Shown here piece after piece: positions 1-64,000 of a stretch of 64,000 nucleotides of DNA. Positions within the stretch are counted from its first letter, which is position 1, and the number at the start of each line of letters is the position of its first letter. This DNA is from an uncultured Acidobacteriaceae bacterium (GTDB lineage: Bacteria; Acidobacteriota; Terriglobia; Terriglobales; Acidobacteriaceae), in the NCBI GenBank assembly GCA_963831665.1, contig CAWHRG010000009.1:25534-89533 (forward strand). The letters run 5' to 3'. The translations under genes and the position numbers were made by a program. Under the pieces are notes generated by a model. The model was not told the origin of the DNA. It made no database searches and saw only the letters and a list, made by a program, of their open reading frames with translations.

Positions 1-1
1 G

Positions 2-262
2 TTAGCCCTGCACGTCGAGACGGAGCATGGTGCATTGGAAGCAGTGACTGAAAACATATCGGCAAACGGCCTGCTCTTCGTAAGTGACCGCCTTCCCGCG
101 GTCGACAGCAGAATTGAATTCACCATCGCGATGCCTTCAGCCGTCATGGGATCGGCGACTGATGTAACGATTCACTGCATCGGTCGAGTGGTACGCCACT
201 ATCTTCAAGGAAACGAGAAGAAGGCTGCTGCGGTGATCGACGAATATTTTTTAAAGGCCTGA
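2..262 (+). CDS. PilZ domain protein (5' end outside window)
   Basis: Frame is open from position 2; PilZ-like motif T-E-N-I-S-x-x-G-L-L-F and C-x-G-R-V-V-R. Confidence 0.75.
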   Translation, partial: LALHVETEHGALEAVTENISANGLLFVSDRLPAVDSRIEFTIAMPSAVMGSATDVTIHCIGRVVRHYLQGNEKKAAAVIDEYFLKA

Positions 263-265
263 CTT

Positions 266-1048
266 ATGACGGTTGTTCATTTTGATCAAACTCGCACCAA
301 CGAACCAATTCCGGAGGAAAGCTCGACTCAGACAGGAATCAGGGTCATCCTGGCTGATTCGCAGGCTATCTACCGAGTGGGAATGAAGAAGGTCTTCGCT
401 CTGGAGGACGATATCCGTGTCGTCGCCCAGGTCGAGACCCTGACGAATCTTTATGCGGCTCTGGAGCGTTATCCAACCGACGTTGTCCTGCTCGAAGGGC
501 AGCTTATCGCTGGCACCATCGACGCTATTCCGGAGCTGGTGCGGCAGGCGCCGGATGCAAAGCTCATCGTGCAGGTCACCGAGACCGACGAAGCGAACAC
601 TGTTGAACTTTACCGTCGCGGGGTCCGCGGCGTTGTTCCGCGTTCCATCTCGCCCGACCTGCTCATCAAGTGCGTACGCAAGATCGCCGAGGGTGAGACC
701 TGGATCGACAACCAATCCATCAGCTGGGTGATCGAGGCCTACAGGGCGCAGGCAACCACGCTCACCAACCCAAGGGTGCAGCCCAAGCTCTCGAAAAAGG
801 AGCTCGCCATCATCGGCTGTATCACCCGCGGAATGCGCAACAAAGAGATTGCCTATCAGATCGGAACGACTGAGCAGGTGATCAAGAACTACCTGCGCAA
901 GATCTACGACAAGCTGGGCGTCTCCGACCGTCTCGAACTTGCGTTGTACTGCCTGCATCATGAACTGCTGAAAAAGTATCCGCAGGATGCAGAGCACGGC
1001 GGAGGGCCGCATACCGAACCGTCGCAACCGCTTCGCGCCAAGATGTAA
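266..1048 (+). CDS. NarL/LuxR-family DNA-binding response regulator
   Basis: N-terminal receiver-like domain (VILADSQAIYRVGMKK) and C-terminal LuxR HTH (LSKKELAII...GMRNKEIAYQIGTTEQVIKNYL). Confidence 0.9.
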   Translation: MTVVHFDQTRTNEPIPEESSTQTGIRVILADSQAIYRVGMKKVFALEDDIRVVAQVETLTNLYAALERYPTDVVLLEGQLIAGTIDAIPELVRQAPDAKLIVQVTETDEANTVELYRRGVRGVVPRSISPDLLIKCVRKIAEGETWIDNQSISWVIEAYRAQATTLTNPRVQPKLSKKELAIIGCITRGMRNKEIAYQIGTTEQVIKNYLRKIYDKLGVSDRLELALYCLHHELLKKYPQDAEHGGGPHTEPSQPLRAKM

Positions 1049-1083
1049 AAGTAAAAAGCCCCCGATCCGGGGGCTTTTTACTT
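1049..1083. terminator. Bidirectional intrinsic terminator
   Basis: AAGTAAAAAGCCCCC-GATCC-GGGGGCTTTTTACTT inverted repeat between convergent genes. Confidence 0.85.
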
Positions 1084-1085
1084 GC

Positions 1086-1670
1086 TTACTGCTTGTCGAT
1101 CTCAACATCGATCGTGAACTTCACATCATCCCCGAGCATGGGAGGTGAGAACTTCGGTCCAAAGTTGAAGTCAGCCCGCTTCAGCTTGCCGGTTGCCGAG
1201 AAGCCGCTGCGCACCTTACCATCTTTTCCGGTCTGCGGCGGCGCAGGACCGTCGAGATCAAAGGTGATGCTCTTCGTCACGCCGGTCAGCGTCAAATCGC
1301 CAGTCAACTGGAGCTTCCCGCCGGCGTTTGAAAGAGACGTCGACTTGAAGGTGATCTGAGGATACTTGGCGATGTCGAAGAAGTCCGGAGACTTCAGATG
1401 CTTATCGCGGGCATCAACGTTGGTCGTGAGTGTGTTCGTATCGATCGTCGCGTTCACTGACGACTTCGTGACGTCCTTCTCGTCCAGCGTTACGGTGCCG
1501 GTTACGCCCATGATGGATCCGTGAACGTTGCTGACAGCCATATGCCTAATCTCGAAGGTAACGCTTGAATGTGCAGGATCGATCTTCCAACTGGAAGTCT
1601 GGGCTTCAGCGCTTGCGCCAGCCAATGAAAGTACGCCCATGGTGAGGGTCAACAGGAATTTACTTCGCAT
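1086..1670 (-). CDS. YceI-family periplasmic protein
   Basis: Signal peptide MRSKFLL..., WKIDPAHSSVTF and RDKHLKSPDFFD motifs; ATG at 1670 preferred. Confidence 0.9.
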   Translation of the reverse strand: MRSKFLLTLTMGVLSLAGASAEAQTSSWKIDPAHSSVTFEIRHMAVSNVHGSIMGVTGTVTLDEKDVTKSSVNATIDTNTLTTNVDARDKHLKSPDFFDIAKYPQITFKSTSLSNAGGKLQLTGDLTLTGVTKSITFDLDGPAPPQTGKDGKVRSGFSATGKLKRADFNFGPKFSPPMLGDDVKFTIDVEIDKQ

Positions 1671-1815
1671 GCAAAAATCCTCGTGCTTTCTGTTTAGAGA
1701 AGAGTGACTGGAATCTGATGCTCTGTGTCGCAGATTCGATGCTATCAATCAATAAGGGTTACGCAGCAATGGAAGATGTCAGAAATGTATGAGGTGATGC
1801 TAGCATCACTTCGAT

Positions 1816-3081
1816 ATGTCACTTCTGCGTGAACTTCGATCGCTGACGGCGGTCCAGAGAAATACTTTTGTTGCTTGTTTCCTGGGATGGACGCTCGATG
1901 CATTTGATTACTTCCTCCTTACTGTTTGCCTGAGCGCGATTGCGGCTGACTTTCATGTAACGATTCCGCAGGTCATGGAGGCGACTTTCTGGACATTGGT
2001 GATGCGGCCAGTTGGGGCGCTTGGTTTTGGGTTGCTCGCCGAGAGGTTTGGCCGGCGGCCGACTTTGATGTTGAACGTCCTGGCTTTCTCCTTTTTTGTG
2101 CTGGCCTCTGCGTTCGCTCCTTCGCTCAGGATCTTTCTGATATGCCGTGCGTTGTTTGGTATCGCGATGGGCGGCGTTTGGGGTGTGGGAGCGGCGCTTG
2201 CACTGGAGACGCTTCCGGCTTCGGGACGTGGGTTTTTCTCCGGTGTTTTGCAGGAAGGCTACGTTGTCGGCAACCTGCTGGCTGCTGCTTTGTATGGGCT
2301 GCTGTTTCCTCATCTTCACGGGAGCGGGATGTTCACCGCATGGCGTGTGATGTTTATGATTGGCGCTTTGCCGGCGCTTCTCGCGCTGTATATGCAGTTC
2401 AAGGTCGCTGAGTCTCCAGTTTGGCTGGCGGCACGAGAGAAGCGGCTTTTGACCGGCGCGAAGAAGGAGAGCGCGTTCGATTGGAAGAGTTTCAGGATGT
2501 ATCTCCCGACCTTTCTCTTTCTTGTGCTGCTCATGACGGCGTTCACTTCGTTCAGTCATGGAACGCAGGATTTGTACCCTACCTTTCTGGAGAAAGATCA
2601 TCTCCTCGATCCGGCCCGGGTGGGTTTGATTGTTGTGATCGGCAGCCTTGGTGCGCTGCTGGGAGGAATCTGCTGCGGCGCTGCTTCGGAGCGGTTCGGG
2701 CGCAAGCGGATGATTATTATTGCGTCGTTGTGTGCGCTGCCGGTTATTCCGCTGTGGGTCTGGTCGCATTCTGTTTTGGGTCTGGCCGTTGGCGGTTTCC
2801 TGATGCAGTTCGCGGTGCAGGGTGCGTGGGGAGTTGTTCCTGCACATCTGAACGAACTGTCTCCGGGACCAGTGCGTGCCATCTTTCCGGGATTGGCTTA
2901 TCAGCTTGGCAACCTGTGCTCCTCGCGGAATGGCGTCTTCCAGGCGACGATAGCGGCACGGTTCCATGGGGGCGCGTTCCATATCGTGTTGTCGGGAACA
3001 GCGGTGGTGGCGGCGCTGCTGGTGGCCGGAATAACCGCGCTGGGCAGGGAGGCCAAGGGTGAGGTTTGGACTGATGCGTAG
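1816..3081 (+). CDS. MFS transporter (SHS / Jen1-NanT-like carboxylate:H+ symporter)
   Basis: About 12 hydrophobic segments, LGWTLDAFDY, AERFGRR and FSHGTQDLYPTFL motifs. Confidence 0.9.
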   Translation: MSLLRELRSLTAVQRNTFVACFLGWTLDAFDYFLLTVCLSAIAADFHVTIPQVMEATFWTLVMRPVGALGFGLLAERFGRRPTLMLNVLAFSFFVLASAFAPSLRIFLICRALFGIAMGGVWGVGAALALETLPASGRGFFSGVLQEGYVVGNLLAAALYGLLFPHLHGSGMFTAWRVMFMIGALPALLALYMQFKVAESPVWLAAREKRLLTGAKKESAFDWKSFRMYLPTFLFLVLLMTAFTSFSHGTQDLYPTFLEKDHLLDPARVGLIVVIGSLGALLGGICCGAASERFGRKRMIIIASLCALPVIPLWVWSHSVLGLAVGGFLMQFAVQGAWGVVPAHLNELSPGPVRAIFPGLAYQLGNLCSSRNGVFQATIAARFHGGAFHIVLSGTAVVAALLVAGITALGREAKGEVWTDA

Positions 3082-3380
3082 ATGGGGTACCCCCCCTCCC
3101 CCTTACTCGAGCTTAAGTCTAGTGTTTTCATTGGGTTAGTGGTTGAGTACTTTCGTAAAATCGTCATTCTAAATGGGTTGCGGCTAAAATCGTCTTTCTA
3201 AAGGGTTTACGAGTTAAGTAAAAAGCCCCGGGTATGTGCCCGGAGCTTTTTCGACTCTGTATTAAGAATAGCGGATTGAGCATAACTCCTACGCAATGCT
3301 TATGTCATTGATGGATATGGAGTTATAGGGGTATGGGACTTGACAAGGGATTTTGCTTAGGAAATTAGAAAATATTTCTT
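3082..3380. repeat. AT-richer intergenic element with imperfect ~29-nt tandem units and a terminator-like hairpin
   Basis: TAAAATCGTC(A/T)TTCTAAA(T)GGGTT at ~3156 and ~3185; hairpin AAAAGCCCCGGG...CCCGGAGCTTTT at 3221-3250. Confidence 0.55.
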
Positions 3381-4720
3381 CTAAGTTTCTGATATGGCTT
3401 CGGTTGTCGGGCTGGGATTCTGCCTTTTTGCCTGGGATAGCTTGTGGCGTGAAGCGGTGAGCAGAAGGATTACGAGAAGCAGAAGTAAGCCAGCAGAGAT
3501 GAGGGCCGAGTATGAGGTTTGTGAGTAGGGGGAAGCGAACGGTCAGGTGGGGTAGCAAGGATCGCGTGAAGATGGCTTCAGTGTTGATCAGGAAGACGGA
3601 CGAGAGGATTAGAACCCAGCGTTGCGTGGCGCGAGAGGCTGGTTGGGAGAGCGTTCGGAGAGCCCAGAGGATTGGCAGCAGCACGATCATGGCGGAGTAG
3701 TAGCGCTGATAGAAGGGGAGCAGCCCGATTAAGAGGAGGGTTGCGATCTGGAGGATGTGCTGGTCCAGAGTTTCGCCGGAAGGAGGCTGGTTACTGTTGT
3801 TGGGCTTGGATTGGAGGCAGAGCAAAAGCAGCGTGGCGGCGATAAGGGCAGCGAGGAGTGATGCTGCGGTTCGACTGTGCAGGAGGGCGTAGAGAGGAAG
3901 TTGCAGGTCGATGCGGTCGAAGCGGAGGAGGCTTTGCTCGGAGACGTCTGCTGCGCCTCCATTGGTGAAGACGACCGCGATGTTTTCGCGCAGGCTGGAG
4001 AGCCACACTGAACCGAGGCTGAGCAAGGGATAGAGAGAGGCGGCTGTGATGGTGGCGGAGATGGTCACTGTAGCGACCAGGGTGCGCCAGGCGCGGGTCC
4101 AGAGGAGGTAAGGGATGAGGAGCAGGCCGAGCGTGGGCTTGAGGCAGATCGCCAGTGTGAGACAGATGATGGCGGGGAGATTAATCCGCTTTGTGCGGCT
4201 TAGCAAGAAGTAAATGGCTGAGGAACAGAAGGCTGGCGGCGAGACAGGCTACGTTGGTGACGTGAAGGCCGGAGTGGGTGGGAGCGAGGGCCAGTCCAAA
4301 GGCGAGGAAGGCGGGTTTGATGGGATCGCGCCATGTGCCCGGAAGGAATGAAGCTAGTAGTGGGATGACGGCGATGTAAAGCGCGACGCTGAGCACGGTA
4401 AGTGCCTTGACGGCTATGGGCCAGGGCAGAAGCGCAAATGGGATGAGCACGACAAGGGTTGGGGGTGGGTAGACGGGATGGGTGCCTGATGGGTTGCCGG
4501 CGACCTTGCCTGTTGGTGCTCCGGCGTCGTGCCAGGTGGGGAAGAAGGCGGTCGCGTCGTAGGGGTTGCGATGCTGGAGCCAAAGGCGGGTGGCGGTGTA
4601 AGGGGCGGCGAAGTCGTTGACATAGCCGCTGTTGGCGCGGAGCGGGCCGCGAAGGAGGAACAGACCTGAGGCGAGCAGAACGGCGATCCATGCCAGCAGG
4701 GCGGTGGTCTTCAGCTTGAT
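3381..4720 (-). CDS. GT87 / DUF2029-family membrane glycosyltransferase (two +1 frameshifts)
   Basis: NDFAAPY...NPY, VYPPPTL and CLKPTLG motifs. Removing one base near 4215-4223 and one at 3486 gives a continuous 446-codon frame. Confidence 0.75.
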
Positions 4721-4827
4721 GCGGTGGCCTCCCGGGGAACTGTTTGCAGTGTAGGGGATGGGAGGAAAGACGCCAAGAAAAAGGATGGGCGCGGAAGCTC
4801 TCTGGAAACTATGGTTTGAGATGGATG

Positions 4828-4894
4828 AAACAAGCAACGGCGAAACACAGGGATCCTTCGACTCGGCGCTGTGCGCCTCGCTCAGGATGACGAC
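4828..4894 (-). repeat. REP-like interspersed repeat, copy A
   Basis: Minus strand GTCGTCATCCTGAGCG...GAAGGATCCCTGTGTTTCGCCGTTGC matches the copies at 38290 and 48480. Confidence 0.75.
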
Positions 4895-5007
4895 GGGGAA
4901 GGGGCGCGACGGGAAGAGGTGACGTTTCGCGTCGTGCGTAATCAAGGGGATGGCGACGTAGAGGGACGGGAGGCAGTGTCCGGATGTATCCTTCCTCTGG
5001 GTGTTTT

Positions 5008-5778
5008 ATGGGTATTACTGATTCCGCGTTGAGTGTGGCGCAGGGGCGGTTAAACGTTGCAGCTCCTTTTCTGATTGAACAAGACTGGGATGCTTATACT
5101 GCCGAGCAGCATGGCGTGTGGGCGGAGCTGGTGCATCGAAGGATGCCGCAGTTGCGTGAACATGCTTGCCACGAGTATCTGGATGGATTTGAGCAGATTG
5201 GGTTGCGTGAGGATCGGCTGCCCAATTTGAAGGCCGTGAGTGCGCGGCTGGCTCCGCGGACGGGGTGGCAGTCGACGCCCGTGAGTGGGTTTCTGCCGCC
5301 GGATGCCTTCTTCGAGATGCTGGCTGCGAGGATGTTTCCGACGACGACGTGGTTGCGGTCGCGGGATGCGATGGAGTACACGCCCGAGCCGGATATCTTC
5401 CATGACGTGTTTGGGCATGTGCCGATGCATGCGCATCCTGTGTTTGGAAATTTTTTGCAGCACTATGGAAAGCTGTGTGCCAGGCTGATGGCCGATCCGG
5501 TGGCGCTGGAACGGATGGGGCGGTTGTTCTGGTTTACGGTGGAGTTTGGATTGATTCGACAGGATGGCGAGATCAAGGTGTATGGGAGTGGGTTGATCTC
5601 GTCGCACGGAGAGTGCACGCGGGTGCTGGCGGGTGGGTGCGAGGTGAAGGACTTCGATCTGGATGCGGTGCTGGATCAGAAGTTCGACACGGGCGCGATG
5701 CAGCCGGTGCTTTATGCGGTGGAGTCGTTCGAGCAGATTTATGAGGCTACGAAGCAGGCTGAGGGGCGGGTGCGGTAA
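5008..5778 (+). CDS. phhA: Phenylalanine 4-hydroxylase
   Basis: YTPEPDIFHDVFGHVPM iron-binding motif, FWFTVEFGL, YGSGLISS. Confidence 0.9.
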   Translation: MGITDSALSVAQGRLNVAAPFLIEQDWDAYTAEQHGVWAELVHRRMPQLREHACHEYLDGFEQIGLREDRLPNLKAVSARLAPRTGWQSTPVSGFLPPDAFFEMLAARMFPTTTWLRSRDAMEYTPEPDIFHDVFGHVPMHAHPVFGNFLQHYGKLCARLMADPVALERMGRLFWFTVEFGLIRQDGEIKVYGSGLISSHGECTRVLAGGCEVKDFDLDAVLDQKFDTGAMQPVLYAVESFEQIYEATKQAEGRVR

Positions 5779-5784
5779 GGCGCG

Positions 5785-6279
5785 TTAGGGCTTCTTTGCG
5801 GCGAGGAGGGTGGCGATGCGCTTCTCAAGCTGGTTGAGGTCGGTCTCGCCCTGGTAGCGGGCGAGGATTTTTCCCTCGGGGCTGATGAGGTAGGTGACAG
5901 GAAGGCCGAGGACACCGCCGTAGAGTTCGCCGAGGTGCTCGTCTCCCATGACGATCGGATAGGTGATCTGGAATTTGCGGGCGGCCTTCTGGACGGGAGC
6001 TTTGTCGTCGTCCATGGAGACGCCGAGGACCTGGAGTCCTTGTGGTCCGAACTTTGTCTGCCAGGTGGCGAAGCGCGGGATCTCTGCGATGCAAGGACCG
6101 CACCACGTGGCCCAGAAGTTGAGGAGGACGAGTTTGCCACGATAGTCGGTGAGACGGACGGGCTTTCCTTCGAGGCTGGTGAGGGTGAAGTTGGGCGCGG
6201 TGGTCTTTTGCTGTGCGGGCAGAGCCAGGGTTGTGGCGAAGAGGATTGCGGTCGCGAGGAGGAGGCGGTGTGGCTTCAT
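5785..6279 (-). CDS. TlpA-family thioredoxin-like disulfide reductase, exported
   Basis: LLNFWATWCGPC motif after a signal peptide; start ATG at 6279 overlaps the upstream gene stop. Confidence 0.9.
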   Translation of the reverse strand: MKPHRLLLATAILFATTLALPAQQKTTAPNFTLTSLEGKPVRLTDYRGKLVLLNFWATWCGPCIAEIPRFATWQTKFGPQGLQVLGVSMDDDKAPVQKAARKFQITYPIVMGDEHLGELYGGVLGLPVTYLISPEGKILARYQGETDLNQLEKRIATLLAAKKP

Positions 6280-6761
6280 GAGCGGCCCTTGGCTACGGGG
6301 TATCCCTTGGCGACCCAGTTGGCGCCAAAGTTGTCGGCGATGTGGAGGACTTTCAGGTGGGTGAAGCCCATTGCGTGGAGTTGATTGTAGGCGGGGGCGA
6401 TATTGGGGCAGCGATCCCATGGGCAGCAGCCGCAGTAGAGGACGATGGCGGTGTCTTTGGGAAGCAAGGCGACGCGGTCTTTGAGGATCTGGAGGCCAGC
6501 GTCCTGATTGGTGGGGCCTGCGTATTCGGCGCCGGGGATGTGGGCTTCGGCGAAGAGGACGTGGGAGCCGACCTGAAGGATGAGGGGCTTGGGTGTGGCG
6601 GACTGGAGAGTCGCGGCGAAGTCAGCGGGCTGGATGAGGTCGGCTGTGGGGATGGAGGATGCCGGGATGTGTGCGCTTTGCGCGAGGGCGATAGGAATGT
6701 GCAGGAGGGCGAGGAGGGCAACTGCGAAGAGACGGCGCTGGCGATTGGAGAGGGAATTCAT
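6276..6761 (-). CDS. Rhodanese-like domain protein with signal peptide
   Basis: HIPGA motif, IVLYCGCCP active-loop-like sequence, W...GYP C-terminus. Confidence 0.8.
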   Translation of the reverse strand: MNSLSNRQRRLFAVALLALLHIPIALAQSAHIPASSIPTADLIQPADFAATLQSATPKPLILQVGSHVLFAEAHIPGAEYAGPTNQDAGLQILKDRVALLPKDTAIVLYCGCCPWDRCPNIAPAYNQLHAMGFTHLKVLHIADNFGANWVAKGYPVAKGRS

Positions 6762-6824
6762 ACCTCTAGTTTAGCTGCTGGGTAGGGGAGTCGTTGGGTT
6801 CGGTTGGTGGGCGATAATGGCTGA

Positions 6825-8618
6825 GTGAATTCAGTCTCTTCGCCGTCCCCTTCTGAGGAGTATAAGCAGCGCCTGCAGGCTCGTGAGCTTGGGGTGGCGC
6901 AGTTCGACAGGATAGATAAAAGAGTTGCGGTTGCGCGACTGGTGGTGGTGATCGGTGCACTGGTGGCGGGGTGGTGGAGCTTTGAGCGAGGGACGTTTTC
7001 GGCATGGTGGCTGCTGGTTGCGGTGGGATTGTTTGTTGCGATTGCGGTTTATCAAGCCGGGGTGCAGAGGTGGCGGTTGTGTGCGATGCGGGCGGTGGAG
7101 TTTTATCGGCGTGGGCTGGCTCGGATCGAGGATCGGTGGGTTGGGAAGGGGTCGCAGGGGGAGCGGTTTGATACGGGCGAGAGTCTGTATGCGACGGATT
7201 TGGATTTGTTTGGGCGGGGGAGTTTGTTTGAGCTGCTGTCGCAGGCTCGGACGCGGATGGGGGAGAACATGCTCGCGGGATGGCTGCTTGCTCCTGCGAA
7301 GGTGGAGGCGATTCGGGAGCGGCATGAGGCTGTTGGAGAGCTGAGGGGACGGCTGGATCTTCGCGAGGATGTGGCGGTGTTGGGCGAGGATGTGAAGTCT
7401 GCGGTGCATGCTGAGGCTCTGATGGCATGGGCGGAGTCGCCGAATCTGTTGGAGCGGGGTTGGGTGCGGTGGGTGGCTTTGGCGCTGGCGGTGATGGCGG
7501 TGGGGACTGCGGTGTTTTGGGGCGCGACAGGGGAGAAGGTCCCGTTTTTTGGGGTGGTGCTGGTTGAGGGCGTGGTCGTGTTGCGGCTGCGGGCGCGGGT
7601 GCAGGCGGTGATGCATGGGGCGGAACATGCGCTTGAGGATTTGAGGTTGCTCAGTGCGTTGCTCGGCAGGTTGGAGAGAGAGAGGTTTGAGACTGCGCGG
7701 CTGAAGGCGGTAGGTGAGGCGATGCGGTCGCATGGGGTGGCAGGGTCGAAGGCGATTGGGAGGCTGGGGACGATCGTTGAGTATATCTACTCGCTGGATA
7801 ACCCGATTTTGCGACTACTGGATATTCCGCTGATGTATTCGGTGCAGTGTGCTTTTGCCGCTGAGGGATGGCGGCGGGAACATGGTAAGGCCGTGCGGGG
7901 ATGGCTGGATGGTGTGGGCGAGATGGAAGCGCTGCTGTCGATCGCGGCTTATAGCTATGAGCGTCCGGCGGATGTGTTTCCGGAGTTGATGGAGGGGGCG
8001 CCTTGTTTCGAGGCGGAAGGGATTGGGCATCCTCTGTTGCCGGTTGGGGTATGTGTGCGTAATGACGTGAGGGTTGGTGGAGAAAGGAGTGTGCTGCTGA
8101 TCAGTGGGTCAAATATGTCGGGCAAGAGCACGCTGATGCGGGCGGTGGGATTGAATACGGTACTGGCGATGGCGGGAGCTCCGGTGCGGGCGCGGAGGTT
8201 GCGGCTAACGCCGTTGCAGGTGGGGGCGAGTATTTTGATCAATGATTCGCTGCAGGAGGGAAGCTCGCGGTTTTATGCGGAGATTACGCGGCTGCGGCAT
8301 ATCTGCGATCTCGCTCTAGGTGGGTTGCCGGTTTTGTTTTTGCTGGATGAGCTGCTGCAGGGGACGAACTCAAAGGATCGGATGGCGGGGGCGGAGGGTG
8401 TGGTGCAGGAGTTGTTGGCGCGTGGGGCGATTGGGCTGATCAGTACACATGATCTGGCGTTGACCGGGATTGGAGGCGCGGCGGGGAAGCTGTATAACGT
8501 GCATCTGCAGGATGAGATTTCGAATGGGAAGATGAAGTTCGATTACACATTGCGGGATGGGGTGGTGACGAAGAGTAATGGGATTGAGCTGATGCGGTTG
8601 ATCGGGTTGGATGTCTAG
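6825..8618 (+). CDS. Membrane-anchored MutS-like ATPase (MutS domain V)
   Basis: N-terminal TM segments; ISGSNMSGKST Walker A, EGSSRFYAE, LLDELLQGTNS, STHDL. Confidence 0.85.
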   Translation: MNSVSSPSPSEEYKQRLQARELGVAQFDRIDKRVAVARLVVVIGALVAGWWSFERGTFSAWWLLVAVGLFVAIAVYQAGVQRWRLCAMRAVEFYRRGLARIEDRWVGKGSQGERFDTGESLYATDLDLFGRGSLFELLSQARTRMGENMLAGWLLAPAKVEAIRERHEAVGELRGRLDLREDVAVLGEDVKSAVHAEALMAWAESPNLLERGWVRWVALALAVMAVGTAVFWGATGEKVPFFGVVLVEGVVVLRLRARVQAVMHGAEHALEDLRLLSALLGRLERERFETARLKAVGEAMRSHGVAGSKAIGRLGTIVEYIYSLDNPILRLLDIPLMYSVQCAFAAEGWRREHGKAVRGWLDGVGEMEALLSIAAYSYERPADVFPELMEGAPCFEAEGIGHPLLPVGVCVRNDVRVGGERSVLLISGSNMSGKSTLMRAVGLNTVLAMAGAPVRARRLRLTPLQVGASILINDSLQEGSSRFYAEITRLRHICDLALGGLPVLFLLDELLQGTNSKDRMAGAEGVVQELLARGAIGLISTHDLALTGIGGAAGKLYNVHLQDEISNGKMKFDYTLRDGVVTKSNGIELMRLIGLDV

Positions 8619-9343
8619 ACGGGTCGGATAGCGTGGCCGATGAGAAGGACTACGGGGGCGGGGCCAACGGCGTTGTTGTCTAGTTGAGCGAGGGTGGTGG
8701 CGTGGACGTGCTCGTCGGGAGTGGTGGCTTTGCTGACGGCGACGCAGGGGGTTTCGGGGGCAATGCCTGATTGGATGAGATCGTCGGCGAGGGCGCGAAA
8801 GTCGCGGCCGGGCATGTAGATGACCAACGTGGCGTCTTCGGGGAAGGCTCCGGTCCACTTGGGGGTGACTTCGAGTTTGCCTGCGGCGTGGTGAGCGGTG
8901 GCGAGGATGAGTTTCGAGGCCGAGGTGCGGTCGGTGAGAGGCGTGCGGAGGTTGGCGGCTACGGCAAAGGCGGTAGTGATGCCGGGGATGATCTCGAAGG
9001 GGATACTGTGTTCGCGGAGGAAGGCAATCTCTTCGCCGGCGCGGCCGAAGATGAGAGGGTCGCCGGATTTGAGGCGCAGGACGGAGCGGTCGTCGCTGGC
9101 GTGCTGGAGCATGAGGGCGTGAATTTCGGCCTGGGTGATGCGGGGTTGGCCGCAGCGCTTGCCGACGGGAATGATCTCGGCGGTGGGGCTGGCGAGGGCG
9201 AGGATCTCGTCGGAGACGAGGTCGTCGGGCAGGATGACGTCGGCGGTTTGGAGGAGCTGGACAGTGCTAAGGGTGAGGAGGCCGGGGTCTCCGGGGCCTG
9301 CTCCTGCAAGGTAGACGGTGCCCGGCTGGGCTTCTTTGTTCAC
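8615..9343 (-). CDS. cobA: Uroporphyrinogen-III C-methyltransferase
   Basis: VYLAGAGPGDPGLLT, RLKSGDPLIFGRAGEE, IPGIT motifs. Confidence 0.92.
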   Translation of the reverse strand: MNKEAQPGTVYLAGAGPGDPGLLTLSTVQLLQTADVILPDDLVSDEILALASPTAEIIPVGKRCGQPRITQAEIHALMLQHASDDRSVLRLKSGDPLIFGRAGEEIAFLREHSIPFEIIPGITTAFAVAANLRTPLTDRTSASKLILATAHHAAGKLEVTPKWTGAFPEDATLVIYMPGRDFRALADDLIQSGIAPETPCVAVSKATTPDEHVHATTLAQLDNNAVGPAPVVLLIGHAIRPV

Positions 9344-9982
9344 GATTTTTTCTCAGGTAGTGGATTCGTATGGGCGTGTTCGCGGGCCAGCTGACGGGAA
9401 GGGCATTGATCGTAGCCGCAGACCTCACGCTGAGCGAGTTGGTGGAGGAGCCACTTGCGCTCTTCGTTGAGGGGTTCGGCGGCGACGACCTCGCGGCGGA
9501 GGTTGCCGAGGTCGGTGAGCCAGTCGCCGAGGTCGAGGGGGAGCTGGGCGTTGATCTCTTTGCGGAGGCGTTGGGCCAGGGCAGGGCTGGCTCCGGCGGT
9601 GGAGATGGCGATCTGCAGGTCGTCCGCGACGGACGACGGAAGGGAAGTAGAAGTCGCAGAAGGGTGGGTCGTCGACTGCGTTGCAGATGATGTTTTTTGC
9701 GGTGGCTTCGTGAAAGACGGCGCGGTTGACGGCGGGGACGTTGGTGGCGGCTACGACGAGAAAGTTTCCTGTGAGATCGCCCTCTGTGTACTCACGCTGA
9801 TGCCATTCGATTTCACCGACGGCGGCGAGGTTGGTGATGCGCTCAGTGGCTTTAGGGGAGATGACAGTTACTTTGGCGTGCGCTGCTTGCAGGGACTCGA
9901 TCTTGGATTCAGCCAGATGGCCAGCGCCGATGACGACGCAAGGGCGAGCGGCGATCTTGAGGAAGATAGGGAAGAGATCCAT
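9340..9982 (-). CDS. Precorrin-2 dehydrogenase / sirohydrochlorin ferrochelatase (CysG N-terminal / Met8-like), +1 frameshift near 9622
   Basis: FPIFLK...VVIGAG, CNAVDDPPFCDFYFPSVVRRG continues as DLQIAISTAGASPALA after removing one base; stop overlaps the cobA GTG. Confidence 0.88.
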
Positions 9983-10136
9983 ACGATTAGGCTACTACTC
10001 TCCGGTTCGGATGGCAGGGTTCGTCACGGGGATTCGAGGGGCAAGGCATAAAAACCGTAGTTGCTCTCTCGATTTTGATATGAGACGGAGGGCCAGGGAG
10101 TTTGTCTGGGCTCTCGATCGTTTTAATCCGACGGAC

Positions 10137-10172
10137 GTCACATTTTCTGTGGTATCGCCACAGAAGCGTGAC
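10137..10172. promoter_or_regulatory. Inverted repeat, candidate PadR operator
   Basis: GTCAC-ATT-TTCTGTGG-TATCG-CCACAGAA-GC-GTGAC about 30 nt upstream of padR. Confidence 0.5.
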
Positions 10173-10202
10173 ATACTGATGTGGCCATAACACAGGACGG
10201 AT

Positions 10203-10553
10203 ATGACGCAGACAAAACTTGATCTTTTGCAGGGGACGCTGGACCTGATGGTGTTGCAGACGCTGGCGAGCATGGGGTCGCTGCATGGATATGGGATTGC
10301 GCGGCGCATTGAGCAGGTGAGTGGGGACGAGGTGCTGCTGAATCAGGGAACGATCTATGCGTCGCTGGTGCGGCTGCAGCAAAGGAAGTGGATTTCGGCG
10401 GAGTGGGGCACGTCGGACAACAACCGTAAGGCGAAGTACTACTCGATTACGAAGGAAGGACGCGGACAGCTGGCCAAGGATGCTGCTTACTGGCGCAGGC
10501 TGACGAGTGTGATGGGACGGGTGCTGTCGGCGTCGGCCGGGGAGGAGATGTGA
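10203..10553 (+). CDS. PadR-family transcriptional regulator (acidobacterial type)
   Basis: LLQGTLDLMVL, HGYGIARRIEQ, NQGTIYASLVRL, NNRKAKYY. Confidence 0.92.
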   Translation: MTQTKLDLLQGTLDLMVLQTLASMGSLHGYGIARRIEQVSGDEVLLNQGTIYASLVRLQQRKWISAEWGTSDNNRKAKYYSITKEGRGQLAKDAAYWRRLTSVMGRVLSASAGEEM

Positions 10554-13196
10554 TGAACCTGCAAGAGATCTTTGGTCGGGTGAGTTCGTTCTTTCATAAA
10601 CCGGAGCGAGACGCAGAGCTGGATGCGGAGATGCAGGCACACCTGGAGATGGCGACCGACGAAAATCTGAAGTAAGGGGATGGATCCGAAGGAGGCGCAG
10701 AGGCAGGCGTTGATTCGGTTCGGCGGTGTGGATCGGGCCAAGGAGGAGCAACGTGCGAGCCGTGGGCTGCCGTGGCTGGATGTGTTGCTGCAGGACCTGC
10801 GTTACACGCTGCGGACGCTGAAGAGAGATCCGATGTTTTCCGTGATTGCGGTGCTGATTCTGGCGCTTGGAATTGGGGCGAACATTGCGGTGTTCAGCGT
10901 GGTAAATGCGATCCTTTTGCGGCCGCTACCGTTTCACGAGCCGGATAGGCTGGTGTGGATTGCTCCGGCGGATGCGAATGGATTGTCGGCCTCGACGTAT
11001 TCCGCAGATGCGTATGATGACCTGCTGGCAATGAATAAGTCGTATGAGGATGTGACGGGATATTTTGCGTTTTCGACGAACGACAACTTTAAGTTGACGG
11101 GACATGGAGATCCGAAACCGATAACGGGCATCTCGGTTGCACAGAACTTCTTCACAACGCTGGGCGTGACGCCGGAGCTGGGACGCTCTTTTACGAAAGA
11201 GGAGGCGGTTAAGGGTGGGCCGTCAGTGGTGATGCTGTCTCACGCATTTTGGATGCGGCAGTTTGGCGGGGATCGCGGGATGATCGGGAGGCCGATCACT
11301 TTAAATAATGCACCGGTGACCGTGGCGGGTGTGCTGCCGGATACGTTTGATTTTGGCGCGGTGTTTTCGCCCGGGACGAAAGTAGATATTTTTTTACCGG
11401 TGGTGATGGATGAGATTCGTCCCTGGGGAAATACGCTGGCGCTGATTGGGAGGCTTAAGCCGGGAGTGAGCCTGGCGCAGGCGCAGGCCGAGGCGAAGGT
11501 ACTGTTTCCCAAGTTTTACTGGAGTAAAAAATATCCGGAATCGGTCGGTGGCTATACGGCGAGGCCGTTTGAACTGAAGCAGTATGTGAGTGGCAAGTTG
11601 CGGCGGTCGCTCATTGTGTTGTGGTGTGCGGTGGGGATGATTCTGCTAATTGTGTGCGTGAATCTCTCGAACCTGATGTTGGCGCGGGCTGCGGCACGGA
11701 ATAAGGAGTTTGCGCTGCGTAGCGCTTTGGGTGCAGGGCGCGGTCGATTGGTGCGGCAGCTTTTGACGGAGAGCATGGTGTTGGCGGGGATGGGGGCTGT
11801 GCTGGGACTAATGCTGGCGTTTGGGATTACGTCGTATCTTGCGCACCAGGGGTCGCTTGCGTTGCCGTTGCTGAGCAGTGTGAGGGTCGATGGAGCAGCG
11901 CTTGTGTGGACGGTTGGGATCAGCGTTGGTGCGGCTGTGTTGTTCGGGTTGTTGCCGGGGCTGAAGATGTCGGCAAGCAATCTGCAGGAGGCGCTGAAGG
12001 ACTCTGGGCCGGGCGTGAGCGATGGGCGGAATCACGAGCGGCTGCGTTCGGCGCTGGTGATCTCGGAGGTAGCGCTGGCTTGCGTGCTGCTGGTCGGTGC
12101 GGGTTTGCTGCTGCGAAGCTTTATGCGGGTGCTGGATGTTGATCTGGGCTTCCAGCCTTCGACTGCGGCTGCGATCAAGGTGGACTATGATGACGGCGGC
12201 AAGTCGGAGAAGAGGGATGCAATTCTGCAGGAGATGATTCGGCGGGTGAGTGCTATTCCGGGGGTCGAAGCGGCGGGGGTATCGGACAATCTGCCTCTGG
12301 AACGCAATCGTGGGTGGGGTGGGCCACGAGCGAAGGGAAAAACCTACAAGGATAACGAGGTTCCGGGGGCGTTCGTTTATATCGTGTCGCCGGGGTATGT
12401 GAAGGCGATGGGGATGCGGCTGCGTGGACGTGACTTTGGATGGCAGGATGATATGAAGGGTGAGAGTACGGTCATCCTGAATCAGAAGGCGGCGAACTTT
12501 GTTGCGCCGGGTGAAGACGCGGTCGGGAAAATGGTCCTGATTAATAAGAAAGAAGTGAAGGTGATCGGCGTGGTTGCGGATGTACATGAGACCAACGTCG
12601 AGGGCACGGCAGGGGAGCAGATGTATCTGCCAACGATGCGTGATGAGTGGGGGCCGGATGGCGCGGAGCTTGTGGTGCGGTCGAAGCTGCCGCCGGAGCA
12701 GCTTGCGGGTAGTGTGATGCGGACGTTGCGTGAGATGAATCCGAATCAGGCGGCTGTAGAATTTCGGCCGATACAGGGGATTGTGAATCGTGCGGTATCG
12801 CCGAGACGGTTCTTTGTGCTACTGGTGGGTGCGTTTGCGGGGCTTGGATTGTTTCTGGCTTCGTTGGGGATTTATGGCGTGATCTCCTACTCGGTGACGC
12901 GGCGGACGCAGGAGATTGGCATACGGATGGCGTTGGGAGCGTCGGCGGGCAGGGTACAGGCCGGAGTGATTGTGAAGACACTGCAGTTGGCAGCGATGGG
13001 AATTGTCGTTGGAGTTCTGGCGTCGATGCTGGTGGCCAATATGATCGCATCGCTTCTGTTTGGGACTGCGCCGACGGACCCGGTTACGTTTCTGGCGATG
13101 GTTCTGGTGCTGGCATGTGTTGCTGCGGTGGCCGGGTATATTCCGGCCAGGCGGGCTTCGCGGATCAATCCGATGGTGGCTCTGCGAAATAACTGA
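10553..13196 (+). CDS. ADOP-type ABC transporter permease (MacB/FtsX duplicated), +1 frameshift at 10673
   Basis: ATG overlaps the padR stop; DAELDAEMQAHLEM N-terminus joins MDPKEAQRQA after removing T10673; ends ASRINPMVALR. Confidence 0.9.
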
Positions 13197-13318
13197 TTCG
13201 CAAGATTTATTCGCCGGGGAAGAGGGAGATGGGTAGCTCCCTTTTTAATGATCATGGGTGTCGCACCGCATACAATCGGGCTGAGAAGAAAGTCCTCGAG
13301 CCAGCCGAGAGTGCCCTC

Positions 13319-14704
13319 ATGCCCTACAGTCATACAGTCCGCGGCGTAAAGCACACGTTTGCGGATCTGCGATCGCTTCTGGCGCGGGCCTCGCCTATGC
13401 GCTCGGGCGACCAGCTTGCCGGCATCGCAGCGGCAGACGCCGAGGAGCGTGTGATTGCGCAGATGACGCTGGCTGAGCTTCCATTGAGCGCCTTTCGAGA
13501 GGAAGCCGTCGTTCCCTATGAAAGCGATGCGGTCACACGGCTGATCTTCGACGCGCAAGACAAGGACGCATTTGCGCCGGTTGCCGACCTTACCGTGGGT
13601 GAGTTGCGCGACTGGCTGCTCTCGGACAAGTGCACCGGCGAACGGATTGCGGAGCTGGCACCGGGTCTGATGCCGGAGATGGCCGCCGCGGTTTCCAAAC
13701 TGATGCGGGTGCAGGATCTGATTTATGTCGCGCGGAAGATCTCTGTTGTAACGCGGTTTCGTACTACGGTCGGCTTACCGGGAAGGCTTTCGACGCGGCT
13801 GCAGCCGAACCATCCGACGGACGATCCTGTTGGCATTGCGGCCAGCATGCTCGACGGTCTGTTACTTGGTTCCGGTGATGCAGTGATCGGCATCAATCCG
13901 GTCTCGGACAACGTGGCTACGGTGACCACGTTGCTGCAGCTGATGGATCATGTGCGTATACGCTACGGGATCCCAACGCAAAGCTGCGTGCTGGCTCATG
14001 TCACGACGCAGATGGAGGCGATGCGGCGGGGCGCGCCGCTGGATCTGCTCTTTCAGTCGATTGCCGGCACGGAGGCTGCGAATACGTCGTTTGGCGTTAG
14101 TCTGGAGGTGCTTGACGAAGCGCTCGCGATGGCCAGGGAGCTGAAGCGTGGCGGCATCGGCGCTGAGACTGGCGGCGAAAACATCTTCTACTTTGAGACG
14201 GGACAAGGGAGCGCTCTCTCCGCCAATGCGCACCATGGCGTCGATCAACAGACGCTGGAAGCGCGCGCGTATGGCGTTGCGCGGCACTATCGGCCGATGC
14301 TGGTTAACACGGTGGTGGGCTTTATTGGTCCGGAATATCTATACGACGGCAAACAGATTCTGCGAGCCGGGCTGGAAGACCATTTCTGCGGCAAGCTGCT
14401 GGGCCTGCCGATGGGATGCGACATCTGCTATACCAACCACGCGGAGGCCGATCAGGACGATATGGATGCGTTGCTGACTATGCTGGGCGCGGCCGGGGTG
14501 AACTACATCATGGGTGTGCCGGGCGCCGACGACATTATGCTGAACTACCAGAGCACGTCCTTTCATGATGCGCTGTATCTTCGCCGGCTGCTTGGGCTGC
14601 GGCCCGCTCCGGAGTTTGAGGCGTGGCTGGCAAGCGATGCATGCCGACAGCTCCACTCGATAGGACAACCCGGAGCACTGCTGCCTGCGCTGGGTTCCGT
14701 ATGA
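13319..14704 (+). CDS. eutB: Ethanolamine ammonia-lyase large subunit
   Basis: RSGDQLAG, RLQPNHPTDD, YFETGQGSALS, CDICYTNHAEADQDD. Confidence 0.95.
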   Translation: MPYSHTVRGVKHTFADLRSLLARASPMRSGDQLAGIAAADAEERVIAQMTLAELPLSAFREEAVVPYESDAVTRLIFDAQDKDAFAPVADLTVGELRDWLLSDKCTGERIAELAPGLMPEMAAAVSKLMRVQDLIYVARKISVVTRFRTTVGLPGRLSTRLQPNHPTDDPVGIAASMLDGLLLGSGDAVIGINPVSDNVATVTTLLQLMDHVRIRYGIPTQSCVLAHVTTQMEAMRRGAPLDLLFQSIAGTEAANTSFGVSLEVLDEALAMARELKRGGIGAETGGENIFYFETGQGSALSANAHHGVDQQTLEARAYGVARHYRPMLVNTVVGFIGPEYLYDGKQILRAGLEDHFCGKLLGLPMGCDICYTNHAEADQDDMDALLTMLGAAGVNYIMGVPGADDIMLNYQSTSFHDALYLRRLLGLRPAPEFEAWLASDACRQLHSIGQPGALLPALGSV

Positions 14705-15504
14705 GCAATGACTCCTCTGCTATCGCGAAAGAGAAGCCGGGCCTTGGCGATGCATTACGGAGGTATACGACTGCGCGGGTTTCGCTGGGTCAGGCCGGCC
14801 CGGCGATCCCAACATCCGAGCAACTCCGCTTCCAGCTTGATCATGCGCTTGCCCGCGATGCTGTTCATGCACGGCTTGATGTGGCGGGGTTGCTGCAGGG
14901 GTTGCGGGAGCGACAGATGGAATGTCTTGCGCTGCGGAGCGCGGTTGCTGGCGAAGCCGGGCAGGATGACCGTCAGATTTACCTGCGCCGACCGGACCTC
15001 GGCCGTGCTCTGTGTCCGGACTCCGCGCAGGAGTTGCAGCAGTATTCCGCGAGTGTTCTGGAATGGCCCAACGTTGTCTTTGTGATCGCCGACGGTCTCT
15101 CCGCGCTCGCAGTGGAACGCCATGCGCTTCCGCTGCTGGACAGAATGGTTTGCGATCTCGGTTCGGAGCAGTGGCGTGTGGGCCCGGTATGCATTGTTAG
15201 CCAGGGCCGCGTGGCTATAGGGGACGAGATTGGGGCGCTATTGCGGGCAAAACTTGTCGTTATGTTGATCGGAGAGCGTCCCGGCCTGAGTGCGCCAGAC
15301 TCGCTGGGCGTCTACATCACCTGGAAGCCGCGCCCCGGCCGCACAGACGCGGAGCGTAACTGCATCTCCAACATCCGGCATGCGGGTCTGAGCTATGCGG
15401 ATGCGGCGCAGCGGATTGTCTTCTACATGAATGAAGCGACACGTCTTCAATGCACGGGCATTACGCTAAAGGAGAATACGACACCGTTCTTTCCAGCGAG
15501 TTAG
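14701..15504 (+). CDS. eutC: Ethanolamine ammonia-lyase small subunit
   Basis: TTARVSLGQAG, DHALARDAV, YLRRPDLGR, ADGLSA, LIGERPGLS. Confidence 0.95.
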   Translation: MSNDSSAIAKEKPGLGDALRRYTTARVSLGQAGPAIPTSEQLRFQLDHALARDAVHARLDVAGLLQGLRERQMECLALRSAVAGEAGQDDRQIYLRRPDLGRALCPDSAQELQQYSASVLEWPNVVFVIADGLSALAVERHALPLLDRMVCDLGSEQWRVGPVCIVSQGRVAIGDEIGALLRAKLVVMLIGERPGLSAPDSLGVYITWKPRPGRTDAERNCISNIRHAGLSYADAAQRIVFYMNEATRLQCTGITLKENTTPFFPAS

Positions 15505-15554
15505 TTGATCCCAAGGAACGAATCACTCGCGGAAGATGGACAGTCGAATGCCGA

Positions 15555-15884
15555 TTAGGTGGTGACTCCGTTTCCGTTCCCGTTCGAATGATTCTTTTGG
15601 ACGACCTTCCAGACAAAGAGGAACTGCTCGTCGCTTGATGTGGCCAAATTGATGGCCTTTTGACGTGCAGCTCTGCTGAGAGCAGAGCGAATGTTCTCCT
15701 TCGTGTCAGGAAGCTCCGAGAGAGGAATCTTCAGGGCCGATCCTTCGCTTAGCTGAGCAATGTCGTTTAACAGCTGCGAAACAATCTCTTTGTGTTTGCC
15801 TTCTCTGCCTTTTGGAACATCGACCTGAAGTATGGACTGAAATTTCATGGGGGCGACGGCAGACATTTCATCGTTGCTATCCAT
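15555..15884 (-). CDS. Small hypothetical protein, possible DNA-binding fold
   Basis: 109-aa ORF with GGAGA SD upstream; helix/strand pattern ending ...FLFVW. Function is inferred only. Confidence 0.65.
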   Translation of the reverse strand: MDSNDEMSAVAPMKFQSILQVDVPKGREGKHKEIVSQLLNDIAQLSEGSALKIPLSELPDTKENIRSALSRAARQKAINLATSSDEQFLFVWKVVQKNHSNGNGNGVTT

Positions 15885-15904
15885 GATCTTCTCCTCGCGT
15901 AATA

Positions 15905-15951
15905 GTCACGTTAACGTAACGGATGTGACGCTAACGTAACGCAAACGTGAC
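15905..15951. promoter_or_regulatory. Array of YGTRAC hexamers, candidate operator
   Basis: Direct copies at 15915, 15924, 15935, 15946 and an inverted copy at 15905. Confidence 0.45.
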
Positions 15952-16053
15952 CATAATCTAATGTCGACGCAAAAGAGTCAAGCGGAATTTTCCACCAGAC
16001 CTAAACCTTTTCTGTAAACGACAGATACTAAAGAGTTAACCCGTATTGATTCA

Positions 16054-16605
16054 ATGTTGCTAAGGTTGAATTCAGAGGTGCTCGCCATGATGCGTGCATT
16101 GAACTATGAAGTGATTCCAGTGCACGAGGTGCCCTGGAACGAGTCGATAAGCTTCCCTGAGCAGCGTGAACCAGTCGTGCTGGTGGTAGATGATGAGCAC
16201 GTTATCGCTGATACTCTGTCGAAGATTCTTTCGATGAGCGGCTACAAGGTCCTAACTGCCTATAACGGCAGGAGCGCGCTTGAGCTCGTACGCTCCTCTC
16301 CTCCGGCGCTTCTTATTACGGACGTGGTCATGCCTGGGATGACCGGAATTGAATTGGCAATCACGTTGGTGAAAGCTATTCCGGACTGCAAGGTCCTGTT
16401 GTTTTCTGGTCAGGCCGCAACGGCGGATATGCTCACGACGGCGCGGGATATGGGATACGACTTCTCACTGCTCGCGAAACCAGTACACCCGACTGATATG
16501 CTCCGACGCGTCAGGGAGAGTTTCGAGGTTCAAGAGATGGCTGCCACGTTTAACGCGTCGGCGGAGACAATATTTCACCCCGGTTCATCCGACTTTGTTT
16601 CTTAA
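16054..16605 (+). CDS. Receiver-only response regulator
   Basis: VLVVDDEHVIADTL, ITDVVMPGMTG, LLAKPVHP; start codon uncertain. Confidence 0.85.
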   Translation: MLLRLNSEVLAMMRALNYEVIPVHEVPWNESISFPEQREPVVLVVDDEHVIADTLSKILSMSGYKVLTAYNGRSALELVRSSPPALLITDVVMPGMTGIELAITLVKAIPDCKVLLFSGQAATADMLTTARDMGYDFSLLAKPVHPTDMLRRVRESFEVQEMAATFNASAETIFHPGSSDFVS

Positions 16606-18346
16606 TCATTCTCCGGGGGCGAGATGACCTGCGCCAACGGGTGGGGCGTCGCGCTCGACTGGTTCGATGATGGCTCCGGCTAGTTGGGCGCGGAGGGTGT
16701 CGTCATCGGTGCGATCGAAGTAGTGGCGGAGGTCTTCGCCGGGGGTGCGGACGGCGAGATAGCCGGTGAGAAGGCGCTCGATGGCGTCGGGGACCTCGGT
16801 GGCAGCGACGCGGTAGCCGAGAGGACGTGCGGGGCGAGCGTATTTGCCGACGGAGCCGCCGACGCAGAAGAAGAAGGCGTCGACTAGCTGGCCGTCTTTC
16901 TTGATCTTTTTGCCCTCGAGGCCGATGTCGGCGATCCAGTGCTGGCCGCAGGAGTTGGTGCAGCCGGTGACGTGGAGGCGAATCTGCTGGTCGAAGCCGG
17001 GGAGGCGGTCTTCGAGCTCATTGATGAGCCATTTGTTGAAGCCCTTGGTCTCGGCGATGGCGAGCTTGCAGAACTCGGTGCCGGTGCAGGCGATGGCGCC
17101 GCGCCAGAAGGCCGAGACGTCGACCTGCAGGCCGAGGGTGTTGAGCTCGATAACGAGGGCGGCAGTCTCGCGGTCAGGGACGTTGACGATGAGAATATTC
17201 TGGCCGATGGTGGCGCGGAGCTGGCCGTTGCCGTACTTGTCGGCGAGATCGGCCAGAGCGATGAGCTGATCGCCGGAGAGGCGTCCGTTGAGCACGGAGG
17301 CTCCGACGGAGGAGAGGCCGGGCTGACGCTGCTGGGTGATGCCTACGTGGTCGCGGTAGATGTCGGCAGGGACGACGTCGGCGGAGAGCGGGTTGGGATC
17401 GAGCTTGTAGCCGAGCTTTTCTTCGAGAGCGGCGAGGAAGGACTCCGGAGTCCAGCCGTGGCGCATGAAGAGGTACTTGATGCGGGCGCGGGTGCGGTTC
17501 TCGCGAAGTTCGGACTGCTCCTTAAAGATGCGGACGACGGCAGTGACGACTTCGAGGGCCTTGTCCTGCGGGATGAAGGCGGGGATGCGTTCGGCGATGT
17601 GAGGTTCGGTGGAAAGGCCGCCGCCGACGCGGAGGGTGTAGCCGATCTCTTCGGTGACGTTGCCATCGTTTCCGATGACAGACCGTTTGATGGCGGTGAG
17701 GGCTACGTCGTTGATCTCCGGGTAGGTGCACCAGACGGGGCAGCCGGTGACGGAGATCTTGAACTTGCGGGGTAGGTTGTAGAACTCGGGGTTTGCGGTG
17801 AGGTGATGCGCGATCTCGACGGCGAGAGGGCTGGAGTCGATGAGCTCGGTGTGGTCGAGGCCGGCGAGGGGGCAGCCGGTGACATTGCGTACGACGTCGC
17901 CGCAGGCTCCCTTGGGGCTGAGGCCCACGGCGGTGAGGGCGTCTACGACCTCGACGAGGCCGGAGAGGGTGAGCCAGTGGAGCTGGATGTTCTGGCGGGT
18001 GGTGATGTCAGCGAGATTGCGGGCGTACTTCTGAGTAAGCTGGCCGATGACACGGGTCTGCTCACTGGTGAGGATGCCGTTGGGCAGTCCGATACGCATC
18101 ATGAAGAACTCTGTGGCTTTGCCTTCGCCATTTGCGCCACCGGTGACGCCGAGGCCGTCGCCCTGGGTGTAGACGCCCCACCACTTGAAATACAGGCCGG
18201 TCCACTCGGGCAGGACTGAGTCCCGGCCGTGGCGGGCGAACTCACGCACTTCGTCCCACGCTTCCCAGGGATTTTTGGCGAGCTTGAAGTCGCTCGGACT
18301 TCTGGGCCTTGGTTTCTTTGGGGAGGGCTGCGGGCTGAGTGGACAT
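16606..18346 (-). CDS. Ferredoxin-type sulfite/nitrite reductase (SirA/CysI-like), +1 frameshift near 18287
   Basis: GACGDVVRNV, NLPRKFKI, ACTGTEFC and VTGCTNSCGQ siroheme/4Fe-4S motifs. The N-terminus MSTQPAAL (SD AAAGGA) lies in the adjacent frame. Confidence 0.9.
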
Positions 18347-18376
18347 TGGATGATCCTTTGAATTGGCCTGAAATAG

Positions 18377-18402
18377 AAAAAGCCCACACTGTGTAGGTGG
18401 GC
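18377..18402 (-). terminator. Intrinsic terminator / attenuator in the 5' leader of the sulfite reductase gene
   Basis: Minus strand GCCCAC-CTACACAGT-GTGGGC-TTTTT, about 30 nt upstream of the ATG. Confidence 0.7.
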
Positions 18403-18441
18403 GCTGTGTAGCTTTGCGGGTAGGTTCGGACTTGAAAAAGT

Positions 18442-18525
18442 CTACGAATCGAGGCAAAGGCGACGGCGCACGAGGTCGCAACAACAGATACACATGCGAC
18501 AAGCGGTCGTGCGGTAATTCGCCAT
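18442..18525 (-). CDS. Cys-rich leader peptide MANYRTTACRMCICCCDLVRRRLCLDS (not in ORF track)
   Basis: ATG at 18525, TAG at 18442; 6 Cys in 27 aa including a C-I-C-C-C run; upstream of the terminator and the sulfur-assimilation gene. Confidence 0.75.
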   Translation of the reverse strand: MANYRTTACRMCICCCDLVRRRLCLDS

Positions 18526-18533
18526 TGTCTTAA

Positions 18534-18562
18534 AGGCTATCTGGGTTGAGGGCTGACGTCAA
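18534..18562 (-). promoter_or_regulatory. Sigma70-type promoter for the leader
   Basis: TTGACG (18562-18557) - N17 - TAGCCT (18539-18534), 8 nt before the uORF ATG. Confidence 0.6.
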
Positions 18563-18709
18563 GTGAAGGAGCAGCTGCGTTTCGAGATTTTGATGTGTAT
18601 GGGCACCAGTGCAGGCGCTATCTGACCCGCACAAAAATATGAATCTACAGGGCTTTCCTCTGCTAAGATCGCCGGATCGGAAAACTACCGAGTCACGGGG
18701 TCGGCCGTC

Positions 18710-20374
18710 ATGGTGCTTGAGCAGCTTCCAAACCACGACCAAATCTGGGACCTTTGCATTGTTGGATCTGGACCCGTGGGCATATCTCTCGCGCTGGAGT
18801 TCGAGCGGCTAGGGCGCGACGTTCTTGTGCTGGAGTCCGGCGGAAGCGAAGTCGATCCGAAGAGAGCGGAAGACAGTCATGCGACGATTGTTGACCCGCG
18901 GCATCACGCTCCCATGGAATTAACTGTCCGTCGTGCCCTTGGTGGCACGTCGTGGCTCTGGGGAGGACGGTGTGTCCCCTATAACGCCATGGATTTTACG
19001 AAGCGTGACTTTGTTCCCGAGTCGGATTGGCCGATTCGCCACGAAGATATCGAACCCTGGTACAAAGCGGCGTGCGAGTACATGCTGTGTGTCGACGACA
19101 GCTTTCAGATGCCGTTCAGCCGCGAAATCAATGACGATCTGATCCTGGACGGTGTCGAGCGATGGTCTACTGAATGCCACTTAATGCGGGTTCACCGCAA
19201 ACGCCTGGAGAAGTCGGAAAGAATCAAAATCTGTCTGAACAGTACGGTGATTGATCTGGACTTAGGTGAGGATGGGCGGTGCGTTGAGAGCGCCGTTGTC
19301 GCAACTCCAAGTGGCAAGGTCAGAGTTAAGGCGCGGTGCATAATCCTCGCAACCGGAGGAGTGGAGGCGACGCGCCTTCTGTTGACTGTGCAACGATGCT
19401 GGCCGGATCACTTTGGGGGAACGGGTGGTCCACTCGGGCGTTATTACATGGGTCATCTCGGCGGCGCGATCTCCAGCCTGGTCTTCGATGATCCTCGTAG
19501 CAGCGCTGCATTCGATTGGGTGCTCGACGCAAACGGAGTCTATTACAGGCGGCGATTTATGCTGCCGGCGAAGGTTCAACTGGAAAACAAAGTTCTGAAT
19601 TCCGGATTCTGGCTCGACAATGCTCAGTTTTTTGATCCCAGGCACGGCAGTGGAATTCTTTCTGCATTTTTTTTGGCCTTGGCTGTCCCTGCCATCGGGA
19701 GGCGGATACGGTCGGAAGAAGTCCGGCTTGTCGAGGTCGGGCCAAGGCCGTATCCAGTCGGTGCGCACTTGATCAATACCGTGCGGGATGCGCCAGGCAC
19801 TGCGAGAGACGCGTATATGGCCCTTCGCGATCGCGTTTTCAAGAAACCCAGGAAGCCTGGCTTTACCTTCCTCAACCGGGGCGGCAGATTTATCCTGCGC
19901 TACCATTCGGAGCAGGTACCGAATCCCGAGAGCCGGATTGTTTTGACGGACGAAGTGGACCGGCACGGTCTCCCTCGTGTGTCGATTGATTTCCGGTTCA
20001 GCAACCAGGATACCCGTAGCGTCGTCGACTCTCATCGCCTGCTGGATACAGCTCTTCAAAACAATAAGATTGGACATCTGGAGTTTTGGTATCCGCCGGA
20101 ACAATTACAGGACCGCGTGATGGAACAGGCGACGGACGGCCATCATCAGATGGGTGTCACAAGGATGGGAGACGATCCCAGGGAGAGCGTCGTCGATTCA
20201 AATCTGAAGGTGCACGGAGTGGACAATTTGTACGTAGTTTCCGCGGGTGTCTATCGAACAGGCAGTCAGGCGAACTCGACTTTGCTTGCAGTTGCACTTG
20301 GCATGCGGCTTGCCGGCCATCTCAACTGCACCTCGGGGAATCTCGATCAGGTTACGATATCCAGTCAGACTTAG
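18710..20374 (+). CDS. GMC-family FAD-dependent oxidoreductase
   Basis: IVGSGPVG Rossmann motif, ALGGTSWLWGG, HHQMGVTRMG, VHGVDNLYV, ANSTL. Confidence 0.88.
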   Translation: MVLEQLPNHDQIWDLCIVGSGPVGISLALEFERLGRDVLVLESGGSEVDPKRAEDSHATIVDPRHHAPMELTVRRALGGTSWLWGGRCVPYNAMDFTKRDFVPESDWPIRHEDIEPWYKAACEYMLCVDDSFQMPFSREINDDLILDGVERWSTECHLMRVHRKRLEKSERIKICLNSTVIDLDLGEDGRCVESAVVATPSGKVRVKARCIILATGGVEATRLLLTVQRCWPDHFGGTGGPLGRYYMGHLGGAISSLVFDDPRSSAAFDWVLDANGVYYRRRFMLPAKVQLENKVLNSGFWLDNAQFFDPRHGSGILSAFFLALAVPAIGRRIRSEEVRLVEVGPRPYPVGAHLINTVRDAPGTARDAYMALRDRVFKKPRKPGFTFLNRGGRFILRYHSEQVPNPESRIVLTDEVDRHGLPRVSIDFRFSNQDTRSVVDSHRLLDTALQNNKIGHLEFWYPPEQLQDRVMEQATDGHHQMGVTRMGDDPRESVVDSNLKVHGVDNLYVVSAGVYRTGSQANSTLLAVALGMRLAGHLNCTSGNLDQVTISSQT

Positions 20375-20383
20375 ACGCACTCC

Positions 20384-21058
20384 CTAGTCGGACTGGGCGA
20401 GGGAGAATTTGTGGCGAACGTCGGAGCCGCGGACCCAGAAGATAACGTCTTCGGCGATGTTGGTGGCGTGGTCGGCGGTGCGCTCCAGGTTACGGGAGAC
20501 GATGATGGCGTTGAGAGCCTGGGTGCTGACGACGGGGTGCTGCTGCATGACCTCGATCAGCTCGGCCTGGACGGCACGGTTCATGTCGTCGATCTCGTCG
20601 TCCATGGCGAGGACGTGTTCGGCCAGTTTGGCGTCGGCTTCAAGCAGGGACTGGATGGCGCTGCGGATCATGACGCCGACCTTCTCGCCCATGTCAGGAA
20701 TATCGATGGGGAGGGAGATCTGCGGGAGATCTTTCTGTGCACGGGCACGCTCGGCGATGTTGGTGGACTGGTCGCCGATGCGCTCGAGGTCGCCGTTGAT
20801 CTTGATGACGGAGAGGATGAAACGCAGATCAATGGCCATGGGCTGCTCTTTGGCGAGGAGGTCATAGGCCATCTCGTCTACGTCGCGCTCGGCAGCGTTG
20901 ATGGCGGCCTCGATCTCTTTGACGTGGTCGCACAGCCCGATGTCGCCGGTGAGGTAGGCCTCGAGCGAGAGGGAAAGAGCCTGCTGCGAGAGAGCGGCCA
21001 TGGCAAGAAGCTTGTCCTTCAAGGCGACGAGTTGTTGTTGAAAGTTGATACGGGGCAT
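20384..21058 (-). CDS. phoU: Phosphate signalling complex protein PhoU
   Basis: QPMAIDLR...DLERIGDQSTNIA and RNLERTADHATNIAE. Confidence 0.93.
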   Translation of the reverse strand: MPRINFQQQLVALKDKLLAMAALSQQALSLSLEAYLTGDIGLCDHVKEIEAAINAAERDVDEMAYDLLAKEQPMAIDLRFILSVIKINGDLERIGDQSTNIAERARAQKDLPQISLPIDIPDMGEKVGVMIRSAIQSLLEADAKLAEHVLAMDDEIDDMNRAVQAELIEVMQQHPVVSTQALNAIIVSRNLERTADHATNIAEDVIFWVRGSDVRHKFSLAQSD

Positions 21059-21175
21059 GGGGAGTAGTCCCTCTCTTAAATAGGTCTCTCTATTGTGATG
21101 CAGAGAGGGTAATGGGGATATGAATTTGTAAAAGGTGAGTGGCTATATTGGTACGTCTCTTAGGTTAGACGCTTC

Positions 21176-24100
21176 TTACGGGTAAAGGAGATAGGCCTGA
21201 CGGCGCTGGCGGAAGGCGTCGAGATCAGGCCTCCACGAGGCTGAGATCGTTCGCGGATCCTCGTTATTTTTGAGCGACAGCATGGTGTTGACGCTGACGA
21301 TAAGGGGATCTGTCTTCGCAAGGTTGAACTGGGTCGGATAGAGGCGCTGGAGCGCGCTGATGATCTCGATGCCTAACTCGGGTGAGTCGAGGGCGTTGCG
21401 GTCTGTGAGGGTTAAGGCGATGCCGGGGATGGTCTTGCCGTGCGAGGGATAGTGGTTGCTCGTCTTCGATGACGGCGAAGGTGGTGGGTGAGAAGGCGAC
21501 GCCTGGGATGTTGCGGCTGGTGAGATAGGCAGCGAGGGCCTGGGGCGTCGATGTAGGGCGCGCCGATCTGCTCGAAGGGCTTGTCTGTTCCGCGGCCTAC
21601 GGAGACGTTGGTGCTGTCGAGCATGCCCAGGCCAGGATAGAGGGTGGCAGCGGTGACGTTGCGGAGATTTGGGCTGGGGTTGGTCCAGGGAAGGCGGGTG
21701 TCGTCGAAGAACTGGCTGCGCGTCCAGTGCTGCATGGGGACGACGGTGAGGGTGGCATTGAGAGGGAGTTGAACGTTAGGAGAGGTGGCGGCGGGGTGGC
21801 GGTGTTCGCCGTTGATGTAGCGGGCGAGTTCGCCGAGAGTGAGGCCGTGGCGGAGCGGCAGCGGCATGTAGTTGATGTAGGACTCGCGTCCCGGGTCGGA
21901 GACGGGACCCTGGACAGCGATGCCGTTGATGGGGTTGGGGCGGTCGAGCAGGATGATTTCGAGGTTGTGACCTATGGCTTTTTCCTTTGCGGCGGCTTCG
22001 AGGAAGTAGCCGACGACGGACTCGTAGGTGTAGAAACGGACGCCTGCGTCCTGTATGTCGATGACAACGGCGTCGAGGTCTTTGAGGGATTCGTGGGTGG
22101 GGCGGCGGTCGGAGTTTTTGGGGCCATAGAGGCTGATGACGGGGAGGTGGGTTGTGGGGTCGGTATCGTTGCTGACTCGGGCAGTGTCTTTTGCTCCGAA
22201 GATGCCGTGTTCGGGGGAGAAGAGGGTCTTGAGCTCCACCTGCGGGATGGAGTGATAGAGGATGTCGATGGTGCGATGTCCGGTGCTGTCGAGGCCAGTC
22301 TGGTTGGTGAGGAGGCCGATGCGGAGGTGATCGTTATGGCCTTGGGCGGCGGCGAGGAGGGTGGCGAAGTGAGTGGATTGGAGGACGTCAATGCCGGTTT
22401 GGGTGGCTGGGGTGGGACTTGCCGCATCGGAAACAGTTGTTTCGAGTGGCGTGGAGCAAACGGAGAGGCCGGGGCATCCTTCACAGTGAGTGCAGCTACA
22501 AGACCAGAGGCGTTGTTCGGTTGCTGCATCAAGGCCGAGAGCACGAGCTGCTGCGGTGGCTACCTGACCGCGCAGGGCAGAGATGGGTGGTGCGCCGCGG
22601 GGATAGATGGCGTTAGAGAGAAGAATGACATAGGTGTTGGAGACGGGGTCGATCCAGAGGCTAGTGCCTGTGAAGCCGGTGTGGCCGAAGCTGCCGTTGT
22701 GAGTCTGAGTTGCGATGGGGAATATCTCTCCGCGTGGGCGTGAGAACGCGGTGTTGATATCCCAGCCGAAGCCTCGGGTGGCGACGCCGGTGGTGGTTTT
22801 GCCGTCAGGTGTGAAGATGGTGGCGCCGGATTGCGCTGTGGCTGGCTGCTGGGGCGTGGTCATCAATTGCAGGGTGGATTGCTTGAGGGGGAACGGGCCG
22901 GTGTTGTGGAGGAGCTTGTCGAGGAGGGCCTGTGCGAAGAGGCTGATGTCGGCGGCGGTGGAGAAGACCCCTGCGTGGCCAGCTACTCCGCCCATGCGGC
23001 GGGTGGTGGGGTCGTGGACTGTGCCGCGGAGGAGGTGGTCGAAGTTGGGATTGGTTTCGGGGGTGCCTTCGTTGTCGTGGGCTGTGGGGGCGACGTTTTG
23101 AATGCTAAGGGTATTCCAAATGCCCAGGACCGGCGCTGCACATCATCGTGTACATCTCGTGTGATGCCAGATGCGAGCTCGATTGCTGATCCGGATACAT
23201 CATGAGGTCCGCAGCCCTTGGTGAAGGCGTGGAACGTAGTGTGAGTCATCTTCAGGGGAGTGAAGATGTGCTGCTCGGCATATTCGTCGAGAGGCTGGCC
23301 GCTGAGTTTTTCGACGAGAGCGCCGAGAGTGATGAAGTTGATATCCGAATACTTGAAGGTAGTGCCGGGCTTTGATTCGAGCGGAGACTCCATGGCGCGA
23401 CGGATGCCTTCGGCCTTGTCGGGTGCAGTGAGTCCCCAAGGGTCTTTGAGGTCAACGTCTGCTGGGAGGCCGGAGTAGTGGGTGAGTAGTTCGCGAATGG
23501 TGACGTTTTCTTTACCGTTAGCTGCGAAGGCGGGGAGGTATTTTGCGACGGGGTCGTCGAAGTTGTATTTGCCCTGTTCGTAGAGCTGCATCATGGCCGT
23601 GGCGGTGGCGAGGCATTTGGTGAGGGAGGCCATGTCGAAGATGGTGTCTTCGGTCATCGGCTCGGCGGGTGACTGGTTTGCCGTCTAGGCCGGGTTCGCC
23701 GGCTAGCTTACGATCGCCGTACGCTTGTTCGAAGACGACTTTGTTGTTGTGGCCTATGAGGACTACAGCGCCGGGAAGTTTTTTTGCAGCGATGGCCTGA
23801 TTGATCAGCGTCGAGACAGGAGAGAAGTCGGGTGCGGCGGTTGAGCTTTGTGACGCTACGGACGAAACACGGGGGTTCTTGGCTCCGCGCAGAATGACAG
23901 GCGTTTGAGATTTGAGGGGTAAAGCGCAGACGAGCAAAATAATTGCTGCGATACCGGCAGTTTTTGCGGCGTGTTGTTTGCGGAAGATCAGGCTGGCGAT
24001 GCTGCCTACGGCGAAAGTCACGAGAGAGCCGATAAAGACGTACCAGGTGAAGGCTACTTTCGGGATGACGAATCCGGAGTTGACGGTGATGGCGTGAGGT

Positions 24101-25473
24101 TGGAGCCACAGCGCCATGTTGAGGGCGAAGCCGGTGATCATGCCTATGATTGCTCCGGTTTGCGTGGCATAGCGGGTTAGGGTGCCGAGAAGGAAGACTC
24201 CGAGCAGAGCGCCATAAGCTACGGATGCGATGGAGAGGCCTATTTCTACGACGTGGCCTTTGCCTCCTGCGTGGATGCTGTAGACGGCGACTGCAAAGAG
24301 AATGAAGGCCCAGACGACGGTGGAGGAGCGAGAGATCATCATGCGTTCGCGATCATCAGCTTGCGGGCGGAGATGCATGTAGAAGTCTACGACAGTAGTG
24401 CTGGAGAGTGAGTTAAGCGCGGCACTGAGATTGGACATCGCCGCGGCGAGGATTGCCGCAATAAGCAGGCCCGCGATGCCGACCGGCATCTGCTGAACGA
24501 TGAAGCTGGGGAAGATTCGGTCGGCGCTGGCGAATGTGGTTGGGTGCAGGCCGTAGAAGACGTAGAGGCCCGCGCCGATCAGAAGAAACAGTGTGAACTG
24601 AAGGAAGATGATGGCTCCGCTGGCAAGGAGAGCGATGCGTGACTCGCGGAGGTTGCGGGCGGCGAGCATCCGCTGGACCATGAGCTGATCTGTGCCGTGT
24701 GAGGCCATGGTGAGGAAGGTTCCACCGATAACGCCTGCCCAGAAGGTGTAGTTCTGGGTGAGGTTGAACGCGAAGTTGAAGAGACGAAACTTGCCTGCGG
24801 CTGCGGCTACAGCGTGAATCTGCGACCAGCCGCCGGGCACATGAATTCCGAGTGTGGAAATTGCAACGATGGTTCCACCGATGTAAATGAACATCTGGAT
24901 GACGTCGGTCCAGATAACGGCAGTCATTCCTCCTTCGAAGGTATAGAGCAGAGTTAGTGCGGAGATGATGGCGATTGAGAAGACATCTCCCGTGCCGATG
25001 GCGATTCCTACGACGATGCTGACGGCGAAGACGCGGACGCCTTCGGCCGCGGCGCGAGTGATGAGGAAGAGGCCTGCGGTGACCTTATGCAGGGTACGTC
25101 CGAAGCGCTGGTCGATCAACTGATATGCGGTCAGCATGCGTCCCTGAAAATATTTGGGAAGGAAGATCGCGGCTACGACGACGCGCCCGATCATGTAGCC
25201 GATCACAACCTGGAGGAAGCCGAAGTTCCCGGCAAAGGCAACGCCGGGGATGCTGATGATGGTTAGTGTGCTGGTCTCCGCCGAGACGATGGAGAGGGCG
25301 ATGGCCCACCAGGGGATGGTCTGATCGGCGAGAAAATAGCTGCGCAGAGATCGGGAGTTAGGGTCTTTTCCGCCGCGGAAGCGGAGGCCAAAGAGGGTGA
25401 TGCCGACAAGATAGACGACGATGAGCGCGAGGTCGAAGGTGTGGAGGTGTGTCGGAGGCGCAGCAGCAAGCAT
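21176..25473 (-). CDS. Fusion: sodium:solute symporter + beta-lactamase-like serine hydrolase + NamZ/DUF1343 exo-beta-N-acetylmuramidase-like domain (four frameshifts)
   Basis: SSS motifs (SIVSAETS, GTDQLMVQR); SxxK in FDMASLTK, YSDINF, GHTGFTG; NamZ-like IGLLTNQTG, LFSPEHG, DIQDAGVRFYTY, WTNPSPN. A net 2-base correction gives 1432 codons. Confidence 0.8.
23855..23900 (-). repeat. REP-like repeat copy D, translated in frame as PVILRGAKNPRVSSV
   Basis: GTCATTCTGCGCGGAGCCAAGAACCCCCGTGTTTCGTC aligns with the intergenic copies (GTCATCCTGAGCG...GAAGGATCCCTGTATTTCGTC). Confidence 0.65.
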
Positions 25474-25542
25474 GAATGCGAGTTTATAGCGTGGGGCGGC
25501 TTCGCGATAAAGTGTTCTTGCCCTGCGAAGCTGACTCGTGAT

Positions 25543-26181
25543 CTAGCTGACGAGGTGGCCCATCTTCTCGCGCTTGGTTTGCAGGTAGCGCTCGTTGGTG
25601 GGTTCGGAGGGAACCTCGGCTGAGATGCGTTCCACAACCTCGATACCTGCCTGCTGAAGCGCTTCGACCTTCTCAGGGTTGTTGGTGATCAGCCGGACCT
25701 GCGTGAGGCCGAGTTGCTTGAGGATCTCGGCGGGAAGTTCGAATTCGCGACAGTCGGCTTTGTAGCCCAGCTGGAGATTAGCTTCGATAGTGTCGAGCCC
25801 CTGGTCCTGAAGCTCGTAGGCGCGAAGTTTGCCCATAAGCCCAATGCCGCGGCCCTCCTGCTGCTCGTAGAGGAGAATACCTGCACCTGCATCCGTAATG
25901 GTGCTGAGGGCGAGCTCCAGTTGCTGACGGCAGTCGCAGCGAAGAGAGTGAAAGACGTCGCCTGTAAGACATTGAGAGTGAATGCGAACGATCGGAGGCG
26001 CGCTATGAATATCTCCGTGGACGAGGGCGACAGCCGACTCAATGCGGATAGCCGGGGCAGGGATGTTGTCGTTACATCGCTCTGGATTGTCGACAATTCC
26101 TTCGAAACCAAGGATCCGGAAGTGGCCCCAGCGGGTCGGAAAGTCAGCGTCGGCTACCTTGCGAACTTCAGAGAACGGCAT
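25543..26181 (-). CDS. ribA: GTP cyclohydrolase II
   Basis: VRIHSQCLTGDVFHSLRCDC, QEGRGIGL, LITNNPEK, YLQTKREKMGH; ATG at 26181 lies 6 nt after TATAAT. Confidence 0.95.
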   Translation of the reverse strand: MPFSEVRKVADADFPTRWGHFRILGFEGIVDNPERCNDNIPAPAIRIESAVALVHGDIHSAPPIVRIHSQCLTGDVFHSLRCDCRQQLELALSTITDAGAGILLYEQQEGRGIGLMGKLRAYELQDQGLDTIEANLQLGYKADCREFELPAEILKQLGLTQVRLITNNPEKVEALQQAGIEVVERISAEVPSEPTNERYLQTKREKMGHLVS

Positions 26182-26341
26182 CGTTTGATTATACGGTTTC
26201 ATATTCTGAGCCCTGTAAGTGTCGATAGTTTGTAAAATCTTTCAATTATTAGATGTCCGTGTCCGCGATTCGGACGTGCCAATGTTCGTCACGATTTGCA
26301 CGACCTTCAGGGCTGCCTTTCCCCATCAATACTTCTTCGAA

Positions 26342-27319
26342 CTAGTTTTCGGGCTGCCGTGCCGCAGTTCCCGGTGCACGACGAGGCCTGCGTGGCTGGC
26401 TTCTCTTCTCCAGAATCTCGTTGAATTCAGCGCGAGACATCTTCAACTTCTCTGGATGAGCATCGATCCACTTTGCCAGAGCGTCATATTTTTGCGGTGT
26501 CCATCCGCCTTCGAATTCGGCCCCATTTTTGCCTGTTTTGTTCAGTTCGAAGTTGAAGGCGTCCTCCAGATTGGTGAACTCTGCCGAACTGATTGCGGCT
26601 TCGGCCAGGATTGCGGGAATAAAGATAACCCCGTCGGTCTTGGCCAGAACAAGATCTCCGGGAAGCACAATCGCTCGACCGATTCGTACGGGTGAATTGA
26701 TGGCCGTCAGCGTCATGTCCGCCCACGCCGATGGATCATAGCCTCGGTAGAACCCATTGAAATTCGGTATTTCGCGATTCTCTTCCTGGTCGCGGATGCC
26801 GGCATCGAAGACGAATCCCGTCTGAGTATGCGCTGCAATTCCGTTTCCGAGATTAGATCCGATCAGCGTGCCTTCTATGATCTTTCCAAAACCGTCGGCG
26901 ACATAGACATCGCCGAGCTGCAGTTCATTGATCGGCCAACTATTGTTGCCACTCACTCTGCCCTCTGCCTTGCCCTCAGCGGCGATTGCCTTCGCCATGT
27001 CTGGCCGCAACGGCATATATTGAGCCGTGAGCGCACGGCCCGCAAATGGCTTCTCGATGTGCAATGCCTGCCATCCGCCATCGTACTGACATCGATAGCC
27101 CTGTTCACGCAGGTAATCCCATACATCCTCGATCGAAACATCGATTGCCCGCTTGATCAGATCGTCGGATATCTTCGGGCGGCCATCGGGGAACCGCTCG
27201 CCCTTCCAGTCCGATGTATAAAACATCATCTGTTCCTTCGTCATCTTCACTTGAGACAACGCAGGCATTGCAGACGCTACAGTGCAGCCCAACACCGCAA
27301 CCAATATCAAGTTCTTCAT
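26342..27319 (-). CDS. RraA / HMG-aldolase-like family protein with signal peptide
   Basis: GRALTAQYMP, GDVYVADGFG, GIRD, AIVLPGDLVLAKTDGVIFIP; Sec-type N-terminus. Confidence 0.8.
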   Translation of the reverse strand: MKNLILVAVLGCTVASAMPALSQVKMTKEQMMFYTSDWKGERFPDGRPKISDDLIKRAIDVSIEDVWDYLREQGYRCQYDGGWQALHIEKPFAGRALTAQYMPLRPDMAKAIAAEGKAEGRVSGNNSWPINELQLGDVYVADGFGKIIEGTLIGSNLGNGIAAHTQTGFVFDAGIRDQEENREIPNFNGFYRGYDPSAWADMTLTAINSPVRIGRAIVLPGDLVLAKTDGVIFIPAILAEAAISSAEFTNLEDAFNFELNKTGKNGAEFEGGWTPQKYDALAKWIDAHPEKLKMSRAEFNEILEKRSQPRRPRRAPGTAARQPEN

Positions 27320-27390
27320 TACAAAACTCTCCTTAGAAATCTGATGAATAGTGCAGAATTGCGCTGCGTTTATCTACCAAACATGATGCA

Positions 27391-28767
27391 CTAGCTGAAA
27401 AGAGCGTCGTCAAATGATTGCTTCTCGTCCCACATGGGCGTCGGCTCGAAGTATCCTGTGCCGGGCTTCAAGTGTCGCTTAACCTCGTCATCATTGAGCG
27501 AGATGCCCAGCCCAGGTGCATCCGGAACTTTGATATAGCCCTTGTTGATGATTGGCTTCTCAATCCCCGTGACCAGATCCTGCCAGAACGGCACATCGAG
27601 CGAGTGGTTCTCAAGCGCAAGGAAGTTTCGAGTCGCAGCGGCGCAGTGAACGTTCGCCATGCAGGCCACTGGCGTGCCCGCAAAGTGCATCGCCATCGGA
27701 ACACCATTGCGGAAGGCCATGTCGCCGATCCTGTGCGTCCGTAGAATACCGCCGGAAGTCGAAAGGTCTGGATGGATCTTGTCCACGACATGGTTCTGGC
27801 ACAGATTTTCGAAGTCCGACATCTCGTAGATATCTTCGCCCGTGAGCGTCGGCGTGGGGCTGGCTATCGTGATCTGTTTCAGCAGATCGGTGTAGAACCA
27901 GGGAATCACGTCCTCGATCCATTCCAGGTTGAACTTCTCATACGCTCTGCCTAGACGAATCGCAGACTTGACCCCAACGTGGCCAAGATGGTCCATCGAC
28001 AAGGGCATGTCATAGCCGATGTTCTCCCGCACTGCCGCAACATACTCGCACAACCTGTCGATACCCTTGTCCGTGACCTCCGTCGCGATAAACGGATGAG
28101 GCTGATTGCGCAGCTCCCAATTGCTCAGACCCGAAGGCTGCATCACCGTATTTGGAATTCCTTCCAGCGTATCGATGCCCAGATCCATCTTCATCCACGT
28201 CAGGCCCATCGCTACGCGTTCCTTCGCTCGCCGTCCATACTCCTGTGGGTCTTTCGACTCAGTGGTATCGGCATAGATGCGGATAGTGTCGCGCCACTTG
28301 CCCCCAAGCATTTGATAGATCGGGCAGTTATAAACCTTGCCGGCGATGTCCCACAGCGCCATCTCAACCGCACACACACCGCCTGCCTGGCGCGAGACAC
28401 CGCCGAACTGTGAGATCTTGTCAAACAGAAAATCGATCCGCAGCGGGTTCTCTCCGACGATGCGGCTCTTCAGCACCATTGCATATTGGTAGCCGGCAAT
28501 ATCACGCACTTCGCCCAGACCATACACACCCTGGTTGGTGTCGATGCGAATCAGAGCGCAAGGACTTGGACCCGGCTTGACGACGATCGCATAGCGCATA
28601 TCGGTAATCTTCAGGGTCGATGGGCTGGAGTGCAGATTGACGTTTTGAATTGCCGGCTGCGCTTCCGCCCTCTCAGCAACGCTACCGAACAGGCCACCTG
28701 CCAGCATGGCCATGGAAGACTTCAGAACACCGCGGCGGTTGAATTTGGTGCGGTTGTAGTCCGACAT
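27391..28767 (-). CDS. Mandelate racemase / muconate lactonizing enzyme family (enolase superfamily), Tat signal
   Basis: RRGVLK; VEMALWDIAGK, IYADT, WIED, TGED, AMH, LENH. Confidence 0.88.
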   Translation of the reverse strand: MSDYNRTKFNRRGVLKSSMAMLAGGLFGSVAERAEAQPAIQNVNLHSSPSTLKITDMRYAIVVKPGPSPCALIRIDTNQGVYGLGEVRDIAGYQYAMVLKSRIVGENPLRIDFLFDKISQFGGVSRQAGGVCAVEMALWDIAGKVYNCPIYQMLGGKWRDTIRIYADTTESKDPQEYGRRAKERVAMGLTWMKMDLGIDTLEGIPNTVMQPSGLSNWELRNQPHPFIATEVTDKGIDRLCEYVAAVRENIGYDMPLSMDHLGHVGVKSAIRLGRAYEKFNLEWIEDVIPWFYTDLLKQITIASPTPTLTGEDIYEMSDFENLCQNHVVDKIHPDLSTSGGILRTHRIGDMAFRNGVPMAMHFAGTPVACMANVHCAAATRNFLALENHSLDVPFWQDLVTGIEKPIINKGYIKVPDAPGLGISLNDDEVKRHLKPGTGYFEPTPMWDEKQSFDDALFS

Positions 28768-29044
28768 TTATCGTTCTCCCCATTGAAATCAAACTGTTTT
28801 ATTTTTGCGTTCTGGCTGCTACATATGCACAAGCGGATTGGGCCACCAGTCTATACATTTCGCCAGTTTATGAATACGGAAACCGCACATCGACGCCTCT
28901 GCATGTGCAGACGCGATTGTCCCGCAGGGGTCGCAGGATGGTATGCCACTGTGCAGATGTAATAGAAATCAGTGAATTCGGAGATCCGATCATGCTGTAG
29001 CAGGCATCTGCAGCATGATCACGCTACGAGAAGAGCTCTTTGCA

Positions 29045-29410
29045 CTACTTGGAAATTTTTTCGATTACCAAACCATGCGAGCCGTTGCGAACATAATCTT
29101 TTCCAGTGACCGTGACTCGCTCTCCCGCAAACGGCATTAGCCGTGGGTTCTGAGAAGACGAAGGTGTTTTGTCATCAATGGGCATGAAGATCGTGCCGTC
29201 ATCTCGCAGCAGGACAAGCGTCGAGCCGTTTCTGGCGCATGCCTTCGCGCAGGCCACTCCGATCGGCTTGTCGAGACCCTTGGTATAGGCACACGCTGAG
29301 TCGAGAACCCAGCCGGTGAAAGTGATATCGGCGCCGTGATCTGCGGCCATGGCGAAACAAGTCAGCGCTACGAAGGTTCCGGCCAACAACTTACGAGGCG
29401 GGCTTTTCAT
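29045..29410 (-). CDS. Exported hypothetical protein with conserved-looking Cys (DSAC...CAKAC)
   Basis: Signal peptide; beta-rich; start overlaps the stop of the upstream AhpD-like gene. Confidence 0.7.
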   Translation of the reverse strand: MKSPPRKLLAGTFVALTCFAMAADHGADITFTGWVLDSACAYTKGLDKPIGVACAKACARNGSTLVLLRDDGTIFMPIDDKTPSSSQNPRLMPFAGERVTVTGKDYVRNGSHGLVIEKISK

Positions 29411-29976
29411 TTAGCGACCTCCGAAACTGAAGGCTGTGTCGATGGCGTCAAGTATCCGTGCGTGGCAAGATGTTCTCCCATGCTGGAATACATCGCCGGA
29501 TCGCGAGGCTGCCAGGTGGCCAGACCATCGACATAGCGGTTGTACATGCAGAACGCAGCAGCAATCAGGACAGTGTCGTGTATCTCAAGATCGGTCGCAC
29601 CTTGCAGACGCGCCTTTTCAACACTCTCAGTGGAGACATTCTTCCCACCTTCCTGCACTTGCCCTGCGATTACAAGCAGCGCCTTAAGCTTGTCTGAGAC
29701 TTTCGCCTGAAGAAAGTCTCGCTTCACCTGATCCACGACCTCAGAATCGTTTCCGAGATGAGCAGTTGCCGCGGCGCCGTGGCTGGTCTGACAGAAGTAG
29801 CAATCATTCTGACTCGAGACGAAGGTTGCGATCAGCTCTCGTTCTCCTGGCGTCAGAGTGCCCGGTCCGTGTAAAAGAATGTGCGCCAGCTCTCGCATAG
29901 GTTTAGCAGTCTCGGGACGGAAGGCAAAGCCGCTGCTGATCCCCGGCAGCCCTTCAGGAAGTGAAATATGTGGCAT
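29407..29976 (-). CDS. AhpD / carboxymuconolactone-decarboxylase-family peroxidase-related protein (copy 2)
   Basis: ERELIATFVSSQNDCYFCQTSHG, AAAFCMYNRYVDGL. Confidence 0.85.
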   Translation of the reverse strand: MPHISLPEGLPGISSGFAFRPETAKPMRELAHILLHGPGTLTPGERELIATFVSSQNDCYFCQTSHGAAATAHLGNDSEVVDQVKRDFLQAKVSDKLKALLVIAGQVQEGGKNVSTESVEKARLQGATDLEIHDTVLIAAAFCMYNRYVDGLATWQPRDPAMYSSMGEHLATHGYLTPSTQPSVSEVAK

Positions 29977-30006
29977 GGTCGCTCCTCTTAAATGTGTTGG
30001 CTGCCT

Positions 30007-30576
30007 CTATTGTGTTGCTTCGACGGGAAGATATTCTTTGCTGACGCTGACGTATCCCTCACGAGCAACACGCTTGCCGCGTTCACGATACATCGCTTCA
30101 TCGCGCGGCTGCGTCGTTCCAAGGCCATCGACATAGCGGTTATACATGCAGAACGCAGCAGCGATCAGAACAGTATCGTGAATCTCAATATCGGTTGCGC
30201 CCAACTCGCGGGCATGCGCAACAGCCTCTGCAGTAACGTTCTTTCCACCGCGCTGAACCTGTCCTGCGATGACCAGTAGTGCCTTCAGCTTGTTGGAGAT
30301 CTCTGCGTTCTGAAAGTCGAACTTCACACTTTGCACAAGCCCTTCGTCATCATTCAAGCAGGCCGCTGCGATGGCCCCGTGAATCGTCTGGCAGTAGTAG
30401 CAATCGTTCTCCGACGATACATAAGTCGCGATCAACTCGCGTTCTCCCTGTGTAAGGGAATTAGGTCCACGAAGTAAAACCTCAACCAATTCATTCAAAG
30501 GTTTTGCAGTCTCAGGACGGAAAGCCATCGCTCCGCGGATGCCATGTAGACCTTCAGGTAGTTGAATGTGAGGCAT
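30007..30576 (-). CDS. AhpD / CMD-family peroxidase-related protein (copy 1)
   Basis: ERELIATYVSSENDCYYCQTIHG, AAAFCMYNRYVDGL; ATG at 30576. Confidence 0.85.
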   Translation of the reverse strand: MPHIQLPEGLHGIRGAMAFRPETAKPLNELVEVLLRGPNSLTQGERELIATYVSSENDCYYCQTIHGAIAAACLNDDEGLVQSVKFDFQNAEISNKLKALLVIAGQVQRGGKNVTAEAVAHARELGATDIEIHDTVLIAAAFCMYNRYVDGLGTTQPRDEAMYRERGKRVAREGYVSVSKEYLPVEATQ

Positions 30577-30590
30577 TGTTATCAGTCCTT

Positions 30591-31917
30591 TCAGATAAGC
30601 GGTTGTTCTGCCACGGTTGCCACAGGAGCCGCTGGTGTGGAGAAGAAAAAGCGTCGAATGGGATCGCCGCACAGCACAGCCGCAAGGCCCAGCAGTGCAG
30701 GCAAAGGATCATGCATCAGGATTAGAAAATTGATCACAGCGCAGCCAAGCAAAAAGAGCAGGGGAGCGGCAGGATACCACCAGCGTCGCACCGGCTCCTT
30801 CAGCCGGAACAACGAGGCAGCCGATAGCGCAAGAAAACAAATAGCCGAAAAGATGATGAAGGACAGGATGCGATCGAACGCCCCGAAGCAAAGCACCAGC
30901 AGCGCAAGCCCAGTCTGCAGCAGCACCGCGTTTGCAGGCGTTCCGAAGCGAGGATGCAGTCGTCCGAACGCCGAAAAGAAGGCGCCGTCCTTCGCCATCG
31001 CATAGTAGACACGCGGCGCCGCCATAGTTAGCGCCATCAGCCCGCCTAGCACCGAAAGCAGAACACATGCAGAGAGAACCTTGCCTCCGATACTGCCAAA
31101 AAGCGCTTCACCAAACTGAGCGACAAAGGCAGTGTTCGATACGATGTGTTCCAGCGGAACAACCGATAGAAACGCAAAGCTCACGAGCAGATAAACCAGC
31201 GTGACCAGCAAGACTCCGCAAGTAAAAGCGAGCGGGAGGTTTCTTCGCGGATTGCGGACTTCGCCAGCAATCTTGCCCGCCTCCCACCAGCCTCCGAAGC
31301 TGAAGAAAGCGTTCACTGTAGCGCCTGCAATCGCTATAAAGATGGGCTCGAACCCGCCCCGCCGCTGCGGTTAGAGGCATCAGGTTGGCAACGGTGGCGT
31401 GTCCCGAAGTTGCCGTCCACACGACCAGCCCAAACAGCACCCCAATCTTCAGAAGGTTCGCCACTGTCATCACTCGCCGGCTGAGTCGTGTGCCGACATA
31501 GTTCAGCATCGCCAGCCCCAGCAGAATAAGCGCAGGAATCCACAACCGAACCCCAGGCGAAATTCCAAACAGAGAAAGAACGTAGGGTGTAGCGCCCATG
31601 GCCAGCGCCGCTGCAAGTCCGGGATCCATCACGGCCGCCGACATCCATCCATAAAGAAAAGCCACGCGGCTGCCATAACCCTCACGCAGATACACATACT
31701 CGCCACCCGCACGTGGAAACCGTACCGCAAGCTCCGAGTAGCAGAGCGCGCCGCACATCGCGATCAGCCCCATCCCGCACCACACCGCCGCAAGCAGTAA
31801 TGGCGAACCCAGAGACTTCGCCATCGCCGCGGGCGTAAGAAAGATGCCCAGCGCGATAGACTCACCCGTAACGACGGCGATCGTAGCCGCCAAGCCCAGC
31901 TGTCTGCTTTGTTCCAT
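30591..31917 (-). CDS. APC-family amino acid permease, +1 frameshift near 31370
   Basis: GIFLTPA, CYSELAVRFPRAGGEYVYL, FSFGGW, PRVYYAMAKDG, HPRFGTP. Confidence 0.88.
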
Positions 31918-32058
31918 TGAGCCAACATCCTACGCGGAGCCACTCACCACCAGCATCCATCAAAAGGTTGAGAGGCCGCAAAAGTTTAGAATGCAGAAGT
32001 ATCCACTACCTCGCAGGATCGACATTAGTCTGCTGCATTAACAGGAAAGGCATTCCCC

Positions 32059-33093
32059 GTGAAGGCACTTGTAAAAAGCCGTGACGAACGCGGCCTCTGG
32101 CTTCAGGATGTACCCGAGCCCGAGATGGGCATCAACGACGTCAAGATCCGCGTCCTCTACACCGGCATCTGCGGAACCGACCTCCATATCTACGATTGGG
32201 ATGCCTGGGCCAAATCCACTATCCGCCAGGGCCTCGTCATCGGCCACGAGTTCGTCGGCGAAGTCGTAGCCGTCGGCTCCAACGTCACCGATCTCCCCAT
32301 CGGCCAGCTCGTCAGCGGCGAAGGCCACGTCGTCTGCGGACGTTGCCGCAACTGCCTCGCAGGCCGTCGCCATCTCTGCGCTTACACCCTCGGAGTCGGT
32401 GTCAACCGCGACGGGGCCTTCGCCGAGTATGTCGTCATCCCCATGTCCAATATCTGGAGCCACTCGCCCGGCATCTCCCTCGAGATCGCCGCCATCTTCG
32501 ACCCCCTCGGCAACGCCGTCCATACTGCACTCGCCTTTCCAGTTCTTGGCGAAGATGTCCTCGTCACTGGTGCGGGTCCTATCGGCATCATGGCCGCGGC
32601 GGTCGCTCGTCACGCCGGCGCGCGTTACGTCGTCATCTCCGATCCCAACCAGTACCGTCGCGATCTGGCCACCAAAGTCGGCGTCACTCTCGCCGTCGAT
32701 CCGCGAGCCACACCGCTCAAAGAGATTCAGCAGCAACTTCACATGCACGAGGGCTTTGACGTCGGCCTCGAGATGTCTGGCAACCCCAACGCATTCCGCG
32801 AGATGCTCTCCAACATGAGCCACGGCGCAAAGATCGCCATGCTCGGCATCCCATCGGAGGATATCTCCATCAACTGGAATCAGGTCGTCTTCAACCAGCT
32901 CACCATCCGCGGCATCTACGGCCGTGAGATGTACGAGACCTGGTACAAGATGACCGTCATGCTCCAGAGCGGTCTCGACATCTCCAGCGTAATCACTCAT
33001 CGCCTCAACTGGCGCGATTACGAGCAAGGCTTCGATGCAATGCGCTCCGGCAACTCGGGCAAAGTCATCCTCGACTGGCGCGACGCCAGCTAA
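32059..33093 (+). CDS. tdh: L-threonine 3-dehydrogenase
   Basis: [39 protein letters not shown]. Confidence 0.93.
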
Positions 33094-33151
33094 AACTAGC
33101 CCAATTACTTCTGCCTGCCACTGTCGTCATTGACAGCGGCAGGCAGAGTGA

Positions 33152-35039
33152 TCAATGCCCGTCAAATAGCGGCATCACAAACCGTTTATTCGGACTCGAA
33201 TCGAGTCGTTGAACATTTCCATTCGTCGTCTGCATCACCTGCACCGAGTACCCGCAACTGGCGCAGTACACCGATTCGGAATAGATATAAGAAGTCCTCG
33301 CCCCCGTTGACACAAAAGCGGTCGCGTCAGTTGGCATCAGTTGCGAAGGGTAGATGAGGTTGCCCAGTAGTTCGGTTTGGCCTCCGTTTGTCGTATTAAT
33401 CACGACGCCCGACTTTTCCGTCTTCAGGCCAAGCACCCACAGGTTACCCGGCGTTCGTAATCTTTGTGCCTGTATATTCGTCGTCCAGTTGCCGAGCCCA
33501 TACCGATTGCCCCGCATGAAATGCAATCGGGCCCGTCACAACATCTTCAAGAAACAGATTCCCCGCACCTGGATAACTCAAATAGCTGAAGCTGCCGTCC
33601 TTGATGACAACGGGCCTCGTGCCATGATGCTCCACCTTCACTCCATAGCCGAACTGCTCGATAATCAACGGCTCCGTGCTGTTGCCGTTGACCACAAAAC
33701 GAATTCCGCCGCCATTGGTCCCTGCCGTACTGCCATTCACAACCGAAGAGAAGCCCACAATCCGTCGCACCGTATCCGGCACAGTAACGGCGGCCTCATT
33801 GAATGACAAATAAGCGCCGAAAGGGAAGTAGACAGTCGAGGCACTCCCATTGAACAGAGCCTGCAGCCCCTTCGTGTCCCCGTAGTAGTTCGGTACGAAC
33901 GCCGCCCAGTGAGCAAGCTTCGAATCCTGAAACGACGGAGTCTCCTCGACGGGAAGATCGAGACTCGCCGCTTCCGCTGTGCCGTTCAAAGTCACCGCCG
34001 GCCCACTGACATATTCACCAATCGTGCCTATAGTATCTTTCGCCGCAGCCGTGCTCGTATCATGCACTGTCGCGCCATACCCGGTAACTGAAACACCTTT
34101 AAGGTAGACATTACTATTCGTCTGAATAGCCTGTGTCGTCTTCGATCCACTCATCAGCCTGGCTCCGATCAGGATTGCGAAGCCGCCATTATTGACGAGC
34201 GCAGGAACGGCATTCGTGCTCTTTAGCCCACGAATGCTGATCGTCTGCTGAACATTATTGATGCCCGCAACCGTCTGGTCCTCGAGCGTAAGACTTTCAA
34301 TCGTCGCGCCGTATTCATAGGCCGCCGTACTGATACCGAACTGAAAACCATGGATGAAAACATTCTTGATCATCAGAGGGCCGGGATAGTGTCGCGTTAG
34401 CGCAATTCCGGCGCTCCCTTGCCCATTCTCACTCACAATCGAAACATCGTGAATGGAACCGTTATTGTTGGAGACGTAATCGATCGCCACCGCCCCCGGA
34501 TTACCCGCTCCGATGCTGAAGCCCAGGTCCCAGATATTTTGCCGAAACGACGAGTTGCCGCCAGGTGTCGAAAGCACAGCCTTCGCCGTTGTCGCCGACC
34601 CATACCCCACCGACGAGGGCGCCAGCCGAATCACGCTCGCATTGGGCCCGGCACCCTGCAATGTCACACAGCATCCGTTCCACTCAAGGGTCTTTCGTAC
34701 AAGATAAGTACCCGGAGGAAAATAGAGTCCCTTCGGAACGCCGTTGTATTCGGCTGAGGCATTGCTCCTGCCGTCAGCCAGAGCCGCCTGAATCGCCGCG
34801 GTATCATCCGTGATCCCATTCCCCACAGCGCCATAATCCTTTACCGAGGTCATAAACCCAGCAGGAAACTGCAGCGTTCCCGCAGACAACACCGCGCCCA
34901 TCGGCGTGGTTGGACAGGCCGAACGAACGTCTGAGACCGCCCAAACAAGGTTAGGACCATACTTAGCATACCATCCGATATCGTCGACCAGTCCCTCGAC
35001 CGAAAAGGTTGAAGATTCATGATTATAGAGAGCCTCCAT
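33152..35039 (-). CDS. Pectate-lyase-superfamily / GH55-like beta-helix glycoside hydrolase, +1 frameshift at 33447-33449
   Basis: SVKDYGAVGNGITDDTAAIQAAL, LYFPPGTY, second VYFPFGAY; continues GNLWVLGLKTE after the frameshift. Confidence 0.8.
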
Positions 35040-35248
35040 GTTACTTAATGATTACTTAGGAAATTTATAACATGTTACTAAAGTTGTATAACGCTGGCGG
35101 GTGTGAAACAGTGATTCCTCGATGAATTTCACGATTGTCACGAAGAACTGACCTCACGTATGCTGGCCTGACTTTTTCAGAGTGAAATTCCACGTCGTTA
35201 CACACGACTGCAAGAAAACCTCGTTGCATAAACATTCATGGGAGCAAA

Positions 35249-38227
35249 ATGAAACCGTTATCACGCCGCGATGTGTTGAAGAGCAGCCTGCTTGTGCCCG
35301 CCGCCGCAGCTGCCCACGGAATGGGTCCGATTGGCGCCGTCTTTCAGAGTGAGCAGGAGGAAACTGGTCACCTACCCATAAGCGCAACGAACAAATCTCC
35401 AAACCCAGGCGCCGGACGCGATCGTCAACTGCTGGATTTCGGTTGGCGCTTCCACTTTGGAGACGCCAATGATCCGGCCAAGGACTTCGGATTCGGAAGC
35501 GGAAGGACCGGCAACTTCCAGAAGACGGGAAACTTCATTCCTGCGGGCTCGCTTGCGTTCGATGATGCCGACTGGCGCGACGTGAATCTGCCCCACGATT
35601 GGGCCGTCGAACTGCCATTCCAAAACGACCCCGCGCTTTCCAGCAAAGGCTACTACCCATTGGGACGCACCTATCCATCCACAAGCGTCGGATGGTATCG
35701 CCGCGTCTTCGAGCTTCCTGCCGCAGATGCAGGCAAACGGATCACCATCGAATTCGATGGCGCATACCGGGAGGCGATGGTGGTCTTCAACGGCTTTTAC
35801 GTCGGACGCCATAGCGGAGGATACGATCCATTCAGCTTCGACGTCACCGACTTTGCGACTCCGGGTGGAAGGAACGTCCTTCTGGTTCGTGTGGACGCCA
35901 CCTCAAGCGACGGCTGGTTCTACGAAGGAGCCGGAATCTACCGGCACGTCTGGCTTGTGAAGACGCATCCGGTTCATGTCAAACAATGGGGCACCTTTGT
36001 GCCTGCTCAGGTACGGCCCGGCGAAGCTGCTCTTTCCATCCGCACTGAGGTCAACAACGACGGCAAAGGTGCGCAGAACGCGCGCGTCATCTCCACAATT
36101 CTCGATCCCTCCGGCAAAGTAGTGGGCAAGTCGGCTGCAACCGCGGCAGCCATTCCCGAAGGGGGAGAGCAAACTTACAAGCAGCAGATCGTGGTCAAGC
36201 AGCCTCGCCTATGGTCTCTGGAAGAGAGAAATCTCTACAAGTTGCTGACAGAGGTCGAAGCGGGCGGCCAGATCGTCGATCGCTACGAGACGCCGTTTGG
36301 CATTCGCACGGTGAAATTCGATCCCGAGAAGGGTCTGTTCCTCAATGGAAAGCCCGTCAAGGTAAAGGGAACCTGCAATCATCAGGACCACGCCGGCGTG
36401 GGCGTAGCAGTGCCCGACGCCGTGCAGTACTACCGCATCCGCAAACTGCAGGAGATGGGCTGTAACTCCCTGCGCACATCGCATAATCCTCCAACGCCGG
36501 AGTTGCTCGACGCCTGCGACGAGCTGGGAATGTTGGTCTTCGATGAGACTCGCATGATGTCATCCAACCCTGAAGGCCTGAGCCAGTTCGAAAATCTAAT
36601 ACGGCGCGACCGCAATCGTCCCAGCGTCTTCATGTGGTCCATGGGAAATGAAGAAGGCCAGGCCAACATCGAGAGGGGAGTGGCGATTCTTACCGCTATG
36701 AAAGCGGTCGCGACAGAGCACGATGGTTCGCGACCGGTATCCATTGCACCCACTGGTGCAATCGGAGTCGGTGGCCTCACCGTCTGCGATGTCATGGGCT
36801 ACAACTACATGGACCCGGGCGCCGAGGCGTATCACAAATCCCACCCAGAGCATCCTGTCATCGGCACGGAGACCGTAAGCGCCGTTGGCACACGCGGCAT
36901 ATACATCACCGACCCCGCAAAAGGCTATGTGGGTTCGTACGATCCCTACACCACCACAGGCCGCGCTTCGGCCGAAGGCTGGTGGAGCTTCTGCAACTCG
37001 CGTCCGTGGCTCTCGGGAGGCTTCGTCTGGACAGGCTTCGACTACCGTGGCGAACCCTCGCCGAACGAGTGGCCCAACATCAGCTCCCAATACGGCATCA
37101 TCGATACCTGCGGTTTTCCCAAAGACACCTTCTTCTACTACAAATCCTGGTGGACCCCCCAGCCGGTTCTTCACGTCTTCCCGCATTGGAATTGGCCGGG
37201 CATGGAAGGAAAAGAGATTGCCGTCTGGGTTTATTCCAACCTCGATAAGGTGGAGTTATTCCACAACGGCAAGAGCCTGGGCGCGAAGGACATGAAGAAG
37301 GATTCGCACCTGGCGTGGATAGTCAAATATGCGCCCGGCACCATCGAGGCCCGCGGTTTCAAACAGGACAAGCCTGTCCTGACAGCAAAGCGAGAGACCA
37401 CAGGCCCTGCCGCAAAGCTTGTAATGAATGCAGATCGACGGGAGGTCTCCGCCGACGGAGAAGACGTGGCCATGTTCGCCGTCGAAGTCCAGGATGCGCA
37501 GGGCCGCGTCGTGCCTGTCACCGATAACGCAGTAACGTTCCGAGTCTCCGGCAACGGAAGGCTCATCGGTGTCGGTAATGGCGACCCCACCAATCAGGAA
37601 TCCGACAAAGGAACATCGCGAAAGGCCTTCGGCGGCCTTTGCATGGGCATCGTTCAATCAACAAAGACCGCAGGAGACATCACCGTTGAAGCGACAAGTC
37701 CCGATCTCGAACCGGCGAGCGTTACGATTGCCGCGAAAGGCGTGACGCTACGCCCCCAGGTGGCGATTTGGAAACGCGAGATACCGGTCGGCTCGGGCAT
37801 CACCGGTCTATGGAGGCCGGTACCGGGAGCAAGTGAAGGATCCGGCTTGGTCGCGCTTCTGTCAGGAGCAGGCACCACGGTATTCTCGTTGCAACAGAAC
37901 GGCGGCAACCTTACAGGAAGTGTGGAGGGCACTGGCATCAGCTTCTTTGGTGGCAACGACGCCCCCGCCCCAATCGCAGAAGGCAAAATAGACGGCAACA
38001 ACATCTCTTTCAAAGCTGGAAACAGCAGCTATTCCGGAACCCTTAAAGGGGATCAGATAGAACTCGAGCGATCGATGAATTTAGGCTTCCACATCCCAGA
38101 GCCAGCCAAAGAATCTGCCGACCGCCCGGCGATCGGACCGCCACCGGACGGATCAGATCCGTCCATCAATGCTTCATGGCGGCGACGCTCTGGCATTCCG
38201 GTCGTTTTACATCGGGTCCAGCAGTAA
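35249..38227 (+). CDS. GH2 beta-galactosidase (GalA-like), Tat signal
   Basis: SRRDVLK; LPHDWA, WFYEGAGIYRHVWL, RTSHNPP, WSMGNEE, WTGFDYRGEP. Confidence 0.92.
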   Translation: MKPLSRRDVLKSSLLVPAAAAAHGMGPIGAVFQSEQEETGHLPISATNKSPNPGAGRDRQLLDFGWRFHFGDANDPAKDFGFGSGRTGNFQKTGNFIPAGSLAFDDADWRDVNLPHDWAVELPFQNDPALSSKGYYPLGRTYPSTSVGWYRRVFELPAADAGKRITIEFDGAYREAMVVFNGFYVGRHSGGYDPFSFDVTDFATPGGRNVLLVRVDATSSDGWFYEGAGIYRHVWLVKTHPVHVKQWGTFVPAQVRPGEAALSIRTEVNNDGKGAQNARVISTILDPSGKVVGKSAATAAAIPEGGEQTYKQQIVVKQPRLWSLEERNLYKLLTEVEAGGQIVDRYETPFGIRTVKFDPEKGLFLNGKPVKVKGTCNHQDHAGVGVAVPDAVQYYRIRKLQEMGCNSLRTSHNPPTPELLDACDELGMLVFDETRMMSSNPEGLSQFENLIRRDRNRPSVFMWSMGNEEGQANIERGVAILTAMKAVATEHDGSRPVSIAPTGAIGVGGLTVCDVMGYNYMDPGAEAYHKSHPEHPVIGTETVSAVGTRGIYITDPAKGYVGSYDPYTTTGRASAEGWWSFCNSRPWLSGGFVWTGFDYRGEPSPNEWPNISSQYGIIDTCGFPKDTFFYYKSWWTPQPVLHVFPHWNWPGMEGKEIAVWVYSNLDKVELFHNGKSLGAKDMKKDSHLAWIVKYAPGTIEARGFKQDKPVLTAKRETTGPAAKLVMNADRREVSADGEDVAMFAVEVQDAQGRVVPVTDNAVTFRVSGNGRLIGVGNGDPTNQESDKGTSRKAFGGLCMGIVQSTKTAGDITVEATSPDLEPASVTIAAKGVTLRPQVAIWKREIPVGSGITGLWRPVPGASEGSGLVALLSGAGTTVFSLQQNGGNLTGSVEGTGISFFGGNDAPAPIAEGKIDGNNISFKAGNSSYSGTLKGDQIELERSMNLGFHIPEPAKESADRPAIGPPPDGSDPSINASWRRRSGIPVVLHRVQQ

Positions 38228-38289
38228 ACGCTCAAGTTCTACCTCGTCATCCTTATCGCATTGATTTACGTGGTCCCCTATATCTTAAA

Positions 38290-38340
38290 GTCGTCATCAT
38301 GAACGCAGTGAAGGATCCCTGTATTTCGTCGTTGCTCTTA
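38290..38340 (+). repeat. REP-like repeat, copy B
   Basis: GTCGTCATCATGAACGCAGTGAAGGATCCCTGTATTTCGTCGTTGC. Confidence 0.75.
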
Positions 38341-38425
38341 CGTTTCGAAAGCCCTTGCACACTTTTAGGTAGGGTGTGGGAGCACGCTATACTGCGGTCG
38401 ACGGTAGTAAAACACAGGAGAGTCC

Positions 38426-39181
38426 ATGCAGCATCGCATCCTCGGCACCACCATGCCCGTCCTTGAGTTCGCCCTCGACCACAACGACGCCATCATCTCC
38501 GAGGCAGGCGAACTCTCCTGGATGAGCCAGTCCATCCAGATGACCACCCACACCCAACACGCGGGCGGTGGCGGCATCTTCGGCGTCATCCGTCGCGTCG
38601 CAGGCGGCGGCTCTCTCTTCATGACCGAGTACCGCGCCTACGGAGCCCCCGGCGAAGTCGCCTTCGCCACCCGCGTCCCCGGCCACATCGTTCCTGTCGA
38701 GGTCGGTCCCGGTCACGAGTACCTCATCCACCGTCACGGCTTCCTCTGCGCCACCTCCGCCATCGAACTCGGCGTAGGCTTCCAGCAATCCCTCGGCGCC
38801 GGTGTCTTCGGCGGCGACGGCTTCCTCCTCCAGAAGGTTTCGGGGAATGGCATGGCATGGCTTGAGCTCTCAGGCGAAGTTATCGTCAAAGACCTCGCCC
38901 CAGGCGAACTCCTACGCGTCCACCCCGGCCACGTCGGAGCCTTCCAGTCCAGCGTCTCCTTTCAGATTCAGCGCGTCCCCGGCATCAAAAACATGATCTT
39001 CGGAGGCGACGGTGTCTTCCTCGCCGCCCTCACCGGCCCAGGCCGCGTGTGGCTCCAGACCCTGCCCATCTCACGCCTCGCTCATCAACTCCAGGAGTAC
39101 ATGCCATCTCAGCGCGGCGAGCAAGCTGTCGAAGGTGGAGTCGTTGGAGGCGTCCTCGGCTCTATCCTCAAAGGCATGTAA
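38426..39181 (+). CDS. TIGR00266 / AIM24-family protein
   Basis: SEAGELSWM, GGGSLFMTEY, FGGDGFLLQK, LTGPGRVWLQTLP. Confidence 0.9.
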   Translation: MQHRILGTTMPVLEFALDHNDAIISEAGELSWMSQSIQMTTHTQHAGGGGIFGVIRRVAGGGSLFMTEYRAYGAPGEVAFATRVPGHIVPVEVGPGHEYLIHRHGFLCATSAIELGVGFQQSLGAGVFGGDGFLLQKVSGNGMAWLELSGEVIVKDLAPGELLRVHPGHVGAFQSSVSFQIQRVPGIKNMIFGGDGVFLAALTGPGRVWLQTLPISRLAHQLQEYMPSQRGEQAVEGGVVGGVLGSILKGM

Positions 39182-39190
39182 TCACACAAA

Positions 39191-41837
39191 CTATTCCGAG
39201 CGAAGAGCCTCCACCGGATTCACCGAGGCCGCTCTTCGCGCCGGGAAATAACTCGCCAGCAACGCCGACACGCCAAGCAGCACCGCCACCGCCACCAGCG
39301 TAGGCATATCCCACGAGCGTATGCCGAACAGAAGCTTCCTCATCAAAGTAGCCGCAGCCACTGAGCAAACCAGTCCCGCAAATATACCCAACCCCGTCAG
39401 CCACCCAGCCTCTTTCAAAATCATCCGGTACACCGAACTCTTCTGCGCGCCCAGCGCCATCCTCACACCAATCTCACGAGTCCGTTGGCTCACCGAATAA
39501 GCAATCACTCCATAAAGCCCGACAACGCCGAGCAACAAAGCCATCGCTGCAAACCCACCCACCAGCCACGCCGATGAGCGATGCATATATGCCGTCTGCG
39601 AATCGTTGATTCGTTGATTCATCGTCGCCTGGGCAAAGACACCAATGCCGGGATCAATCTGATGAATCGCCGCCGTCAGCGTCGGCAGAATCGTCTTCTC
39701 ATCCTGCGACGTCCGCACCACCAGCGAGACGTACGTATCGGCGTTCTGATTGAGCGGATCATACTCCGCCGGCCATATCTCCGAGTCCAGCGATCCCTCC
39801 TTCACATCGTCCACAACGCCGATGATCTCCCGTAACGATTTAGGCGTCAGCTCCGTGTCTCCAAACTTCTTCCCCACAGGATCTTCTCCAGGAAAGTACA
39901 GCCTCGCCAGCGCCTTGTTGATCACGGTCACTCCCGGCTTCGACGCATCTTCTTCATCCGTGAAGAACCGCCCCTTCACCAATTTTGCCTGCAGCGTCTT
40001 GAAGTAATCCGAGCTGACCTCCCGTTGATTCACCTCGTTGTGCTCGCCGTTGTACGGCTTACCAACAAACCGTATCCAGTTCGTGTTGCCATTACCGCTC
40101 ACTGGCAACTGGGTGGAGATTCCTGCAGATCTCACGCCAGGCAAACTCGCAGCGCGACTTAAGATCTGTCTCTCAACCTCCACCACCTGCGGATCTTTGG
40201 GATAGGTAAGCTCCGGCAGCGAGATCTGCAGTGTGGCCAGATGATCAGGCTGGAACGCGAGCTCCACATGCAGCAGTCGATAGAAGCTCTTCCCCAACAG
40301 CCCGGCACCGACCAGAAGCACCACAGCAATGGTCAACTCCAGCACCACAAGATTCGCCCCAAAGCGCCGCCACAACGTCCCCGCGCTTCCACGCGCCCCA
40401 TCCGCCAGCCCTTCCCGCATCGCCGTTAAAAGGCACGCGCATAATCGGAGTCACCGCAAACAGCACCGCAGCAATCAGCGAGATCGCCCCGGTAAAGATC
40501 AGCATGTGCGCATTCAATCCAATCCCGCTTAGATAAGGCATGTACTCCAGCATGTCCTTCGAGATAAGCCTGCTGAGCAGCGTAATGCCGCCATAGGCAG
40601 CCGCTAGACCAAGCGCACTCCCACCCGCAATCAACACCACACCTTCCGTAACAAACTGCCGAACCAATCGAGCAGGCGAAGCCCCCAACGCGCCGCGAAC
40701 CGCAATCTCCCGTCGTCGACTCTCCGATCGCACCAGCAACAAACTTGCTACATTCACACACGCAATCAACAGCAATAGTCCAGCCCCGCCCAGCAACACC
40801 AGCAATAGCGGCCGAATATCCCCGACAATCTCCTCATAAAGTGGCATCACGCTGGCTCCCTGATCACGATTGGAGCCCGGATATTGAATCTCCAACTGTT
40901 TTGCAACGCCGGTCATGTCTGCCAGCGCCTCTTGTACCGTCACGCCATCCTTCAACCGCGCCACACCATAAAGATTGTGGCAACTCCGCCTTTTTTCACA
41001 GCTATTCAGCGTGTGAAGTGTCGCCCAAAACTCTGCCTTTCCTTTTGGCGCAAACTGAAAACTCGCGGGCAATACCCCAATGATCGTGTTCGGAATCCCA
41101 CTTAACTTAACCGTCTGCCCGATGACATCTTTTCTTCCACCGAACCGCTCCTGCCACGTGTCATAGCTCAAAATCACTGTCTCTGCAGCCCCTGGCTGAT
41201 CCTCGCCAGCATAGAAGTCGCGGCCCAGAACAGGCTTCACGCCCAGCACCCGAAAGAACCCATCGCTCACGCGTGCAGCCGGAACCGGCTCAGTTCCTGT
41301 GGGCGTATTCAGCAGATAGCCATTTCCCGTGTAGACCTCCATCGCGCTGAAGACCTTATTCATCTTCTTCCAGTCGACATAGTCTTGATACGAGAGATTC
41401 GATCGCGGAAACATCGCCGCCCGCTCATTTACATCCACTAGCCGATTCGGATCCCGATAGGGAAGCGGCTTGATCAGCGCAGCATCCACAAACGCAAAGA
41501 TCGCAACACTAGCGCCAATCCCCAGCGCAAGCATCAAGACTGCCGTAACCGTAAACCCCGGACTTCGCCGCAGTTGACGAATCGCAAAACGAAAATCCTG
41601 CCAAACCGTCTCCACACGAAACCCCACAATCTCATGGCTCTGTTCTTTCAGCCGAGCACCATTTCCAAACTCCCGCATCGCTGCACGATGCGCCGCCTCC
41701 GGACTCATACCTTCATCGCGCAACTCTTTCTCCTTCTCATCGCGATGAAAACTCATCTCCTCCTCCAACTCGCTATCGAACTTCTCGCGGCGAATCAGCA
41801 TCCCGAGCTTCTTGAAGAAACGAGTGACAGAGTCCAT
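39191..41837 (-). CDS. ADOP-type ABC transporter permease, +1 frameshift at 40428-40431
   Basis: ELEEEMSFH, QDFRFAIRQLRRSPGF, RTREIGVRMALGA, AASVNPVEALRSE. Confidence 0.9.
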
Positions 41838-41846
41838 GGCAACCTC

Positions 41847-42176
41847 CTAGGCATCCTGCATCACGCGGCCAATGGCCGCAATCATCTGGTCAAACTGCGA
41901 CTGCTCCACTCCCAACTGCTTCCGTCCGGCAGCCGTCAACGTGTAGTAACGTGCCCGCCGATTGGTCTCAGTCTTCTTCCACTCCGCCTTTACCCATCCC
42001 TGCAACAACAGCCGCTGCAGCGCCGGGTAAAGCGAGCCTTCTTCCACGGTCAACACATCTTCGGACACGCGCTTGATAGTGAGAGCGATTCCATAGCCAT
42101 GCTGCGGCGCCCGCGTCAGCGTCTTCAAAATCAGCATGTCCAGCGTTCCAGGCATCAAATCGGATTTCTTCGGCAT
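41847..42176 (-). CDS. PadR-family transcriptional regulator (acidobacterial type)
   Basis: PGTLDMLIL, HGYGIA, EEGSLYPALQRL, NRRARYY. Confidence 0.92.
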   Translation of the reverse strand: MPKKSDLMPGTLDMLILKTLTRAPQHGYGIALTIKRVSEDVLTVEEGSLYPALQRLLLQGWVKAEWKKTETNRRARYYTLTAAGRKQLGVEQSQFDQMIAAIGRVMQDA

Positions 42177-42290
42177 GTGTCGATGTATAGACCCTCTATG
42201 GATAGAACGTCAACGCCAAAGAGAAAGTTCCCTAAACCAAAAACTTATTGCGCCATAAGCACGACCCCACTTTCTATATCCTCAAAACCC

Positions 42291-43067
42291 ATGGCACCTT
42301 TTCTTCATCTGGCCCACGTTAACGTAGCCCGCGGAAACAACATCGTCCTCCACGACATCAATCTTTCCGTCAACACGGGCGAGCACATCGCCATCCTCGG
42401 CCCCAACGGCTGCGGTAAGTCCACCCTCATCAAGACCATCACCTGCGAGTGCTACCCAATCGCCCAGCCCGAAACCCAGGTCAGTATCTTCGGCCGCGAG
42501 CGCTGGGACCTCACCGAACTCAAAAAGCGCCTCGGCGTAGTCTCAGCCGAACTCCCCGGCAAACAAACCCTCACCACCACCGGCCGCGATGCCGTCCTCA
42601 CCGGCTTCTTCTCCAGCTCCACCCTCTGGCCCAATCTCACCGTCACCGACGCCATGCGCACCCGCGCCGACGAAGTCCTCCACCAAATCGACGCAACCCA
42701 ACTCGCCAACAAGCCCGTAGGCGAAATGTCCGCCGGCCAACAGCGCCGCATCATGATCGGCCGCGCCCTCGTAGCCTCCTCACAAATGCTCCTCCTCGAC
42801 GAGCCCTCCAACGCCCTCGACCTCGCCGCACAGCGCGATCTCCGCAACCTCCTCCGCCGTCTCGCGCAGCAGGGAACTGGCATCCTCCTCATCACCCATC
42901 ACATCGCCGACATCCCACCCGAGATCGACCGCATCCTCATGATGAAAGACGGCCGCATCATCGCCGACGGCCCCAAGGCCGAGCTTCTCACCGCGCCGCG
43001 TCTCAGCGACCTCTTCAAGACTGACGTTCAGCTCACTCAAAAAGACGGCTTCCATCACGCCTGGTAG
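42291..43067 (+). CDS. ABC transporter ATP-binding protein (ModF-like)
   Basis: GPNGCGKST, MSAGQQRR, LLLDEP, ITHH. Confidence 0.88.
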   Translation: MAPFLHLAHVNVARGNNIVLHDINLSVNTGEHIAILGPNGCGKSTLIKTITCECYPIAQPETQVSIFGRERWDLTELKKRLGVVSAELPGKQTLTTTGRDAVLTGFFSSSTLWPNLTVTDAMRTRADEVLHQIDATQLANKPVGEMSAGQQRRIMIGRALVASSQMLLLDEPSNALDLAAQRDLRNLLRRLAQQGTGILLITHHIADIPPEIDRILMMKDGRIIADGPKAELLTAPRLSDLFKTDVQLTQKDGFHHAW

Positions 43068-43126
43068 CGGACACCATTTGCATCTACAAGCCATCGCAAA
43101 CGTCTAATTATTAGAAGGGGACACCA

Positions 43127-44065
43127 ATGGTCCGCTATATTCTTGCATCAACGCTTCTTACTGCCTCACTTGCACTAGCCCAGGAAGGTCCGACGATCAC
43201 TCAGGCGCTAGTAGCAATCGACTCCAAGGCCCCAGCCGCCCTCACCGCAAGCAACGTCACCCTCAAGATCAACAACAAGGCGACCCCACTCGCCAACGTC
43301 ACCCCTGTCACACCCACCGGAGCACAGGTCGCCATCCTCATCGACGACGGCCTCCGCACCAGTGTCGGTCGTGAGCTCAACGATCTTCGCAGCTTCATCA
43401 CAAATCTTCCTCCTGGAATCGAGATCTTCGTCGGCTATATGCAGAACGGCCGCGTCGTCCCGGCGCAAGCCTTCACCACTGACCACGCCGTCGCAGCAGG
43501 CTCGCTCCGCATTCCTCTCGGCAGTCCCGGCATCAGTTCAAGCCCCTACTTCGCCCTCACTGATTTCACAAAGAGGTGGCCACGTTCATCGGAGTCCGTC
43601 GCCAGCGACAACCCGCAAGCCTCTGCCAAGGCACGCTTCGTCCTTATGATTACGAACGGCGTCGATCCCTATAACGGCAGCACCCGAATCTCAAACCAGA
43701 ACAGCCCTTACGTCAGTGCAGCGATCGCCGATGCCCAGCGCGCAGGCGCAGCCGTCTACTCCATCTACTACACCGACGCCGGATTCGGTGGCGGCAGAGC
43801 CAGCTTCAGCGGCCAGAGCTATCTCTCGCAGGTAGCAGACGCCACCGGAGGCCGCTCCTACTACCAGGGAATGGGCAATCCCGTCTCCATGACGCCGTTT
43901 CTCCAGCAGTTCAAATCAGCCATTGCGGAGACATACATCGCCACCTTCTCCGCTCCGGACAACAAAGAGTTCGTCCCCATCAAGTTCACAACAAGTATTC
44001 CCAAGACCAAACTACAGTCCGCCAACCAGGTCCGACCAGGCACTCGCCTAGCTGCACAGCCTTGA
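43127..44065 (+). CDS. Exported VWA-like domain protein
   Basis: Signal peptide; VAILIDDG, VLMITNGVD, VYSIYY, GGRSY. Confidence 0.65.
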   Translation: MVRYILASTLLTASLALAQEGPTITQALVAIDSKAPAALTASNVTLKINNKATPLANVTPVTPTGAQVAILIDDGLRTSVGRELNDLRSFITNLPPGIEIFVGYMQNGRVVPAQAFTTDHAVAAGSLRIPLGSPGISSSPYFALTDFTKRWPRSSESVASDNPQASAKARFVLMITNGVDPYNGSTRISNQNSPYVSAAIADAQRAGAAVYSIYYTDAGFGGGRASFSGQSYLSQVADATGGRSYYQGMGNPVSMTPFLQQFKSAIAETYIATFSAPDNKEFVPIKFTTSIPKTKLQSANQVRPGTRLAAQP

Positions 44066-44194
44066 TGACATTGATGCACGGGAGAGGGAATTGCTTTGTT
44101 GAAACGGGCTCATCAAGACTATTCCGCGAGCTGCTCTTTAGTTTCGCAGTTGGGCCCAATTCAACTAAGCTGATTGAGTCCTTCAACTCAGCCA

Positions 44195-45815
44195 ATGCCA
44201 ATCGAACCGTCAGTTCTTCACAAAACCGAAAGCAATCCAGAAGGCCTGATACACAGCAAGAATCGAATGGCTGAGTTCATCCGGGCTCATGATTGGAGTT
44301 CAACTCCCCTTGGACCAATCGAAGATTGGTCCGAAGCCCTCCTCTTGTCCGTAAATCTCATGCTTTCATGTGCTTTCCCCTCGCTGGTTTTCTGGGGTAA
44401 GGAGTTGGTACAGCTCTATAACGATGCTTTTATCCCTCTTCTCGCTGAGCGACACCCCTCAGGCTTGGGACAGACAGCCGAGGAATGCTGGTGGGATGCC
44501 TGGCAGACCGTCGGCCCGAACCTCAAACGGGTCATGAATGATGGAGAGACGGTATTTCACGAAAACACCGTCGTTCCGATCCTCCGGGATGGGAGGTTGC
44601 AGGATATCCGCTGGACCTACAGCTATAGTCCGATCTTCGGGACGGGCGGCGAGACGCTGGGTGTACTTGTAGTTTGCCAGGATATTACTCGCGAAGTGGC
44701 TGCTGCCCAGGTACTTCGGGAGAGCGAAGAGGGAACACGAGAGAAGTCAAAACGTCTTCGTGAATTCGCAGCGATCGTCGAATCCTCGGACGATGTAATT
44801 TTGAGCAAAGACCTGAACGGGATCATCACGAGTTGGAACGATGCTGCAACACGGGTCTTCGGCTACTCCCCAGAAGAGATGATCGGCGCTTCGATCCTCA
44901 AGCTGATTCCCGAGCACCTTCACTCCGACGAAAAGACAATCATCGAAAACATTCGCGCTGGGCGACGAATCGAGCACTTCGAGACGGTCCGGCGCACAAA
45001 GGACGGAAGGCTCATCGACGTTTCGACTTTCCGTCTCCCCGATCAAGGATGAACAGGGCCAGGTGATTGGAGCATCCAAGATCCTTCGCGACATCTCAAG
45101 CCGCAAGCGAATGGAGCAATCCCTGCTGCAAGCGGAGAAGATCGCGGCGACGGGGCGCATGGCTGCGACGATTGCGCATGAGGTCAATAATCCGCTTGAA
45201 GCGGTGATGAACCTGCTCTATCTGCTACGGGCAAAGATCACTGACGATCAAGGCCGCGACTTTCTGGCGACGGCGGAAGAGGAACTCGGACGTGTGTCCC
45301 ATATCGCCAAGCAAACGCTGGGGTACTATCGCGAGTACGCCGCAGCTAGCCCGGTGTCGGTCAGTGAAATCGCAGAGCATGCGCTCACCATCTACGAACC
45401 GCGCTGTACCGCTGCCGGCATTGCCGTAAGGAGATCAATCGGTTCTTCGCCAAAGATCGTGCTTCGCCGGGGCGAGATAATGCAAGTAATCTCCAATTTA
45501 ATCGCGAACTCAATCTATGCCATGCCCGAAGGTGGAACTCTCTCGCTTTCCGTTAGCGATGCTTCGAGTCCGGGGAAAGGCGTTGTCCTGACGGTTGAAG
45601 ACGATGGAGTGGGAATTGCCCCAGCAGATTTGCCAAGGGTTTTTGACGCCTTCTTCACAACGCGGACTACGGTCGGCACTGGAATTGGACTATTCGTCGC
45701 AAAGCAATTCATCGAGGGGCACCGTGGGCGGATTAGCATCGAGAGCAATAATGAATCGGACCGGCACGGCACAACCATCCGTGTCTTCCTCCCTCTCCAT
45801 ACAGCCTACGAGTGA
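44195..45815 (+). CDS. PAS-domain sensor histidine kinase, +1 frameshift at 45026
   Basis: DWSSTPLGP, PAS (AAIVESSDD...WN), H-box IAHEVNNPL, N-box NLIANS, DDGVGI, GTGIGL. Confidence 0.9.
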
Positions 45816-45990
45816 TCTTGAAAGTAGCTCTGTGCCGACTCCTCAGGGGATCAGGATTATGGAGCTTGAACGACAGCAGACATTCCCCGCAGACATAAAT
45901 CGCAGCGTACGAAAAGGCGTCTATCTATCCTCGTAGACAATGCACCCGTATAGGACTACGCTTAGGCCTCACCAAGAGAGAGGCGCCACG

Positions 45991-46188
45991 ATGGTTCTCA
46001 CCCTTCCGCCCTTCTTCCCACATAGACGAAATCGAGACGGTTCGTTCGACTCCATTTGCTTGAAGTGCTTGCTCACAATTGCTAACGCGGGAATTGAAGC
46101 CGATCTGGCAGCGCACGACAAGGATCACGTCTGCAATCCTTCCATCTTGTCCCAACAGGCTTTTGATCGCGCTCGGACGGCGCCCTAA
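45991..46188 (+). CDS. Small CxxC...HxC protein (paralog 1)
   Basis: FPHRRNRDGSFDSICLKCLLTIA...HVC; SD GAGAGG upstream. Confidence 0.7.
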   Translation: MVLTLPPFFPHRRNRDGSFDSICLKCLLTIANAGIEADLAAHDKDHVCNPSILSQQAFDRARTAP

Positions 46189-46235
46189 CCAATCCAGCCT
46201 TGGCCATTTTCTGAACAACCTCTTTAGGCGGCGTG

Positions 46236-46409
46236 ATGATGGTTGAAATCAAATTTTCGCACCGCTACAACCCTGATGGGACGTGGCAATCAATCTGCCC
46301 GGAATGCTATAAAACAGTGGCGGAAAGCCGCGAAGAGGCAGACCTGAAGCGAGCCGAGAGTACCCATGTTTGCCTCTCACTCAATGGGCGCATGGTTCGG
46401 ATCAATTAG
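46236..46409 (+). CDS. Small CxxC...HxC protein (paralog 2, not in ORF track)
   Basis: 57 aa MMVEIKFSHRYNPDGTWQSICPECYKTVAESREEADLKRAESTHVC..., with the same motif spacing as the upstream gene. Confidence 0.7.
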   Translation: MMVEIKFSHRYNPDGTWQSICPECYKTVAESREEADLKRAESTHVCLSLNGRMVRIN

Positions 46410-46577
46410 TCTTTTTCGCTCGCGCGGATCTGGGCTCGGCTGTGTTTTCGGAGAGTTTCCGAAGATCGAAACAACAGATTAGGTTGCCAAATATCCGGAT
46501 CGACCCGATTGAGTAGCTACCGGAGGATTAGGGTTACGTCCTCCAGAGGAGTAAGCTGGAAGTGAGGTCAGCCGACC

Positions 46578-47003
46578 ATGTCAGTAGTCGGCGCGGTAAT
46601 TCCTAAATTGGGCGACTATGTTGTGAGCTCGTTCAATGCCGACAGACCCGCACTTGTATCTCAGTTAGCTGGCGACGGCAAAAGGCAACCCTTTTCGGTT
46701 CTCTTGCGCCAAGTAGCCGGTGTGCGGTCGTCACGAAGAAGAACCTGCATTTCACCCGCGAATTCAGCAGAACTTAGTCTGAACGCCGCAAAGAACGTGG
46801 AGACTAACGTGCGCTCAGAACTCATCTTTCGTGCCCGAGAAAAGCTCGATAACAAGTACAAGCTATGTCAAACAGCCTCAAAGGCGACTCGCCGCCTTCA
46901 CATCACCGCGAAAAACACCACAGACACCATCAACGATGCCCTTTCACGAATAGCTGGTGGCGATGAATTTTCGCTACCGGTGAACCCTATTCTTGCCTCC
47001 TAG
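46578..47003 (+). CDS. Hypothetical ORF
   Basis: 141-aa ORF with SD-like GAGG; no recognisable motif. Confidence 0.3.
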   Translation: MSVVGAVIPKLGDYVVSSFNADRPALVSQLAGDGKRQPFSVLLRQVAGVRSSRRRTCISPANSAELSLNAAKNVETNVRSELIFRAREKLDNKYKLCQTASKATRRLHITAKNTTDTINDALSRIAGGDEFSLPVNPILAS

Positions 47004-47044
47004 CAGCACCTAGCGAGTCAAAGATTCGGTATGGAATCAAGGGA

Positions 47045-47257
47045 ATGAACTCACTGCACTTTAGATGGCCGGCTGGATTTCCCAGATTGCTAGGTTCTCC
47101 TAAAGAGTGCCCAGTCTGTACCTCGATCGAGTTTACCGATGCGGAGTTCCATCCTCTCGACCGCTCCTTATCCTTGCTCGCGTTACATCCGATTCGCTGC
47201 GTAAATTGCTGGCGAAGGTATTACGGCTTCTCGAAGGCGAATAAAGCCACCACGTGA
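47045..47257 (+). CDS. Small zinc-ribbon-like protein
   Basis: CPVC ... RCVNC pair; AAGGGA SD. Confidence 0.6.
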   Translation: MNSLHFRWPAGFPRLLGSPKECPVCTSIEFTDAEFHPLDRSLSLLALHPIRCVNCWRRYYGFSKANKATT

Positions 47258-47310
47258 CGTTCACATTTGCCGGTGCACAGCAGTCATCCAGCCCGATCAC
47301 ATCGAAATAG

Positions 47311-48414
47311 CTACGCCCTCGCACCCGCGACCCGATAGATCGCCTCAATGTACTGCATATCCCGCAGGCCTTCCTCCCCGGGAGTTCGCGGCGTCTTGTT
47401 ATGCAGAATGCAGTCCGTAAAATGATCGGCCTGCAGCACGAACTGGTAGGGATCACGCTGAGGATTTATCTCGTCGATGTGGACTTGTGGTTGCCCGTTG
47501 CCCGGGGAATAGCTGGCTCGCAGCACAATCCCATCATATCCGAATGTGCCTTCCATCCAGCCATTCGATCCGAATATCTTGTAGTACCCCGGCATTTGCG
47601 CGCCGTAGGTCGTCGTGCAACTCGCAAGCACCCCTGAAGGAAACCGCATCGTCCAGGCCGTAGTCTCCTCCACATCATTGAACCGCCCATCGTGGTCCTC
47701 TGTGGATACCATCGCAGTAAACTTTTCTGGTTCTTCACCAGTAAGATACCGCGCACAGTTCAAGGAATAGATTCCCATATCCAATAGAGAACCGCCTCCC
47801 CCCAGCGCCTTGGTGGAGCGCCACTCGCCCCGGGCGATGTTGAACCCATTCGCGCTGTCGAATGCCTGAATCTTCCCCAGCTTGCCATCGCGAACCAGCT
47901 TGATCGCCTTCAGCGTAGTCGGCTCATAGTGCAGCCGATAGGCAATCATCAGCTTCACATTAGCTGCCTTGCACGCCGCGATCATGTCCTCCGCTTCTTT
48001 CACCGAGATCGACATCGGCTTCTCGCACAGCACATGCTTGCCCGCCTTTGCAGACCGTATCGTGTACTCCGCATGCATGCTGTTTGGCAGCGCGACATAC
48101 ACCGCGTCGATAGCTTTGTTGTCCCGCATACGGTCCATGTCTTCGTAGCTGTAGATCGACTCTTTCGGCACACCATACTCTGCTGCAATACGCTCTGCCT
48201 TATCGCGATGCCCACTCACAAGCCCGGTAATCTGCGAGGTCGATCCCTGCTTTACCCCGCGCATAAAGTGGTCTGCAATTCGTCCCAACCCGATAACGCA
48301 ATACCCAATCTTGCGCTGTTCACCCTGCGCCTCGGCCCTCACCACAGGCAGCATCTGCGCCGCCATCCCCAAAGCCCCAAGCCTCGAAAACTCCCGTCGC
48401 GTCAAACGCATCAT
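47311..48414 (-). CDS. Gfo/Idh/MocA oxidoreductase (glucose-fructose oxidoreductase-like), Tat signal
   Basis: TRREFS; IGLGRI, VYVALPNSMH, HVLCEKP, GGGSLLDMGIY. Confidence 0.9.
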   Translation of the reverse strand: MMRLTRREFSRLGALGMAAQMLPVVRAEAQGEQRKIGYCVIGLGRIADHFMRGVKQGSTSQITGLVSGHRDKAERIAAEYGVPKESIYSYEDMDRMRDNKAIDAVYVALPNSMHAEYTIRSAKAGKHVLCEKPMSISVKEAEDMIAACKAANVKLMIAYRLHYEPTTLKAIKLVRDGKLGKIQAFDSANGFNIARGEWRSTKALGGGGSLLDMGIYSLNCARYLTGEEPEKFTAMVSTEDHDGRFNDVEETTAWTMRFPSGVLASCTTTYGAQMPGYYKIFGSNGWMEGTFGYDGIVLRASYSPGNGQPQVHIDEINPQRDPYQFVLQADHFTDCILHNKTPRTPGEEGLRDMQYIEAIYRVAGARA

Positions 48415-48479
48415 CTCCCCGTTTCATCCAACGACCCGAGTATAAGCGAGCCGCCAGTAGACTTCCGACAAGCGTTCAT

Positions 48480-48560
48480 GTCGTCATCCTGACCCTGAGC
48501 GAAGTCGAATGGGGAAAGATCCCTGTATTTCGCCCTTTGCTCTTGCTTTTGCCTGTTCCT
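48480..48560 (+). repeat. REP-like repeat, copy C (longer variant)
   Basis: GTCGTCATCCTGACCCTGAGCGAAGTCGAATGGGGAAAGATCCCTGTATTTCGCC. Confidence 0.7.
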
Positions 48561-48705
48561 AAATCTTTCCCACCCGCAGCTCACCTAAGCCGTGAGTTTT
48601 GGCACAGCTTCTGGGATGGGGGGCAATGACCCCATCCCTCGCCTTTCGGTGGGAGCGCAGGGCCTTTAACCCTGCGAATACCCTTCGCTAAATAGAGGGG
48701 CTTTA

Positions 48706-49965
48706 GAGGGTGCTGAAAAAGTCTCTATGTTTTAAACAGGGTGATTTGGTAGGAAGGAGAGATGCGAGGAGACGAGCAGTATCAGGAAGAGATGTTCAGC
48801 TACGGGAGCCTGAGCCAGAGAGTGCCGTTGGATCATCCTTTGCGTCGAGTTCGAGTGATGGCCGATGAAGCGATGGGTTGTCTGGAGACTCGATTCGAGC
48901 AGATGTACTCTCGGCTTGGCCGCCCGTCTGTTCCCCCCGAGCAGATGTTGCGCGCGTTGCTTTTGCAGATGCTGTACTCGGTGCGTTCCGAGCGGATGCT
49001 GATGGAGCAGATGGAGTACAACCTGTTATTCCGCTGGTTCGTTGGCCTGGGCATGAACGACCGTGTGTGGGATGCGACGAGCTTCAGCAAGAACCGGGAG
49101 CGGTTGTTGTCCGGCGAGGTGGCTGAGGTGTTCTTCTCTTCGGTGGTGGCGTCGGCGCGGCAACTGCGCCTGCTATCGGATGAGCACTTTACGGTGGACG
49201 GCACGCTGATCGAGGCGTGGGCTTCGGAGAAGAGCTATCAGCCCAAGGCTGGACCTTGGCCGCCTAAGGGTAAGGGCTCCGGGCATGGTGGCAGCGTGTT
49301 GAAGTCTGACACCCACGAGTCCAAGACCGATCCGGAGGCGCGGCTGTATCGCAAGGGGATGCGGATGGGCTTCCGTCTGCGGCACATGGCGCATGTGGTG
49401 AGCGAGAACGAGCATGGACTGGTGGTGGCCACCGAGGTCACGACCTGTTCGCCGACACAGGAGCGGGTGGCCGCAGTGCGGATGATGCGGCGGCTGAAGC
49501 AGACGATGCAGCCGAAGATCGTGGCTGCCGACAAGGGCTACCATGAGCAGGACTTCGTCGGCGCGATGCGACAGATGGGAGTGGAGGCGCATGTGCCGAG
49601 ATACAAGTGCAGACGGCCTTGCCTGGTCGATCCGGCGATCTATGAACGGCCCGAGTATGTCCAGAGCCAGAAGAAGCGGAAGTGGGTGGAGCGGTTCTTC
49701 GGCTGGCTCAAGACGACCGCGAACCTGGCAAAGACACGACACAGAGGGCATCGCAAGCTGCACTGGAACTTCACGCTGGCCGCTGCCGCTTACAACCTCG
49801 TCCGCATGACGACCTTGACCGTCGCAAGCTGAGCTTCAACCGCACCAAACGTCGCTCCCTGAAGCGCCCCAAGCCCCAAACACCGCAAAATAAACCTCAA
49901 ACCCCTCTTCAAAAACCTACCCGTCATCATCTTCGCAAAGAAAAAACTGCTTTTTCAGCACCCTC
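48706..49965 (+). mobile_element. IS5-family insertion sequence (~1260 bp)
   Basis: 16-bp perfect TIRs GAGGGTGCTGAAAAAG / CTTTTTCAGCACCCTC, flanked by TA on both sides. Confidence 0.9.
48762..49832 (+). CDS. IS5-family DDE transposase
   Basis: DHPLR, GRPSVPPE, RSERMLMEQ, FTVDGTLIEAWAS, ADKGY, VERFFGWLK. Confidence 0.93.
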   Translation: MRGDEQYQEEMFSYGSLSQRVPLDHPLRRVRVMADEAMGCLETRFEQMYSRLGRPSVPPEQMLRALLLQMLYSVRSERMLMEQMEYNLLFRWFVGLGMNDRVWDATSFSKNRERLLSGEVAEVFFSSVVASARQLRLLSDEHFTVDGTLIEAWASEKSYQPKAGPWPPKGKGSGHGGSVLKSDTHESKTDPEARLYRKGMRMGFRLRHMAHVVSENEHGLVVATEVTTCSPTQERVAAVRMMRRLKQTMQPKIVAADKGYHEQDFVGAMRQMGVEAHVPRYKCRRPCLVDPAIYERPEYVQSQKKRKWVERFFGWLKTTANLAKTRHRGHRKLHWNFTLAAAAYNLVRMTTLTVAS

Positions 49966-49981
49966 TAAAGCCCCGGGCTCT

Positions 49982-50329
49982 CTAAATGGCTGCCACAGCC
50001 TCTTCCACCGTGCTGAAGTTCCGCAGCAAACTCTTCACCTTCGTCAGCACCAACAGCGCATCGACTCGTTCATTCGCTCCAGCCAGAGCCATCTTGCGAC
50101 CGTTCTTCTCCGCTGCTACGTAGTAGTTGATCAAGACCCCAATCCCAGCCGAGTCCATATAGGGCACGTTGCTCAAATCGAAGACCATCTTAGGCGGCCT
50201 GTTCGTTGCCAGTTCTTTCTGAAACTCAAATATGTTCTGCAAGCTCAGCGGGCCAGTCAGCTTCATCACGACGGTCCCTGGTTGCTCGGTCTCACTACTG
50301 TTGTATGTAAAAAAAGGAGCATCATTCAT
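49982..50329 (-). CDS. STAS-domain anti-sigma-factor antagonist
   Basis: DLSNVPYMDSAGIG phosphoacceptor motif. Confidence 0.9.
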   Translation of the reverse strand: MNDAPFFTYNSSETEQPGTVVMKLTGPLSLQNIFEFQKELATNRPPKMVFDLSNVPYMDSAGIGVLINYYVAAEKNGRKMALAGANERVDALLVLTKVKSLLRNFSTVEEAVAAI

Positions 50330-50538
50330 GCCCGTCAGTCTAAAGCTCCCAGGTCAAACTGTCTTGTTACAAACGTGTAAATTCCTCCGCCCGAAAATAA
50401 ACTTGCGAAATCTGCAAAATTTTCGCAGGCAAAAAACTGCATTTCAGAAACCATCTTTACCAGCCGTTTCACCACACTTTGTCCACAAAAAAGCCACTTG
50501 CTGCACCCCAATTTTTCGAAAAACCCCTGTAAAAACGG

Positions 50539-50563
50539 CAAAACCCCGGATCGCTCCGGGGTT
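50539..50563 (-). terminator. Intrinsic terminator of groEL
   Basis: Minus strand AACCCCGGA-GCGA-TCCGGGGTT-TT. Confidence 0.7.
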
Positions 50564-50592
50564 CCACCACGCCAGAAAAAATCCGGCAATTT

Positions 50593-52285
<1,693 letters not shown>

Positions 52286-52365
52286 TCATTCGCCGATCAA
52301 ATTTGTAATGAAATATCAAGCACTTACGCGTCGAGGCGAAACTGACGCCCCACTCCGTGTAGTGC

Positions 52366-52665
52366 CTACTTCTTGAGGATTCCCAAAACTTCTTCCTCGC
52401 GCATGATCAAAAACTCCTCGCCATCGAGCTTGATCTCGGTGCCGGAGTACTTACCGAACAGGATGCTGTCGCCGGCCTTTACATCGAGCGGGAATACTTT
52501 GCCCTCATCGTTCGACTTGCCCTTGCCGACCGAGATGACCTCGCCCTGCTGTGGCTTCTCTTTTGCGGAATCGGGAATGATGATGCCGCCACGAATGCTT
52601 TCGCCCTCTTCAATGCGGCGAACCAGAATCCGATCATGCAGCGGTGTAAATGATGTTGTCGCCAT
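52366..52665 (-). CDS. groES: Co-chaperonin GroES
   Basis: [30 protein letters not shown]. Confidence 0.97.
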
Positions 52666-52834
52666 TGCTTACATCTCCTTGATGCGATTTTTGGCGAACG
52701 AATGAACGCTCGCGTTTGGATTTCGCGACTACTCCGGAATTGCCCGGAATTGCCACAAAGAAGTTGGAAAAGTCGCCATCAGCAGGCGCTTTAGAGTCAA
52801 ACTCAAGGTCATCGTTCAAAGCTAAACTGGCTGA

Positions 52835-52861
52835 TTAGCACTCAAGCCTTCCGATTGCTAA
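52835..52861. promoter_or_regulatory. CIRCE element (HrcA operator)
   Basis: TTAGCACTC-N9-GATTGCTAA, one mismatch to the consensus, upstream of groES. Confidence 0.88.
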
Positions 52862-52890
52862 CGATAGGGCAGCCCTTAGGGTGCTGTCAA
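52861..52890 (-). promoter_or_regulatory. groESL sigma70-type promoter
   Basis: TTGACA (52890-52885) - N18 - TATCGT (52866-52861) abutting CIRCE. Confidence 0.6.
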
Positions 52891-52983
52891 CTCGTCCCCG
52901 TTAAATGTGAGTGAAAGTCACGCAAGTCTCACAGGCGCTTCGGTAATCCGCCTAATTCGCCCGGATCGTCGTAGAATGGAGCC

Positions 52984-53526
52984 ATGTTGTCGCAGCGTGC
53001 TCTCTGGTCTAAACTCGCCCTCGTTTTTTGCCTCGCGCTCTTGTCTCTTCAAGCCTTTGGGCAAGACTCACCCACCCGTCGCGGGCGGAAATACAAACCA
53101 CCACCGGACACCTCGCACATCGTCGTGCAGGTGCTGAAAAAGGCTAACGGCAAACCCATCATGAACGCCGCCGTCGTCTTCAACCCCACAAAAGACGGCA
53201 AGGATATCGGCAGTCTCGAGGTCAAGACCGACCCGGATGGCAAGGCCAGCATCGATGTAATTCCCACAGGCAGCTTAGTTACGGTACAAATAATCGCCGA
53301 TGGCTATGCCACCTTCGCCCAGGACTATAAAATCGACGAGCCGACTAGAGAGATTCTGGTTTCAATGGTCCGCCCACGCGAACAGGTTTCAGCCTACGAA
53401 GACAACACAGGCAAAGCCTCTAGCAGGAAGGCAGGCGTTCAGGAGCCGGTGAGGCCCACGGCACCCGCTGCTCCATCCACTACAAAGCCCGCTCCGGCAG
53501 CACCTGCGCCGACGCCGCAGCAGTAG
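52984..53526 (+). CDS. Exported carboxypeptidase-regulatory-like domain protein
   Basis: Signal peptide; GKPIMNAAV, KTDPDGKASI; Pro/Ala-rich tail. Confidence 0.7.
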   Translation: MLSQRALWSKLALVFCLALLSLQAFGQDSPTRRGRKYKPPPDTSHIVVQVLKKANGKPIMNAAVVFNPTKDGKDIGSLEVKTDPDGKASIDVIPTGSLVTVQIIADGYATFAQDYKIDEPTREILVSMVRPREQVSAYEDNTGKASSRKAGVQEPVRPTAPAAPSTTKPAPAAPAPTPQQ

Positions 53527-53531
53527 GCGGG

Positions 53532-54260
53532 ATGAACAAACCTCTTACCGGCAAGGCTGCGCTTGTTACGGGGGCGGCCAAACGCATCGGCCGCTCCATT
53601 GCTTTGGCGTTGGCCGAAGCCGGTGCAAATGTGGCCATTACCTACCTCGTCTCACAGCCGGATGCCGAGGCTACGGTTCTCTCTCTTGCTGAGTTTGATG
53701 TTGAGGCGCTCGCCATACGCTCCGATCTTCGGGACCCAGAGAGCATCGTCCAGACAGTAGCTTCCGTTATCGAGGAATTCGGTCAGCTCGATCTGCTGGT
53801 CAACAACGCTGGTATCTTCGAGTCCGCTTCGCTTGAAGATATTTCGGTGGAACAGTGGGATGCGATGTTCGCGACTAACACCCGCGCCCCTTTCCTCATG
53901 GCCAAAGCTGCCTACCCCCACCTCCGCGCATCGATGGGGCGCATTATCAACATCGGGTCACTTGGCGGTTCCCATCCCTGGGCCACTCATGGACACTACT
54001 GCACCTCCAAGGCCGCGCTGCACATGCTCTCCCTGACGATGGCAAAGGCCTGGGCGCCTCACGTCAGTGTCAATTGCATAGCGCCCGGCATGATCGTGCA
54101 GGGTGAGGTCGGCGAAGCCTACGAGCACTTCGCCCACAAGACACCGATGCAGCGCAATGGTTCCGCCGATGACGTTGCCGCTGCAGCCCTCTTCTTCGCT
54201 ACAGCACCCACCTTCATTACCGGTCAACTCCTTACTGTCGATGGCGGTTTGGGGCTCTAG
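53532..54260 (+). CDS. SDR oxidoreductase (pteridine reductase / FolM-like)
   Basis: TGAAKRIG, LVNNAG, YCTSK, VNCIAPG. Confidence 0.85.
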   Translation: MNKPLTGKAALVTGAAKRIGRSIALALAEAGANVAITYLVSQPDAEATVLSLAEFDVEALAIRSDLRDPESIVQTVASVIEEFGQLDLLVNNAGIFESASLEDISVEQWDAMFATNTRAPFLMAKAAYPHLRASMGRIINIGSLGGSHPWATHGHYCTSKAALHMLSLTMAKAWAPHVSVNCIAPGMIVQGEVGEAYEHFAHKTPMQRNGSADDVAAAALFFATAPTFITGQLLTVDGGLGL

Positions 54261-54264
54261 CTGG

Positions 54265-55059
54265 TTAATACTTGCTCAGCAGTCTCTGCCACCAACTCTT
54301 TTTATCGAAATCATCATAGAGTCGCTTAGGCTCAACGCGTTGTGGGAGGGGACTTCCGGTAAAAGCTGCTAGCGGATTCGTGATGCATAGCAGATGCGCA
54401 TAGTCGGGCCCGTATTTCTGTGCCACCGCATCCATAGCCTCGCGCATTTTAGGCGGACGCGATGTTGTATTGTGCGCATCTGTCGCCAGAAAATGGACCC
54501 ACCGGTTTTCCAGAAGCTGATGTGCCATTCGCTCTGCCCGCTTGCCCATGTGACCCAGAACGGAACCGGCAGTTACCTGAATGAGTACCCCGCCGCGTAG
54601 CCATTCCACAAGGCGCTGTTGGTCAGCCTGCAGCGTCGGATTCCGCTCAGGATGCGTGAGAATGGGAGTCATTCCAGCCAATTGCAACTGATAAAAAATC
54701 TCGGTTAATCCACGCGGCACACCGTAATCAGGAATCTCTACCAGCAGATAGCCAAGCCCGTTGATACTGAACTTCGTGGGCTCGGACTTGGCATCCTGAA
54801 TGTTCTCGTAAGAGAGGTGAAAGTCGCATCCCCGTCCCAACTTCAGCCCAATGCCTTCCGCTTCCAGTAGCCACTGTAAGTCGTCGATCTTGCCTGCGAC
54901 GACATCAGGCGCGTACTCATATTGGCTATTTGCATGGGGAGAGCAAACAACATGGGTAATCCCATCCGCTGCAGCCATCCGCGCCATGGCGAGCGATGTC
55001 TCGATGCTGGATGCACCATCGTCCAGTCCCCAAAGAAGATGATGGTGAATGTCAATCAT
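54265..55059 (-). CDS. CpsB/CapC-type PHP tyrosine phosphatase
   Basis: IDIHHHLLWGLDDG, CSPH, THPERN, ATDAH. Confidence 0.9.
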   Translation of the reverse strand: MIDIHHHLLWGLDDGASSIETSLAMARMAAADGITHVVCSPHANSQYEYAPDVVAGKIDDLQWLLEAEGIGLKLGRGCDFHLSYENIQDAKSEPTKFSINGLGYLLVEIPDYGVPRGLTEIFYQLQLAGMTPILTHPERNPTLQADQQRLVEWLRGGVLIQVTAGSVLGHMGKRAERMAHQLLENRWVHFLATDAHNTTSRPPKMREAMDAVAQKYGPDYAHLLCITNPLAAFTGSPLPQRVEPKRLYDDFDKKSWWQRLLSKY

Positions 55060-55096
55060 CGTTAAGTCAGGGTATCACTCAAAAAAGTTGTTCAGT

Positions 55097-55798
55097 CTAT
55101 CGAGCAGCAGCGGCCAGAGACTCGGCCATGCCATTGAAGAGCAGTAGCCCATCTGCGGATCCGAGCAGGTTCTCGCTCGAACGGTCAGGATGCGGCATCA
55201 TACCCAGGACATTGCGTCCTTCATTCAACACGCCGGCGATGTTCTCAAGCGATCCATTTGGATTCGCACTAGCAGTCACCGTGCCATCAGCAGTCACATA
55301 GCGGAACGCAATGCGGTCCTCCCGCTTTAGCGCCGCCAAAGTGTCCGCGTCGCAAAAGTAGTTACCTTCCATATGACCGATCGGCATTTGCAGCACTTGG
55401 CCCTTCGAAAGTCCATGCGTGAAGGGAGAATCGACCGTCTCGGTACGCAGGTGGGTCTGTTTGCAGATGTAGTGCTGGCCTGCATTGCGCATCAGGGCAC
55501 CAGGCAGCAAATCTGCCTCACAGAGAATCTGGAAGCCATTGCAGATTCCCATGACGAGCCCGCCGTTCTTCGCGAACTTCGCCACCGACTGCATCACCGG
55601 GGCAAATTTAGCAATCGCGCCCGTCCGCAGGTAATCACCATAGGCGAATCCGCCGGGAACGAGAATCGCGTCACAGCCCTCGAGATCTTCGGAGGCGTGC
55701 CAAAGGAACGTTACCGGCTGCTTCGCCAGCGCTTCAACCACATGGTAGGTATCATGGTCGCAATTGGACCCCGGAAAGACCAGAACGCCGAATTTCAT
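55097..55798 (-). CDS. purQ: Phosphoribosylformylglycinamidine synthase subunit PurQ
   Basis: [35 protein letters not shown]. Confidence 0.95.
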
Positions 55799-55847
55799 GC
55801 CTTAAGGATAGCATCGAGGTCAACTCATAACGCTCATAGCCGATCGC

Positions 55848-57185
55848 CTAAACAGGAACGTAAATCGCAAACCCACGCGGGGGAGCAGGGAACTCAGAGT
55901 TTCCCTCGGCATCGGTCGTGCGTTCATCAGGATGCGCCGTGTCATGTCCATCCCAGGCAATCGGCGCGAACTTTTGATTCGGCCAGCTGGTCTTCACCGA
56001 CGTACCCGACCACTTGTCCCCCAGGTTATTCAGCACATATACAAGTCCGGGTTGTTCTGTCTTGTCGTCCTTCCATCCGATCCGCTGCATGATGTACAGG
56101 TCAGGGTCTGCATGGAGGATTTGCGAGTCTCCGCCTGCATAGTTATCGTGAGCATGAATTAGGGCATCGATCCCATTTGGCGTCTCAGGTCGCGCCAGTT
56201 CGTTGTTGAAGTAGTCATACCAGAAGATGCAGGGGTACCCCTCATGCACCATGATGAACGAATACGCCATCATCTTGTCGTTGACGATCGTATTCTCGCC
56301 CATGTCGTGATTGTCCACGAACGTCACAGCGTGCAGTGGGCGCTTCATTACCACGGAGCCGCCATCAGTCAGGTTGCGAAGGTCGTACTTCGGCGTGTCG
56401 CACACGTCCTTCAACTTGTAGCGCAGAGGGAAGTCGAATGCCGCAATCTGCGTATCCGTCAATCGATTTACTTTTTCCAGCCACGCATCGATATCCTCCG
56501 TCCCTGACCATAACTCTCCAACAACATACGGAGTGAACTCTTTGCCATCTTTCACATAACGATACTTGGCAAGAATACCGATCATCCACGCGCCATAGCC
56601 TTTCACGAAATCGAAGCGAAAACCATCAAAACCAAGCTCTTCGATCATCATTCGCGCATAATCGAACATCGCCGTGTAAACCAGGGGATTTCGATGGCAA
56701 AGGTGCGGAAATCCCGCGTAGTTCTCTCCCTCAACCATGAACTGTTCATAGCGGCTGGGATGAAAGCAGTTCCAGTCGCGAGGAAAGCGGCCGCTCTTCG
56801 GGCTAAACTTCGTCCATCGCTTTTGCCCATCCAGAGGATTTACCTCTTCCTCATCCGCGCCGGAGTTGTGATTGATCACCATATCGGCGTAGAGGCCAAT
56901 ATTGTTTGCGTGGGCCTTAGCGATCAGGGCCTCGAGCTCGGCGCGATTCCCATAGAGCGTCTTGGTCCCGCCCTTCTGGTCGTGGTCTCCAAGATCGAAG
57001 TAGTCGTAGGGGTCATACCCGTTCGAACGATGGTCCGAAGCCTTCGAGATCGGTGGCAGCCACAGAGCATTTACTCCTGACTTGCCCAGGGCTTCTACTT
57101 TTTCCGCGATATGGTTCCACCACTCGCCCTCTTTTTTCTCGTGTATCGGGGCGTCCCAGTAAAAAGCCTGCATCAGCACGGCCAT
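55848..57185 (-). CDS. GH13 alpha-amylase
   Basis: GYDPYDYFDLG, DMVINH, FDGFRFDFVKG, GELW, FVDNHD. Confidence 0.9.
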   Translation of the reverse strand: MAVLMQAFYWDAPIHEKKEGEWWNHIAEKVEALGKSGVNALWLPPISKASDHRSNGYDPYDYFDLGDHDQKGGTKTLYGNRAELEALIAKAHANNIGLYADMVINHNSGADEEEVNPLDGQKRWTKFSPKSGRFPRDWNCFHPSRYEQFMVEGENYAGFPHLCHRNPLVYTAMFDYARMMIEELGFDGFRFDFVKGYGAWMIGILAKYRYVKDGKEFTPYVVGELWSGTEDIDAWLEKVNRLTDTQIAAFDFPLRYKLKDVCDTPKYDLRNLTDGGSVVMKRPLHAVTFVDNHDMGENTIVNDKMMAYSFIMVHEGYPCIFWYDYFNNELARPETPNGIDALIHAHDNYAGGDSQILHADPDLYIMQRIGWKDDKTEQPGLVYVLNNLGDKWSGTSVKTSWPNQKFAPIAWDGHDTAHPDERTTDAEGNSEFPAPPRGFAIYVPV

Positions 57186-57316
57186 CTTGTTCGGTCTCCA
57201 TTTCCGTTACCTGCGCATCGCGGCATCAGCATCCAACGAATTTTGTTAGCTTGTATAAAGTTCAGCCTTCAGCACGTCAGATGCACTACAACCAGTGACG
57301 GTGGTACAAACTTCGA

Positions 57317-57808
57317 ATGAACGCGAGGAACAATAGATTAAGCGGTCCCGAGTCACCCTTTCGGACAGCCGGTGGCGCGCTCGTCAATTGGTGGCGAGCT
57401 GCGACGCTCGATGCACTCATCGTGGGCGTGCTGTGGCTCATCGGCCTGGAACTGATCCGCGTTCCGTTTGCACCGCTCTGGGCAGTGTTAGGCGGCCTGC
57501 TCCAGATCATCCCCACCTTTGGAGGCATGGTCGCCCTCATCGGTCCGGTCCTCGCTGTGGCTTTTAGCGGACACGATGAGTGGCGACTCGGTCTGGTTCT
57601 TGGTCTCTACGGCCTTATCGTGATTCTCGAAGGTCTTGTTATTGGCCCCTACGTTCTGCACCGCACGACGAAGGTGCCATGGTGGGCGGCCTTCTTGGGT
57701 CCCATAGCCTTGGGAATCATCATTCCATTCTGGGGAGTTCTGCTCGCACCGCCGCTACTCGCGATCATCTTTGCTTTTAGGAAGCCTTCGACGCCTGATT
57801 CTCGGTAG
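57317..57808 (+). CDS. Short AI-2E-family membrane protein
   Basis: Hydrophobic; LLQIIP...GG, LEGLVIGPYV, PFWGVLLAPPL. Confidence 0.75.
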   Translation: MNARNNRLSGPESPFRTAGGALVNWWRAATLDALIVGVLWLIGLELIRVPFAPLWAVLGGLLQIIPTFGGMVALIGPVLAVAFSGHDEWRLGLVLGLYGLIVILEGLVIGPYVLHRTTKVPWWAAFLGPIALGIIIPFWGVLLAPPLLAIIFAFRKPSTPDSR

Positions 57809-57813
57809 ATCCA

Positions 57814-59604
57814 TCAGCCTTCGAGTTTATAGCGTGTTTCGGCAAGCCTATACAGCGGTCGCCACACCAGCCGATTGATCGTCACTACCATCATCGCCAT
57901 CACGATAGTTGCGAGCAGCAGAATCTGGAACTGTCCGCTATCAGTCGCCGCACTGATCTGCGCGCCCAAGCCTACCGTCTGCAGCGTCTGGTTCTTCAGC
58001 CGAAAGTACTCCGCGATAATGCTCGCATTCCATGCCCCACCGGACGCAGTTACGAGTCCGGTAATCAGGAACGGGAAGATACCCGGCAGAATGATGGTCC
58101 GCCACCGTTGCGCCGTAGTGAAGCGGAAGAGTGTTCCCACCTCGCGCAGGTCGGACGGGATTGCCATCGCGCCGGCGATTACGTTGAACAGGATGTACCA
58201 CTGAGTTCCTAGTAGCATCAACGCAATCGACCCGATACCCATTCCGCCGCCCATCTGCACAAGCGCCAGAAGAATAACAGGGAAGAGCGCGGTGGCTGGA
58301 ACGGACGCTGCTATCTGAGCGATCGGTTGCGCGATCCTCGCCAGCCGCGGATGAAAACCGATCGCAACGCCCGCGGGAATCGTCCAGGCGGAGGCCAGCA
58401 ACAGAGACACGTTGACACGAAGAAATGTCGCCAGCGCCCCCTTCATAATCTGCGCAAACTCTGCACCGCTAACCTGCCGCAACAGCGCCAGGGCGTGTGT
58501 GGCGGCATAGATTGTCACGCCGGCAATTAGCACAAGCACCAGACCACGCAATAACGCTGCTGATCTGTTGCCCAGTACACTTGCGCTTCCAGTTTCTGCG
58601 GTACTGTAGGCAAGTCGTTTTTTTCTCCTTTCTGCCAACCGCAGGTACACTCCTTCGCTTAAGGGAGCAAGGGTGTTTCTCTGTAGGCTGCGAAGTGCGC
58701 GCGAGTGCTGCAACAGGTGTAGCAAAGGCGAGCGCACACGGGCGGAGCTCTCTACCTGCTCAAATTTGAACTTATCGCTCCACGCGATGACCGGTCTCCA
58801 GATCAGTTGATCGGTCGCGACGATAATGGCGATCATCGTCAGAAGTCCCCATGTAATTGCCTTGTAATTCCCCGTGCTAGCTGCGGTCTGTAGATAAGAG
58901 CCGAGCCCCGGAAGCCTGAAGTCGCGTGTTCCCAAAACAAACATCTCGCACGCCATCAGGAAGAACCAGCCGCCTGCAACCGACACCATCGAGTTCCAGA
59001 CCAGCCCAATCGCTGAATAGGGAAGCTCAAGCTGCACCAGGCGTTGCCAACGCGAAAACTTATAGATTCCCGCAGCCTCGCTCAACTCTCGAGGGATGCT
59101 TTTGATCGAAGAATAAAAGCTAAACGCCATATTCCAGACCTGGCCCGTAAAGATGAGCACGATCGCACCCATCTCCACGCCAATCTGTCGTGTCGGAAAC
59201 AGCGCAACCATCGCCAGCATTACGCCAGGCAAAAAGCTCAATACCGGAATCGATTGCAGGATATCCAGCCCCGCAATCATCAATGCTTCTATCCGCTTGC
59301 TGTAGGCAGCGACGTATCCGTAGCCGATAGCAAAAAAAAGGCTCAGCAGATAAGCCAAACCAATTCGCACTACAGAATAAAAGGCATAAAGCGGCAGCGC
59401 TCGTGGGCTGAGTGAGATTACGATCTCCGGCACAGGATGTCCGAACCAGTAGCCCGCAATCCGAACGACTCCATAAAAACAAGCTAATCCGATCCCGGCG
59501 ACGCAGAGGTCCAGAACAACAGGCCAGCTACGCTTCAGTACCTGCGACCGCGCCAGCGTTTCCTGCCCACGGATATTGCTAAAGCTGTCGGGCAGGTTCA
59601 TCAT
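57814..59604 (-). CDS. NitT/TauT-type ABC permease (duplicated BPD_transp_1)
   Basis: DILQSIPVL, WNMAFSFY, ASVPATALFP, GGAWNASIIAEY. Confidence 0.88.
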   Translation of the reverse strand: MMNLPDSFSNIRGQETLARSQVLKRSWPVVLDLCVAGIGLACFYGVVRIAGYWFGHPVPEIVISLSPRALPLYAFYSVVRIGLAYLLSLFFAIGYGYVAAYSKRIEALMIAGLDILQSIPVLSFLPGVMLAMVALFPTRQIGVEMGAIVLIFTGQVWNMAFSFYSSIKSIPRELSEAAGIYKFSRWQRLVQLELPYSAIGLVWNSMVSVAGGWFFLMACEMFVLGTRDFRLPGLGSYLQTAASTGNYKAITWGLLTMIAIIVATDQLIWRPVIAWSDKFKFEQVESSARVRSPLLHLLQHSRALRSLQRNTLAPLSEGVYLRLAERRKKRLAYSTAETGSASVLGNRSAALLRGLVLVLIAGVTIYAATHALALLRQVSGAEFAQIMKGALATFLRVNVSLLLASAWTIPAGVAIGFHPRLARIAQPIAQIAASVPATALFPVILLALVQMGGGMGIGSIALMLLGTQWYILFNVIAGAMAIPSDLREVGTLFRFTTAQRWRTIILPGIFPFLITGLVTASGGAWNASIIAEYFRLKNQTLQTVGLGAQISAATDSGQFQILLLATIVMAMMVVTINRLVWRPLYRLAETRYKLEG

Positions 59605-60962
59605 GCTTCAATCCCCGACGAGGGCGTGGATTCCGCATCCTGATGCAATTTCTCTGGCTGAATGAATCTTCTGCGCGACGCATCGAAGTCAAACAGCTCT
59701 GCGTACCGCCCCCAGTTGATGGCCGTCTCCAGTTGTCGCAGCGTTTCGTCTTCACTGAACTGCTCGTCCAGCATGTCGTGAAAGAACTCCTCAGGAACGG
59801 TCCTGTCGCTTTTGGCCTCAATCGCCCGAACGATCTGGCGCAGTAGCAGCACATTCTCCACTGCGGCCATACGGAACAACTCTTTCTGCCGCAAAATCTC
59901 GGAGTTCGCATACTCCGCCCCGGTCGGAGTAATCGCCGCATCTCCCTCATTCACCGTAAGGAACCCAAGCAGTTGAGCGGCGTCCACGATAGGCAGCAGG
60001 TCGTCGATGTCGAAGGCGAGGTCGTCTGCAAGCCGATAAATATCATCCTTGCCATTGTGGTCCAGGACCAGTTCCAGCAGACCAGCAATCCCTCCAGGCC
60101 GAGCATGGGGCAGCATCTGATAATGCATCTGCCGCTGGTCGCGAACCGGCTTGCCAGTCGGAGTCTGCGGCAGCGCAGGCGGCTGCGAATCGGGCTGCGT
60201 CAGCACCTTGTAGATGTAGTCCACTAACTGCGTAAACGCAGTCGCCTTTCGGTCTCGAGGATGCGCCAGCGCAACCTTGAAATCCGTTCGCACATGTCCT
60301 GGATTTCTGCCCAGTACTATAATCCGGTCCGCCAGTAGCACGGCTTCTTCAATGTTGTGCGTGACGATAAAGATCGCCTGCGTAGGGATCGTCTTCTTCT
60401 GCCAGAGTTCCAATAGCTCGCTGCGCAGATTCTCCGCTGTAAGAACATCGAGTGCAGAAAAAGGCTCATCCATGAAAAGTACCTCTGGTTCGACCACCAA
60501 GGCTCGCGCAAAGCCAACGCGTTGCCGCATCCCACCGGACAACTCCTTCGGGTACGCAGCCTGGAAGCCGTCCAGACCCACGGTGTCCAATATTTTCAAG
60601 GCGCGTTTCCGCCTTTCAGCCGGCTCCATGCCCCTTGCCTTCAAGGGCGCCTCGACGTTTTCGAAGACTGTCAGCCATGGAAACAGCGCAAAACTTTGAA
60701 ACACGATGGACACGTTCACATCGGCCGTTGCAATGGGCCTCTCATGCCAATACACTTCTCCAGCCGAAGGTGTCGAAAGGCCGGTCAGCATTCGCAGTAA
60801 AGTTGATTTCCCCGAACCCGAAGGTCCCAGCAGCGCGACAATCTCGCCTGCCCCAATAGAGAGGTCCGTTGGCGAGATCACCTGAATGCGATTCTCGCTT
60901 GGCTGAGCGTAATACTTTTCTACGCGTTCCGCGCGTATAATTGTCCATTGCATAGGATTCAT
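59601..60962 (-). CDS. NitT/TauT-type ABC ATP-binding protein with C-terminal AAA-associated domain
   Basis: GPSGSGKST, LSGGMRQR, FMDEPF, VTH, INWGRYAELF; start at 60962 or 60953. Confidence 0.88.
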   Translation of the reverse strand: MNPMQWTIIRAERVEKYYAQPSENRIQVISPTDLSIGAGEIVALLGPSGSGKSTLLRMLTGLSTPSAGEVYWHERPIATADVNVSIVFQSFALFPWLTVFENVEAPLKARGMEPAERRKRALKILDTVGLDGFQAAYPKELSGGMRQRVGFARALVVEPEVLFMDEPFSALDVLTAENLRSELLELWQKKTIPTQAIFIVTHNIEEAVLLADRIIVLGRNPGHVRTDFKVALAHPRDRKATAFTQLVDYIYKVLTQPDSQPPALPQTPTGKPVRDQRQMHYQMLPHARPGGIAGLLELVLDHNGKDDIYRLADDLAFDIDDLLPIVDAAQLLGFLTVNEGDAAITPTGAEYANSEILRQKELFRMAAVENVLLLRQIVRAIEAKSDRTVPEEFFHDMLDEQFSEDETLRQLETAINWGRYAELFDFDASRRRFIQPEKLHQDAESTPSSGIEA

Positions 60963-61127
60963 TTTTAATGAAATTTGAATGTATCTGCTGAGCTTGTTAT
61001 AGCTTACCGGCATCTATCACGCTGCGGTCAGCGTATCATTAGTAAGCAGGCAAAGGGTAAAGCCATGCTTGTGTAAGTCGTAATTAAACGCATTTTTTTG
61101 AATCTTTTGATTTGGGGATACTTAAGC

Positions 61128-61511
61128 ATGGCAGAAACTACATCCACCATCGCATCAAAACCCAGAGTACTCGTTGCCGACGACGAGCAGGTGATTGCCA
61201 ACACGCTCGCGATCATCCTGAATCAGGCAGGCTTTGAAGCGCGAGCGGTGTTTAGCGGAGAGAAGGCCGTCGAAGCTCTCGATACCTTCCAGCCCGACAT
61301 GCTGATCAGCGACGTCATCATGACAGGCATGACAGGTATCGAAGCCGCAATCATTACGCGGCAGAGGCTTCCTAAATGCAAGATTCTCCTGTTCTCCGGA
61401 CAGGCCGCCACAGCGGATCTCCTCGAAAAGGCACGTGCACAGGGGCACGAATTTGAGATTCTCGCCAAGCCCGTCCATCCCACCGATCTTCTGGCGAAAC
61501 TGCGCAGCTAG
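61128..61511 (+). CDS. Receiver-only response regulator
   Basis: VLVADDEQVIANTL, ISDVIMTGMTG, LAKPVHP. Confidence 0.88.
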   Translation: MAETTSTIASKPRVLVADDEQVIANTLAIILNQAGFEARAVFSGEKAVEALDTFQPDMLISDVIMTGMTGIEAAIITRQRLPKCKILLFSGQAATADLLEKARAQGHEFEILAKPVHPTDLLAKLRS

Positions 61512-61564
61512 ATAGAAGCACGCTTTATGTAAAGCCGCAGAACAGAGGAGCAGTCCTGACTCCT

Positions 61565-62176
61565 TTATTCTGCGGCTTGCATCGCCGATGAAATACGTTG
61601 CCTCTCTTTTACCTTCACGGCTGGAACACCTGCATACACCGTCCACGACTCAAGATTACGTGTTGCAACCGAACCCAGCCCCAGCACTGCTCCCTCTCCA
61701 ACGTGCACTCCGGGCGCCACAGAAGCTCGCGCGCATATCCAAGCGTAGGACCCGAAACTCATCGCAAAAGCGATGAGTGGAAAGCCCGGGTCATCGTAGT
61801 CATGGGTCGCGCCGCACACATAGGCCTCCTGCGACAGGATCGTATGGGAACCAAATGTAACGGGAGCAGGGTTATAAATCACAGCTCCATCTCCGGCCGT
61901 TACCTGGTCAGCGCACATCAGGTTCCACGGAGCCCAGACTTTCGAGCGAGGATAAAAGTGACAGTTCGGCCCGAGCTCCGCTCCAAAAGCACGAAGCAGG
62001 AAGGCTCGCCAAGAATGTAACGGTCTGGGTGAAGTTCTGTAGAAGAGCGCCCAGCAGATGTTCCATATCTGTCGCCGCAACCGGTCGCCGAGCGAAAAGG
62101 CAGGACGCAAATATGGGTCCGCAGCCGTTTCTTCCGCAATGTGGTTTGCCGCGTTGTAATAAGCCTGCTTTGTCAT
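61565..62176 (-). CDS. WcaF-like hexapeptide acetyltransferase
   Basis: YRTSPRPLHSWRAFLLRAFGA, CGATHDY, WTVYAGVPA. Confidence 0.85.
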   Translation of the reverse strand: MTKQAYYNAANHIAEETAADPYLRPAFSLGDRLRRQIWNICWALFYRTSPRPLHSWRAFLLRAFGAELGPNCHFYPRSKVWAPWNLMCADQVTAGDGAVIYNPAPVTFGSHTILSQEAYVCGATHDYDDPGFPLIAFAMSFGSYAWICARASVAPGVHVGEGAVLGLGSVATRNLESWTVYAGVPAVKVKERQRISSAMQAAE

Positions 62177-63360
62177 CGCTCGCTATTTACCGCCCTCATT
62201 GGTCCAGGAGTTTGCACCGTCGCCGTTTCAAACAGGCGGATGATTGCCTTTGCGTTCTCCCGCATGTCGTATCGCGTGTGGAAACACCGGAAGGCGCGCT
62301 CTCCCATCTCCTTTTTCTCTTGCTCCGACATGGCGATCCACCGCTTCAGCAATTGCAACGTTCCCTCTGGGGTATCCAGTTCCATCAGGCCCGCTCGATC
62401 CTCCGCAATCTCCTCCGCGATATTCACCTTGTCGGCGAGCAGAACCGGTCTCCCGCAACCCAACGCTTCGGCGACCGCAATCCCGAAGTTTTCCTGGTGA
62501 GAAGGCAGAATGAACGCTTCCGATCCATAGAAAGCACCCCACTTGGCATCTCCGATCACCATACCTGGCCAATGGACGCGGTCTCCTATGCCTGCCTTAT
62601 TCACCGTCTCTTGCAATTCCGCACTCCACAACTGCTGATCCGGGCCGGCCATAACCAGATCAAGCCCAGGATCATCCGCGGCGACCTTTGTAAAGGCATC
62701 GATTAGCAGATCACAACCTTTCTTCCGATGGATGCGCCCTAGAAAGAGGAGATACCGCTTGTCCTTCACTGTCGGACATCTCTCAAAGAATGCTTGTTTC
62801 TGTAATTCGGGATCTCCATTTGGGCCACTGGCACCGTAGGGAACAACGTAAGGGGTCCAGCGATGTAGCCAAAAGCTCTCCTCGGCCAACCGCTTTTCCG
62901 CCTGCGATGTAAACAGAACACGGTAAGCATCCCGCAGCACCCGATATTCTGCCGGTACCCAGTAAAGCCACTTTTTGATGTGCTTTAACGGAAATGCATG
63001 TTTGAAGTATGGATCCAGCATGCCATGCGTAAACACAACATAGGGAGTATTTCCCGCAAGCGTTCGCCACGCAGCATATCCGCAATACTGCCACAGGCCG
63101 TTGACTACAACACCGTCAAAGCGGCCACGGTTTGCTTTCAGCCAGGTCGTCAGCTTGCGATTGAACCCATAAGTTGTCCGTGTCGGGCCAAGCGCATGGA
63201 CGGGAAAGTCGATGTTCTGTAGATACGGCGACTTTGGATCATCCAACGTAACCACTTCGCCTGTATATCCAATCGGACCATAGCTCAATAGCACCCTCAC
63301 CGACTCGGTCGGGCCGCCCGCCGCAGGGTTTAGCGTTCCGATAATGTGCAAAATCCGCAT
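62173..63360 (-). CDS. GT4 glycosyltransferase
   Basis: GGP, HGMLDP, FLGRIHRKKG, PSHQENFGIAVAEALGCG. Confidence 0.9.
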   Translation of the reverse strand: MRILHIIGTLNPAAGGPTESVRVLLSYGPIGYTGEVVTLDDPKSPYLQNIDFPVHALGPTRTTYGFNRKLTTWLKANRGRFDGVVVNGLWQYCGYAAWRTLAGNTPYVVFTHGMLDPYFKHAFPLKHIKKWLYWVPAEYRVLRDAYRVLFTSQAEKRLAEESFWLHRWTPYVVPYGASGPNGDPELQKQAFFERCPTVKDKRYLLFLGRIHRKKGCDLLIDAFTKVAADDPGLDLVMAGPDQQLWSAELQETVNKAGIGDRVHWPGMVIGDAKWGAFYGSEAFILPSHQENFGIAVAEALGCGRPVLLADKVNIAEEIAEDRAGLMELDTPEGTLQLLKRWIAMSEQEKKEMGERAFRCFHTRYDMRENAKAIIRLFETATVQTPGPMRAVNSER

Positions 63361-63594
63361 CTCTTATTGATCACCGTTCTGGAGCATAGCAGTCTGGCTG
63401 ACAATACTGCGTCGCCTGACTCAGGTTACGTATGTATCTTTCGTGTGATTGCTGCGACCACATTTCGCAGGGTTTATTGGTTACTGAATCCGTAGAACCG
63501 AACTTCGCACAAACTGGTGGCCAGTTCTTCCCACGAAGCTAGCTCTAGCCGTCCCCGGCAATGAAAGGAGACGAAGCGTGCATCGTTAACTTCA

Positions 63595-64000
63595 CTATGG
63601 ACGAACGGCGAGGATAAGAATGGAGGCAATCCCCATCAGGGTAGAAATTCCTCCCGACTTGATTGCCGCTTTCATCTCGCTTGTCGGCAAAAAGACTATG
63701 TCATCGGCTTGTAACTGAGGGTCAGGTGCCGTCCCATTGAACACCTTTTTGATGTCAATATGGACCACCTGTCGGTCCATCCCGATTGTTCGGATGATCT
63801 GAAGATCGTCGTATTTGCTCTCAAATCCTGGCCCTCCGCCTATGGCCGCCAACTGCATCAGTGTCAAAGGCGAATTCTGTTTCAGTGGCACAGGCCCTTG
63901 ATTTCTGAACGCACCCAACAGGTAGACTACCCCGACCTTTGCAACAATCACAGTGTCACCCGCAAAGACGGGTACATCTGCATGTACGCTCTGGGCAGGA
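63595..64000 (-). CDS. Polysaccharide export protein (Wza-like, SLBB), C-terminal part only
   Basis: VYLLGAF...G, LMQLAAIGGG, LQADDIVFLP; 5' end outside window. Confidence 0.8.
   Translation of the reverse strand, partial: PAQSVHADVPVFAGDTVIVAKVGVVYLLGAFRNQGPVPLKQNSPLTLMQLAAIGGGPGFESKYDDLQIIRTIGMDRQVVHIDIKKVFNGTAPDPQLQADDIVFLPTSEMKAAIKSGGISTLMGIASILILAVRP

What the first reader, a model, noticed from the sequence alone, without database searches (positions are those of the whole stretch)
18346..18562. Candidate cysteine-sensing attenuator: leaderless poly-Cys uORF plus terminator upstream of the sulfite reductase
Seen: a TTGACG-N17-TAGCCT promoter with ATG 8 nt later and no SD; the uORF MANYRTTACRMCICCCDLVRRRLCLDS (6 Cys, 18525-18442); a GC hairpin with U-run (18402-18377); then the reductase ATG. 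The leader sequence UGUGUA in the Met-Cys-Ile codons is complementary to two UACACA copies, one just before and one inside the terminator, which offers alternative pairing. Established: ribosome stalling on runs of the cognate amino acid drives attenuation, and poly-Cys leaderless uORFs control cys genes in mycobacteria. Inference: the same logic with an intrinsic terminator in Acidobacteria, which I am not aware of being described.
Basis: partly seen in the sequence, partly recalled or inferred. Interest (0 to 1): 0.88.

Follow-up and report, generated by a model that had tools for sequence, protein, structure and literature searches.

The report
Cysteine-sensing leader before sulfite reductase
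A tiny reading frame rich in cysteine codons, followed by a switchable transcription stop signal, sits in front of the sulfite reductase gene of this soil acidobacterium (Edaphobacter) and about 90 relatives. It most likely turns the gene on only when charged cysteine-tRNA runs short, which is the textbook trp-style attenuator applied to cysteine in a phylum where I found no description of it.

Summary
One caveat: the reductase ATG (18346) is out of frame in the window because of one extra base near 18286. Short-read contigs from two soil metagenomes lack that base.

The element is conserved. About 90 distinct orthologous leaders in Acidobacteriaceae share five features:
- a TTGAC-N17-TAnnnT promoter;
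- a start codon 6-8 nt after it, with no Shine-Dalgarno;
- a 10-34-codon ORF with usually 4-8 Cys;
- a nearly invariant TGTTGT;
- a GCCCAC/GTGGGC hairpin plus U-run 23-87 nt (mostly 28-45) after the stop.

A second family of the same order and one distant family have non-homologous versions of the same layout. In the same genome, similar poly-Cys leaders precede cysD, two YeiH-type transporter loci and a peroxiredoxin-tRNA-Cys unit.

Folding and pair counts support a 1:2 / 2:3 / 3:4 design. The antiterminator covers only 3 of the 6 nt of the terminator 5' arm.

Best explanation: a leaderless leader-peptide transcription attenuator that senses Cys-tRNA. It has no experimental or RNA-level support yet. 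Cys-codon attenuators are known in mycobacteria (translational) and predicted before cysS in Rhodobacterales, so this is a new member of a known kind.

The parts
18557..18562 (-). -35 hexamer TTGACG
   Evidence: TTGAC[G] occurs in 87 of 87 scored leaders, with a 17-nt spacer in 81 of 87.
18534..18539 (-). -10 hexamer TAGCCT (TAnnnT)
   Evidence: The start codon lies 6-8 nt downstream in 85 of 87 leaders, and an SD-like motif occurs in only 2 of 87. This geometry implies a leaderless or near-leaderless mRNA; that is an inference.
18442..18525 (-). Leader ORF MANYRTTACRMCICCCDLVRRRLCLDS* (27 codons, 6 Cys)
   Evidence: A Cys-rich ORF sits at the same position in about 90 distinct leaders.
18478..18501 (-). 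Control codons: Cys9 (18501-18499), Cys12 (18492-18490), Cys14-16 UGUUGUUGC (18486-18478). This is the proposed stall zone.
   Evidence: TGTTGT is present in 82 of 86 aligned leaders. TGT makes up 61% of leader Cys codons against 27% in genome ORFs.
18467..18513 (-). Segment 1:2 hairpin (anti-antiterminator). CGCACGA 18513-18507 and GUCGCA 18500-18495 pair with UGCGAC 18480-18475 and UCGUGCG 18473-18467. The Cys codons lie in the loop.
   Evidence: MFE of the free leader. In 68 of 86 leaders the GYGCGC block pairs upstream in the free-RNA fold.
18454..18471 (-). Segment 2: GUGCGCCGUCGCCUUUGC, the 5' strand of the antiterminator
   Evidence: Stalled-state fold; pair counts on 86 leaders.
18425..18448 (-). 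Apical hairpin around the leader stop codon UAG (18444-18442)
   Evidence: Folds. The region from the stall site to the terminator arm is more structured than shuffles (z -2.6).
18399..18417 (-). Segment 3: GCAAAG..ACAGCGCCC, the 3' strand of the antiterminator. It overlaps terminator bases G18402, C18401 and C18399.
   Evidence: 72.5% of cells paired against 28-56% when slid, with compensatory C-G to U-A changes in the CUUUGC:GCAAAG helix.
18371..18402 (-). Intrinsic terminator: GCCCAC (18402-18397), 9-nt loop, GUGGGC (18387-18382), UUUUUCUAUUU (18381-18371)
   Evidence: It is conserved in nearly all leaders. The stem base covaries G-C to A-U in 10 sequences, and C-G to U-A in 3.
18354..18359 (-). 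Shine-Dalgarno AAAGGA of the reductase gene
   Evidence: It is conserved in relatives and does not pair with the leader ORF.
16606..18346 (-). NirA/Sir-type sulfite (or nitrite) reductase gene. ATG 18346 is the likely true start. One extra base near 18286 breaks the frame in the window.
   Evidence: Pfam NIR_SIR plus NIR_SIR_ferr; NCBIfam NirA family, below cut-off; frameshift.

Best explanation
This is a leader-peptide (ribosome-mediated) transcription attenuator that reads the supply of charged tRNA-Cys and gates transcription of the sulfite reductase gene.

Proposed mechanism:
1. A sigma-70-type promoter starts the RNA at or within 1-2 nt of the AUG at 18525, so a ribosome loads on a leaderless message.
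2. With ample Cys-tRNA, the ribosome runs through the six Cys codons to UAG (18444-18442). It occupies or unwinds segment 2 (18471-18454). Segment 3 stays free, the GCCCAC/GUGGGC hairpin plus U-run forms, and RNA polymerase stops near 18375.
3. With scarce Cys-tRNA, the ribosome stalls in 18501-18478. This breaks the 1:2 hairpin but leaves segment 2 free. Segment 2 pairs with segment 3 (CUUUGC:GCAAAG plus GUGCGCC:GCGCCC), which takes the bottom bases of the terminator stem, and polymerase reads on into the reductase gene.
4. With no translation at all, 1:2 and 3:4 both form and transcription terminates.

What is shown: the conservation of all parts, their order and their spacing. What is inferred from folding, pair counts and analogy with the trp/his attenuators: the transcription start, the translation of the leader, the stalling, and the switch itself.
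For: - Cys enrichment: 6 of 27 codons, against 0.9% genome-wide.
- Recurrence: the same architecture occurs in 76 of 78 named Acidobacteriaceae loci and gives 90 distinct leaders. Cys counts are mostly 4-8, and the stop-to-terminator distance is mostly 28-45 nt.
- Promoter geometry: -35/-10 with a 17-nt spacer in 81 of 87, a start codon 6-8 nt after the -10 in 85 of 87, and an SD-like motif in 2 of 87.
- Control codons: TGTTGT is present in 82 of 86 leaders although TGC is the preferred codon (73%) and both tRNA-Cys genes carry anticodon GCA.
- Terminator: it is the only consensus helix found by RNAalifold, and it shows compensatory changes.
- Pre-terminator structure: MFE -23.1 against -16.3 kcal/mol for shuffles, z -2.6.
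- Antiterminator projected from the window: 72.5% of cells paired against 28-56% when slid; covariation 0.146 against 0.112 +/- 0.008 in shuffles, reached by 0 of 500 shuffles.
- Free-RNA folds: the terminator forms in 82 of 86, and segment 2 is sequestered upstream in 68 of 86.
- Independent versions: family f2 has unrelated sequences in which 11 of 13-14 nt of the terminator 5' arm pair with the end of the leader ORF in the stalled state. Other genera and a distant family also have a Cys leader plus terminator.
- Same genome: poly-Cys leaders precede cysD (conserved in relatives), two YeiH-type loci, and prx-tRNA-Cys (conserved in 11 of the 14 relatives with the prx gene).
- No Rfam family matches the leader.
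Against: - There is no RNA-level or experimental evidence. No RNA-seq of this organism or of a cultured close relative was found.
- The antiterminator overlaps only 3 of the 6 nt of the terminator 5' arm in the window, and typically 2-5 nt in family f1.
- A simple duplex test between the leader-ORF 3' part and the arm is no better than shuffles (z -0.4).
- At equilibrium the terminator always wins, so the switch must be kinetic.
- The P1' pairs are conserved but hardly covary. The pair statistics come from related sequences and from a structure derived from one of them.
- The consensus promoter scan does not call TAGCCT as a -10.
- A few relatives have 0-2 Cys codons or no leader at all (L010, L013, L018, L021).
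Confidence: 0.78

Rival explanations
1. Translational attenuation as in mycobacteria. The poly-Cys leaderless ORF would control reductase translation by masking or unmasking its Shine-Dalgarno. The hairpin would be only a structural element or a weak pause site.
For: The only experimentally proven poly-Cys leaderless sORF (M. smegmatis Ms5788A) works this way (10.1101/834739). The cysD leader of this genome has no obvious intrinsic terminator.
Against: The hairpin carries a conserved U-run in nearly all leaders. The reductase SD (18359-18354) lies downstream of it and pairs only in a weak local 4-bp hairpin, not with the leader ORF.
Confidence: 0.08
2. The short ORF encodes a functional Cys-rich micropeptide, for example a metal-, redox- or sulfur-handling peptide. 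It would be co-transcribed with the reductase, and the hairpin would be a partial terminator that sets the stoichiometry.
For: The C-terminal half (DRVRRRLC[LP]) is fairly conserved within the genus.
Against: - Conservation is at the nucleotide level: TGTTGT is invariant at the third codon positions, and GYGCGC and CTTTGC have complementary non-coding partners.
- Unrelated peptides that share only Cys runs precede the orthologue in other families, and precede other sulfur genes.
- Length and the remaining sequence vary freely.
Confidence: 0.05
3. The leader is a protein- or metabolite-controlled terminator (a riboswitch or an RNA-binding regulator), and the Cys codons are a by-product of the sequence requirements of the RNA structure.
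For: The region upstream of the terminator is strongly structured, and several conserved blocks lie outside the Cys codons.
Against: - No Rfam family matches.
- The conserved start codon sits at a fixed distance from the -10.
- The frame stays open with Cys runs in sequence-unrelated versions.
- The link to Cys/sulfur genes and to tRNA-Cys itself points to codon reading.
Confidence: 0.05
4. Chance ORF plus an ordinary terminator, with no regulatory role.
For: The terminator scan finds 2 sites in this 1.4-kb stretch against 1.2 expected, so the hairpin alone is not significant.
Against: Conservation in about 90 distinct leaders and in several families. The upstream gene is divergent, so the terminator serves no preceding gene.
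Confidence: 0.02

Closest known systems
Classical leader-peptide transcription attenuators of amino-acid operons (E. coli/Salmonella trpL, hisL, leuL, thrL, pheL, ilv leaders)
   Same: A short leader ORF enriched in codons of the end-product amino acid. An intrinsic terminator before the first structural gene. Alternative 1:2, 2:3 and 3:4 pairings, with the outcome set by where the ribosome sits. Use of a less-preferred synonymous control codon also has a precedent in the leu leader (from my own knowledge, not checked here).
   Different: The amino acid sensed is cysteine. The leader ORF appears to start at the 5' end of the mRNA without a Shine-Dalgarno. The antiterminator covers only the bottom half of a short (6-7 bp) terminator stem. 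The phylum is Acidobacteriota. There is no sequence homology.
Polycysteine leaderless short ORFs of mycobacteria (Ms5788A and the 'Cys ribulon'; Canestrari et al. 2020, 10.1101/834739; predicted earlier in Actinobacteria by Seliverstov et al. 2005, PMC1262725)
   Same: Leaderless start, runs of Cys codons, position before sulfur/cysteine genes, and several loci per genome sharing the device, which gives a regulon run by the ribosome.
   Different: The studied mycobacterial case masks the Shine-Dalgarno (translational control). The 2005 survey explicitly found no terminators. Here a canonical hairpin plus U-run is conserved and the SD is not paired with the leader. The origins are independent.
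uORFC-8-2 motif upstream of cysS in Rhodobacterales (Brewer et al. 2021, PMC8632094)
   Same: A predicted ribosome-mediated attenuator with two tandem Cys codons and an intrinsic terminator. It is bioinformatic only.
   Different: It precedes cysteinyl-tRNA synthetase, not sulfur-assimilation genes. UGC dominates there, whereas UGU-UGU is nearly invariant here. No leaderless start is described. The sequences are unrelated and the phylum is different.

Membership tests
Classical leader-peptide transcription attenuator | Short ORF in the 5' leader enriched in codons of the regulating amino acid | tested here: met
   6 Cys in 27 codons against 0.9% genome-wide. The feature is conserved in about 90 leaders.
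Classical leader-peptide transcription attenuator | Intrinsic terminator (GC hairpin plus U-run) between the leader ORF and the structural gene | tested here: met
   Terminator at 18402-18371. It is conserved with compensatory changes.
Classical leader-peptide transcription attenuator | Antiterminator mutually exclusive with the terminator, freed by a ribosome stalled at the control codons and blocked by a ribosome at the stop codon | tested here: inconclusive
   The 2:3 helix is conserved (72.5% paired; 0 of 500 shuffles reach its covariation score) and the region is structured (z -2.6). However, it overlaps only 3 of 6 arm nucleotides in the window, and the simple duplex test gives z -0.4. 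The overlap is clear in family f2.
Classical leader-peptide transcription attenuator | Anti-antiterminator (1:2) that includes the control-codon region | tested here: met
   In free-RNA folds segment 2 pairs upstream in 68 of 86 leaders. In the window the Cys codons lie in the loop of this hairpin.
Classical leader-peptide transcription attenuator | Controlled genes belong to the pathway of the sensed amino acid | tested here: met
   NirA/Sir-type reductase. Sister leaders precede cysD and YeiH-type putative sulfate-family transporters.
Classical leader-peptide transcription attenuator | Termination and read-through respond to charged tRNA of that amino acid | not testable with these tools
   No RNA-seq or Term-seq of this organism or of cultured relatives was found.
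Mycobacterial polycysteine leaderless sORF attenuators | Leaderless start (transcription start at the AUG/GUG) | tested here: inconclusive
   The conserved -10 to start distance of 6-8 nt and the lack of an SD argue for it. No transcription start has been mapped.
Mycobacterial polycysteine leaderless sORF attenuators | At least two consecutive Cys codons | tested here: met
   CCC at codons 14-16.
Mycobacterial polycysteine leaderless sORF attenuators | sORF RNA pairs with and masks the Shine-Dalgarno of the downstream gene | tested here: not met
   The SD at 18359-18354 pairs only in a local 4-bp hairpin, not with the leader ORF. This is a resemblance in logic, not membership.
Known riboswitch or RNA leader families (Rfam 15) | Match to a covariance model | tested here: not met
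   Only two chance-level hits (E 5.7 and 9.7), both outside the leader.

The most novel reading that the evidence does not exclude
Acidobacteriaceae may run a genome-wide 'cysteine ribulon'. In this reading, leaderless poly-Cys leader ORFs, mostly coupled to intrinsic terminators, jointly gate sulfite reductase, cysDN, YeiH-type transporters, and a 1-Cys peroxiredoxin together with an extra tRNA-Cys gene. The near-invariant wobble-read UGU-UGU pair would act as a tuned sensor. The sensor would then feed back on the very tRNA it reads, and would tie sulfur assimilation to antioxidant defence without any protein regulator.
Probability: 0.5. Interest if true: 0.65.

Novelty: new member of a known kind. 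Interest (0 to 1): 0.5.

Why it matters
Gene regulation in Acidobacteria, one of the most abundant soil phyla, is almost unstudied, and an earlier survey noted that its predicted attenuators have no assigned function (PMC2965389). If confirmed, this would add cysteine in Acidobacteria to the amino acids thought to be sensed by trp-style termination control, so far only predicted for cysS in Rhodobacteria. It would also show that leaderless loading and intrinsic termination can be combined. Further, it would define a ribosome-run sulfur regulon that can be read directly from genomes, which helps in annotating unannotated small ORFs and in predicting sulfur-responsive genes such as the YeiH-type transporters. 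Several cultured strains carry the element (Edaphobacter modestus DSM 18101, E. aggregans DSM 19364, Granulicella aggregans, Tunturibacter species), so it is directly testable.

Tried and rejected
- **Rfam scan of the leader at E up to 10:** nothing relevant.
- **Consensus sigma-70 scan:** it calls no promoter, because TAGCCT matches only 3 of 6 positions of TATAAT. I accept the promoter on conservation instead.
- **Equilibrium folds with a masked ribosome footprint:** the terminator always remains, so equilibrium folding cannot show the switch. I used truncated-transcript folds instead.
- **Direct duplex energy between the leader-ORF 3' part and the terminator arm, against shuffles:** not significant (z -0.4).
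- **RNAalifold on 86 leaders:** it returns only the terminator.
absent from all folds and not conserved in L031, L038 or L039. Rejected as the conserved switch.
- **Pairing of the Cys codons UUGUUG with CAGCAA, overlapping the GCAAAG block:** possible in 58 of 85 leaders at 5 or more of 6 pairs. Both sides are invariant, so there is no test. In the window (CCGCAA) it is weaker. Left as speculation.
- **Search for RNA-seq of this organism and of strain TAA 166:** only metatranscriptomes with 5-8% word share. Laying them gave fragments from relatives and no informative ends.
- **Loose genome-wide scan for CC-containing short ORFs:** it produced mostly noise, including a family of repeat-borne Cys-rich frames. 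Only the candidates next to sulfur/redox genes were kept.
- **GTG 18387 as the reductase start:** rejected. It lies inside the terminator stem, has no SD, and relatives start at the ATG.
Full report
**1. Observation**

On the minus strand the window reads TTGACG (18562-18557), 17 nt, TAGCCT (18539-18534), 8 nt, then ATG (18525). No Shine-Dalgarno precedes the ATG. The ORF at 18525-18442 encodes MANYRTTACRMCICCCDLVRRRLCLDS*. It is followed by GCCCAC-9 nt-GTGGGC and TTTTTCTATTT (18402-18371). The terminator scan also reports this hairpin.

UGUGUA (18494-18489) and two UACACA copies (18410-18405, 18395-18390) exist. A good SD (AAAGGA, 18359-18354) and ATG (18346) follow.

The downstream protein has the NIR_SIR and NIR_SIR_ferr domains. 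Its best NCBIfam match is the NirA family, below cut-off. It is therefore a ferredoxin-type sulfite/nitrite reductase. The sulfite assignment rests on the context described below.

The gene upstream is divergent (a GMC oxidoreductase, 18710-20374). The gene downstream is convergent (a response regulator, 16054-16605). The reductase is thus monocistronic, and the hairpin terminates no other gene.

**2. A frame problem**

ATG 18346 is not in frame with the long reductase ORF (16606-18387). Its own frame stops at 18242. Relatives read MST..KETKAQKSERLKLAKNPWEAWDEV in one frame. The window has one extra base in CGACTT[C]AAG.

Contigs of two soil-metagenome runs lack one base at 18286. One of them is otherwise identical to the window over 232 nt. 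The frameshift is therefore most likely an assembly error or a minor variant, and ATG 18346 is the real start. The GTG at 18387 lies inside the terminator stem and is not credible as a start.

**3. Organism and conservation**

The closest named relatives are Edaphobacter species: 95% identity to a MAG, 90% to E. modestus DSM 18101 and 89% to E. aggregans.

- Of 78 named Acidobacteriaceae loci with enough upstream sequence, 76 carry a Cys-containing short ORF at the same place, and nearly all carry the promoter motif.
- The 30 loci from unnamed relatives show the same.
- After removing duplicates there are 90 distinct leaders. Cys counts are mostly 4-8 and ORF lengths 10-34 codons.
- A hairpin plus U-run lies 23-87 nt (mostly 28-45) after the stop.
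- Across 87 leaders, the -35 is TTGAC[G], the spacer is 17 nt in 81, the -10 is TAnnnT, and the start codon lies 6-8 nt after it in 85. An SD-like motif occurs in only 2.

That geometry puts the transcription start at or next to the AUG, giving a leaderless message. This is an inference, because no start site has been mapped.

A MAFFT alignment of 86 leaders shows nearly invariant blocks: ATG, TGTTGT, GYGCGC, CTTTGC, GCAAAG, and GCGCCCAC..GTGGGC plus a T-run.

TGTTGT occurs in 82 of 86 leaders. TGT is 61% of all leader Cys codons. In long ORFs of the genome TGC is preferred 73:27. Both tRNA-Cys genes carry anticodon GCA, so the control codons are the wobble-read ones. This would make them slower and more sensitive. 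That is my reading of the codon bias, with a precedent in the leu leader recalled from memory.

**4. Independent versions**

In a second family of the same order the orthologue is preceded by unrelated leaders, such as MCCCPFLAGRCVS, MACCCCGQGLPV, MACCCRCRHSLPA and MTFACTACCCRP... They have TATAAT-like -10 boxes 6-8 nt before the ATG and their own terminators. In two of them (L029, L030) 11 of 13-14 nt of the terminator 5' arm pair with the end of the leader ORF in the stalled state. In L029 none pair with it when a ribosome sits on the stop codon; in L030 that fold still pairs 11.

Other genera of Acidobacteriaceae and one distant family of the phylum also show a Cys leader plus terminator (L136-L138, L146). 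Several other families show none in the region fetched.

**5. The switch in the window**

- Free leader: folds into a 1:2 hairpin. CGCACGA/GUCGCA (18513-18495) pairs with UGCGAC/UCGUGCG (18480-18467), with the Cys codons in the loop. The terminator also forms.
- Stalled ribosome: with the footprint masked at the first UGU of UGUUGUUGC and the 3' arm not yet made, segment 2 (GUGCGCCGUCGCCUUUGC, 18471-18454) pairs with segment 3 (GCAAAG..ACAGCGCCC, 18417-18399). They enclose an apical hairpin that holds the stop codon. The fold has -18.4 kcal/mol, against -10.9 for the terminator. It takes G18402, C18401 and C18399, half of the terminator's 5' arm, at the base of the stem.

**6. The switch across the family**

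- The stall-site-to-arm region is more stable than dinucleotide shuffles: -23.1 against -16.3 kcal/mol, mean z -2.6. It engages 40% of the arm against 33% in shuffles.
- Projected on the 86-leader alignment, the 2:3 helix is paired in 72.5% of cells, against 28-56% when the partner is slid by 1-3 columns. Its covariation score is 0.146 against 0.112 +/- 0.008 in shuffles, reached by 0 of 500 shuffles. There are C-G to U-A and U-A to C-G exchanges in the CUUUGC:GCAAAG part. The GYGCGC:GCGCC part is conserved but does not covary.
- In free-RNA folds the terminator forms in 82 of 86 leaders, and segment 2 is held by upstream leader sequence in 68 of 86.

Weak points:
- The simple duplex test is not significant.
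- The terminator always wins at equilibrium.
- RNAalifold sees only the terminator.
- The statistics come from related sequences, with a structure taken from one of them.

It is also not conserved: L031 reads UGUGCA, and the second UACACA is missing in L031, L038 and L039.

**7. A regulon in the same genome**

A scan of the whole assembly found further promoter-proximal poly-Cys ORFs.

| Leader ORF | Position | Downstream |
|---|---|---|
| MGLMHIAACSCCLCCIGNCCCCVGSSLT | C1:31869 | terminator, a 41-codon ORF, a YeiH-family putative sulfate-family transporter, then a TonB-type outer-membrane protein |
| MTVSRQLAPLHLMSTRCCCR | C1:878180 | a YeiH paralogue |
| MMFSIERACCCWRNTLRRCPR | C1:180954 | cysD; Cys-rich leaders also precede cysD in relatives |
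| MTMTPNTNAPLCCCCCSRARVRG | C1:623818 | terminator, a 1-Cys-type peroxiredoxin, then tRNA-Cys(GCA) 46 nt after it on the same strand |

The leader-prx-tRNA-Cys order holds in 11 of the 14 relatives with the prx gene. A weaker candidate precedes a TlpA/ResA-like thioredoxin.

Different peptides sharing only Cys runs, placed before sulfur, cysteine and tRNA-Cys genes, argue that the codons are what is read, not the peptides.

**8. Comparison with what is known**

- Poly-Cys leaderless sORFs in M. smegmatis are proven cysteine-responsive attenuators. The studied case works by masking the Shine-Dalgarno (10.1101/834739).
- The 2005 Actinobacteria survey found Cys leader peptides explicitly without terminators (PMC1262725).
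- A Cys-codon uORF with an intrinsic terminator was predicted upstream of cysS in Rhodobacterales, with UGC dominant (PMC8632094).
- I found no paper describing such leaders in Acidobacteria or before sulfite reductase.

In the window the reductase SD is not paired with the leader ORF, so the mycobacterial mechanism is not the best fit. The element works like a trp/his-type attenuator with a leaderless start.

Earlier notes of this scan report the same device in other Acidobacteria and other phyla. They agree with my reading, but they are not independent evidence.

**9. Verdict**

My confidence is about 0.78 that this is a Cys-tRNA-sensing leader-peptide transcription attenuator, and about 0.5 for the exact antiterminator. 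It is a new member of a known kind and is of moderate interest. The interest rises if the regulon, including tRNA-Cys feedback, is confirmed.

Noticed in passing
window 18284-18290 (minus strand, reductase codons 19-21): One extra base (CGACTT[C]AAG) frameshifts the reductase gene in the window. Two metagenome runs have contigs without it, and relatives are in frame. It is probably an assembly error or a strain variant.
   Followed up: yes
genome C1:623818-624807 (+), locus L147: The poly-Cys leader MTMTPNTNAPLCCCCCSRARVRG plus a terminator precedes a 1-Cys-type peroxiredoxin gene. tRNA-Cys(GCA) follows 46 nt later on the same strand. The order is conserved in 11 of the 14 relatives with the prx gene. 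This may be feedback of the sensor on its own tRNA.
   Followed up: partly
genome C1:180954 (-), locus L113: The leader MMFSIERACCCWRNTLRRCPR sits directly after a TATACT box and precedes cysD. Cys-rich leaders also precede cysD in relatives. No clear intrinsic terminator is present here.
   Followed up: partly
genome C1:31869 (+), locus L111; genome C1:878180 (+): Two paralogous loci have the layout: poly-Cys leader (9 and 3 Cys), a small membrane-like ORF, then a YeiH-family (PF03601) putative sulfate-family transporter. The first also has a strong terminator and a TonB-type outer-membrane protein gene. The transporters may carry a sulfur compound.
   Followed up: partly
alignment A1 columns 58-63 (window 18486-18481): The tandem Cys codons are TGT-TGT in 82 of 86 leaders, although the genome prefers TGC 73:27 and both tRNA-Cys genes carry anticodon GCA. 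This suggests selection for wobble-read control codons, or for an RNA pairing such as UUGUUG with CAGCAA that could not be tested.
   Followed up: partly
genome C2:1027897 (-), locus L112: MLTHFTLCCCRRSPLAHPETRSSR follows a TTGAC-N17-TAATCT promoter and precedes a secreted TlpA/ResA-like thioredoxin-fold protein. Only a weak hairpin overlaps the stop codon. It may be a further member or a chance hit.
   Followed up: no
genome C1:341415, C4:491726, C4:606247, C2:805198 and others: A dispersed repeat family (…GTCATCCTGACCCTGAGCGAAGTCGA-ATGGGGAAGGATCCCTGTATTTG…) creates spurious Cys-rich frames (MGKDPCIC…). These are unrelated to the attenuators and would contaminate any naive poly-Cys ORF scan.
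   Followed up: no
loci L010, L013, L018, L021: A few relatives have lost the leader altogether (L010) or keep the promoter and terminator with 0-2 Cys codons (L013, L018, L021). These are natural variants that could serve as controls.
   Followed up: no

Follow-up and report, generated by a model that had tools for sequence, protein, structure and literature searches.

In Bacillus subtilis, the murQ-murR-murP-amiE-nagZ-namZ cluster encodes three secreted enzymes (NagZ, AmiE and NamZ), the uptake protein MurP and MurQ (PMC8054146, PMC5061867). In Escherichia coli, murQ and murP are followed by yfeW, which encodes PBP4B, in a MurNAc operon (PMC5061867). Tannerella forsythia imports MurNAc by a non-PTS route through its murT-murK-murQ cluster, after which MurK, a kinase of the BadF/BcrAD family, and MurQ take over (PMC5790795); the Tannerella enzymes NamZ1 and NamZ2 are periplasmic and carry A|Q signal-peptide sites (bioRxiv 10.1101/2021.12.02.470905). 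Here we analyse a locus on a 64,000-nt stretch of DNA from an uncultured Acidobacteriaceae bacterium (GCA_963831665.1, CAWHRG010000009.1:25534-89533), which we call the window. Acidobacteriaceae are abundant in soil, where much organic nitrogen and carbon is stored as peptidoglycan. To our knowledge, the muramic acid route of this family has not been described, and we know of no MurNAc-L-Ala amidase assigned yet in Tannerella.

The gene under study reads on the minus strand from an ATG at 25473 to a TAA at 21176-21178, with Pfam domains in the order SSF, Beta-lactamase, NamZ_N and NamZ_C. Its read-through product, obtained with five single-base frame corrections, is 1430 aa long and replaces the 1432 codons of an initial annotation made from the DNA alone. 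We consider it probable (about 0.72) that this is a conserved Acidobacteriaceae gene in which a 13-helix inner-membrane symporter is joined through a retained Sec signal peptide to a periplasmic hydrolase and NamZ, serving MurNAc release and import, and that its frame breaks are most probably errors. The domains, the intact motifs, the topology, the conserved fusion, its descent from neighbouring genes and the locus context are shown by the data, whereas what the enzymes do, what the symporter carries and whether the product stays whole are features that we infer. The parts of the gene are as follows:

21176..25473, minus strand: whole gene (SSS symporter, signal-peptide-like helix, beta-lactamase-fold hydrolase and NamZ)
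23983..25473, minus strand: sodium:solute symporter core, aa 1-497, with 13 predicted membrane helices (PF00474, TIGR00813, SiaT alignment, AF2)
23914..23982, minus strand: junction, with the basic loop RKQHAAK (n-region) and then the hydrophobic helix TAGIAAIILLVCALPL (h-region), the 14th membrane helix
23836..23913, minus strand: c-region (KS|Q) and variable disordered linker (pLDDT about 30)
22528..23835, minus strand: beta-lactamase-fold serine hydrolase of AmiE/PBP4B-like type (PF00144 in two pieces)
23613-23633 region, minus strand: hydrolase motif SLTK
23334-23354 region, minus strand: hydrolase motif Y-S-D
22666-22689 region, minus strand: hydrolase motif H-T-G
21179..22398, minus strand: predicted NamZ exo-beta-N-acetylmuramidase module, NamZ_N and NamZ_C (PF07075, PF20732)
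22198-22221 region, minus strand: NamZ motif PEHG
21574-21603 region, minus strand: NamZ motif GRGT

The initial annotation had described a symporter frame that passes without a stop into the hydrolase, and this is borne out: the unrepaired ORF 25473..23518 begins with the SSS part, crosses a hydrophobic segment (aa 505-520) and reaches the N-terminal end of the serine hydrolase without meeting a stop, and a 195-nt contig of run X4 (23895-24089) spans the boundary between the SSS part and the extra helix without a gap. The continuation of a once-repaired hydrolase frame into NamZ stands as far as the domain order goes, but it takes five frame corrections and not one. A search for the same architecture recovered more than 120 protein clusters of intact orthologues, 1350-1460 aa long, with all four Pfam domains at about 100% coverage; the isolates among them include Edaphobacter bradus, E. 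modestus, E. paludis, E. dinghuensis and Tunturiibacter, and in isolate genomes a single frame covers all three parts. With a stop-free junction and fused parts in close relatives, an indel artefact does not explain the fusion. Public records label the fused proteins simply 'sodium:solute symporter', which hides the two enzyme domains.

Homologues occur in 179 of the 201 sampled Acidobacteriaceae genomes, with a single open frame of at least 1250 aa in about 12. Other members of the family encode a separate SSS protein (480-550 aa) and a hydrolase-NamZ protein (780-950 aa), mostly as adjacent genes, and in the listed places where both appear the two are neighbours on the same strand. In Terriglobus the gene order is SSS, DUF3738, hydrolase-NamZ, and in Bryobacterales hydrolase-NamZ is convergent to an operon of SSS and an APC permease. 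The hydrolase-NamZ and stand-alone SSS proteins of these two groups are orthologous to the corresponding parts of the fusion (50-73% and 40-64% identity, respectively) and share the conserved linkage, but they are encoded by separate genes, and every hydrolase-NamZ carries its own cleavable signal peptide, which is the ancestral state. The triple fusion is genuine and conserved; because the parts are separate in most of the family, it is a clade-specific state derived from adjacent genes. Independent fusions were also found, namely SSS-NamZ (P0178) and, in the reverse order, NamZ-SSS (P0204, with 34 members, from Candidatus Neomarinimicrobiota). The literature that we searched on NamZ, DUF1343, acidobacterial peptidoglycan, necromass or MurNAc holds no description of the triple fusion.

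Both symporter profiles score above their curated cut-offs (PF00474, 138.7 bits against 22.8; TIGR00813, 215.7 bits against 184), placing the N-terminal part in the sodium:solute symporter family (TC 2.A.21). The closest solved structure is SiaT, the Na+/sialic acid symporter of Proteus mirabilis (PDB 5NV9; E=7e-43), in an alignment covering residues 14-451. The AF2 model (pLDDT 65, pTM 0.64) has the LeuT-fold layout of about 13 helices, with helices 1 and 6 broken (at 72-75 and 261-263) and the N-terminus outside, followed by an extra helix at 502-517, so that a topology check of the fusion gives 13 symporter helices and one more. An earlier hydropathy-only count of 12 had missed polar helices and was replaced by the SiaT alignment and the AF2 model. 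Basic loops alternate between the membrane sides, with positively charged loops at 31-56 and 106-151, and the core is predicted to have its N-terminus outside and its C-terminus inside. SiaT shares the 13-helix SSS fold but has neither the extra helix nor the fused enzymes. Its sodium-site residues Ser342, Ser345 and Asp182 are conserved (as S347, S350 and D190), whereas S343 and S346 are changed to N348 and A351; all five positions, together with E66, are invariant in 122 sequences, the read-through window protein included. The SiaT substrate residues Thr58, Ser60, Thr63, Gln82 and Arg135 align to E66, S68, T71, Y93 and A143. An orthologue of SiaT-type sialic acid transporters was rejected on the changes T58 to E, Q82 to Y and R135 to A, and since the sialic-acid contacts are not conserved, the substrate cannot be read from the symporter sequence.

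The hydrolase matches PF00144 on two frame pieces (166.1 and 45.6 bits). The SxxK motif reported by the initial annotation is present as SLTK, and SLTK, YSD, HTG, PEHG and GRGT are all invariant in the same 122 sequences. The best NCBIfam model for this domain is NF002968, PBP4B/YfeW, a likeness to the protein encoded in the E. coli operon; the score, however, is far under the equivalog cut-off (153.6 bits in the intact orthologue P0003, against 385), PBP4B is a separate protein, and NamZ is absent from E. coli. The hydrolase pieces of the window's own genome score 118 and 46 bits against the same model. A link between AmiE and PBP4B by way of control genomes was set aside, as the model has matches in B. 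subtilis with the passing match unspecified and E. coli is unlisted. Given the score below the PBP4B cut-off and a second motif that reads Y-S-D where the AmiE/PBP4B-type pattern has Y-x-N, the domain could be a peptidase or an esterase instead of a MurNAc-L-Ala amidase.

The C-terminal module scores above cut-off for NamZ_N (PF07075, 239.8 bits) and NamZ_C (PF20732, 45.4 and 62.9 bits on two frame pieces), a domain pair that we take to be CAZy family GH171, and its best PDB matches are 4K05 and 4JJA. It is the only NamZ in the whole genome. The Pfam domains and the PEHG and GRGT motifs are common to this module and B. subtilis NamZ; assigned without an alignment, E1087 of PEHG and R1293 of GRGT would correspond to the putative catalytic Glu92 and the cleft Arg279 of BsNamZ (PMC8054146). 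The initial annotation had spoken of external muropeptides; in these diderm organisms, the two enzymes would face the periplasm and are not 'external'.

The gene neighbourhood in relatives points to MurNAc/GlcNAc catabolism. A BadF/BcrAD kinase, of the family of Tf_MurK (PMC5790795), lies directly upstream and divergent in 36 loci, a GH20 hexosaminidase occurs in 36 loci and NagA in 18, and MurQ and NagA adjoin hydrolase-NamZ in loci L048 and L065. The window's own lineage lacks the kinase, GH20 and NagA at this locus, as do L001 and L015; the window's genome encodes two MurQ proteins above cut-off, as well as BadF kinases. The resemblance to Tannerella extends to a kinase of the same Pfam family beside the gene in relatives and to MurQ in two loci, although in Tannerella transporter and enzymes are encoded separately. 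B. subtilis likewise has a beta-lactamase-fold enzyme beside NamZ and releases GlcNAc, peptide and MurNAc exo-lytically, with uptake and MurQ to follow. It does so, however, as a monoderm with separate secreted proteins and PTS uptake, whereas the acidobacterial modules form one periplasmic polypeptide fused to a Na+ symporter, and its GH3 NagZ is replaced by GH20 in the acidobacterial neighbourhood.

Taken together, the conserved neighbours and the independent SSS-NamZ and NamZ-SSS fusions support periplasmic exo-lytic trimming of peptidoglycan coupled to MurNAc import. In such a pathway, the GH20 hexosaminidase encoded nearby in most relatives would take terminal GlcNAc off periplasmic peptidoglycan fragments, the serine hydrolase would strip the stem peptide and NamZ would free MurNAc. 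The attached or co-made symporter would then bring MurNAc in with Na+, and a BadF/MurK-type kinase, the MurQ etherase and NagA would pass it to amino-sugar metabolism. The initial annotation's scavenging machine that imports the sugar it releases agrees with the domains, the motifs and the MurNAc/GlcNAc neighbourhood, and the imported sugar is the part of that proposal to be read as probable.

We think it rather unlikely that the symporter instead carries GlcNAc, anhydro-MurNAc, D-lactate or a stem-peptide amino acid, or that the lactamase-fold domain acts as a DD-peptidase or an esterase and not as a MurNAc-L-Ala amidase. Another cargo would fit the substrate-site residues that differ from those of SiaT, the inclusion of GlcNAc kinases in the BadF family, the equal suitability of GH20 and NagA for GlcNAc and the pairing of SSS with an amino-acid permease in Bryobacterales. 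Against it, three independent fusions join this SSS subfamily specifically to NamZ, whose sole known product is MurNAc (PMC8054146), and MurQ lies beside the module in both L048 and L065. A different hydrolase activity would be in keeping with the annotation of PBP4B as a penicillin-binding protein and with the closest PDB chains, which are esterases and DD-peptidases.

The helix that joins the symporter to the putative enzymes appears to be the old Sec signal peptide of the hydrolase-NamZ protein, as stand-alone hydrolase-NamZ proteins begin with signal peptides (...SHA|QDF, ...AAS|QER). All fused proteins have the n-h-c layout of a signal peptide at this point. A Gln directly follows the h-region in 106 of 120 fused proteins, 82 of which have A, G or S at -1, and cleavage-like sites include SANA|Q, SARA|Q and AWA|Q. 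The linker varies from 38 to 97 aa among orthologues, and in the window a 30-39-nt segment of it (about 23870-23899) resembles a dispersed repeat with about 25 similar copies genome-wide (blastn-short). Lipoprotein anchoring through a Cys in the h-region was discarded, as the Cys is not conserved and is Gly in P0003.

This arrangement makes it quite possible, if short of an even chance, that signal peptidase I still cuts at the internal helix, setting the hydrolase-NamZ enzyme free in the periplasm and leaving a symporter of 14 helices; the fusion would then couple only synthesis, membrane targeting and stoichiometry. The full n-h-c layout and an A|Q-like site are kept at the junction although the surrounding linker is highly variable, the stand-alone orthologues are cleavable Sec precursors, and the Tannerella NamZ enzymes obey the same A|Q rule (bioRxiv 10.1101/2021.12.02.470905). 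On the other hand, just 63 of the 106 proteins satisfy the simple -3/-1 rule and LKS|Q, the site in the window protein, is weak; the Neomarinimicrobiota NamZ-SSS fusion has no cleavable junction, which argues that permanent tethering is viable; and sequence does not predict the cleavage of internal signal-like helices. The membrane tethering proposed in the initial annotation is therefore one of two options, the other, for which the often-kept AxA|Q motif speaks, being a cut that separates the transporter from a soluble enzyme. If uncut, the fusion may, as we tentatively suggest, be a transporter-tethered glycosidase in which a periplasmic amidase and muramidase module, attached at the symporter's outer face, hands newly freed MurNAc straight to the symporter pore. 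It would then represent a MurNAc importer family of Acidobacteriota, with the same solution reached independently, in reversed order, in Candidatus Neomarinimicrobiota.

The copy in the window is interrupted by five frame changes:

23665..23675, minus strand: frame change 1, near 23670, one base more than in relatives
23170..23180, minus strand: frame change 2, one surplus base near 23174, from protein homology
23122..23132, minus strand: frame change 3, one surplus base near 23127, from protein homology
21535..21545, minus strand: frame change 4, near 21539, one base more than in relatives
21455..21463, minus strand: frame change 5, near 21458, one base more than in relatives

Four or five public metagenome runs, of unrecorded library type ('DNA?'), were compared with the gene and its breaks. 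Short metagenome contigs of relatives about 97% identical have exactly one base fewer at 23670, 21539 and 21458, and the surplus base at these three sites is also missing from the orthologous DNA of L001 and L015; those near 23174 and 23127 are deduced solely from protein alignment to P0001 and P0002. Run X1 has contigs of the exact strain, all of which end before every break site. As only the relatives' contigs cross break sites, three of them, and exact-strain contigs cross none, the reads do not decide between error and pseudogene.

The five breaks most probably stem from consensus errors in a metagenome-assembled genome built from error-prone long reads and not from gene decay: all five are +1, the base is missing from relatives' contigs at three sites, similar junctions recur elsewhere in the genome, the window and the 'MFD' bins, and the gene is the sole NamZ of the genome. 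Genome-wide, we counted about 106 frameshift-like junctions, among them 57 tight ones (42 of these +1), with RNase E/G among the affected genes; the window itself holds two further +1 breaks, in an ADOP permease and a siroheme synthase. Relatives of the fusion gene are frame-broken, mostly by +1, in 8 of 16 loci from 'MFD' metagenome bins but in 3 of 27 other loci; judging by the record names, the 'MFD' bins would be Nanopore assemblies. We regard as improbable a true pseudogene, with five genuine insertions and an organism that no longer scavenges peptidoglycan through NamZ, since no piece contains an in-frame stop or has lost a motif, and third codon positions take 10 of the 14 substitutions whose position was worked out (relative contigs, hand count). 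Decay would nonetheless account for the clustering of five breaks in one 4.3-kb gene flanked by about 6 kb of intact genes, far above the roughly 1 per 45 kb detected by the genome scan. It would also fit break sites that are not long homopolymers, the loss of the kinase, GH20 and NagA neighbours in this lineage, and the failure to find, in any public run, exact-strain 31-mers that span the sites with or without the surplus base. GC skew was dismissed as the cause of the errors: the strong plus-strand skew is unexceptional, at the 15th percentile of the genome's genes, in a comparison set contaminated by antisense shadow ORFs. With errors as the preferred explanation, the window's fusion copy is a caution, in that it probably resembles a pseudogene through assembly errors.

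Rarely is a secondary transporter found connected to periplasmic enzymes by a retained signal peptide, as it is in this fusion, which offers a good system for probing both joint cleavage and whether tethering speeds the capture of a diffusible product. Together with its independent counterparts, it provides 'Rosetta stone' evidence that nominates MurNAc as a testable substrate for a symporter subfamily found in most Acidobacteriaceae.

The gene under study reads on the minus strand, and Pfam places along it, in order, SSF (residues 46–448 of the first open reading frame (ORF)), Beta-lactamase in two pieces, NamZ_N and NamZ_C. Two features define it:

25473 (ATG) to 21176–21178 (TAA), minus strand: the whole gene
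25473..23518, minus strand: the first ORF, stop-free from the symporter through RKQHAAK, a helix and a linker to the start of the hydrolase

The first ORF ends about 50 residues into the serine hydrolase, and in it RKQHAAK forms a short basic loop ahead of the hydrophobic helix TAGIAAIILLVCALPL. Because this ORF is stop-free from symporter into hydrolase, the junction is open as initially read, without any repair; in addition, a 195-nt contig from the public metagenome run X4 spans it with no gap. Further downstream, the frame continues through all the domains as had been proposed for a repaired gene, but five corrections are required rather than one. Three-frame translation and orthologue alignment locate frame changes near 23670, 23174, 23127, 21539 and 21458, each with one surplus base, and the read-through product is 1,430 amino acids (aa) long with no internal stops. 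At 23670, 21539 and 21458, short metagenome contigs from relatives about 97% identical (public runs whose library type is not on record) have exactly one base fewer, and the surplus base is likewise absent from the orthologous DNA of two relatives' loci, L001 and L015. The breaks near 23174 and 23127 lie within a variable loop to which none of the runs extends, and were placed by protein match to the homologues P0001 and P0002, against which the three window frames read ...SAIEL, HLASHEMYTMMCSAG and LGIWNT... in turn.

We put the probability that the five breaks are assembly errors at about 80%, because all five are +1, the motifs are intact, substitutions favour third positions, similar breaks occur genome-wide and the same gene is often broken in one class of metagenome bins. 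Every motif is retained, and 10 of the 14 substitutions with a codon position worked out (a hand count from one relative-contig comparison) fall at the third position. A search of the whole genome with log-odds scores of codon usage looked for same-strand jumps in the frame of the coding signal well before a stop. It detected this gene's own breaks and returned 106 junctions genome-wide, with +1 changes in 42 of the 57 tight ones. Inspected junctions (for example, C2:322733 (+), C1:524497 (+) and C2:893058 (−)) read as splits of single conserved proteins, the opposite sides being the apparent missing halves: Pfam finds RNase E/G catalytic domains on one side of one junction and an S53 peptidase pro-domain on one side of another, and a third reads as a GT39-type glycosyltransferase. 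The window itself holds two further minus-strand +1 changes, one at about 40352–40363 between the halves of a duplicated permease that appears to be of the ADOP/MacB type, and one near 9630 in what appears to be a siroheme synthase (NAD_binding_7 and Sirohm_synth_M type). With 9 contigs, 4.77 Mb and 94% completeness, the assembly is probably a long-read metagenome-assembled genome. Among orthologous loci, the gene is frame-broken, mostly by +1, in 8 of 16 from 'MFD' metagenome bins, which their record names suggest are Nanopore assemblies, versus 3 of 27 from other assemblies. A true pseudogene is therefore unlikely, and it keeps what weight it has because the breaks are so dense in a single gene and because no exact-strain reads were found at the sites.

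The triple fusion is real. More than 120 clusters of 1,350–1,460 aa matched the read-through protein in a search, with about 100% query coverage and all four Pfam domains, and are named at source just 'SSS family transporter'. Isolates are among them (Edaphobacter bradus, E. modestus, E. paludis, E. dinghuensis, Tunturiibacter species and strains KBS 146 and TAA 166), and their genomes encode the three parts in a single frame. These intact orthologues and clusters establish the architecture as genuine. The nearest relative, L001, carries an intact 1,391-aa gene at 88% identity and shares with the window the order RraA-like, MR_MLE, RibA, fusion, PhoU and GMC oxidoreductase. Two contigs binned as Proteobacteria also carry the fusion along with some or all of the neighbours usual in Acidobacteriaceae: one from a Lichenicola bin has GH20 and PhoU (L020), and one from a Rhodanobacteraceae bin has GH20, NagA, kinase and PhoU (L021). 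Transfer seems a less likely explanation than mis-binning.

Homologues occur in 179 of 201 sampled family genomes, with an open frame of at least 1,250 aa in only about a dozen, plus the window's own genome; the remainder encode a 480–550-aa symporter and a separate 780–950-aa hydrolase-NamZ protein. Wherever the listed places show both separate genes, they adjoin on the same strand. In Terriglobus the order is SSS, DUF3738 gene, hydrolase-NamZ:

L041 (Terriglobus albidus), 9401–10309: DUF3738 gene between symporter and hydrolase-NamZ; likewise in L040 and L045

In Bryobacterales, the SSS orthologue shares an operon with an APC amino-acid permease, and hydrolase-NamZ lies convergent to that operon. 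At L051 (10700–13703) and other Bryobacterales loci the two transporter genes overlap; the permease may import a released stem-peptide amino acid. Stand-alone symporters stop a few residues past helix 13, and stand-alone hydrolase-NamZ proteins start with ordinary Sec signal peptides (...SHA/QDF, ...AAS/QER). Judged from these ends, the fusion joins the symporter's cytoplasmic tail to the downstream gene's signal peptide.

At least two further, independent fusions link this symporter subfamily to NamZ. P0178 (913 aa, on a single Logan contig) is an SSS-NamZ protein without the lactamase-fold domain. P0204 (876 aa) has the reversed order NamZ-SSS behind an N-terminal signal peptide; its cluster comprises 34 members, mostly of 876 aa as well, and one member carries the name Candidatus Neomarinimicrobiota. 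Because PEHG and GRGT are not evident in the NamZ part of P0204, that part may bind rather than cleave. The junction helix of P0178 ends in a lipobox-like LGGGC. P0173 (840 aa) joins a symporter of this subfamily to a membrane-fusion domain of the HlyD type.

Among solved structures, the symporter part is closest to SiaT, a Na+/sialic acid symporter of 13 helices (5NV9; E = 7e-43). An AF2 model of residues 1–560 is of moderate confidence (pLDDT 65, pTM 0.64); in it, 13 helices that show both characteristic breaks are followed by a turn of four residues, helix 14 (502–517) and a disordered linker. The basic loops that follow helices 1 and 3, together with the RKQHAAK turn, are consistent with the N-terminus lying outside and helix 13 terminating on the inner side. 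Since the 14th helix would cross the membrane once more, it puts the enzymes in the periplasm, matching their signal-peptide origin, rather than having them act on external muropeptides as originally suggested.

The enzymes may stay tethered or be cut free, since the junction retains a full n-h-c signal-peptide layout. Of 120 fused proteins, 106 have Gln immediately after the h-region, and in 82 of these 106 the −1 residue is A, G or S (SANA/Q, SARA/Q, AWA/Q and so on), although the linker around it shows no other conservation and ranges in length from 38 to 97 residues. Signal peptidase I might thus still release a free periplasmic enzyme from a 14-helix symporter. We lean slightly against such cleavage: the window's own site, LKS/Q, is weak, and the Neomarinimicrobiota NamZ-SSS fusion is not separable by this route. 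Within the linker, a stretch of 30–39 nt (window 23870–23899) has about 25 dispersed genomic copies at roughly 90% identity, the check covering the window's own linker stretch. Orthologues hold other peptides at the same spot that we presume to be repeat-derived (VPHLRDGLIVAKVG, VILSEAKNPRIS). If so, a repeat element can insert in frame into the linker behind the signal-peptide helix and be tolerated there.

Across 122 sequences, including the read-through protein and stand-alone orthologues, the hydrolase SLTK, Y-S-D and H-T-G, the NamZ PEHG and GRGT, and the symporter D190, S347 and S350 (SiaT Asp182, Ser342 and Ser345) are invariant; the window copy's catalytic motifs thus all read as intact. 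NamZ is an exo-β-N-acetylmuramidase that, with NagZ and the amidase AmiE, digests Bacillus subtilis peptidoglycan from the non-reducing end (PMC8054146). The best NCBIfam model for the hydrolase is PBP4B/YfeW (153.6 bits, under the equivalog cut-off), whose gene follows murQ-murP in Escherichia coli (PMC5061867). Since the sialic-acid-binding residues of SiaT are not conserved in the symporter, we go no further than to infer that it takes up the NamZ product MurNAc, for which the recurrent fusion of symporter subfamily and NamZ is the strongest argument.

A BadF/BcrAD kinase, belonging to the same Pfam family as MurK, the MurNAc kinase of Tannerella (PMC5790795), lies divergent and just upstream in 36 loci; GH20 hexosaminidase occurs in 36 loci and NagA in 18, and MurQ and NagA adjoin hydrolase-NamZ in L048 and L065. 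In the window (25543–28767), L001 and L015, RibA, an RraA-like gene and an MR_MLE enolase-superfamily gene stand in for the usual upstream kinase, NagA and GH20. The window's own genome has this gene as its sole NamZ gene and, away from the locus, BadF kinases and two MurQ genes above the cut-off, with a BadF kinase and MurQ together on contig C5.

Taken together, the initial proposal was largely right, with corrections for periplasmic enzymes, possible cleavage and five frame breaks. A literature search found no description of the fusion. The parts and the pathway are already known from B. subtilis amiE-nagZ-namZ, Tannerella murTKQ with NamZ1/2 and E. coli murQP-yfeW, whereas the novelty lies in the architecture: NamZ makes up one periplasmic module with an amidase-like domain and, in one Acidobacteriaceae clade, this module is attached to a secondary transporter via a retained signal peptide.
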